Positions 1 through 64,000 of a stretch of DNA of 64,000 nucleotides are shown in pieces. The stretch lies in contig CDRNST010000382.1 of NCBI GenBank assembly GCA_977016875.1, positions 1,860,001 to 1,924,000 of the forward strand. Direction: 5' to 3'. The DNA comes from Pavona decussata (lineage: Eukaryota). The notes below the pieces were generated by a model, which saw only the letters and a list, made by a program, of their open reading frames with translations, searched no databases and was not told the DNA's origin. Position numbers and translations under genes: made by a program. Every line of letters begins with the position of its first letter. Within the stretch, counting starts at the first letter, position 1.

Positions 1-12229: not shown

Positions 12230-12860
12230 GAAAGACAATACAAGATTTTTATTTCTGGACAATAGATAATTGTGTTAAAAATGAGTGAAAGGTTAGACCC
12301 CAGACATGGACACCATAAATGAGGAAAGGATAGATAAGAGAGTAATAAAGCATGATAAGAATATGGTTGTCGACAAAATGTCTCACTTTTGACAAGATAT
12401 CTACTGTTTTTGATAGTTTCAAGCAAAGCTCATTGATCTGACTTTTTCATGCTAAGTTGGAATCAAATGTGTTGCCTAGGTTCTTAGTAGAGTCAACTTG
12501 TTTAATAAGTTTACCATCAATATTAATTCTTAATGACTGCCTAGGTTTAAGTTTACTGGAATGAAAAAGAATAAAATTAGTTTTTAGAGATACTAAGTGC
12601 TGATCGATTACATTTCATCTGTTTGGCAACAGATTTAAGTTCATGATTTAGGATTAGTTCAATATGACTATGGTTTTTGCTTGAGAAATAAAGGTTAGTA
12701 TCATCAGCAAACAGATGAAACGTAAGTAAGCTAGAGTGCTGGGTACATCATTTGCATATAATAAAAAAGGGGTCCTAGAATAGATCCTTGTGGAACACCA
12801 CAAGTGACTGGTTCCCTCATCCCTACATAAAGGTACAACTGAGAGGTTCATAAAGATAGT
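12230..12860 (-). pseudogene. LINE RT fragment (copy B, longer)
   Basis: CGVPQGSILGP, LFADDTNL, FDSNLA, LYYSLIYPFLIYGVHVWG motifs on the minus strand. Confidence 0.8.
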
Positions 12861-12861
12861 A

Positions 12862-13530
12862 ATCCCCACTCATAGGTTATTGTTGGTGATTGCAAGTCCT
12901 GTTTTCTACACCATGCTTGTGACATATTGGTGTAGAGAGATGATTGCATAGATCTCCCTGACTGTGACTATCAAGGGATGATGGAGTTGCTGCGATACAC
13001 TTACACCGAGGAAGTTCGCTTCAATGGAGACAATATTTTACATTTACTCTATCTGGCAGAGAAATATATGATTCCCTCTCTGACCAACGGCTGCATTTTA
13101 TTCTTGCAAGAGCATCTGGGTTCAAGTAACATCTTTTGCGTCTTGAAACACTACAAGTTAATTGAAAATAAGTCTCTTTGGTGCTCTTGCTGGAAATTTA
13201 TAGATAGAGAAGCCAAAGATGTTTTGGAGTCAAGCCAGTTCTTTGATATGAAATGATCAGAGTTGATTGAATTGGTTATAAGAAACACTCTGAACGTTAA
13301 GGAAATCTAATTGTTCATTCCCATCAACAAGTGGGCAGAAAATGCAAAAAGCTCTGGCTTGATGCTGCAGTGAAACGCTGTCAGATCCTTGGTGATGATA
13401 TCATAGACAACTTGAGATTTCCAGTTATGGATGAAAACGAATTTATGTTATTAAAAGAACCAATCTGTTAACCAACGAAGAAACACGGGACGTTTTGAAC
13501 AACTTCGCTGAAAGCAGATGGCCAGTTTGA
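12862..13530 (+). pseudogene. BTB-BACK gene fragment, copy B
   Basis: BTB segment as in copy A, continuing CWKFIDREAKDVLES..LNVKE..KWAE..LRFPVM (BACK-like) with stops and frameshifts. Confidence 0.8.
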
Positions 13531-13564
13531 GGTATATACCTCCTAATGACGTTCCACAATTCAC

Positions 13565-13611
13565 TTGACTCTGAAGATGACTTCCACTCAGGTTGTCGAA
13601 ACGTCAGTCAA
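13565..13611 (+). ncRNA. Minimal type I hammerhead ribozyme of Penelope-like element type
   Basis: ttgact-CTGAAGA-tgac...gtc-GAAA-c-GTC-agtcaa: conserved core, 6-bp helix I, short helix II, palindromic minimal helix III. Confidence 0.8.
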
Positions 13612-13739
13612 AGTCACCACAAACAGTCCATCTCAGGACTACACTCACCCAGATGATCATAATTTACGTACTTATCTTGAGTTATGTTGCTGAAATTTAT
13701 TCGGTGGGCTTAGGATAATTCTCACTTGTCTCATATTAA

Positions 13740-14400
13740 GCAGATTCCTCTTGCTGTAATGGAGGCCGAGAGTGAGGACACGAAAAATATTGAACTCTTT
13801 TGGACTCTGTTTAACTAGGTGTTACAGGAAGTTTCTGGTCAGAAGGACTACAAATTAAATCCTGTCGGTTGGTGCACCAATATGGTGGGAGCCAACTTTG
13901 CAGAAATAACAAAGGTGTTTGGTGACAAAGCAACATCTCGCATGAACTCATGCGAGTTTCACTTCAAAGATCACAAAGCAAGAAATCACAGAGACTTGGC
14001 GACAATAGTAGTGACGGCTTCAAAGAACTTTGCGATACACTCCTAAAAAGTGTAACTGAAGCGGGATACAATAAAGCTAAAGCTGCCATAGCCACTTTTT
14101 CTCAAGGAGCACAATGAGCGCGCTTCCTTAAAAACATGGGTATGGTGGTGGCATGACAGAGGTGGGTTCATCTCCAGAGCATTTGCCCCAAAAGATGCTC
14201 CTGAGATGAATCAGGCTGAAGTCATACATGCTGGGTGGGCGCATAGAGACTTCTTAACTTGAGCCTTCTCAACGTATGTCATGCAGATGTCCGTGATACT
14301 GTTATTATTGACACGGAACTTAAAACATACAAGGCCGGCAACAAATCATTCCTTTGAGGAATGCAGAAGTAGGCAGCATGTCAGGACACTGAAGAAGGAT
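13740..14400 (+). pseudogene. MULE-type transposase remnant
   Basis: LAVMEAESED..IELFW, NPVGWCT(N)MVGAN, SCEFHFK (CxFH), WWWHDR, MNQAEVIHAGW. Confidence 0.7.
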
Positions 14401-14621
14401 AAGAAATGTCGACAACAGTCAGAATGGCTACTTAATTGACCCTTAGTCTTCTTCCAAGCCTCCGAAAAGCAAGAAAAAGAAAGGGAAAAAAATACCTTGT
14501 CAGTCGAAAGAGCCAGAGCCTCTGGATCCTGGGCCAGCGGTATATGGAGTCACACCTAATATGCCGTTGTCTAAAATTACCTAACCTTATGTACCCCCAT
14601 CGAATGTGCCCTCACTAAATT

Positions 14622-16891
14622 ATCCGAAGACCCCAATCTCTATGTGTCCAAGTGAAAGCACGAAGAGGAAATGAAAAAAAAAATGACTGGAATGTTTGTT
14701 ATATGTTTGCTTTTTATAAGCGTGTCTATTGAGGATCTAGCCTCAGGCAGGCCTTTAATTTTTTTTGGCTCGTCATGTCACGCATGTCAGACAAGTCATG
14801 TACAGCAAGGGTATACAAAAGTATACAAAAAATTACTCATTTATATATTTACTTATTTTTGTTTGAACCCTTGACATGAACCCTCGACATGTTACCCCCA
14901 ACCCTTGACCAAAACCTAAACTCATCTTTGAATTGGTGATGAAGGCCGGAAAATTTTCAATTCTTTCTATTTGAGTGATGAAGATAAGGCGAAAACTGAC
15001 GTGATTTTTGACAAGATTGCAACATATCTGGAGCCTAAATCGAACTTTTGAATTGCCAGATACCAACTGCAAGGCTTCAGACAGGCTGATGATGAGAGCG
15101 TCGATTCATTCATGGCCAGGTGCAAAGTGCAAGCTCAGAAATGCCGGTTCAGTGAGTCCGAACTGGAACATATATCAAAACTATTTTGGATGAGATGTGT
15201 GATGATGCCAAGCATCAGATGAAACAGATCTCACCTGATCAAAAAGGTAGCTGGTCCAGAGTTGTGACATGCTGTTATGGTTGCTGGCTAATTAGAGGGC
15301 ACTTAAGTAAAAATTGCACCTTTCGTATAAAGAATTCTATTACAGAGTCCCTTCTATACTATGAGCATCTGTCTATGCGAGGTGCAGACACAATTTGTGA
15401 TGAGGAGCTGTGGCAGGGCACTGCCAAGGCAGCAGAAGGTCATCTGAGTCAGGTCCTCTGGGCTAAGGCAAAAGGGGAAGGCCTAAATGTGAGTGTCAAT
15501 TGGCAGGATGGGAACTCCTCCACCAAAGGTTTCCGCCATTCCTACGTCAATGAACAGGAAAGCAAAGTAATGTTATGTGGCGTTCATGTTGGGAGGGCAC
15601 ATGGGAAAAAGTTGGAGGAGTTGAGAACTGAGTCATTGCTCACTTCTGCCTTCATTGCCTTCCACAAAGAGCACTTTCCTTCTGTAGGATCAGTCAAATG
15701 CTGTTGTCCAGGCAAAAATCGCACCTTTGTCTCTACCAGGAAAAAAACCTGCTTGTGGTTGTATTGGCCCAGGGCTTATACAAAATGCCAAGCGAAACCA
15801 CTACTGTGCACTGGTGCATGCAAGCAACAGTCCTGATAAATACAGGAAAACAATGTTGGCCCTGGGAAAGGGGGTTCTTGTGGGTTTCATCCAGTTATTA
15901 AATGCAGCTGTAAGAATTGTGTCGTAGATGTAGATGGGTTTTACCCTGAACCAAAATGCTCTGGTGAGCCATATCACTCTACTCATGTCCTGAAATGTGA
16001 CAGAAGAAATAAAGAAGATGACAGTTAATGGATTCAGTGTGACATGCACTTTTGCCATAAACGAAAGGGCCACCCTGAAAGATGTCAGGAAAAAAGCAGA
16101 TAGAAACCTGGTGGGCAATTCAAAGGCCCACAAAATTCCATACAAGCTAATGAATCCATCATTTGTGGCCTGCATCAAACACAGTAAGTCCTGGCCATCG
16201 TTGGATATGGACAACAGTAAGAGGCCAAAATGATTACATGCATACTCGACATAAGCGCTTCTCAGCAAGCTAGCAAGTAAGAGAGTACCTTACAATAACA
16301 TTGGTCGCTTATTTAATATTAATAATTAACATTAATAATTAATACAAATTAAGCTCCACAAAATAGAACCCACTAAATACTCATATCCTGAAATGAGAAT
16401 TTCATGGATGAGCATATGAGATTGAGTGCGCTCAGAGAAGGTCATAGACCCAGAACTTGGCAAGAGGCATTCAAATCTTCGCGAATCAACCTTCAGTGTT
16501 TTGACAAAATTTTGGGCGAAGGATACTAATTTGCGCATAAAGCGCTATAATACTTCAACCAACTTGGGATTGCTTCAAGCAAACATAACATGGTGTCAAA
16601 AGAAAAGGGGACCTGAATACCACTGAATCCCAGATCGTTATACCCGAATGGGCTTACCATTATTTGATGGCATTCAAGAAAAGGTATGTCGTGTATGAAT
16701 TAATACAGTGAGATCAGTGTGGCTTGCATTTTACAAAGATGAGGATGGTAATTAAATGAATAAACTAATGGAAAGAATTGTACCTTGATGCTTCAGTGTC
16801 AGCATGACGATAAAGAACGCTGGAAATTGTTGGAAAGGTACAAAATGACTGAGGGCAAGCAGGAAAGAGTGCAGTGGAAAATCAACCGAGC
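14622..16891. repeat. Segmental duplication copy 2 (contains gag and Mutator-like remnants)
   Basis: Colinear with 6115-8387. Confidence 0.95.
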
Positions 16892-17619
16892 AGAGGAATG
16901 GAAATTAAGGTAACAGGGTATTTTTATCAATATCTGGTGCAACAAAAATGACCTGTAAATGGAAAGGAGTCAGAGTTAATTTATTTGGTTTAATTCCCTT
17001 TTTTCCCCATTTTAAGGCCTTTTTGTTGTTGTTGTTTTTTGGTGACCTTTATGATATGACCAGCCTTATTGCATTTTGGGTAAGTCTTTAAAATCCTCAG
17101 CTGTTCTGAAGTGTAGATGTAATGTCAAGTTCTTACATCATTTTCTCTGTTTTTTGCAGAAAGAAATATGTAATTAATCAGTACCTTTGGAGATTAAAGT
17201 AAGCCACATTTTATTCTATAGGCTTGTTAACGTATATTTTAGTTGTTCGCCCTTTTTCCTTTAATTTAGTTTCAATGTTAGTAGACCTATTAGTACATTT
17301 AGTAGATCGCGTGATAGAAACTTGTACCATAATGATAGAATCTAACATAGTTCTCTGTTCACTTTTATATCGTAGTTCGAACCGTATTAGATGTATTTTG
17401 ATGTCCAACGTATCTTGCCATATTTCAACGCATTTGATGACTTAGGAAACTCTGCATTACAATTCGAACCTGAGCATTGGCAACCATAATTGAATAAACA
17501 GTTCAACCTTATAGGTGTTTGAATCACTCTCTTTGGAGCATAGAAAGAAAGCATGGGTTGGTTGGGTTTGAAATTGAATTGTGCTACCCGCCACCTACAG
17601 CCGCAAAGAAGGACCCACG

Positions 17620-17947
17620 AGCAGAGGGAAAGTATTGTGTTGTGGGAGGCCCTGCTTTGGTAAGCTGCAAAAATACAGATGTGAAAGGTATTTCGACATA
17701 TCTGTTCCCAAAAGATGAAACCATGAGGGCCAAATGGGAGCGATTTGTAAGGAAACACCATGCCAACTTCAAAGCTACTAAATGGTCGGTGCTTTCCTCG
17801 GTCCATTTTGCTTTTCCTGGCCTTTGGATTTCAATGTGGATCAAAGAGATCGCAAGAAAAGGCGTCACAATAAAGACGCAGTGCCCACAATTGATGTTGC
17901 ACAAAGAAGGCCTCCTCAGGAGCTAAGCAAAAGAGAACACAGACTGG
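17620..17947 (+). pseudogene. THAP zinc-finger exon (degenerate), likely DNA-transposon derived
   Basis: YCVVGG..SCKN..FPKD..RAKWERFV..WSVL(S)SVHF, then frameshift to DAVPTID; followed by a gt donor. Confidence 0.75.
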
Positions 17948-18984
17948 TAAAGCAAGAATTATATTTAAGTTCTTATAGCTTTTTGTTCTCCACGGAACTG
18001 TTTGCACATGTGCAGATCAGACTGACATTGAGACCAGATAACACCTAAGTTTTTCAAATGCCATATATTTCAGTACTAGAAAATGTCAAGATTTTTAACT
18101 TTGAACATCCGTCATGGTCAGGAAAAGGATAGCGAGATAGCATGTTCTCGTTTCAGAGGGCACGTGTCTGGTTGTTAGCCTGAGAAACGCTACGTGTTCT
18201 CACTTTAAAATCATTTTGTTTGGAAGTCTTTAATTTTCTCCCACCCTGATCTAGGCTATATGCCCTAAGCCTCTTATATAGAGTAATGAGTGGGTAACAT
18301 TTAAGTTGTGCTTTTAAAAACTCTGTCTGTGAAATGACATTATTGACATAAGCTTATGTCTGCTTCCTTTGAGGTTCGCCCTGTTTTACTCTTTTCTATC
18401 ATTGATCAAAATCTCCAGATTCTTCAAAGTGCAATAATGAATCATGGGGCTTGCTCCTGGATGAGCCATGCGATTGAAATGGCCACCACAAATGTCGCCA
18501 CACTAGTAACTGAAGGTGACAGTGTTCATGGAAATATTGACTGTCAACCATTAGAAAATAAACAGTCAGTGCTCACAGTCAGTGCCACACTGGCGGTGGC
18601 TACAGTCACTGCTGCCACTCCTGCACAGTCACTGTCCACTCCATTGCCAGTGAATGTTGTAGATAGTGTCTCCCCAGTGAATTGTGTTCAATGTAAAAAG
18701 CTCAAGAATTCAAACAGGAAATACCAAAAATAAAACTCCAGGCTGAAAAGAGTGAATCATCAATTGAAACCAAAACTTAAAGCAGTCAGTACAAGTACCC
18801 ATAACAGAACTTTTGCTTTAATTAAAAAACTGTTTTTTGTAGCTCAATGAAGGATACACGTAGCTAATTTTTAATGCACTTAATTTATTAATTATTGGAA
18901 ATAAAAATTAGTCCAGAGAATTTGCATTCAGTTGTGGCTACAACTCCTGTGAGATCAAATGGACTAAATTTGGAACCGGAGGGT

Positions 18985-19555
18985 CAAGTCTTGCTCAACA
19001 TGCTTAGTGTTCACTCACTCGACCAAAAAGCAGCATTGTCAGGTGGAGGATATCTTGATGTGGTCTGAAGCCTTCACGATCTATTCAATGATTGTGGTGT
19101 CTCACTTCCTACAAGGCTGGCAGGACCTCACGCAGTACAAACTTTTGATTCTCCGAACCTATAGCCAGTTCAAGGGTCGTGTTTGGCTTGCCTACGACCA
19201 GGCATTCCGTGAGCACACTGCTGCTGTGAACTTGATGAACTGGTCTTCGATCAATGTTCAACTTTTTAACTTCCATGCTGCGAGGGTGTCAGTGCGTGGC
19301 GGACAGGGCTCTCACTCGCGATGCCACAGAGCCTTCTGGTTCGTCCACCTCGCAATTATTTGCAGGTCCTCGAACTCTGGACGTTGTTCTGCGTCGTTTG
19401 CATCTTGCCGCTTTGCTCACCAATGCAGCATCTGTGCAGGACCTCATCGTTCCTTATCGTGTTCCGAGCGCTCTGAGAGTCGACCCATGCATGAGTTGAA
19501 ACTCCGTTAAGCCTCCCCAACCCGTTTTCTGCATCCCAAGCTAAGTCCAAGCGCC
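18985..19555 (+). pseudogene. DIRS/Ngaro-type gag-like ORF, C-terminal part with Cys/His finger
   Basis: EDILMWSEAFTIY..DLTQYKLLILRTY..WLAYDQAFRE..WSSINVQLF; CRSSNSGRC..CRFAHQCSICAGPH. Confidence 0.75.
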
Positions 19556-19699
19556 CTTAGGAATCTGCTGGCGTCAACCGTGACGTGACCTGTTTGCCGC
19601 CTGTCGGTTCTGTTTTCAAGAACAGCCTGCCTTGAACTATTCTGTTACACAAAGTTGGGAAGAAATTTCCCTTCACATAAAAAAAAACCAGATCCCCAT

Positions 19700-20900
19700 C
19701 TGTAACCATAAAAAAAACAAGCTCCTGTTGCAGACCTAAATCTTGGTCTACTCTTGGAAAGTGGATCACAACTACATCAAAGGGAAAATATTCTTACGCG
19801 TGTGATGGGAACTTTTGACAAGTGGATTGCAAAAAATACACAAATTTCAGCTTCTTACGCAAGAAGACTGAGAGCTTTAGCTAAGGTTTTCCAACCCTTT
19901 CCACATTTGGCAAAAACTTGTTTGACAACAACAGAAGAGTGCAACAAACTTTCAACTATTCTCAAAGATCTTAAGATTCTTGAATATAAAACCTTTTGGA
20001 AACAGTACAATTAAAAACAACTTGAAACTCCCGCCATGAATGTCCGCCCTTGTCAAAAAACAATTGCCATAGAAACCATGGCTATGAATGTCCACCACTG
20101 CCAAGAAACACTTGCCTTAGAAACTCAATAAAACGATTTTTACTTTACACACTTGTCATGTTTATTAGTCGCTTATAGGAGTAGAGACAATGGGGTTTCA
20201 TGTCTCCTGTGCCAAACAAAAAAAGTCTAATAACCCCTTTGTTTTGGTCTAATAAAAGAATAATTATAAAAGCGTGTGGTGAGAAAAATGTCTTTTGCTG
20301 GCCATCGCCGCTTACCAACCTTGATGAAAGATTTTGTCATAATCGTAAACATCAAGCAAAGGTGAGCCAGGATAGTGTTTAACTGCATTTGTGGAACACA
20401 CCGTTAAGAGTACATTTCAGCTGTAAGCTCTGCATTTCCAGCAAATAAACACCTTTAAAATTCGTGCTCATTCTTGGCAAAAAGGTGCCCATAAAAGATC
20501 GCCATGAACCTTGCCCCAAATCAGAGCCGATCGCTGCCTCATTTTTATAGCGAGATACTCCTTGTAAATCAACTCCCAAAGCTCTAGAGGGAGGTTATGA
20601 ATGGCCTCAGAAAGGGGCGGCTCCGCTGCCAGCGCTTGAGGCAGTTTTCTGTTTTCCTCCTCCGTAATTTATCCGTAAAACATTTGCAGAAAATCTGACC
20701 AATATCTTGCAGCTGCCATCTTGGCATATATACCAGTGCAGATGTTTCTTCAATAGGATATATTTTTGGTACACATCCGTGTATAAGAATAGTAGGATAT
20801 ATTATCTTCAATGGAAAATGTTTTCTGTGGCACATCCGCACATATAGATTACGGCCTCACTGGACTGTTAAGTCACGCTTCATTTTATGCTGTTTGCGTT
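19700..20900. pseudogene. Compact cluster of small decayed intronless ORFs (convergent; includes a RING-like remnant)
   Basis: + ORF 19754-20014; + C..C/H..C/C..C remnant ~20090-20230; minus-strand broken ORF LPLELWELIYKEYLAIKMRQR..APFC..ICWKC. Confidence 0.35.
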
Positions 20901-23849
20901 ATTTTACTTACGCACATATATGATGAAGATTCTGGACACAACCAGTTGTAGGGATTTTATCCAAATATAAGGCGACCACAGGAGCCAAGTTTTTGGATAA
21001 AATCACTGCAATGGGGTGTGCCAGAACTCTCATCATATTTGTGTGTAGACTTATTTTTTCAAATGAATTTATTGCCAACGAGTCACCCTCGCAAGGACGC
21101 AAGGGTGACAAAGCCGCAGCACTATAAAGCCGACGCGCGAGTTAGTGTTGGTACAGGCAGAAGAAATCTCAAATGAAAATGCAAGCATAAGGTAATGTAA
21201 GAGTGACATGATCAGTGATTGTTTTCGGCCTAGCCAATGGCATCAGGAGTATCATGATCGATGAGCGCGAGTACCCAGATTCTTCTTACACACGCACAAA
21301 CTTAAATTTTATTAACAATATGGTGGCCGAAGTGGCTAATTAAGTTGTCTTCGCTCTGTTCAAGAGATTTGGATAAGAATAATAGCAGTGTTTATACGTC
21401 TTACTGTATCAGGATGGTGAATAAAAATAGCAAAGATCTTTTTAAGCGCTAAGAAACTTTGCAGAAGTTTTCACGTTTAGGAGCAATCAAATTTTTCCTA
21501 CGCGACATCTTATTTTTCGATCCTGCACGACTGTGTGGAAATGTTCCACTCTAATAGCACATTTGTTGCTCTGTTGGTGGACGGCAAAAGTTCTGACGGC
21601 TCCGTCAATCAAGGAGGTAAGAGAATTCAAATCTTAACTGTTTGTAGTGTGTTTTGTTTTTTGAGGAGGGAGCAATTTTCTTAAAGAAACCTTTAATCTT
21701 AAATCATGATAATATTCAAATTGCAAGCTAATACGGACAATAGTAGGCCAGTGATGTGAATTCATGTAGTCGGTAACATGATATGCACAAAAAAGATATC
21801 ATTCGAAACTGGTACACTGTGGACCAAGCGAATCCTTAATTATAGGAATTTACAAAATATTTTAGATTTCATCGTTTTCTAGTCAAGTTGAGTGTTGTTT
21901 TTAACTCGTGAATGAGCGCATGCGCTTGTGCGTGATATTGCATTGTACTTGAAAGTTTGCCACCAAAAAATATTTCCCGCCAGAAAATGTCTTTAGCTGA
22001 AAGAGGCACTCAACTGAAAAGTTCACCGCTAATCTAACTTTTTGCATACATGAAAACTTGACATCTTTCATCATATTTTTGCTTCTCATACAGAAGTATT
22101 ACATCAAGTACATTAGTTTGCTAAAAAACATTAGTTTGGCTGTCAGTTTTCACGCGAAAGCAGAAAGTGCCATCTCATGTATCAGTGATTCGTAAACAAA
22201 ATTATGCAAATTTCTGCTGAAATGAACCATTTTAGAACTCTCCAGCTTTCATAGAGGTTTCAAAGGGAAAAAATGTTTATTTTCGCAATTTTTACCTGGT
22301 AATTTATGGGAAAGCAAAAGGATGCAGTCGATGAATTTTCATCAACTGTTTAATACATACCATGTAGAATTTACTGAAATGCATGTGTAATAAAAAAACT
22401 TTTTGGTAGGTTCATTGACTAATAAAGCAAAATACAGACAACTACCTTTCATTGAAATAATTCTTATTTAGCAAGAGTTAGTCATATCTCAATTTTTTTT
22501 TTACTTGAAGATTGCATGGACTGAACTCCAAAGGAAAAATTTCACGCATTTATGCCGGGCATGAAATGTAATGCGACACTTTGTTCAACAGATTTCCCTT
22601 CCCTTCAGCTTGAGCAAAGTAATGTTTTTTTTTTTTTTTTTTTCCACAAAGTGCAGTGTCTTACATTCAATTACTGAGTGTCAGCATGAACTTTAAATTA
22701 AAAAAAAAAGTGAAAATGTTTTAATCGGCGCATCAGAATAACCCTATCCAATGAGTAGGGAATAAGTTTACAATCATTTTTGTAGTACAATGGTTATTTC
22801 TCGTTACGTAATCGGGCAAAGATGTTATTTTTTTTAGCTTTCAAGGAAGTGTCCGTAGCCATCTTAATTTCAATAACTGATGTGTCATCTGCATTCACGA
22901 GTTGGCTCACAGGACATTGTATCTAAGAATCACTTTCCCTGTTCTTGTATCACTTCGCCAACCTATTCTGTTCGAGGAGGAAGAAAAACATTTCATATTG
23001 TATTAAGATCCCTTCTTGAGAAAGAAAACGTCCTTCAGTTATTCTTGTTGTAAAAATGTTGAAGGCGGCCCTCTTAACTTCCCCATAGCCGCGCACTGCG
23101 GTCTAAAATAAAACATGCAAGTCTTTAATTTGCTTGACTCTCAGTTGGTCATTCTTTTGCTTCTTTCTCTACCGACTTGTTTATGTTGGGGGAGAAATGG
23201 AGCCAGCTGGTTTAAGTTGGTCCTCAAAATAGAAAATACTGTGGCTACAGCCCTAACCTTCTCACCACAAGGCAAACAAACACGGGTAGAATACTCCTCT
23301 CCGGATTCCAAATGGAAGCAGATGTCTTAAGGAAGTATGTGACTGCGAAAGGTCAGTGACAAATTCTACAATACTGGAACGCTTCTTCACCCTTTTGCTT
23401 CCTTCCTCGCTTATTTTGAGCAACCTTCTTTTTGGGTGTTTCCAGACATTAGGAAACCATACTGGCAATTGCAATAACAGTAAAAATAGAAATTCTCACC
23501 AAACAAAACAGTAGCGGACAAACAGGCATGTTTATTTACAGAAATGGACACAAGAAATTCCCCCGAAATGGTATCACTTGTCAAAGTGGGAGGGGCTGTC
23601 AATTAAAAAGGCCTGAAAAGCAGCAAATCGCCAGTTCAAAGATCCCATCGCAGTCTCTAATTTTTTCTTTGCTTGGGCTCTGCCCTCGTTCCTCAGGGAT
23701 TTACTGCTCGCAGTCTAACTTTTACAAGAAATCCAAAATTGTTTCAGAGATGGAATCTGTCTTGGCCAAATGTGTTGACTCACACACACATAGGACTTGC
23801 GTACCATATTGTTTAGGCCCATTTTCAAGACTTACCTCCAAACAAAGAG

Positions 23850-25060
23850 CCACTTGCTCTCATCATTAATGGGGTGGCAGATACTAGTAAGAGCTACCTT
23901 ATAAATGCTATTCGTAGCCTTCTGCATGGGAAATGCTCAGTATCTTAAACAACCAGTAAAGCTTCCTTTCACATAAATGTGGTAACACTTCATTCCCTTT
24001 TAAAGCTACCAGTTGGATCAAGAGGTCATAAAGACCTCACAGGGCAAAGTTTGATAAGATTGCAAGAATCCCTCAATGACATTGACTATATTATAAGTGA
24101 TGAGTATTCCATGCTTGGCCAAACAACCTTTGACTGGATACACAAGTGCTGTAAAAAAGTATCTGGTTTCCAAGATAATCCATTTGCCAGCAAAAGTGTC
24201 TTTTTAGGTGGGGATCCAGCACAGCTTCCCCCTGTGGGAAGCTGCCATACTAACCAACAGTATAGGTGAACAGGGGTAACTATCATACAAAATGTTTAAT
24301 AAAGTAGTAAGTTAACCAGAAAGTGCAGGGTGATAATCCAGAACAGACACAGTTTAGAGAGTTGCTTTCGAATTAACATTAGATGACTGGAAAGTGTTGT
24401 TAACTCGACAACCTACAAATGTTGACAATTTGATAGAATTTAATGATGCATCTGCTGCAGCAAAAAAAAATTCAGTCGTGATGACTTTCAGGTCTTCGAC
24501 CACTACTTTATCAGCTAAGGGTGTTAAAGTAATACTAACAATGAATTTACGGCTAGCTGTATGTTGTTGCAATGGTGCAACTTGAACTGTTGTAGATTAT
24601 AGGATATACAGATTATATATCCTACTGTTGTGGGATATCAAAATAATAAACCACCACCACAAGTGCCAATGGCAGTTGTTGTCAATTCCAGAGGTCCATC
24701 TATCAGTCAAACTCTTCCATCTTATGTACCAATACGCCTAGTCAGTTACAAATCGGTCATCACATGATTTCCATGAATGATAGCAGCTTCCTGTGAGACC
24801 AACATTGGCAAAAACAATTAACAAAAGTCAAGGACTAACAATGTCTAAGGTTTGGATAGACATTGGAAAAATCAGAGAAACCCCCAGGAGTGTCATAATG
24901 TAGCCCTTAGCAGGGTTAGATCATTGCCATTATCTGTTATTGAGCTAATGACCTATGACCAGTTAACAAGTTTGAAATTGTCTACCACTTTGCAGTATAG
25001 ACTAAATGAAGAAAAAAGGATTAGACCACATGGCACAGGCAACTCAGCAAATTCAATAAC
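23850..25060 (+). pseudogene. PIF1-family helicase remnant (Helitron-type)
   Basis: Degenerate Walker A GVADTSKS, TLHSLLKLP, IISDEYSMLG, GGDPAQLPPV, NGAT, KSQGLT, VALSRVRSL. Confidence 0.85.
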
Positions 25061-25199
25061 ATCATTGACTATCGTTAATTTTGCATCACAGCCTTAGCAA
25101 AATAATCCAATATATACTGTTGCTTGACATGCTTTTACAACTGGGAGAATGTATCAACTTCCCCAAGTAATAAATTATAGCAATAATATTATGAGATTG

Positions 25200-26045
25200 A
25201 AAATAATATTGTTGCCAACTGAATTGGCGAAATCCAGTGAACCACTAGTCCTGAACAGTGGCAACACACACCAGGAACGATGAATCCAGCAGACTTACCA
25301 ACAAGGGGTCTTTCTGCGGCAGCATTAGCTGAGAGCGAAGTCTGGATGGAAGGATCAGCCTTCCTTAAATGTGATGAGTCAACCTGGCCGGCAATACCGC
25401 TGCCCAGAGGAAATGCCAAGAAGGCTGATGACTGTGAAAGGCGAGTGACAACCCGCACACACATTACCAAGAGCCATAAGAGTGAGAGCATTGACCCTAA
25501 TCACTTTTCAAGCCTCAAGCGTCTAGTTCGCGTGACAAGATGGGTGCAACGATTCCTAGCCAACTGCAGACTTCAAATCGACGCCTTCCCTGATGGAGAT
25601 AAAGATGCATCACTAACACAAATGAACCCTAACAGGGATTCTGACGGGTTACTTTGAATGGATGGTCGTTTGCGCTTCGCTGATCACCTCCCCTACTACA
25701 CGAGACATCTTATCCTATTGCTAAAGAGCCACCTAGTGACAAGATTAATTGTTATTGACGCCCATGAAAGAATTGGCCATGGATCTGGAGTGGGACATGT
25801 GCTAACTGAGTTATGCAGTCGGTTTTGGATTACAAAAGGGAGGCATGTGATTCGAAACATTACTGAGGCTTGTGCAGAATGTAGACGTCGCTTCACCATG
25901 AAGACAGGCAGTCAGATGATGGCCCCACTACCTAGATCAAGGTTGCGGTTATCACTGAGAGCATTTGAAAGAGTTGGTGTTGACTTTGGAGGTCCATTCT
26001 TGACAAAACAAGGCCGTGGTAGGGCAAAAGCCAAGCGCTACCTGT
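25200..26045 (+). pseudogene. BEL/Pao LTR retrotransposon pol fragment (RNase H end, integrase HHCC, start of rve)
   Basis: WQHTPGTMNPADLPTRG; HERIGH..FWI..CAECRR; MAPLP..FERVGVDFGGPF. Confidence 0.9.
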
Positions 26046-26411
26046 GTGACATCACATGAAAACAATTTATTCAAATGAACAGAGATGCTTAAATCCACCT
26101 TTTATTGAGATGTCATAAGTTTATCTCATGATTCCCTCCATTATGATTGATGTAACAAACATAAATGATTGACATTTACTATATACGTTTACTGTACGAT
26201 AATTATCAATGATTATTATTACTGAAAAATGTTATCTTATATTATCTTTCATTTGCTTTTCTTGGCTTGCACTCACGTGACTCCTGGTACAACTTGCCAT
26301 TTTCATCCGCCATGTTGGGGTTCCAAAACCTACATGGCGGCCAGTGTGTTGACCACATAGTCACCAACTCGTGAACCTAAACATGATTTTCTCTAATTCC
26401 GCTGCCTCAAA

Positions 26412-27935
26412 ATGCCTATGTGCCTGATGGTTGGCTGTTCTAGAAAGACTGGTTGAGGTAAGGGAGTCCGATTGTATTGAGTTCCCGCTATTATTACAAA
26501 TCAAGGCCCAGAAGTTGAGGAATTGAGTATCGAGCAACAGCGATTGTGGATCTCTGCAATAAGCTGTGCTGATCTTACGGGTAAAATCTTGAACAGCGAT
26601 AAAGTTTGCGACCAACATTTCCATTCTGGAACTGCAGCTCCTTTGTGGGATCATTACAATGTTGACTGGGTTCCTACTCTCAATTTAGGCCATGACAAAA
26701 CGGCGACGCAAAGTGAACAACATCAAGCCCAATCGCGAGAGACTCGAGCAGAGAGTTCAAAGGAAAGGCAAAAACGTTAAGCAGAACAACAGGAACAAGA
26801 ACATTTACTGAAGCAGCAGAAATTAAATGAGCCTGGAATTCCCCTTGCTGATTTTGCTGCTGGGATCGAGAGTGCAAGTACCAGTTCAGAACAAGTCCAA
26901 GCGGAGAACTTAGACTTGCAACCTACAGACCAGCAAGAATCAGATCCCAACGAGCAAGCAACATATAGCACATGCTCTACTCAAACAGAAGCTTTCGATT
27001 ATTTATATCGCTCCGTTGAATCTCTGTCCATCAAGGACTGTCCAAGAAGTGATGCCTCAACTCAAATAATAACATAGAGCGCGTGCATCCTAATCTTATT
27101 CCTATTGGCGTCATCATGGTACATTTCTCAACATACGCACAGCTGTGCGTACATCCGATGACGTGTGCAAGTCAGATGGGAGAAGCATGCGCACGCTGTG
27201 TTATTAAAAAAACTTTTACAGAGAGACAACACCATAAATAATGTATACTTATAAGAGCTTGAAGCTTAATGAAACGTTAAGATTAAACCGATATGAGAAA
27301 CCATTTTCGCCTTTTTTTTTACAGAGAATTTTGTAATTAATCTGGAACAAAACCTGTTTTCCAGGAATCATTTACTTTATTTTCACCATGTTATAAAAGA
27401 ATTGGTTCATGCTTTTAGCTGTGCGTATATCGAGTTATGGACGCACTAGGGAAGTTCGAAGAGCACTCAAGAAGCTACAGTTGCTCTCGGCTACATCTCA
27501 AGCAACTCTTATGCTTCTCTCGTGATCCTCAAACTTCCCGCGTCTATCTATAACTCGATATACGTACGCTAAGCATGAACCAATTCTTAACAGAAGAGTT
27601 TGATTACTTGTTTGCTGAGTCAGTGACTAGCAAGCCTTTTGACAAAAATTATTTCAAAGAGGATAATGGGAAAGTGTCCTTCTCTTTTTTTCTTTTGGAA
27701 ATAAGACAACTGTCATTATTGAATGTTTTGAAGCTTTTTGTGTAAAACCGACAACCGACCTGGTTAGAGCTCAAACGTTCAGCTTGTACAAACACCACAA
27801 CACAGTCAAGGTCCTCATCGGCATAACCCCTCAATGATGCATCTCCTTTGTCTCAGAAGCTTGGGGGGGACGCACCTCAGACAAGTATCTCACGGAAAAT
27901 TGTGGGCTGCTCAACAACTTGCTTCCTGGGGATCT
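26412..27935 (+). pseudogene. ISL2EU/Harbinger-group transposase remnant: THAP domain plus DDE_Tnp_4-like fragment
   Basis: MPMCLMVGC..RLWISAI..VCDQHFHSG..DWVPTL (26412-26700); [34 protein letters not shown] (27787-27935); interrupted by a repeat insertion. Confidence 0.75.
27397..27588. mobile_element. ~190-bp fold-back palindromic element (MITE or Crypton-like)
   Basis: aagaattggttcatgct...agcatgaaccaattctt; internal arms also pair (gtatatcgagttat/ataactcgatatac, gggaagtt/aacttccc, agttgct/agcaact). Confidence 0.8.
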
Positions 27936-28299
27936 AGTTCCTGTTTGTCCCCTTCCAGAGGTTCTGAAGGCTCAAATTGTCTCCTAAGGCCTGAGAACTG
28001 GTTAAAACCCTGGGACTACCAACAATCAAAGTACTTTTTTTTGTTTACTTTTTTTGGGAAGACAATCTGGGAGTGGTTAATTAATGCATGGAAATGATAT
28101 TTACTTTGGTGCATTATAGGGGTTGATGTTAGTTTTGCCTAAGATTTCTTTTCCTAAATGCTCCTTGCCAGCGGAAAAAACTTTTGCCAGTTCCTTAAAA
28201 ATTCTACGCCATTTGATGGGTCATCTTCCAATAAATTTGCAATTTTACAGAGTAGGCCACAGTGCTCACCTTGTTTTTGTTATATTTTTTCAGCTAACA

Positions 28300-29790
28300 A
28301 TCGTGACTTCATTCATCCCCTCAGTCCAGTGAAAAAAAATAAAAAAACCAACATGATTAGTATGAATTTAAACTTCATATCTTTTAAACTAATGTCAGAG
28401 GAGTGGTTGCATTTAATATCCGCCATATCGAAACCTGAAAAACTACGAAGAAAACAAAGCCCCAGTACAACTGAAGAACCTGGTGGTAACAGAAAACAAC
28501 GACTGGATCTTTAACCAGCAGGCCGTCCTTCATCAAGCACCAACTTCTGATATTACATTCAATAAATTATGTTGAACAACAAACGTCTGCAAGTGTCAGT
28601 AATGCCATGGCTCTCACTACAGTAACTGTATCACAGATACAGGAACTCACACCAAATCAGAAAATCAACATCACAGCTACTATGGCGATGACGGGGTCAG
28701 ATAGGCCAAATCCTGTTGTGCTTAAAAACTTTAAAGATGGCACATGAGCTATTATGGCGCAAAAATGGTTTTAGAAATCTTACAGTAAGAAATTCCCAAG
28801 GAAGTACATTGGTGAACTCATCATATCTAACCAAAGTTTCTCCAACCACACAAACTCTGTTATGACTAGAAGGACCTTGCCAAACAAGTACCAACACTGT
28901 ATTGGATTTGACAGACAAAATACACAAAAATTGCAAATTTTGAAACATCTGGTAGTCCAGTGAACATGTTCAACATAAGAGAGACAGACAACAAGGTATT
29001 TGTAAACAAAACCTGTGTTGTTGTGCAAGCAAGTAACAGTGACATTTTTTCAGCGTACTGAACCAGAGGCTGAAACAAATCAACCAAATAAGTATCAGAG
29101 TGCGAAGTACGTAATGATAAACTAAATCAAAATTTTGATGAGGGGCCAAAGTGTTAATGTAACAGGAATAATTTCTATCGGTGACAAGCCACCTAAAGAA
29201 GTTATAAACAGGGATGGAAGGAAAGGATTGGTCAAGGAAGATTGTGTTATTGAAGACAACACAGGACAAACATAAATAAATGTTTGGGAGGATTTAATTG
29301 GAAAGTTTTAAAATGGAACCAATTTGATGATAAAGAACTATTCTGGAGACACTTTCCTTGGTGCTAACAAAGGAACAACCTTTTTCTGACGTGGAACTGA
29401 CTCTTGATAACATAAAGGCCCAAAATTCTTGCCCAACTATTAACAAGAAATCATTGCTGAGGAATTTCTATTTGTTGACAAAGTCAACATGTTCTTGAAA
29501 TGCCAGATAAAGTCCTGTAACAAGAAGATGCCATTTTCAGTTGGTTTAAATTTTTTCAAATGTCAATCTTGTAGAACCACCCAGAAGGTAAAGCTAGCGC
29601 TAAAGGGAATGTCTGCATGATTCTGTGTACTGATGGAAGGAGAGAATCTGGCTCACAGCATTAACTGAGGCAATGGAGAAACTGACCACAGCTGCTGGTC
29701 TCTCAACAAATGACTAACGATCACAGCAGCTTTGCTTGAGTTGCAAAACAAGACACAAGATCCAAATTCATCTTAACAGTTCGATAAGGT
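28300..29790 (+). pseudogene. RPA1-like multi-OB-fold ssDNA-binding protein remnant (Helitron cargo type)
   Basis: FIHPLSPVKK; NQKINITAT; DCVIEDNTG..INVWEDLIGK; C-terminal CQIKSCNKK..KCQSC Zn motif; broken frames. Confidence 0.55.
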
Positions 29791-31999
29791 TCATTTGGGA
29801 GAAGTGTATGGAACAGTTGCAATAACACACTTGACTATATGTGAATTGATGTCACTTCCACAACAAGCCTTTGTTAAAGAAAAAGATTTGGACATGATTT
29901 ATTGTCCATTTTATTGTGTTAAAAACTGCAAAAACCATCGCATTTCTTATTCGTTCTTCCAACAAAAAGGCTTTGCGAGCTAAGTTTTAGTGTTCCTCTT
30001 ATAACTCGGGCTGTGAGGCACTGAGTTAAGTTATCGGTCACATTCTTTTTTTGTTTTATTTATTTATTTATTTATTTTGAGTTGCGATTGTCTAAAAAGA
30101 CTTCACATATGACCAAATGACATGTCACATACAGGATGGCAGATCCAAGACAAATGACTAAAAATGAGGCTTTCGCATTCATAGAGAGAAGTATCTCGGA
30201 AATTCTTAATAACTACTTTAAATCATTTTTGTCCAGACTTGTAAATATCCGGACTTGAACGGTGATGACGGAAAACATTTGCAAAAGGTTGCGTTTTAAT
30301 ACAATGTCAGCGATCACCACAAGATTTGGCAGATTCGAAAGCATAGAACACCTAAATGTGGCTCTCACGTAAAGGATGCTTGGCCAGCATAATCTCGCTC
30401 CCCCTTGATGTATTCTGCGAGTCACTGTTCTTTCAAATCAAAATGGTGTCGGCTGTGAAGCATTCATGAAGGGTTCACCTTAGCGCAGAGATGGTTCTGG
30501 AGTCGTTAGAACAAAAAGGTTATGGCAATGATGGTATGTTGAGTGGCGAGGAAAGCGATCTATATCGTCAGCTGCAACATACAAATGACAGATCAAGGTA
30601 TAAACTGTCCTGTGTGATTGTGTTACGTAAGCACACAATGCGTTTTAGACCATTTTACTCTGTAGTTCTGGCCATTCAATCTACAACAATTTAGAACTTA
30701 TTCCCATACAAATGAAAGGTGAATTACAAATGCTTTCATTGTATTTCATTTATAAATATAAACAGCGGAACATTGACAAACGTACAAGGACAACGTACAC
30801 GTGAAGCATAAAGTTACTCTTGATCATACTGGAAATTGCAATGTGATAGCGTAATCATGACCCAGCATCACACAGATACATATCTGACTCATGGTTAGTA
30901 TTTAAAAAAATCAATGTACAAATGGTTTCTCTCTTTTAATCAAAGGCAAAAACATAAGGATTAAGGCCTGGGGATTAAAGCATTTTCTTGTTCCTGTTAA
31001 AATCTCAACCACTTTTCCAGTCATTGCCCTGTCCATTTAGTTTCTGTTGAAGCTTGTTTATAATCACTTCTATGCATTACTCAATTTGTTACTGTTGATG
31101 TGTTCTTTTTCAATCATTACTTTTGTTAATAGGGCATTACAAATTATACAAATACCTCACTTTCCCCTTGTGTGGTATCAATAAGTGCAACGTTCAAAAT
31201 AACATTAAAGAATGAAAACTGTTATTGTATTCTGTAATGTTCAAATTTATTTTATTAACCTCAATATTTTACCCATATTTTGTTTGGCTCTTTCAAATTG
31301 ACTAACCATGGTTACCATAGTTAATTGTAACTGCACAATTTGTGTGAATTGATTGTGGCCAAAGTCTAGCCAGTAATCAGATAACACATCCACTTAAACA
31401 CCTTTAGGCATCTTGTTCAGAGATAGTAACGCCTCAATTTGGAAAAAAAAAACACCATACATTACTTTGAATTTTACTACTTTTTATGAGTACAGAAAAT
31501 TAGACAAAATAAAAATTAAGCCAATGCTGCCTTTTCTCCAGGATCAGGAGGGGGGTCCAGGGAGGTCTGAAGGGGCATTGCCATGTGCTTTTGCTGGAGT
31601 TTGCTCTGATTGCCTCAGCCCCCCTTACAACCTGTCCAACGTCCTTTTCTACATCCACAATGCCTGCACTGGAATAGCCATTTATTGTTGAGCTGGGTTT
31701 CTCCACTTCCAGGGACAGACTGCCGTAACTCGGAACCACTTTGATTCCTTTGCTGACATTATTTCCACTAATTACTTCTATTAACAACTTTTTTAAGCGG
31801 AACAATTTTAATAATTGTGCGATCTGACTCAAAGTGAAGAGGCAGTACTTGGGAACTTTCAGTGTTGCACGGTGAGACATGTCGATAAGTTGTAATTAGA
31901 AGTCAGTATCACTCAAGCTTTGCAGTCGTGCTTTTATAATGCAGTTAAATGCAATTTAACAGAGTTAACAACAAGGAGCACCTGTTCCATCCTGTTGGC

Positions 32000-32272
32000 C
32001 AGGGGCATTTGCGAGATGCGCGTGTACCAAGACCTGTCATGCTCTGGGACCAGTATGCATCTTAGCGTGGTCTAGTGCATTTAGCGTTAAGCCATATTGG
32101 TGTGTTCGTCAGCTTTTTAGCATGCTTTATTCAGTGTGGGCGTATCACGAACATTGTGACTAAGTTTATAAGCGGTTTCTTCCCTCCCCTTTTCCACTGA
32201 TGTTCTCAGTGTGACGGGTGCCTACTTTCTTCCCTGCCGCGTGGGGGCTCATGGCTGGGTTGCCAGGATTTC

Positions 32273-32309
<37 letters not shown>

Positions 32310-32370
32310 CTAATAGTGGAAGCTCCTGGGTATCACAGGCACCCAACCTCCACTTAGCAACGCAGTTGTT
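32000..32370 (+). mobile_element. Probable DIRS/Ngaro terminal repeat remnant
   Basis: GC-rich non-coding segment with hairpin catggctggg...cccagccatg; resemblance only. Confidence 0.3.
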
Positions 32371-34327
32371 AACCCATGGTAAGATCGAAATTTAGAAAAA
32401 GGAACAAATTGCAACAGTTCTTCATTTCTATTGTTAAAACAAGTGCCAATCAGTGCAATGAGAAGTGTTTTGTCCTTAAGCTGATTTGCATGTGAATGGA
32501 TGTCTATCTGTTGGTATCAGACACTTTGGTCATAATCATTGTTGAAGTTCCAATAATGGAACGAACACCGGTTTCTGTGAAGCTGCAAATTGTGTCGCTT
32601 TCATCAAAATCAAAAAGTATCAATGCAATTGTACGCCAACTCCAAAAGGAAGGCATCAAAATCAGACAGCAAACCGTAGCCAGGATATTAAAAATATAAA
32701 GAAAGTAGATACCTTGCTGATAAGGCATCCAACGGCCACAAACCCATCCTGTCAATGGAACAATTAAATTTCATTGACACAAAAATTGAAGAAAATGATG
32801 AACTTACTGCTATTGATGAGGGTTCAAGTTGTTTACTGAATTTACACCATTGCTTTTGTTACTAATGTCTAACTCTAACCAACCAAGTGTATGATTAGTT
32901 GATCTTATATTAATTTAGTAAATGTTTTTTTAAGGTCTTAAGAAGCTGCTATACAGCGAGATGGGAGTTCACTTGTCAACATCCACCAACAAAAGAACAA
33001 GACGGAAACTTGGTTGAAGAAATGTGGCCCGTTATTGTCAGATGGTTTGAGAAACAAATCAAACCGACTGCCTGGCTTTTGCTCAGAAATGCCTAGAAAA
33101 AAGGAGAAGATTTTGAAGACGTCATCTTCATAGTACCATCTGGCTCAAACGGCATGGGAAGATCTGTTTCAGAAAGGCGGGAAGACCAGGCAAGCGAGAG
33201 GAAACACCCCCTCACAGTCAACTCTTGGGCTGGCATTTCAAGGAGAGGTGCCACTCTGATTTGATCATTAGTGGTATAATGAAGAAGGAGTTTTATGTCG
33301 ACGAGATTCTAAACAAAGTATTCCTCCCATTTACTTCAGACACTTTTACAGATGATTATTGTTTTTAACAGGATAATGATCCCAAACATAAAAGTAAGTT
33401 ACCTTTTTTAAGCGCACCATTGTGAAAAAAATTGTAAGAGTTTGTTCTCTAATGAACGCTTTCTCCTTGTTTTACATATACTGGCTATGCAGTTTATCCA
33501 GGACAACAGGATCAACTACTGGCCCACCCCAGCAGAGAGCCCGATATGAATCCAATCGAAAACCTGTGGCTAAAGCACTACCTTAGAGTCTATATGAAGC
33601 CCATGAACATAGAGGAGCTTGTCGCCGGCATTCAGCATTTCTGGGATACCAAGGCTGCTGCCTAACGGGCGCCCGGTCGCCAGAGGCGCCCAAGGTAAGA
33701 GCATGGGCGACCAAATTTCGGTACAAGGAGCCCGCGCGGGCGCCTGACTTAACACACGGCATTACACTTAACCTCCTTGTACATTATATTCCTTTAGCTG
33801 GAGTAGGACTTTAAACAGTGGAACTGTTGATATGGTTAGCGATGATGCGATTAGGCAGTATAAAATTTCCACAAGTAAACCGTAAATTATGTAAACCTAA
33901 CGTGTTCAACTGTGAAGCTTTGTCGAAACGAACGAAGCCATCGTTTCCGAGTCCGGATGGCAGTTGAAGACTGGGTCTGAGATTTGACTTCCAAATATGG
34001 AATAGCAAAATTATGGGCTGTTTGTTGCCTATGTTGACATTCGTGCAGTTCATCGTTTGCTTGGGTTTTCGTCGATTTGATAACTTTTTTGTGGCGAGAA
34101 TGGGAAGCTATCTTGCGTGCTATCGACTGGACGTGCTTGATGTTCGATTTCATGTACCAGTTTGCAACGTATCAGCATTTTCAAGAGACTTTAAAAAACA
34201 ACACGCCAGAGAACGCAGTATGATATTTCATATTTGTAATGTGATGTCTTTACCTTGAATAAAGAAATTAAAGTAATGATCAACTTTGTGTTGGTTGTAT
34301 TTCTGCCTTGCTGCACGTGCTTAGCGC

Positions 34328-34415
34328 CCTTTCCCGCTAAAATCGGCAAAGGTTCTGCTTTTCCCGCTAAAATCGGCAAAGGTTCTTCTTTTCTCGCTAA
34401 AATCGACAAAGGTTT
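34328..34415. repeat. 30-bp tandem repeat x3 just upstream of the hAT ATG
   Basis: tttcccgctaaaatcggcaaaggttct repeated three times. Confidence 0.9.
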
Positions 34416-34445
34416 CAGCAATTTGTCTTAAGCCCAGTGACTACA

Positions 34446-37400
34446 ATGGAATTCTCGCAACAGGTAAGCAATGTTTATTTCTTACGACTTCGTATGTGAA
34501 CATTTATATTAATATAGATAACGATTTGGAAACTGTCTCTTTCAAAACAATAAAATATATTTCCCGCTTTTAAAACACAACCGAAGATGCTGTGCCTTCA
34601 TTTGACCTATATTCAATGCGGTTTTATTTAATCCGTAGTGACAACTTGACATTCTTGACCTTCTAAACGAAATAGCAGATCAGCTAGGTAGCTGTCTGTG
34701 ATTGCCTCGCAAATTCATGCAAATTTTCTTTGACTAATGAAATTTGAACCGCGTTTGTTTTGAGATCAAAGATACTGTAAGCTTGATATTTCACTTATAA
34801 TAAAAACGGCTTCTTTTCGCGTACAGTTTCTACAGCTTCGATACACTGATGTTGAGTTTGGTTCTGGAACATGCTCACAGAAAAGTGCAGAAAGTTTAAG
34901 ACAGTAGCGCTTGAAATGTAACAAATATCATTTTCGTGACACGGCTATTTTTGTCGTGGAAGGAAATTTGATCGGGGCAGATTTTGATCACGTGCTAGGT
35001 AACCAGTTCTGACGGCTCAGATGGAGAATCTCTCTTTTCCATAACCAAACCAGGAATTTACCTTCAAGATGACCATGCAACGATGAATGTCTTGTTTATT
35101 CATTCTCATCTTAGTTGAACATTAATTATAAGGAAATTTGGCAAAGTTAAATTTTGTTGCGGGAAAATACTCGGTTATAAGACGCACCCCGAGTTTTGAG
35201 AAAATTTTTATCGAGCAAGCACAAATTTTCGTAAACAAAGGTGCGTCTTATAAGTGAATAAATACGGTACTTCGGTTATCAATTGTTTTCTTCTGATACT
35301 GACTTGTAATTGGGCTATATTTTTATTCGCTTACAAATACAAAATCTTTCGGGGTTTGGCCGCGGGAATCTTTATTCCTTTAGTGACAGATATAAGATAT
35401 TTTAAAATGAAATGCCACTTGATATCTTTATAGTAACGCTACACTGTGTATAACTGGTCTAGCCTCATTGAGGCCAAGGTCCTCAATAAAATATAACAAG
35501 TTTTGAACAGTTCACAGAGTGGGCCGGTTTTCTTTATATTTCAGGTTGCTGACTTAAAAACTTTGAAAGAAGCCCTGATTAGCAATAACCAAGATTTGTG
35601 TTGCAAGTTAAGGGACAAATATTCGCGAAAATTAAACCTTAACCAGTCCTTCCCGAGATCTGATAAGCTAAAACAAGACCAACTGGCACAGTCCCTTATT
35701 CCGTGTGATGCACCAACTGGCCTTATTGCTCATGAAGTCGCTGGGGATGGAAATTGCCTGTACCACGCCATTTCTCTGGCCCTTGTGGGTACAACAGAAT
35801 ACTCTACTTGTCTTCGTATTCTGACAGCCATTGAGCTGTTTGAAAATACTGCCTACTATGGAAACCATCCGCGATTCCGGGAAGCTCTTCAATGTGGGTG
35901 TCCCTTTGGAGAAGTCACCGTTTTCACGCTCGCACTGAAAGAAAATGGAATAGCAGAGTGGGAGCACAGTGGCAACCGTGAGTCTGCTATCCAGAGTGAG
36001 GCAATTGGGGGATGTCAGCTAGGTGAATGGTCGTCGCTGATGCACATCATGGCACTTTCCACAGTGATTTCCAGGCCTGTCTTTACAATCTATCCAAGTT
36101 GTGCAGAAGCTATTCGCCCCCTCTTACATGGCTTAGTGAAACCACGTATTAACAGGCCAGACGTGTTTTCCAATAATGATTGCTTTCATATTCTGTGGTC
36201 AAGGGATGGTGGATTAGACAGCCGCCCAAATGCTATTTATGTTCCTAACCACTTTGTCCCCCTTTTTAAAAAGGAATATGCCGATCATGCAGTCAAAACT
36301 GCTAAAGACTACCGCAAAGTTGCTGACCAGTCCACTAAAAAAGCATCCCCCCCGAAAAGGTCGTTTAGTTTGGAAGACTTTTGGTTTCCAACAGAATGTA
36401 AAAAGAAAAAGAGAAATGAAGCAGGCATAAACAATAAAAGAATGAAAATGGGGGATGATGGGAAGACAGAAAAGAAGACAGAGGACAAAATAAAGATGAA
36501 GGAAAAAATGCTGGTGGAGGAAGAATTAAAGATTCAGGATGACATGAAGATGGAAAAGGAATTGAAGATGCAGGATGAAACGAAGATGACAGATGAATTT
36601 AAGATGCAGGACGAAACAGATATGGAAGATGAGAGAAAAATGGAGGATGAGAGGAAAATGAAGGATGATCAGGGGAAGATGGATGCAAGAAAAATGGCTG
36701 CAGAAAAGAACATGGAGGGTGAAAGAAAGGTAAAGAGTGCAACGACGATGGATGATAAAAGGAAGATTGAGGTGAATAGGAAGATAGAAGAAGATGGAAA
36801 GGATGAATCGGATAGGACAAGGGAAAATCACGCTAATGCTATGGACAAACGTAAGGAATATGAACAAAAACGGACAAGGTCATTTCAGTGGAAGTGGCTT
36901 CAAGCCCATTCTTGGTTGCGTATAAACCTTGTAAGAAAAGGCACAATGCAGCCATTCATTACTAACACACCCTACCCAAATTCACAACCTGTTGGAACAG
37001 CAGTGAAATCAATGTACTGTGGTGTTTGCTCAAAGCACCCTTCTTTAGCATCAAAGGACAGTGAAATAGCTAAGAGAAGTGGGTCAAGCAACTTCAAAAA
37101 CGAAACATTAAAAAAACATGAAACAAGCCAGAACCATAAAAAATGTATTGCTGCGGACAAAGCCATAAATGATCCGAAAAAAACTGAAATGTACAAGTGC
37201 TGTAAGCAGTTATACGAAAAAGAAGACGAAAAAATGGAGAAGAAATTTAAAACAGCCTTCTACATTTCAGCATTAGAACGGCCATTAGATGACTATGAAA
37301 GTCTCTGTGCGCTTCAAAAGTTAAATGGGGTGGAGCTGGGTGAAACTTACTTAACACGATCTGCATGTACTGAGTTCATTGAGCACATAAGCTCTGTTAT

Positions 37401-39027
37401 GAAGGAGGATCTCGCAGACAAATTGAAGGAATGTAACTTTTTCTCCCTAATGATTGATGGAAGTACAGATCATGGTGTCATTGAGGAAGCCATTATGTAT
37501 GTGCGCTACTTGGAAAAGTCAGTTGGAAGACCGGTCACTGCATATCTTGGAATCGAAGAACCTAAGGCTGGAACTGGAAGAGGTTATTTAGATGCGGTTG
37601 ATTCCTGTTTCCAAAGAGTAACCAACATGAATTCAGTCACCTGGAAGGAGAAAATTACAGGCCTGGGAACTGATGGCTGTGCGGCAATGACAGGTGAGAA
37701 GAACGGAGTGGTTGGTTTATTGAGGCAAGAAAATAGAGAATTTATGGGATTCTGGTGCGGAGCACACAAGCTTGAATTGGCAGTTGTCAAGTGCCTAGAA
37801 AAATACCCAGATTTTGTGAAAGTACGTGATGTCCTTCGCAGTTTATACCAGGAATATCACTACAGCGCCAAGGCCCTCAGGGAATTAAGAGAGTTAGCTG
37901 AAGCACTAGATAACCAGATCTCTAAGCCTACTAATGTGTTTGGAGCTAGATGGTTGCCACATCTTCAAACCGCACTCCAGGTACTGTTTCGGGGATATAA
38001 AACTCTCATGATGCATTGCCAGAACACAAGAGAGATGCGTGTAGGATCAAGTGGTAGACAGGGGCGAGCATCATTTTCGGTCAAGTTCTTAACCTCATTC
38101 AGAGGGTTGCTCTTTACCAGTTTTCTGTGGGACATTGCGGAGGAAGCAGCTCATTTAAGTAAGGTTTTTCAAGCTGAGTTTCTTACAGTTACAACCGCAG
38201 CGGCAGCAGTTCGAAAATTTGAATTACAGTGTCTTAATATGAAGTCGTTAAATGGTCCAAGACTTGAGGCGTTTTTGAAAGAAGCAGGGGATGGCAGTGT
38301 GTTCAGAGAAATTAAGATCAAAAGGGAAGACAATGATATTGAACAATTTGAGAAGATCAGAAAGTCTGTTTTGGATGAAATTGGACAGAGCATGGGGGAG
38401 CGATTCCATTACCTCTTTAACGACCCAGTTGTAAAGGCTTCTTCAGTTTTAGATCCAGACACGTGGCCTACAGATCCTGAAGAGTTAGCGTCTTATGGTT
38501 GTGATCAGCTCTGTGTAATCGCTAACAGGTACCAAGAGCAGTTGCAAAAAGCTGGTTTTAAAGCTGAGTCTGTCAGTAGTGAGTGGCAGGGAGTTAAGAG
38601 CCTTGTGCGTCTAATGAAGCACAAGACAACACCTGACATTTACTCTGTGTTGTTTTCTAAACAAGAAGAATTTCCTAACTTCCTTTTGATTGCCGAGATT
38701 GTGTTCACCTGGCCTTTGTCCACCGCAGCTTGTGAGCGAGGTTTCAGCTCCATGAACCGCACTAAAACTATTCAGCGTTCAAGTCTTGCAACTAGGACAC
38801 TGGACAACAACTTGCGTATCTCAGTTAAGTACCACAGCCTGAACAAATCAGAGAGAGTCAAGGCCTTCGCTCAATCTGGGCACCTTGCCAATGCAGTCAA
38901 GCATTGGCGAGAAAACAGTGTCAGAGCCCGACGAGAGAACTGGGTGGACAAACATCCAGAGGCTAGAACCTGGAGTTCTCTTAAGGGGAAAAACCAAAAG
39001 ACTGATGAACATTGCTCAATGCTGTGA
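34446..39027 (+). CDS. hAT transposase (ZNF862-like) with N-terminal vertnin-like OTU protease domain; predicted exons 34446-34463 and 35545-39027, ~1166 aa
   Basis: ATG GAA TTC TCG CAA CAG|gtaagc and tttcag|GTT are both phase 0; OTU GDGNCLY..W..NHFVP; TTF-type Zn finger; IDGSTD, TDG, CGAH, RWL, STAACERGFS motifs all intact. Confidence 0.88.
35165..35269. mobile_element. Pogo/Tigger-like MITE remnant in the hAT intron
   Basis: tataagacgcacc...ggtgcgtcttata inverted pair ending aaatacggta. Confidence 0.5.
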
Positions 39028-41169
39028 TTTAATTGTAAACTACACTGTGAATTCAAAGGATCTGTTTTGGACCCAAAATTGGGAGTTTTTCCTTGAGTAA
39101 AATACAGTACTATTTGAGGGGCTAATTAAGCTCTTCTAAAATGGAGCTGTTTTGGACAACTCCGAGCTGTTTTGGAGAACTTATAAGACTTAAAAAAATG
39201 ATCTTTTGAATTTACAATGTAGTTACATTGACATAAAATTCTTTTATAGCACAGAATCAGATAGGAAAATGTTATTCAATTTAAATGATTCCTCAAATGT
39301 TTAGCACTTCATTTAATGAGATCCATCCAGGCTAAGGTTTACATAAGGCACTTGATGTTCTGTTCTGTTTTTCCTGTTCATGTATAAAAAAGGCAAGGAG
39401 AGGATTGGTCTACTTTAGAAAGTTTTTGGAAGACTAGTTAAGTTGTCATGTGGAACACAACTGTTACTGAACAAATGTGAAAGTCAAGTAAATAATTCTG
39501 AGTTGAAATTACCTACTGTTATGTTATTCTTTTATTGTGAAAATTGTGAAAATTCCTTTTACACGCAAATTAAGCCCCTCAAATATTTTTCCGGCTCATG
39601 AATGTGTATAAGAAAGGTAAGAAGCAGTTTAATTGTTACATTTTAGAAAATTCTTTGAAGGCTCTTCTAGGTCACATTGAACACAACAGATGTGGAAGTT
39701 AATTGAATAAATTAATAAATGAAAGTAAATAATTCGGTTAATTCTTGTTTACGTGTTATTTATTAGGCCCGGCGAATTCTTATTAAAGTGTGCAAGAACC
39801 TCTATAACCTATGTAATGATCTTGGAAAAACAATACATGGATTTCAAACTGGGCTCCTAACAATGTGGCTCGGGCTCCTAACTTTAAACTTTAGGAGCCC
39901 GAAGGGCTCCCTAAAATTTTTCTTAGGCAGCAGCCTTGGATACTGTATCACCTGAAAAGTTACAGTGCTACATAAGCCATCTACGAAAGGTGCTCCAGTT
40001 GTGGCTGAATGAGAGGGGAGAGTGTCAGGCTACTGATAAACTCAACATGGTTCTTCAACTGAAACTGAAGAGCCCTCACTCTGCATAATACAGGTGTCAA
40101 AAATGGCTACTTTAGGAACCACCAGATGTAATAAAAGCCATAATCAACAAAACTGACCTTCATAAATTACACGGGAGCAAAACGTGAAATGCCACACGCC
40201 ACATTAAACATTCTAAAAATTCCTGTAGTCCCGTAGTTAGTTAAGACAAGTTTAAAAATATATCTCCAGTTCTATTTGGGCTACAAAGATGCTTAAAACG
40301 GGAAAATACTCCTTTGATAGCAAAAGTTATGATCCAAATTATTACAGTGCGCCAAGTAAGGCAATGATGCTTATTTGCGAGTGAAAATGGCGTGAGTCGA
40401 AACAAGAGCTGGGAAGCGTTATAACACATTCTTTTGTTTTTGTTAAGCATCCTGGCTGGGCGTTGAGACAAAAATTGAAAATAATATTTATGTATATATT
40501 TAGCCATATCTAAAAGCGGAGCTCCACAATTCTTTTTTGCGGGCCCAAGAGAGGCCCGCAACCCTAATCTTGACAGTGACCAGCAGGTTGCGTATTACGC
40601 TTGCGCGCCACGTTTATAACAGAGACGCTAAAACCAGGAATTAAAATTTTGTTCTACAACTAAGAACGACCAGAATGCGAAAAATGTGTCCATTAGGACC
40701 ATTTGTCACATGGAATCCCAACCTCCAGGTTGATGGGTTCCAATCTTCTGTCACATGGATCGAAGGACGTTTTGCTGATGTTGTTGAGACGAGCTTCAAG
40801 GACTTTGAACGTGTTGACGTCGTTGAGGCGAGCTTCAAGGACTTTGAGCATAATTGGATTTGCTGCAGGTTATTTTTTAAGGTTAGTTATATTATATTGA
40901 ATGCTGATTATTGTTATGGGCAGTTAAATCTTTTGGTAAACCACTTTCACATGTGATATGTTTTGAGTAACGATCACCAAGCTGAAGTATAGAACACTCT
41001 CTGTATGGAAAACATGGCAAAGTTTTCCAAGTCTTCTGCTGAAGATGTCCCATTTATCTCAATGATGATGTCGCTGCATACAATCCCCAAGAACTCCTGA
41101 AGCTTTCTCAACCAGTAGCTTGCATTCAAGCTCGCCATTCATCCTTCACTGCTAAATCGTTACCTTCTG

Positions 41170-43956
41170 ATGAAATGTCTGAATTTATGGCCAGAGGTTG
41201 GTCTACGTAATGGGAATATTGGAAAAGTTGTAGACATAATATTTGCAGAAAATCACTCACCAACAGATTTACCAATAGCAGTTATGGTTTAATTTGACTT
41301 ATACGGGGCCATCATTTATATGTGGCTAAATGTAATTTAGGCTAAGTTAACCTCGAAGCAATGCTGGTCAGCTGTTTCCCCAACTATATAAGGGGTGGTC
41401 CGATGTCTCTAGCAGGGGCACCTCGTGACTTATATACGCAGTTGCTTTGCAAAGTGTTGTTTCAATTGCTTGTTGTTTGCGTGCCAGCTTGTGCTTTGGT
41501 TTTGCTTCCTTTGCTGTTTTTTCTGCTCGTACAATGACTGCTCGTCGAACCAACAATAGTTTGGCTGCTCATTTGGATGGGGGAGAACTCGTCATCGGAT
41601 ACCCTTTTGCAGGCCGAGTCATCTGGTCCTTCACTGCTCGCTTCTGTGGCAAACACGGCGCCACAACATCTTCGACCGCTTCTGCTCCAGTTGTTGCTGC
41701 TGGTGTCCAAAATCCTGCTCTAATCGCTGCAATCGTCGATGCTGTGAAAGCCTCATTCGCATCAGAAAAAGGTCCTGGCTCCAGCGCGAGCAATCTGCAT
41801 GGAAATTTTGATAGCGTGGAGCCACAAGGAGTTCTTGGGGGCGTTCCCGCCCAATCGCCCAGCTTGCGCAGCAAATGGCGACCTTTCTAGCTTCTGGAGG
41901 CGCCTTTCCGAAGCAACAGGCGATATCTTCACCTTCAGCCACGCAAGGAAGGCCTAATTTTACTGTGCTATCCTTTGTTGCCACTTTGGCAACCCCTCGC
42001 TCGCCGATTTGGAAAAGTTGTAGACATAATATTTGCAGAAAATCACTCACCCCAAGATTTACCAATAGCAGTTATGGTTTAATTTGACCATTATATGGGG
42101 CCATCATTAATTGAATTTTTACCAGAATGTGTACCAGTGTCCCCTATCACAGTTACATCTCATTCCAAAATACTTTTCATGAAAGACAGCAAAAAAGCCA
42201 GGGAATTACTCTAGAAAAAGCTTGGATCAATATTGGTCCACCAGAACAAACAGCAGGCATGACATACGTTGCAATCAGTAGGGTAAAAACACTAGATTCT
42301 TGTGTCTTTGAGCCAATGTCATTTGAATGCTTAAAGACCATTAAGAATGCATCAAATTTTTAGTTCAGGCTACAAGAAGAAGAGCACCTTTCTATGTTGG
42401 CAAACAATACCACCTTAAATTTCATGCACTAAATTCAACTACAAATCAAGTTCATCATTCAATTCATACTACTTAATGTACATGTATACTATTAATAAAC
42501 TAGATTAACATTGTAATTCACACTGCCTTGTTCAAAGTAAGCCTAAAACTAAGTATATTGGACAGAAACTAAGTATATTGGACAGATTATCAGATGTAAC
42601 TGACTTAAATTTCACTCATTTTTCTCATCATACACTAAACAAACAACTTTTTGCATGTACATGTAAATAGATTGTAAAAATTTAATAAGTTTATTATAAC
42701 CATAATTATGCAAAGATAACTTTCTGAAAAAGATACTTTATCAATTGCTAAAACCAAGCAATAATTAGAACTGCTATATAAAATTTTGCCATCTTTTTCT
42801 TTTTTGTTTTTTCCAGTGCTGTCACATTCACAGATCCATGGCATCAAAGTGAAAAGGTTTGTACTCTAATATTATTGTTATTTTCCCACTTCACAGGAAT
42901 ATCTCAACTAATTTTCCAAAAATCTTCCAATTTCATTTACTTCAGTTATCCTTCTTTGTGTATTTATTTTTGCAGATACTCCACCTGGTTTTGTGCACTC
43001 AGTGTCACCAATGAAAAAAACTGGTAGAGATTGCTACACATTTACCTTCCAAACGTCTTCAGATAAGTTTGCTAAAGCCATTGGCTTTGACCAGAAGTCC
43101 CACCAGCAAGCCAAACAAAGTCACCTTCGAAAATATTGAATGCCAGGGAAGATGATGGCCAAATCTTCATAAACCAGTACACCTCACTCATCAAAGCTAA
43201 TTCAAGTGATGTTAACTTTGATCCATGCAAAGAGCAATCTCCTGCAGGCACCTCATCATCAGCCAACTTCCACATCAAACTTTATATTGAATGTTTTAGA
43301 ATGAACCCATTCACATTTCTTAAAACTTATTACAACAAAACTAATGGTAGTGTTGGACTTTTAAGAACATATTGACATTATTTGCAGTTCTCGAAACTTA
43401 TCACAGTAATACATATGTTAATAATCCATTAGAACCCGTTGACATTTCTTGAAACTTTTATTTCATTGAAACTTATGTAATTGTTGGCGGTTTTAGAACC
43501 CACTGGCATTTCGAGTTCTAGAAACCTTTAGGAAAACTTCTTGTTATATACTTTAAAACACGTTGACGTTCTAGTTATTACTTTTTTTCACTGAGCATGT
43601 GTTGGACTTTTTGAAAACCATTAACATCTTCAATTCTTCATAACGTTTATTACAGTAACACTTATGTTACTTATGTTTGCAGTTCTTGAAAACTTTACTA
43701 CAGTAAAATTTATGTTCATATTTGTACTTTTCAATAAATATTATTGTGTTATACCAAAAAAATTGATCACTCATTCAACAGCAACTCAAATACATGTAAA
43801 GCAGCTATGACAACTTCAGGCAAAATATCTAAAAACATCCAATTTCAAAATACACATGCTGGTGTAAATTTACTATCTTCTCTGTCCATTCCCAATGTCT
43901 TAAAAGCTCTTCAAGTCCATTCTGGCCCGCATTTTCTAACCAGTGGTTACTACTAG
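41170..43956 (+). mobile_element. Helitron 3' portion: PIF1 C-terminus, RPA-like OB fragment, diverged tandem repeats, candidate CTAG end
   Basis: NLWPEVGLRNGNIGKVVDI; KSQGITLEKAWI..YVAISRVKTL (42127-42363); FVHSVSPMKK..AKAIGFD (~42990-43270); repeats 43330-43730; ggcccgc...actaCTAG|t at 43953-43956. Confidence 0.6.
41370..42000 (+). mobile_element. DIRS/Ngaro 5' end with start of gag-like ORF
   Basis: tatataagggg...tctctagcaggggcacctcgtgact leader; NPALIAAIVDAVKAS..GRPNFTVLSFVATL. Confidence 0.45.
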
Positions 43957-44083
43957 TTAATAGCATTTATATACAAGCAAGTCTGCTTATTGTATGAACA
44001 TAAAAACACATAATATCATTACAAATTACTCATCCTTTCTGGAGTTATATAACAGTAAGGGCATAATAATGCAAACTGTTAAC

Positions 44084-47000
44084 GGGTGATTCCACGTTGC
44101 GGACATTTAATTCATAGACAAAAATTTGAATTTGAAATGCCTGCCAAACCTCTGAACAGCTAACTGAGGTCCCCAAACTTATCTGTTGAGTACCTTTAGT
44201 GAACACTGTTCCAGATAACTTTCAAAATCAGAGAGCCAATGAAGAATTTTGAGGGGTCAATAGCTCTGGTTTTCTCTAAATCTTCTTAAGTTTGCCATTC
44301 ATTTTGTCAGGTCAGGAAGCCAGGTTTCTCGGGTTTTTGACCCGAGATCCCTCTCTTATCATGAACACTGAGTGAACCTTTATATTTCTTCAAAAAAAAA
44401 AATTACTCCAAATGACTTTAAGTGATAAATTTTGGAAAGCGTGTTGCGGACATGACAGCAAAAAACAACCATGTGTTCAGATGACTTCCTTAAAATTCAA
44501 TTTCCTGTGAACTAAAAAAACATGACAATAAAATGATTGTAGTTTAAAAATTTGTCAATGATGAAATTTTCCACCTGCTGTAAAAGCTAAACATAACCTT
44601 ATTTTGTGGATTCTATAAACATTCATTTGCGTAATGGCATTACACTGAATCTGTTGCGGACATAATGCTTTGGGAGCATATTTAAAAATCATTGTTATCT
44701 AAGTCTGTTACTGACGCTGAGCTTTTGTTTATGTTTGCAAATGCCTTATTTTGAAAATAAAGCCCTAGGTAAATTATTTTTGTTATTTTATATTATTTTC
44801 TCCAGCTGCTGTTTTTTAAAAAAAATAAATAAATAAAGTTGATTGAAATGTTATTTCATGCTTAATAGCAGTGTCTTCTACACTGAATTGTTTTTGAATT
44901 CTAGTTCTGCTCATGGATTTGAGATTTACAGCTGGTCAGTGGTTTTCTCCAGAGCATGCTCACAAACACTTTGCTGGGTAAAACCACTGACCAGCTTTAA
45001 AATTCCTTCTTTTTGTGAACAGTAAGTGTATGGTGGTTTAGCTTGAAAACATGTGATACCAATGCCCAAGACAAGCACAGAAAGGTCAGGAATTTTCAGA
45101 GGCAAGTTAAGTGAAGATTTTGAACGGTATAATTTCTACAAAAGCAAAGACAGGGAAAAAAAGAGAGCTGAAAGAAGTAAGCCAAAGATTCAGAGTCCAG
45201 CTGAAATTGCACAACAGAAGAAGTTAAACAGGGACTGTGTAAGGAAATGTAGAATCCTCAAGAAAACAAAGGAAAAATCAGCTTCAGCCCCTGTTGAGCA
45301 AGGATAAGCTATAAGTTATAGCACACCACAGGTACTGGGAAAGGCTGTGGGAAAAGTTAAGCCACATTTACCAAAAATTCCAAGGAAAAGAAAGGCTGTT
45401 ATTGTAAAATTGGCCTCTTCTTCAGGTATTGAACTCTCCAAGAAAAAGAAAAAGCAAGCTAGTACTGGGAACTCCTGCCTGTCGCCAGAAGTTGTGAAAA
45501 AAATCCAATCATTTTATTTGCTTGACTCTATTTCCATGGCGTAGTTGATGGGATTGGTGGCTCAGTTAAGCGCCTTGTGTGGAATGCAGTCCTTTCAAGA
45601 AAATCACCACCGGTTGTCAATGCCCAGTCCTTCTTTCAAGTTGCCAACAGTCTTACAACATCCGTGACTGTTTCACTTGTGACACAAAAGGAAATGAATG
45701 ATATCTCAGATTCACTTTGTCTGGAGAAATGCTTTAGTGAAGCATTACCTCTCCCTGGAATCTCAAGGTTCCACTGCATCGAGCCTCAAGATGATGGATC
45801 TGTGAACTGTTGCCTATATTCATTCCAGGCACTGTTCAAGAATAGACCCCCAGATGTCTATCTCTATGAATCTGATGATTCTGATTCTGAGTCTTTCAGT
45901 GACAAAATCAGTGAAGATGGTGAGGATGAAGAAAGTGATGAGCCTGATGATGGTGTCAAGTTTGTCAAAGTGGTTCCAACAAAAAGTCCCAGCTGTGACA
46001 CCAAAGGAAAAGCAGATTGTCCTGTCAAGCAGGGTCTTTGCAATGAACTCAAGTCCTTGCCTACATTTGTCTGTATGCAAGGTGTCTAGCAGGGCTTCCA
46101 ATTGGCCCAATGATCCAAGATGCTTGTATCTCTCCGTTTAGGCAATGCATGCTGTTCAGTCTGCACAGAAGAGCACTGCATAACACAGCTGTGCCAGCTG
46201 TAGCAATTGAGAAGTATTATGCTATTGATTACTTAAGAAAATACTATATAGGAAGGGTACTCAGCATTGCAAACATTTTGGTCACGTTCAAGTTCTTACA
46301 CAGAGTACTTGATCGATACATTTGGTCAGGGAGGGATGACATTGAAGAAGTTACTATGTCTTGCATTTTCTTTGGTCCAATTGCCCTTAAAGGTACAGGC
46401 CCTTTTGTTGTTGTTTATGCCGTGCAGTTGACAAGATATTCAATGCCACCTGCCGAGATGTTGAAGCCTAGAGCTCAAAGGCAGTGACACTGTACAGTGT
46501 GATCAAGCAGGATTGTCTTTCTAAAGTCTTCTACAGACCAATGAGATACTGTCTTATATCTGTGCATTTTGACTGAATTAATTTATGCAGTTGTTTTTCA
46601 TGCACATGATTTTGTTGGTTGAACACATTTGACGATTTGACAAAATATTGTTCACTTGATTGTGCTGTTGTGACAAAAGTTCTAAGTTATTTATGCTGGA
46701 AGTTTTTAATTTACAAGATTTGTTACCTACATATAGATTATCACTTTTCCTGTTGTCTGCTTTGAATGAAAGGTTAGCATGTTTTCCTTGATCCTTAGAA
46801 ATGAAAAAAAAAAAAAAACAAACAAACAAACTTCTTTTTGATTAGTTATTGATAGCACTGGTGTTAAGAATAAAACATATTCTGTTCAGGGCTTCATATT
46901 GTATCATAAAAGTCACTATTAGTAAGCTAGAGAAAAATGTAATGTCCACAACGTAATGTCCGCAACCCTTTACTCAAACAATTTCTGAACAGAGAAATCT

Positions 47001-47480
47001 TTCCTGGGTAAGTTTTCTGAAGTACAGTAATGTTTATGTTAAACTAAAAGAGCAGCATAAATATTTCTTTAAAAAGATGTAAATTGTTTTCAAGAATTAA
47101 AAAAAAAAAGGTTTTTGTGGTGCGGACATAACACAAATTAAATACAGTTTTTCTCAGAAGGATGCAAGAATTTAGGAGATTATTCACAGCCATACCATTA
47201 CTTAAGGTTAAGACCATGCATACATATTCTTATGTTTATTTTAATCATTTTGATGCTCATAATAAACTTATTTTGAAGTTTCTTTGTAAAATTTCCATTG
47301 TAATGGCATTCAAACAGCTCCAAATTCCACAGCCGCCCAGCGAGTGGGTGTTGTTAAGGTACACAAAATCTTGGTAATTTTAAACGGCCCAGTGCATTAG
47401 CTTTCTGCTAATGTAAGTTTCAACATTAAAAACTGCTTTTCAACATTTTCACTTTGTCAATGTCTCGCGTGAAATTGCCC
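44084..47480 (+). mobile_element. Internally deleted Sola2-like DNA transposon
   Basis: Basic N-terminus (45061), TPQVLGKAVGKV, IQSFY..DSIS fused to GVVDGIGGSVKR; imperfect ends gggtgattccacg / cgtgaaattgccc; repeated gttgcggaca motif; boundaries tentative. Confidence 0.6.
44204..44370. mobile_element. 167-bp MITE with 6-bp TSD (AGTGAA)
   Basis: TIR ca(c)tgttccagataa / ttatc(at)gaacactg; agtgaa on both flanks. Confidence 0.85.
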
Positions 47481-49486
47481 TTACGCGAAATATTTCAATG
47501 AGCGTTTAAAACAAATTAGAGCATGTTTACAAATGGCGAATGAATTACACAAGTCCAACGCAAAATGTTCAAAACCATTCTTCAAATACTGATTAATGAT
47601 TCACAAGCCCGTTGACCTATCAAATGGTCAATACAAGATAATGGTGGTTTTATATCTGATAAAACCTCCTCCTCATTAGTATGCGGTGTTTAATGTTTTT
47701 CTCATAATAATGAAGAGAAAAACCACCATCATTGCAGCAAGGAATAAATAAAAAAATGTTTAGAAATATACACAAACAATTTAAATCCCTTCACGGTCTA
47801 TGCAGAGCTCGTTTCGCAAAATAAAGATCTTTAATGTTAGAAACTCTGCACCTTCGGTGTTTTATTCCCCTCTTAGCTTGTCACACAGAGAAGTCTGACT
47901 GTTGTAGGGTTTGATATCTTCAATTCTACAGATTTATTAATTTTTTCGTTTCGTTTAATTTTGCAAAATACAGTACGCCCCGCAGCAAGTATTTGCTGTA
48001 ATTTAAGATATTTTAAAGTTTCTTCTTTTAAGGGCTGAACAACATGGAGTTGTTCTTGTACAGAGCCGGTTCTACTTTGTTAAACCATCCTGAAAGGCTT
48101 TTCTCCGGCTATTTAAAAGAACAATGAAAGGACAACAATACGAAAACAGTGGCTAGTTCATACATTCTAATGCGCCTGACTACACGCGCATCTATAGATT
48201 TTTAGACGAGTATACAATGTGTTATGTGTGTATGTTTTGGTTCGCTTAATTCTGGCCTGCACTGTACCTCTGACAAGGATATTCTAACCAAGTATGTGTC
48301 TTTTATAAGAATCTTTATGAATTCAAAGGCAAGTAACTTGCGTGATACATCTGGTATTGTTTACCCTTGATGCCTCCAAGTTCGTTTTTCTCTACATTGC
48401 ATATTCACCTTGACAATATATTTTCAGAAGTATTGAAAATTTTTGGAACTCGTAGGAAAAAAATGGTAGGAAGTGGTTTTTCTGGTGTTGTATTGAAGCT
48501 TAGTTTTTAACATAACAACTAGGAAGAAACTCATAATAGCTTGAAATGGGGACTGTGGATTAACGATTTCCCACGCAACCATGAATTTTCTTCACTCATA
48601 TCAAAAGAATATTTTTCCCTCTGAGTGACACTTTCTGCAATATTACATGGAAGAAAAGCTACTGACCAGTTTGAGCCAAATAATTTAGCATGCATCTTTC
48701 AGCTGCTCCACAATCAAAGTCAAATGCATCTGCTGTTCTTGAAGTATTCATACAACTGGAGAAAAAAGGAACCGTGGAAATTACTGATACTAAATATTTT
48801 TGGGTGTATGTTTCTGAACTTTTGTATTTTCTATTTTGCTTTTAACTTGACACGAGACTTAAATACATGTTGTTGAAAAGTTTCTAAAGAAATTGGGTAC
48901 CAGGCTATGAAGCAGCCAATCACACTGAACAGACATAGGGCCTCAACAAACTGTAACAACAATAAGTCAAGTTTGTCAATAACTATTTTGATGTTGAGCA
49001 TAAAAAGTTGTCTATATTATAAAAAATCCCATGTTTGAGCCAGGAAAAGTAGTCATCAACAACAAAAAAGTTTTCCTTTTCAAAACTACTTTTGTTGTTG
49101 ATAACAAACACAGCACTCTTATTGTCGATAACTCATTTTACCAGTTGTCAACAATTATGCCATCTTCAGTGTTTAGCGGTTTGACATGTGTTCACTTCCC
49201 TCAACAATTGGGAAGAAACACTAGTAACCAAACTCTTGTGCAAAGAGCCTATTCACCATTTTTGCCTTCAGTGTGTGTGGAAAGGCTCTATTTACCACAA
49301 ACAGTTTTCAAATGCACAAAGCTGCCAACAACTTTTCCTCTAGTTTGTTAAAGTCCTCAGAAACAAAGTTAATGGTAAGTTGAGTGGAAACAAACTTTAT
49401 TTAAAACTTGGAAACAAGGTTAAATCTATGGATGAAATACAATTCCTATACTTAATGAAGTACACAACAGATTTTCTGACCATGGA

Positions 49487-49654
49487 CAGTGTTCCAGATA
49501 ACTTTCAAAATCAGAGAGTCAATGAAGAATTTTGAGGGGTCAATAGCTATGGTTCTCCCCAAATCTTCTTAAGTTTACCGTTCATTTTGTCGGGCCAGGA
49601 AGCAAGGCTTCTTGGGTTTTTGATGCTGAGACCCCTCTCTTATCTGGAACACTG
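49487..49654. mobile_element. 168-bp MITE, same family, 6-bp TSD (CATGGA)
   Basis: Perfect 15-bp TIR cagtgttccagataa / ttatctggaacactg; catgga on both flanks. Confidence 0.9.
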
Positions 49655-49873
49655 CATGGACTGGATCTTTTCAAATCAAAATTCCACACAAAATGCATGC
49701 CTCAATTTATCTTGTACTAGAACACCATTTCAAGGTATGATCATGTTATTTTTCGTTGGCTATCATATACAGTCCTGCTCAGAAATAAGCGAACATCGTA
49801 TACGTGAACCATACGCAAGTAATACGCGTATGCATATGCTGCTATACACGTATGCATATGTTGTCATACACGT

Positions 49874-50422
49874 ATGTCCTCCCTTTGTTATTCATTGCCA
49901 TACCTTTGCTTTATGTGGCATTGTCTTGCACAACAAAAGAAACGGTAAAGTAAAAGCGACAGCCCGCAGCACGAAATTCGAATAACGACGATCGACAGGA
50001 ATATAATAGAACGCGTTTAGCACCTCGCTTTGAAAAACTCGAATACAAGGTGTCGTATTTCGAAGCTTGCTCCCTTCAGAAACTCAACGATAAAAAATCT
50101 TATTACCGACATACTCTTTTTTTTGCCAATTTGATTCTTCGAGATACGCGCATGTCCTCCCTTTGTTATTCATTGCCATACCTTTGCGTTATGTGGCATT
50201 GTCTTGTACAACAAAAGAAACGGTAAAGTAAAAGCGACAGCCCGCAGCACGAAATTCGAATAATGACGATCGACAGGACTATAATAGAACGCGTTTAGCA
50301 CCTCGCCTTGACAAACTCGAATACAAGGTGTCGTATTTCGAAGCTTGCTCCCTTCAGAAACTCAACGATAAAAAACCTTATTACCGACATACTCTTTTTT
50401 TTGCCAATTTGATTCTTCGAGA
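49874..50422. repeat. 278-bp-period tandem duplication x2
   Basis: 49874-50144 is nearly identical to 50152-50422. Confidence 0.95.
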
Positions 50423-50815
50423 AAAGAAAAATAGTTTATCGAATTAATAGTACTTGCTGGACGAGCATTAACAACAAACTTCGCGTTCGTTTTGTCACTT
50501 CTGGCAGAACAAGCTTGAAGGTCGAGAACGGTGGCTGTTGTTAATTTCAAAATTTATCGCTTTACAAGCGATGATTCGACAACCAGTCGATTAATTTTTC
50601 TTTCACTAAAATGTATTCGTCCACACTACCTGTGGAAACAGCTCTAAACAGTCTAAACAAGCATGATCATAAATATCGTACCATGTATCTTTCGTTGATG
50701 TTTACATATCATTAGCAGTGGTCGTGCAGCAAGATGAATTTGTATTATAGAATACCGCATAATATTATCAAAAAAGGATATCTCCGGTTCTCTTTGGCAG
50801 AATTCGCTGATTTAA

Positions 50816-51896
50816 CCCATAACGCACCGTGCCGGCCAAAACCTGCTGTGATTTTTGGCATCCTTGCACTCAGTCCGCGTTCGGGTCCTACCCCTCCCTA
50901 AAAGAGATTTTTTGTCCCCTATTGTTCTCATTGCCTTCAGAAAGGACTGACCAATCAGAATCCACTTACTGCGCATATATTTTTAGGTCTTAGGGGGACC
51001 CAGACAAAAGAGCTTTTTGTCTTTAGAAGCTGTGTCCAATTTCTATTTTTTTCCCTCGTGGGCCGTGCGGCTACACATCTTTTTGAAATGGTAAATCGAA
51101 AGAAGAACTGCTAAGGAATGCTCGACAGTTTCGACAGCGAAAATCCGAGATATAACAGCGAAGAAATTGCGCTTCAAGTACAAATTGTTGTTTTATCCAG
51201 GCGATGAGCGAGCCGACAGCTCAAATCATTATTCAGGCCACGGACTTTCTGCGAAAATTTAGAGTACTTCTGGGAATTCAACAGCCAAACAAAATTACAG
51301 GTTTGATTGTGAATTTGTACTGAAATACTATTCTAATTGACTGATTCTTTGTACTCTGAACAGTTTTTGCAAAATATTTGAAAAACGTGCCCCGCACGGG
51401 TCGAAAATTCGCTTCGAATTGGAGTTGTTGTTCCTTCAAATCGCTTGCGTGTCGCTCGTTTCGCATTTATAATTATACGCGTTTCTTTCTAAGGCGTAAA
51501 CAAAGACTTTTCTGAATAAATTTTTCATTTGGGAAAGCTTTCTGTGTGTTTTTCTTTCTATTTTCATTGAGAAAACGAGACAACTGTGTAATCTCGCGTA
51601 AACAAACACATGCTCTCGAGACGGATCAGATTTCATCCATGTGACGCGCGGATCAAATTTCATCGAAATCTCGGAAATTTTTACCTTTAAGTTTATTGTT
51701 TGGAAAATTTTGAATTGGCAACTAGTTTTTTTTTATTCCATAATTAGTAATTTAAACTATCTTAGACTAAAGGGGTGTTGTTGTTTTTTTTGTTCTGTAA
51801 GTTATGTATTTTTACTGCACATGGGGTAGGAAATAATCACTTTGCCAATTTTGCTGAATTTTGAAAAACCTCTGGAAACGGCTGGTGGGTAATGGG
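50816..51896. mobile_element. Non-autonomous piggyBac element
   Basis: TTAA|cccataacgcacc ... ggtgggtaatggg|TTAA. Confidence 0.85.
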
Positions 51897-52220
51897 TTAA
51901 ACGGTAAAATGCTCTCCATTAATAGACAAGATTTTTTACGCAGGATGCCCTGAGGGAGCATACTGTGTCTAAAAACGGGACGATTTCTTTTTCTTCGTCA
52001 TAGCCACAAATCGGCACATTAATTTATTCATTAAACTTTGCCCTCTCCTACTAGGGATGTATTGTTCTGATTGTCTTCAACAAAAGCAGGCCAATCAAAA
52101 TCCATTCTTGTCGCGTCTATCCCGAGGGAGGGGACCCACTCACCCCAACTTGTGTTACGTCAAAGGATCATTTGATTTATTCATTAATCTCAGATTAAAT
52201 TTGTGTTGCCATATTGTTAA

Positions 52221-54655
52221 CCCATTGCAGTCCGAGGCGCCCAAAACCGGCCGCGCGAAAAGCACCCCATGAAAGGCCATGCCGGCCAAAACCGGCCGTA
52301 AAAGCGCACGAAAATAAACGAGTCCTCCCTACCCTCCCTGAGTTTTTTTGTCCTGTTTTGTTGTCATAGATACCAACAAGGTGAATTGACCAATCAGATG
52401 ACGTGTTTTGCGCATTTTTTGACAGGTGATGAGAGGAGCCACGAGGTCTTGACTTCGCCGCTTTGTCTTTGGCTTGCGCGATCGAATTACGATGGCTGAT
52501 AACATTGATCACGTATCCGATAGCGCGTCAGATTTCGAGGACTCAGGGGACGAGGGAAGTTTCTATGGGTTTGAAAATCACAACAAAATGCTAACAGTGA
52601 CTCCGATCTCGATTTCAGTGAGTCAGAGAGCGAAGAGGATCAAAACGAAGGTGAGGAAGACGCAGAAGAAGAGGTAAGTGATGAAGACGCAGATCCCGAT
52701 GAACTTCGGTGGTCCGATCAACTTTCTCCCTTTCGTATTCCCGATTTTGTTGAGGCTTCCGGCATCAAGTTCCAGCTTCCAGATAACCCCACACCCGTAG
52801 ATTTCTTTTCAGCTTTTGTGGGGGAAGATTTGTTGAATAAAATAGTGCAAGAAACCAACCTTTACGCTCGCCAAAAGCTTGCCGATTCCCCTGCGCGCCT
52901 CGCTAAATTTCGACCGGTTACGCTCGCTGAACTTAAAGCTTTCCTTGCTGTAAATATTATTATGGGTATGGTTAGGCTGCCCAGTTTAGATCAGTACTGG
53001 TCAACTGATGATTTTTTTGGTAATGTAGGGATTAAGAAAGTAATGCCTAAGAATAGGTTTAAGGAATTAAGTAGTTTCCTCCATTTCAACGATGCGACCC
53101 AAGAAGTGGCCCGTGGAAATCCTGGCTATGATCGTCTCTACAAGGTAAGACCCGTGCTAAATTATGTTAGGCAAAATTGTGAAACTAGTTTTAGCCCCAC
53201 TAAAAATCTTTCAGTCGATGAGGGTATGATTCCATTTAGGGGTAGGCTTTCTTTCCGACAATACATGCCGGCAAAGCCAACGAAATACGGGATCAAGGTT
53301 TGGATCGCCGCAGACTCAAGCAACGGGTACGTGTTGAATTTTGATGTTTATTTGGGTAAGGACCCCAGGCTTCAGCGCATCCATGGGTTGGGTTATGATG
53401 TGGTCACCAAGATGATCACCCCTTTTATGAACAGGAACCACCATGTATATTTCGATAATTTTTTCAGTTCAGTTAGGTTGATGGAACATTTGCGGGTTCA
53501 GAAGACTTTCGCTTGCGCGACCGTCCGGGTAAATCGCAAGGACTTGCCGCCATGTGCTCGGCAAAAATTGCGTCCCGGACAAAAGGTTGTTAGGCAAAAA
53601 GGTAAGCTAGTTTTCACGAAATGGCATGACAAACGGGATGTCAGTGTCATTTCTTCAAATGTAAGTCCAGATACCCCTGATGTTGTCATTCGAAGACACA
53701 ATCAGCAGGTCAGCAAGCCAGCCGTGATCGGCCTTTACAATGAAAATATGGGGGGAGTTGACCTCGCCGATCAATTCCGTAAGTATTATTCTGTGGGTCG
53801 TTCTTCTAGGAAATGGTATAAGTATTTGTTTTGGTTCTCTATCGATGTTTCAATTTGTAATGCTTTTATTTTACAGAACCATTTTCTTACCGGGGCAGGG
53901 AGGGCTAAATTAAAGCAGGTTGATTTTCGCACTAGGCTTGCGAAGCAACTTATCGGGGGGTTTTCATCTAGCGTTTCGGCCGCGCAGTCACTAAAGCGCA
54001 AAAAAATTCAGACCCTTTCACTCGGGGAGGAAAATGCAGGTAAGCATTTCATTGACAAAATTAAGGGTAGGAAGAGACAATGTGTCAGGTGTAAGAGGGT
54101 GGGAATTAAGACTCCTTCTGGGCGGCCTGTCGAAACTTCCACTGAATGCGTTCAATGCGGGGTGGCTTTGTGCAAGGTGAATTGTTTTGCGATCTTTCAT
54201 GCGGTAAATTTGGGTTGAACTTCTTCGTTTCCTGAGTCCTCGACTGTCGTAAAATCCACTATGTGATCCTGAAAAATACTCAAAGAAATATAATTTGGTT
54301 ATTATTAGCCGTCTTGTTTGGCTTCTAATTATGCATAATTCGGCTTTCTTTTCACTGTCTTTTGTCCGCGTTGTTTATTTCATTTCGGAAAATGTCGCGC
54401 GGCGAATTAAATTTTCGATTTTTGATTTTCACATTCGCTTTTGAACACCCTTTCGGCCTTTCTCTTTCGATATTTTGGCATATTTCGGCCTTTTGAGTTA
54501 TGTGCTTTGAATAAACTTTGTCTTGTAACCCGATCTTGTGTGTGTGTTTACTGCGCATATGGTTAATATTTAACGCTCGCGTAACGCAAGCAAGAATCGA
54601 AAATCGCCGGCTTTAGGGGTGTCACGCGCGATTTTGGCCCCAGGACCGCATTGGG
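52221..54655 (+). mobile_element. Full-length piggyBac transposon
   Basis: TTAA|cccattgcagtcc ... ggaccgcattggg|TTAA; contains transposase. Confidence 0.92.
52492..54218 (+). CDS. piggyBac (PGBD4-like) transposase with one frameshift at ~52575-52590
   Basis: Acidic N-terminus; SVDEGMIPFRGR, YFDNFF, MGGVDLAD catalytic Asp motifs; C-terminal Cys-rich domain; main frame open from 52575. Confidence 0.85.
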
Positions 54656-55740
54656 TTAACATGTTGTGGACTTAAGTGTGCCGTTTTTTAACGGATATTT
54701 CACCATTTTGAAACGGTAAATCAAAAGAATAACCTCTAAGATGCACTCGACATTAAAAACGGTGGAAATTGGAGAGTTCCTAGCGAGGGAATCGTGCTTT
54801 GTTTGACAGTCTTAGACCACAACGCGAGACTGAAAAGAGGTCATTGAAAAGCTTACGTTATCGTAATGGAATTTCAGAAATTTCCGGTGATAGTCTGAGT
54901 CGCGTAACACAAGGGAAACAATGTAACGCGATCGTGGTGACTCAAACTATTCCATTAACAAGGATAGCTCTATAAATCTGCGAAGCATACAGTTGGAATT
55001 AATGCATCCCGCGTAAATGCCAGTATAGGCATTTTGTTCTTCAAAGTTTCTGTGATGCGACGATCATATTTAATTGATTCTTCTGCAAGGAAAAGTTTTG
55101 GTTTTTCAGCACGCTTCGGCGTGAGTCCATTGTGAAATGTTATTGTCTTTGTAGCATCACGGCAAGGACTGAAAAAAACAATATCTCCGGGTCTCTTTGG
55201 CAGAATTCGCTGATTCAAACGTTAAAATGTTCTCCCTTCATTGGCAATATTTTTCTTGAAACTTCCTGTGATGCGCCGATCACATTTACTTACTTTTTCT
55301 GCAAGGAAAGTTTTGGTTTGGCACGCACCGGCGTTTGTCCATTGTGAAATGTTATTTGTCTTTGTAGCGTCACGGCAAGGACTGAAAAAACGATATCTCC
55401 GGTTCTTTTTCGCAGAATTCACTGAGTCAAATGGTAAAGTGCTCTTTCTTCAAAGCCAAGAGTTTTCTTCAAAGTTTCTATGAAGCACCGATCACAAATT
55501 TGTAAACATTACGCGTTTTACGCGCACATTTTGGTTCGCTTATTTCTGAGCTGCACAGTAGCAATGATGACACCAACCCCTTTATTCTAAATGATGTTGA
55601 TTATGTCAAGGTCTCGTCAGACATGTTACGAAACTTTTCAATATCTAAACTACGCAACCTAGTCAACCAAACAAAATTTCATTTTTTGATTATCAGTGAT
55701 TAACAGGAAACTCAAGTCCCTAAGTATTCTTTAATATTAA

Positions 55741-56111
55741 AGGGGAAGTATCACGAAAATTTGCTGTTATTTCAAAACCCAAAAATGTTTGACTGTCAGC
55801 AGAAACAACGAAATAATTGTCAAGTTTGTTAAAAATTATCACCCCAGTGCAATAAAACTGTCGATTAGTGCCTCTGGCTAGAGACAGAGTAGGTCGGTTT
55901 GGATTGAAACTTGAAAAATATTGGGCTAATGTTTTTCAAGTTCTCGCATTTTTGTTTCCAAGATGCGCTAGAACAGATCACAAGTTGTTTCTTTCAAGAA
56001 TTGAGTTGATTTCGTTCCTCCCTTTATTCTAGAATTAGTTTGGTAGGTGATTGACGGTCTTATTTCATCATTTTTAACAAAAGATATCAAAAACCCCATG
56101 ATACTTCCCCT
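55741..56111. mobile_element. Kolobok-like MITE
   Basis: TTAA|aggggaagtatca ... tgatacttcccct|TTAA; purine termini rather than CCC. Confidence 0.8.
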
Positions 56112-56466
56112 TTAAGGGGTCTGAGTTTTGAGACACCAAGGCGTCTGAGATTTTGGAGGTGTGCGAGCTGAGTTTTGGGGACACCCCAAAAATTCATGTT
56201 TCATATTTTCATGTGGTTGTTTTAGTACCTTCTAATGTGCATACAACATGCAAGTGCTCAACACACATCCATGCATCTTAATTACACTTAAGAACATTGA
56301 AAAGGTCATAATAATGAAGGAATGAATTTTGAAACAAGATAAAGAGGCTAGAAGCCATTTTTTAGGTTTTCAAGCTGTCACAAAAGCCATGCATTCAGCT
56401 TGCTCTCTTATGGCAGGCAAGTGATGCTGACTGGCGAATTGTATTCATCAGAGAAATCCCACATTA

Positions 56467-57728
56467 AGGAGTGTTCATTATTTATGGGGAGGGGCGGGGG
56501 GACAAATGGGGAAACGGAACGTTTGGAACTTTTTGTATCCCCCTCAATGATTAAGGATAATTCTTTTTTGCCTCCCCCATGTTAACGTTTTTGACTCCCC
56601 CCCCCCCCCCAATGATGCATTTGTTATCAAACCATACTCTCATCCTCAACTTAGCGCTTTACTCACCTGCCTTTTGCTTGCTCCACTAGCAGTAGAAGAA
56701 AAAAATCAGCATTTGTGTTGCCTGTCCACCTCCTCACTGTTCTTCCAGTTCGTGTGACTTGACAGTCAACTATACAAATTAATGTTTTTGACATGAATTG
56801 TTAAAATAAATCTTAAAAAGGATATATGTTCTATCTTTTAAAACACTGGTTGTCTGATTTTTATACGGGATAATGCTGCTGCTTATGGTCAGTCTCTTGA
56901 TTGCCGAGATAAGTCATTACTGCCAAGAAATTGTGACAGAGTAGAGCAAGGGATAAAAGAACTTGAAGACCTTGAAGTACTGTTGGAAAAGGGAAAAGAG
57001 AAAATGATGGCCCACATGGAAGAGCTTTTTACTACCCCTGGTATATTAAAAAGATGGGCCAAAGAAGGAAAATTGTACTGTGAAGAAACTATTACGTATG
57101 TTAATGTACAGGTTGAAGTGATCAAGAGGGTGTTTGTCCAACTGGCAGACACTAAAAAAAAAGTCGAGTGAGTAGGAGGGGATAAGAGGCCAAGAGAAAG
57201 GCAAAACAGAGGAAAGAAAAGAGAAAAAGATTGTGCCCAGCTGCAGTTGTGGAGTCCTTGACTGGGGAAAGTGCAGAAGAAGTTATATTGCCACTGTCAG
57301 ATGACATGATCTGCCTGCAAAACACTGACAGCCTTCATCCAACCGTTCAAGTAAAAGGCCTAGATCAACTTATTTCTGAGGGCGGCCTATCTATTGGTGC
57401 AGCCAGTGAAATCCAAACATATCTAACTAGCAAATCCATTGAATGGAACCCATTTGCTGTGTAAACTATTGGTGTAAGATTACATTTTGAAATGCTCTTT
57501 AGCATTGTTGTGTCTTATGGTTTGATTTACTGTGGTACAGGTACATTAAATGTCATGCGGTTCTGGAAGAATTAAAAATAAAAAAAAAATTAAAAAACCT
57601 AGTGATATCAGCCCTCAAACTTTCCCCCCCCCCTCCCCCCCACCTCTTCCCCAGATCCAGAGTAAAACCTTTCTGAGCCCCCCTCCCATTTGCTAGTCCC
57701 CCCCTCCCCATAAATAATGAACACTCCC
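56467..57728. mobile_element. PIF/Harbinger-like non-autonomous element
   Basis: TTA|(a)ggagtgttcattatttatggggagggg ... cccctccccataaataatgaacactccc|TTA. Confidence 0.85.
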
Positions 57729-58456
57729 TTACTTTGCACTCTTATCACACAGGCTTGAAGCTTTCATTGATAAGCACATTTGCAAATGACCCTTACCGTG
57801 CATGCAATTCATACCACAATATACCCTGCTAAGTCTCAAGTGCGACAGCAAAAAGAAGGAAAACAAACACCAAAAACAGGAGAATACTGCGTGATCGCAG
57901 ACCCCGTTCCCAAGCCAGGTAGAATGATCATGAACAAATCGAGGAATTCCACACGAATGCATACAGTGTACGAAGGCTGCTTGAAGGCGCTTACTAGTGA
58001 CTCGGCGTTCTTCCCATTGAATTTATGAAAATGAACCACCAGATAAAATCTCCAACGCCCTTGCAACCAAAAAATAAAAAGTTCAGAGTGTCATTTCCAA
58101 AGGAGGGAAATTGCCCCATTTCGCGAACTTGATTTCAGTGATGAAGCGACACACGTGTGCTAGCCAACGAGGAAACTAAAAATTGCACGCTTAAATTCTA
58201 CTTACCATCACCAGAAAACTTCCTTTCTGCATTGGCATAGACTGCTACATTTCTTGTACGTACTCAGCAGGAACTACAGCGCAGCACATTCATTCAGAGG
58301 GATTCGCTGAATCAAACAAACTACATCACATCCACCCACGACGCAAGATGACCAACAATGCATTGCGATGCTAAAAAGTTGGGGGCTCGGCTAGCTTGCA
58401 GAACGCCGAATACCGAACGCCGAACGCCGAATCCTTGATAGTCCCAAAATATCTGC

Positions 58457-58582
58457 CATAGACTTTCTCAAAGTCGCTCGCTTCTCTCTACTGACTGGCT
58501 CGCTCGCGCTCCGCGCTCGCTCGCTCGAGCTCTAACGATCGCGCTTCGCGCTCTCTGAGCTCGACTTGTAAGCAAGTCTATG
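58457..58582. mobile_element. Short palindromic GC-rich MITE
   Basis: catagactt...aagtctatg ends; tctgc on both flanks; internal gctcgc repeats. Confidence 0.55.
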
Positions 58583-59232
58583 TCTGCCATAACAGCCGGC
58601 TGTAAAATCATTGCTTGACACTAAATAGTATAGAAAAGTGCTTAGACCTAAATAGCCGGATCAGGATTAGCAAATGCAAGGCTGATCGGACAGCTAAAAT
58701 AATTTTATTGCCCAATATTTCGGTTAGACAAAACTTATAAACTAACCTTCTTCTTCTTCTTCTGCAAAAAGCTAAGTGAAAATTACCCAAGACACCGGGA
58801 GCTTTCCGTTGTAACAGAAATAGGTGCAAAATGTGTCCCTTTATTACCTAGGGAACCACGTTTTACACCTTTTTCTCCACAAGCGAACACAGATCCATAC
58901 GACATCGCATCGCGTGCTCGTCCTTAAATCTCATCTACATGATACAGTGCTCCAGATGCAAGTTACATAGGAAAGACTAAACGACATCTCAAACAGAACA
59001 AAAGGAAAATCACAACCATATATACAGTTTATACAATGCAATGAATCCGAACTACAGTATCGACCAAACAGCACAGGAATGCGGCGGTACCACCAAAAAT
59101 ACATGAATTTCAAACGGTACGGACAAGTAAAGAGATGGTTCAAGTGTCCATTACAAAACAAACTGTTCAACTTTCTTTACTGGAATAGAAAAGTGTAAAA
59201 CGAAACGGTCTAGCTGAAACACAAAAAGACTA

Positions 59233-59652
59233 TGTTACGGAAACGAAGACCCTCGAAACATGTCGAAAACGAAGACCTTAGACCTAGGACACGGTCCTAG
59301 TTTTCGTAGTACGAAAGCTATTTTAGATATTGTAGCTAAAATAGATTCTAACAGGCGATAAGGCTTGTCTGCTGGAAAATTCTCGATACAAAGACGGCAG
59401 TTCTTTTTGCTGACGTAGGGTCTACGAAAACAAAGACCCCGGCAGAAAAAAAAATTGTTATTTAAGCTTTTGATATGTTGACTGACACTTCGCGCGTGGT
59501 GCTTCTTGGTCTTTCTTCAGTCACCACTGCTTTCGGCTCTTGGATTTGTTTTTCTATAAAATGAGTTCAAGCTTGGCACGAGTTCGAGTTTTAACCCTGA
59601 GTTACTAGTGCGCAGTGTACCGGGTCTTAGGCCTTCGTTTTCGTAACACCCC
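59233..59652. mobile_element. MITE remnant with inverted cgaaaacgaagacc motifs
   Basis: tgttacggaaacgaagacc vs ggccttcgttttcgtaaca. Confidence 0.5.
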
Positions 59653-60396
59653 CTACATAGCTTCACTCGAGGCGAAAATTGAACGAATTTGCTCTTCAGG
59701 CATGAACACAGGTCTGTCTGAATCGATTTTTCATTTAAGAAAGCTTGTATATCTGTGTCTTGATTCACAGAATTTCTTCACTATGCGTTCTTATGCAAAC
59801 CATGGGAAAGGGTAAACAAACCGAAATCCTCCAGCGCATACCAAATTCGCCGTTCATTTACCCCTCTGAATTTTATACATTGCTTTTTTACTGCAATATT
59901 GCACAAAAATTAAGCAGTAGCCACATGCAATCATAGACTGCCTTTTATTATTCAAGGTCTCAGTAGATTGTGCGGCTACAAGATTAATTTACAGACGAAC
60001 CTTCAGATATTCTTTCAAGGTGATAATTTTGGTAATAAAGAAAAGTCGCACCAAAAATACCAAAACAACGACAACGATAAGAACAAGGCAGGAAAAAGAT
60101 AATTGAAAAATGGAGAAAGGAAAGAGGAGGGGGCTTCTGTATTTAGAAAAGGCTGCAACCACAACCCCCTTTAATCTGCCCCTCCAGCAATCAAGGCAAA
60201 GTTTGCAGGCTTTGTTTAGCAAGGGATGTCACAAGATAAAGCGAAAAATCACCAAACTTTGCAGTGTACATAGACTTCTTGTAACTGTCAGAAGCAATCT
60301 CTATGAAGGCAAACTGTGCAAGCAGTATTATAAAACAATTACACGAAAACTGAAAGAAACAGTGTCTCTTTATTAAGCTTTATTCTATACATTGCT

Positions 60397-60715
60397 TTAG
60401 TTCATTTTACGGATGAGCTGATTGATCTTGTCCTCACGATTTCCATGATCGCCCCCCTCAACAAAGTGCGTGGTCATCTTACGGAAACCACCCTTGGGAG
60501 AACTGAGCTTGAATGGCCACAGGAAGTTGTTAGCCTCCTTAAAGTGCTCCCCAACAGTGTAGATTTCATGAATGAGATCCTCTACACAGATGATGCCATC
60601 TTTGCCCAGCTTCTGTTCAATGATGGAGTTGTCAGTAATGGCAATGCGCTGTTTGTTCACTTTACCATAACCACGCTTGTAGATCAGCTCACGCACACTC
60701 TTCAGATTTGGGTAT
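60397..60715 (-). CDS. RPL7: 60S ribosomal protein L7 (uL30), last exon
   Basis: [18 protein letters not shown]...[13 protein letters not shown]...[23 protein letters not shown]; tag acceptor at 60716; AATAAA signals at ~60369-60384. Confidence 0.97.
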
Positions 60716-61162
60716 CTACAAAAAAAGTTTTTAAAATAAGCTTGTGGGTTTGTACAGGTGCTCGCTACATAAAAATTCCAAGTTTCTTATGCACAGATCA
60801 ATTCGAACTGTGCACCCCCCACCTCCAGAGTAAGGTATTTTGAAAATTGTATCCGTAAATAAAGTAAGCAATTGTAAAGACAACTTCAAGCAGGCATAAA
60901 AAACTTTATTGTGCAACACAGCTCAAGAAAACTCTTAAAAAACTGCACGTTTGCAACAAATCTCAACCACCACAACAGTAGTACATTACACAAACAGAGG
61001 ATGGTACACCAGTGATCTTGATGACATGAAGTTTGATGAAGTTTAACTCTTACTGGAATGTTATCAGCTTTAAAAAAATCACCTTCAAAGAATGCAGGTG
61101 ACCACTGCAACAGGGTACACTTTCCCTAACATCATATCAAAACATTATTTAATTCTACCCAC

Positions 61163-61300
61163 CCGTAAGCAACATATGGTTGCACAATTCGCAGCATGTT
61201 AATCGTGGCTTTATTCAGCTTAATGAAGACACCATTGTGGATCTGAAGAAGGCGGAACAGCTGAAGAATCTTCCGCACCTTTGGGCTCACACCGTTGATA
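61163..61300 (-). CDS. RPL7: RPL7 penultimate exon (upstream exons not found; likely beyond the window)
   Basis: [46 protein letters not shown]; ag/gt boundaries with phase matching the last exon. Confidence 0.95.
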
Positions 61301-61478
61301 CTAAAACAAAACAACAGAACCCACATTAACCAAAAGGCTTGTTATCAACAGTACAATATACATTTACAATGGTTCTACTGTAGTCATTGAATTACAGGTA
61401 ACAGGACTTGAGACTAACTTTTTAGCTCACTAGCCCAGTGGCTAGTAATAAGTCTAGTTTCCTTAGTTGAAACAAAAT

Positions 61479-61790
61479 TAGCCTACAAGCAAGCTCTTGG
61501 GGAGGGGGGGGGGGAGGGGGAAGGAGAGCTTGCATTGATGTCTCAGGAATTTGAAAATCTGCTTCGAAAATGTTGATGAAAAATGCTGATTGGTGGATGT
61601 TGAATTTGGTGCTTATGTCATTACTCTTCACGTGCATTGTCTTGACTATAAAATAATAGTGGAAAGTAGAGTTTCCATTCATCTAGTTCTGGTTGCATGT
61701 AACAGGACAATCCTGAATTACTCAATTTGCAGCTCTTGCTCCTTCTCCCCTACCTACCCTCCTCTTCTCTGAGAGCTTGCTCACAGGTTA
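61479..61790. mobile_element. Academ-like MITE in RPL7 intron
   Basis: AAAT|tagcct..agcaagctct ... agagcttgct..aggtta|AAAT (4-bp TSD). Confidence 0.7.
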
Positions 61791-64000
61791 AAATAGAATG
61801 TTCTGTAGCCTCAGTTTCACTATTTTGTTTTATGAAAAGAAAAGGGAACAAGCTCGGACATTTTCTGTTTGGTGTGAAATAACTATTAAGAAACACTCTC
61901 CAATGCTTGAAACTTTTTTTACTGTTGATTAATTTTGTTATTTGTAATCGAAATTTTAAATTGACCTTAACAAGATAAAGCTTTAACTCTACGCAGGAGA
62001 CAGTCAAACGTGAGTAATTTCTAAGAAAAACATGGCTTCTTTGAGTTAGTTGATTAGAGTTTTAGCTTCATTAAAAATTTGTACTTCAACATTTGAATGG
62101 TTGGAGTCAAATCAATTCTAAACTAATTCAAACGCTCAAAAAGTAAGTGTACATGTCCTCTCTAGCTCAATGTTTATGCTAAATGAAAGGGAAGTAGGTC
62201 GTTTATTTTTTAAGGAAGTCAATTCAGAATCTGCTCACACTCTTATTTTATTTATTTTTTACTTGCTTACTTTTTTCATTTCTTTTGTCCATCCAGCACT
62301 TTACAATTTTTACTGGCCAAAGTGGTTAGTAAAAGCACAAACCTCCTAGCTAGAAATGAAGTTTTACCAGTCTGTAGCGAGTAAGCTACATGTACCATTA
62401 ATTTCAAGCCCTGAAATACCTAAATAACTGTTCATTGCATGGTTTATCTCCCCAGTAATGGTCACATAGTGACTCTGGGAAGCACAAGGAATATACAAAG
62501 TACTGCACCAAACCAGTGACACACTGGGGGCAGGTTTGATCTCCAACGACATGGCAAGGAACAGACATCATGCATTGTGTCCTAAGGACACTCAGCTCCT
62601 GACAGCCATTAAAACAGAGCCAGTGGGGGCCAACCCACTGGGTGCTACGTTGGAAATTCAACAAATCACAAATCCCTAGCGACATGTATATAAGGCAGTA
62701 GAATAAAGAAATCGACTGTTCAAATTATTTCCTAGCTATTCAGAGTAGTCTCTAAAATTAATGATAAAAACAACTGACAAAATCAGTTCACCCACCTTAA
62801 CTGATTTTCTAAAAGGCTACTAAAGGTTCTTACCATATCTCTAAACTAAGAAATGTTTCAACAACTTTATACATTGTCATATCCTAAGTTGGAATCAAAA
62901 CGCTGTGATTTCATATCATCAACTATTCATGATCTACAGTGCAGGTCAGAAGTGAAACAAGAATTGGGTGTATTATGCACCTGCACTGGTCACACACATT
63001 AAAAACACACACACACACCAAAGTTCACTACTATGAATGAGCTGGATGATGTTGCAATAGTTTGGCCAGACATTTTGAAGAGTATTTTGTCCCCTATTGT
63101 TCTAATTGTCTTCAGAAAGGACTGACAGATCAGAATATGTCTGTGTAAATGTTAATGGTGCCAATTCAGAAGGAAAACAATCTTTTTGACATGGTTAATC
63201 AAATGAATAACTTCAAAGAAATACTTGACAACTTAAACAGTACAAAACCGAGAGTCTGTGGCGAAGAAATTGCAGATTATGTCTTTTTCAAAGCAAAGAG
63301 GATGTAGAGATAAACGCTTATCCATTCACCACTACACATGCAAAAGAAAAATCTCAAACAACATTAAATGAAGATACATTTTGTGAAAGCCAGTCACAGT
63401 TCAAATAATAACTTTTCCATAGCTTTTCACCTGTTCACTGCAAGCTGTTCAAAATTTAAAAGAAAACACAATGCATGTGTTCATTTTGATGTACAGTACC
63501 ATGCAAATGTAGGTTGACAGTCCCTCGAAACTCGAATTTCGCAACTCAATCCTCAAAAGCTTCAAGTATGAGTGCATTGAGTTTTGAGACAAGGAAACAA
63601 AGAACTTTTCGCGTGATTTCATTAGTTTTTCACACATCTTATCCAAGGTTCTTATCAGTTCCTTTTTACAGGAACCATCTATGCAGAGATAGCCAACTGT
63701 GTTTCCATTTTTGTTGGAGCGATGGCGTACGTGTATGCTCAAGCTGGAAAGAGTTCGCTCTTTAAGCGTTTTCTCGGTTCCTTGCCGATTACAACCCAAA
63801 GTATAGTGCGTTTTTAATCAAGGAATGCTGTTTTTGAAGTTTTGATTCCAAAGTTTAAAGTACAATCAAGCATATTTATGTCCAGCGTACTGGTTTTAGC
63901 AAGGTTAAAAGCGATCGCGCATTTCCATTCTCAGTGGTAATCCAGTCATCTGTCGGAGGAAGACACAGTTACAATCCGAAATCAGTTGATAGAAAATGGA

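Follow-up and report, generated by a model that had tools for sequence, protein, structure and literature searches.

Within a window of 64,000 nucleotides of Pavona decussata DNA, i.e. the whole stretch analysed here, we characterized a hAT5 transposon whose transposase is fused to an OTU cysteine-protease domain. We consider it likely that this autonomous, recently active element encodes the fusion in two exons and that its OTU domain has deubiquitinase or Ubl-isopeptidase activity, by which marks would be removed and the enzyme thereby stabilised or repair biased. Established are the boundaries and mobility of the element, the folds of its domains and the conservation of the catalytic residues; it is likewise shown that the OTU part evolves under purifying selection and that the fusion is ancient and widespread.

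The transposon spans positions 33650-39938 of the window (6,289 bp). As proposed in the initial annotation, it is bounded by perfect terminal inverted repeats (TIRs) and flanked by a target site duplication (TSD). The left TIR of 16 nt, CAAGGCTGCTGCCTAA (33650..33665, + strand), is 100 % complementary to the right TIR (39923..39938, - strand, 16 nt, complement of CAAGGCTGCTGCCTAA), and the 5 bp GATAC found at 33645..33649 are repeated at 39939..39943. The TIRs of two diverged elements, L061 and L062, are identical to those of the window element. The TSD itself was correctly recognised, its length required correction: the 8 bp canonical for hAT elements were not found, all 12 complete own-genome insertions having TSDs of 5 bp, as does one of two related elements from other assemblies. 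The genome holds at least nine copies at 99.5-100 % identity and four internal-deletion derivatives, whose junctions display 0-2 bp of microhomology or 2-9 bp of filler; the window element is a cut-and-paste DNA transposon with recent activity. Its 3' non-coding part contains a nested MITE-like unit with 31-nt inverted arms (39038..39224); stretches ~80 % identical to element positions 5391-5506 occur at least 25 times in the genome.

TSDs of 5 bp define the hAT5 subgroup (PMC9004415, PMC12730594), a group that these two papers trace by citation to Kapitonov & Jurka 2007 (Repbase Reports) and Putnam et al. 2007. Since the window element combines such TSDs with a hAT-type transposase, it belongs to this known subgroup, an assignment that rests on TSD length and transposase type. 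The first reading as a hAT element was accordingly kept and narrowed to a hAT5-type one.

The open reading frame first described at 35503-39027 (+) is present as one long uninterrupted frame; it has no ATG upstream of the OTU Cys, and the gene was amended to two exons. Translation likely starts in a six-codon mini-exon, i.e. ATG and five codons (MEFSQQ; 34446..34463, +), followed by a donor GTAAGC at 34464 and spliced to 35545. This exon forms a conserved island (ATGG..TCTCGCAACAG and then GTAAGC) in three elements whose surroundings have otherwise diverged. The intron deduced from the comparison of these elements (34464..35544, +) is of phase 0, has a polypyrimidine tract, ends in a CAG acceptor whose AG lies at 35543-35544, and harbours an unrelated repeat at 35092-35269. 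Coding conservation begins exactly past the acceptor in all three elements compared, and the start was placed in the mini-exon because two diverged elements besides the window copy have retained the mini-exon, the donor and the acceptor. Exon 2 (35545..39027, +; 1,160 codons and a stop) encodes the OTU domain, a PIP-like motif, a putative NLS, a linker, a zinc finger and the hAT transposase, the predicted product of the two-exon gene being one protein of ~1,166 aa. A 30-bp tandem repeat of 2.8 copies (34330..34414, +), located 32-116 bp upstream of the start codon, is possibly a promoter or regulatory region. The C-terminus also had to be revised: loss of 1 nt (C) at ~38989 (site 38989..38990, +), shared with the sister copy L002, shifts the frame over the final ~6 codons and rewrites them; the extra C is present in seven other copies. 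The open frame is 1176 aa long in the window copy versus 1169 aa in the other copies.

The zinc finger (37006..37164, +), initially described as TTF-type, corresponds instead to the Pfam type zf-C17orf113 (PF25431; 31.7 bits for a cut-off of 29.5). The complete hAT DDE core and dimerisation motif that had been read downstream of it are both present. The RNase-H-like DDE core with its insertion domain (37456..38736, +) was delineated from an 18-sequence alignment, AF2 and Foldseek. Invariant columns of the alignment comprise the catalytic D (37456-37458), CxxH (within 37756-37779), RW (within 37942-37962) and the catalytic E (38734-38736), the second D being given by its motif position (37672-37674; all on the + strand). 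The C-terminal dimerisation domain Dimer_Tnp_hAT (PF05699; 38635..38805, +) scored 30.4 bits (cut-off 21.4). The AF2 model of the core reached a pLDDT of 85.7 and displays the Hermes-like hAT fold, i.e. a DDE RNase-H-like core with an all-alpha insertion; its best 12 Foldseek matches were all Hermes (E 6e-9 to 2e-6), the next one having an E of 0.03. In the related copy P0002 the second catalytic D is missing, and thus not every copy is functional.

The OTU cysteine-protease domain (35545..36300, +) is of the A20/vertnin type. Its catalytic Cys (35755-35757) and His (36250-36252) were found intact as initially reported, within the GDGNC and NHF motifs respectively; the longer motifs are GDGNCLY (35743-35763), WSSLMHIMALS (36028-36060) and PNHFVP (36244-36261). 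The window protein scored 23.1 bits with the Pfam profile of the OTU cysteine proteases (PF02338, MEROPS clan CA), i.e. 0.2 below the gathering cut-off of 23.3. Relatives (L042, L057 and P0161) pass the cut-off with 26.6-26.7 bits, and the evidence from the fold is decisive. The AF2 model of the region (pLDDT 88.5, pTM 0.82) adopts a papain-like OTU fold, for which Foldseek retrieved A20, Cezanne, VCPIP1 and TRABID. A phmmer match to A20 aligned the GDGNCL.HA motif, placing the Cys motif opposite A20 Cys103, and OTU was present in 27 of 30 Atlas feature matches. The Atlas shape search gave the Vertnin cluster as second-best match (TM 0.73 over 250 residues), other named OTU clusters ranging from 0.41 to 0.56; together with homologues automatically named vertnin-like, this bears out the vertnin-like type suggested at the outset.

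In 40 homologues with identity down to 23 %, the Cys is invariant and the His at least 90 % conserved. Concerning the third catalytic residue (acidic or Asn), no acidic residue occurs at His+2; upstream of the Cys there are Asp residues that are conserved, an arrangement also seen in A20. The dN/dS of the OTU part (0.18-0.22, versus 0.11 for the transposase core; rough estimates, as dS is ~1) indicates purifying selection, as opposed to neutral evolution. The domain is apparently active as a cysteine protease.

The fusion is an old and widespread marine-invertebrate architecture. It was recovered in all copies of the element, and OTU with zf-C17orf113 (and DUF4371/hAT) also occurs in other families of the same genome, where the core is 29 % and the OTU domain 39-45 % identical. 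The same architecture was found in P0161/P0178, P0108 and P0136, as well as in numerous clusters of coral and bivalve origin, fragments of which are automatically named "Vertnin" or "vertnin-like" in databases. The initial annotation had considered the fusion unusual for a hAT element; we found no paper describing it, and within this hAT clade it is common rather than a one-off.

Between the OTU domain and the zinc finger lie three further segments. A PIP-box-like motif, KRSFSLEDFWFP (36355..36390, +), follows the OTU domain, and the model has a short helix at residues 277-280. The motif lacks the canonical Gln in the window element; at the corresponding place in homologues, the canonical Qxx[IL]xx[FY][FY] is present in 20 of 49 non-redundant tails versus 2.1+-1.4 in shuffles. 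It is a candidate PCNA-binding peptide. The basic patch (KKKKR...KRMK; 36400..36447, +), which reads as a putative NLS, and the charged linker (36448..36880, +; 51 % K/R/E/D) are as first described. The linker is of low complexity, its K/E/D/M repeats reflecting 18/36-bp tandem repeats in the DNA, and 18 nt are missing within it in copy L007.

We propose that the OTU domain would act as a deubiquitinase or Ubl-isopeptidase carried into the nucleus with the transposase. There it could strip the transposase itself, or factors present where excision or repair takes place, of ubiquitin-type marks, which would yield a stabler transposase or tilt repair to the element's advantage. The PIP-like motif suggests that the targets are possibly PCNA-associated.

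The two parts may instead be made as separate products, the OTU-containing form, or an OTU-only product, being a trans-acting accessory or regulator, e.g. a counter-silencing factor. The absence from the long exon of any ATG ahead of the OTU Cys would be compatible with this, as would the existence of OTU-less ZNF862-like relatives (~730-790 aa) and the many database matches consisting of OTU-only fragments. However, the single frame is kept across elements at dS ~1 and across families at 29 % core identity, the reading phase is maintained at the conserved mini-exon and splice sites, and the short database matches mostly stem from incomplete gene calls on short contigs, so that we regard separate products as unlikely. 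Active transposase would in that case come from an internal start or from an alternative splice form devoid of OTU.

Slightly less probable again is a self-processing protease, comparable to the OTU-like or papain-like proteases in some RNA-virus polyproteins, which would cleave the fusion protein in cis into an N-terminal product and a mature transposase instead of attacking ubiquitin conjugates on other proteins. The N-terminal position of the protease in a long multidomain protein, ahead of a disordered and fast-evolving linker of ~200 aa that precedes the transposase, fits such a role, and viral OTUs are among the structural neighbours; yet the closest of these neighbours are the cellular deubiquitinases A20, Cezanne, VCPIP1 and OTUD3, and reading of the linker sequence revealed no Ub-like ...GG cleavage motif. 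Self-processing and deubiquitination are mutually compatible roles.

A mainly non-catalytic domain, binding Ub/Ubl or docking the transposase to modified chromatin or partners, is improbable. The vertnin shape match recalls a protein reported without catalytic residues, and the lack of an assigned third catalytic residue points the same way, but the near-complete retention of Cys and His in the 40 homologues, within GDGNC- and NHFVP-type motifs, would be superfluous for pure binding. Finally, hAT and other DNA transposons can capture host sequence, but the idea that one hAT copy recently acquired a fragment of a host OTU gene without functional consequence is refuted by the presence of the fusion in all 9 copies, in same-TIR elements of two other assemblies and in several deeply diverged families, and also by the dN/dS of ~0.2 (rough, dS ~1).

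Beyond the deubiquitinase reading favoured here, a broader scenario is conceivable though doubtful, in which a deep hAT5 lineage combines an active A20/vertnin-type deubiquitinase with a PCNA-docking motif and acts at replication or gap-repair sites, the vertnin OTU being its domesticated descendant. If this were true, stripping ubiquitin-type marks off PCNA or the transposase would tie transposition to replication or repair and allow host control to be evaded, and the dead OTU of vertebrate vertnin would derive from a transposon-borne module.

When compared with known systems, the window element shares with the hAT5 group 5-bp TSDs, short TIRs, a hAT DDE core and a C-terminal dimerisation domain, and this group is likewise found in cnidarians and other invertebrates. 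Hermes (PDB 2BW3, 4D1Q, 8SJD) is the sole solved fold matched by the transposase (E 6e-9, TM by target 0.57-0.63) and has the same DDE core with all-alpha insertion domain, but identity is 11-13 % and Hermes has 8-bp TSDs, a BED-type N-terminus and no protease domain. The nearest named kin of the zinc finger and core are ZNF862 and its invertebrate ZNF862-like relatives (27-29 % identity over at least 90 % of the region), which have zf-C17orf113, FAM200-ZBED5_RNase-like and Dimer_Tnp_hAT in common with the window protein. These are host genes rather than TIR-bounded mobile copies, vertebrate ZNF862 being a domesticated hAT transposase; the ZNF862-like proteins, at ~730-790 aa, are too short to include an OTU domain, whose place is taken by KRAB in vertebrate ZNF862. 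The cellular proteases A20 (TNFAIP3), Cezanne (OTUD7B), TRABID and VCPIP1 are ~17-21 % identical to the transposon OTU, lack a transposase and carry other accessory domains. The Pogo transposase reportedly contains a PIP box and would thus resemble the window protein in having a motif of the PCNA-interacting type; Pogo is Tc1/mariner-type with a C-terminal motif, whereas the motif of the window element appears PIP-like only.

The N-terminal domain of vertnin (VRTN, a chordate transcription factor) is of the same OTU-like subtype, as judged from the Atlas cluster match. Vertnin is reported to be an inactive OTU homologue devoid of catalytic residues (PMC10318531), in agreement with the lack of the catalytic Cys stated in the initial annotation, whereas the window protein retains Cys and His. 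The remainder of vertnin consists of Vertnin_mid (PF28388), HTH_23 and HTH_Tnp_1 and is not hAT-like. None of these domains was found in the window protein with the Pfam copy used, in which PF28388 may be missing; as the remainder of the window protein is a zinc finger and a hAT core, we did not file it in the vertnin family.

Both hAT5 elements and OTU/DUB cargo in other DNA transposons are known; an OTU protease in hAT5 or any other hAT transposase is mentioned in none of the searchable papers. MULEs carry a Ulp1 protease as cargo. DUB domains (VTD, OTU) are known from Helentrons, where they are proposed to protect transposition proteins (PMC9741609; also PMC4067079), and transposon OTU domains have never been assayed according to PMC9741609. 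The window element resembles Helentrons and MULEs in that a Ub/Ubl-type cysteine protease is encoded within a DNA transposon, either joined to the transposition enzyme or adjacent to it, with the same proposed role of protection, and differs from them in its machinery, i.e. a hAT DDE transposase instead of HUH/helicase or Mutator enzymes.

The element at positions 33650-39938 of the window is a mobile hAT5 transposon in which one protein combines a constrained OTU cysteine protease domain, with intact catalytic residues, and a complete hAT transposase. Its span was fixed by reading the ends and by comparing 12 independent insertions in its own 602-Mb assembly. As the initial annotation had proposed, it is bounded by perfectly complementary TIRs and flanked by a TSD (GATAC at the window copy); each TIR has 16 nt (CAAGGCTGCTGCCTAA). 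The 8-bp TSD canonical for hAT elements was ruled out, the TSD being 5 bp at all 12 complete own-genome insertions; its sequence differed between these insertions with no obvious consensus. A 17-nt TIR returned by a repeat finder was also rejected, since it takes TSD bases that match by chance for a 17th pair. L061 and L062, two related elements found in other assemblies, share the TIRs of the window element. One of the two has a clean 5-bp TSD; L062, which has no matching TSD at its ends, may be an old or rearranged insertion. Since the hAT5 subgroup is defined by a hAT-type enzyme together with 5-bp TSDs (PMC9004415, PMC12730594), the window element belongs to this subgroup.

The insertion site is a decayed Tc1/mariner-type transposase gene (window ~33200-33649 and 39944-40010); the flanking sequence translates as ...QDNDPKHKSK..., ...PDMNPIENLW... 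and ...IEELVAGIQHFWD / TVSPEKLQCYISHLRKVL, and several stops lie upstream. GC-rich subterminal motifs at 33727-33734 and 39894-39910 are possible transposase-binding sites; GGAGCCCG is found close to both element ends, and the right end bears a small palindrome, GGAGCCCGAAGGGCTCC. Nested in the 3' non-coding region (39038-39224) is a MITE-like unit whose inverted arms are 31 nt long; for its core (39040-39155) the genome contains at least 25 matches at ~80% identity, many of them clustered on contig C95.

At least nine copies in the genome have an OTU region at 99.5-100% nucleotide identity. The full-length frame is retained in six (1169 aa in five, 1176 aa in the window copy) and interrupted in the other three. 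Both ends are also intact in four internal-deletion derivatives of 1.2-2.2 kb, each flanked by a 5-bp TSD of its own. At the deletion junctions there is either microhomology of 0-2 bp or filler of 2-9 bp, as expected of abortive gap repair after excision. A sister copy, L002 (G000:C382:1936187-1942475, minus strand), lies inverted on the same contig, at a distance of 42 kb from the window copy and 12 kb past the window end; its frame is interrupted (705 aa). Two substitutions and a 1-nt deletion at ~38989 are common to both copies, the deletion being private to the pair and altering the last ~6 residues of the window copy. This proximity, inversion and shared private deletion suggest that the pair arose by a local hop. 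Taken with the near-identical copies and the deletion derivatives, the pair indicates that the family is very young and probably still active, the window copy itself having a slightly altered C-terminus.

Within the element, a single long frame on the + strand spans 35503-39027, and no ATG precedes the OTU cysteine in it. The database protein P0001 was discarded as a real gene model, its initial M being a prokaryote-style TTG call. About 1.1 kb upstream stands ATG GAA TTC TCG CAA CAG followed by GTAAGC (34446-34469), while a pyrimidine tract and a CAG (35542-35544) precede the long frame; each junction falls in phase 0. In L061 and L062 the mini-exon and its donor stand out as a conserved island from otherwise poorly alignable sequence, and coding conservation in both starts exactly past the same acceptor. 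From this conservation of mini-exon, donor and acceptor we infer a two-exon gene whose product would begin MEFSQQ/VADLK... (the slash marking the junction) and comprise ~1,166 codons. Three 30-bp units in tandem (TTTCCCGCTAAAATCGGCAAAGGTTCTGCT, 34330-34414) shortly precede the start codon; related elements conserve them in part, and they may serve as a promoter or a regulatory array. The putative intron contains a repeat (35092-35269) with a 21-nt inverted pair (35168-35188 / 35240-35260) and 73-76% matches on other contigs; ~360 bp of this intron (alignment columns ~1720-2083) have no counterpart in L061 and L062.

The OTU motifs named in the initial annotation, i.e. GDGNCLY (Cys at 35755-35757), WSSLMHIMALS and PNHFVP (His at 36250-36252), were all recovered at their expected positions, as were the basic patch and the charged linker (51% K/R/E/D). 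Profile and structure searches agreed with it on an OTU fold that keeps the catalytic Cys and His. The Pfam OTU score of the window protein was 23.1 bits, just below the 23.3 cut-off, with relatives above it. A phmmer search against PDB sequences matched A20 and aligned GDGNCL.HA onto the A20 catalytic-Cys motif, and of the 30 ESM Atlas neighbours given by the language model, 27 were OTU clusters. The AF2 model of the domain, with 40 homologues as input, was confident (pLDDT 88.5, pTM 0.82) and retrieved A20, Cezanne, VCPIP1 and TRABID with Foldseek. The Cys was invariant in a 40-sequence alignment and the His of the xNHFVP motif at least 90% conserved. Constraint on this part was also borne out by dN/dS among the three elements (OTU 0.18-0.22, transposase core 0.11, linker 0.14-0.36), values that are approximate as dS is near 1. 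At E<=1e-3 an exhaustive HMMER search retrieved 1,512 representative proteins, and at E<=1e-10 it retrieved 389.

Immediately C-terminal to the OTU domain, the window (36355-36447) encodes KRSFSLEDFWFP and then a KKKKR basic patch, with a short helix on LEDF in the AF2 model. Many homologues have a PIP-box-type motif with basic flanks ~20-40 residues past the His motif, canonical examples being QKSISSFF, QQKLPAFF, QQGISAFF and QTPIINFY. Of 49 non-redundant tails, 20 had such a motif in this interval; composition-matched shuffles gave 2.1±1.4. Judged by its sequence, the PIP-like peptide is a candidate PCNA-binding site, a concrete hypothesis tying the element to PCNA.

The predicted hAT DDE core with its dimerisation motif was likewise confirmed. 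Pfam identified zf-C17orf113 and the hAT dimerisation domain on the window protein, and precomputed annotations of near-identical proteins included DUF4371 and FAM200-ZBED5_RNase-like. D (MIDGSTD), CxxH, RW and E (CERGFS) were invariant in an 18-sequence alignment; the second D, within GTDG, has been lost by deletion in one relative, L061. Its protein P0002 (L061:6001-9408) misses the LGTDG segment with the second catalytic Asp, and although the frame is open, this copy is probably defective in transposition. The transposase part gave no match by phmmer against PDB sequences, so a fold search was needed: the AF2 model (pLDDT 85.7) matched only Hermes, a solved hAT transposase (E 6e-9), the next fold being at E 0.03. 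Among named proteins, the ZNF862-like ones are nearest in sequence (27-29% identity), and they are too short for an OTU domain.

Genome and cross-species searches established that the fusion is present in other copies and species. The same genome contains ~70 further OTU-domain matches (25-48% identity); when paralogous loci were read over 3-4 kb each, the frame of several ran on into zf-C17orf113 and a DUF4371/hAT core. Two paralogous cores are 29% identical to that of the window, their OTU domains being 39-45% identical. P0161 and P0178, proteins from other assemblies, have a complete OTU, zinc finger and hAT arrangement with 53-55% core identity, and coral, bivalve and marine metagenome data contain many clusters that combine OTU with zf-C17orf113 or DUF4371. 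Given these diverged cores and this wide occurrence, the OTU-hAT fusion is ancient and maintained, and a recent capture of the OTU domain is ruled out.

The same OTU subtype also occurs with DUF7869 in mussels, as a triple OTU with LRAT in Dreissena, with a SAP domain, and at the C-terminus of large proteins without other Pfam match. At two other loci of the genome, L057 (G000:C256:37031-40642) and L060 (G000:C96:1044425-1048036), an open frame of 1,659 aa carries a related OTU domain (29% identity) at its N-terminus, and Pfam recognised neither a hAT domain nor any further one in the part examined; this is possibly a different mobile-element type with the same OTU subtype.

As to function, we lean modestly towards the OTU domain being an active Ub/Ubl isopeptidase serving the element, which may stabilise the transposase or may target factors where excision or repair takes place. 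Alternatively, the OTU domain could process the fusion protein itself. A non-catalytic binding role would have to be set beside the invariance of the Cys, and production of OTU and transposase as separate products beside the single frame encoding both. Transposition enzymes joined to ubiquitin-type proteases are also known in MULEs and Helentrons, where the purpose of the protease is unproven. A role of the isopeptidase kind was proposed for Helentron DUB domains, and transposon OTU domains, those of Helentrons included, have never been assayed (PMC9741609). The window element is a DDE transposon that is compact, has near-identical copies and appears still to be mobile. It combines a protease under selection and a well-understood transposase type in one polypeptide; the role of the protease is therefore directly testable in transposition.

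OTU proteases and hAT5 elements are known already, as is protease cargo in DNA transposons of other kinds; the papers searched describe no OTU domain in a hAT transposase, no transposon origin or link for vertnin and nothing on C17orf113 biology. Public pipelines label OTU-hAT fragments merely vertnin-like, and many invertebrate genes so auto-annotated are fragments of OTU-hAT transposases. A region search with the window protein gave three hits only, without vertebrate vertnin; an oyster "vertnin-like" protein used as query retrieved only invertebrate OTU(-hAT) proteins and, again, no vertebrate vertnin. The non-OTU part of P0128, another database protein, had no match in the Atlas.

The "vertnin-like" label given to the OTU domain in the initial annotation is supported. 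A chordate Vertnin cluster ranked second in the Atlas shape search (TM 0.73 over 250/286 residues), OTUD7B-like, TRABID-like and VCPIP1 clusters being at TM 0.55-0.56; in homologous clusters, NCBI or UniRef pipelines have given proteins of oyster and two corals the name vertnin-like or Vertnin; and human vertnin is listed as an inactive OTU homologue in a 2023 classification of papain-like proteases (PMC10318531). Unlike the window protein, vertnin has remaining domains (Vertnin_mid, HTH_23, HTH_Tnp_1) that are unrelated to hAT. Vertnin is a vertebrate developmental regulator, and domains of mobile elements are among the closest structural relatives of its OTU-like domain.
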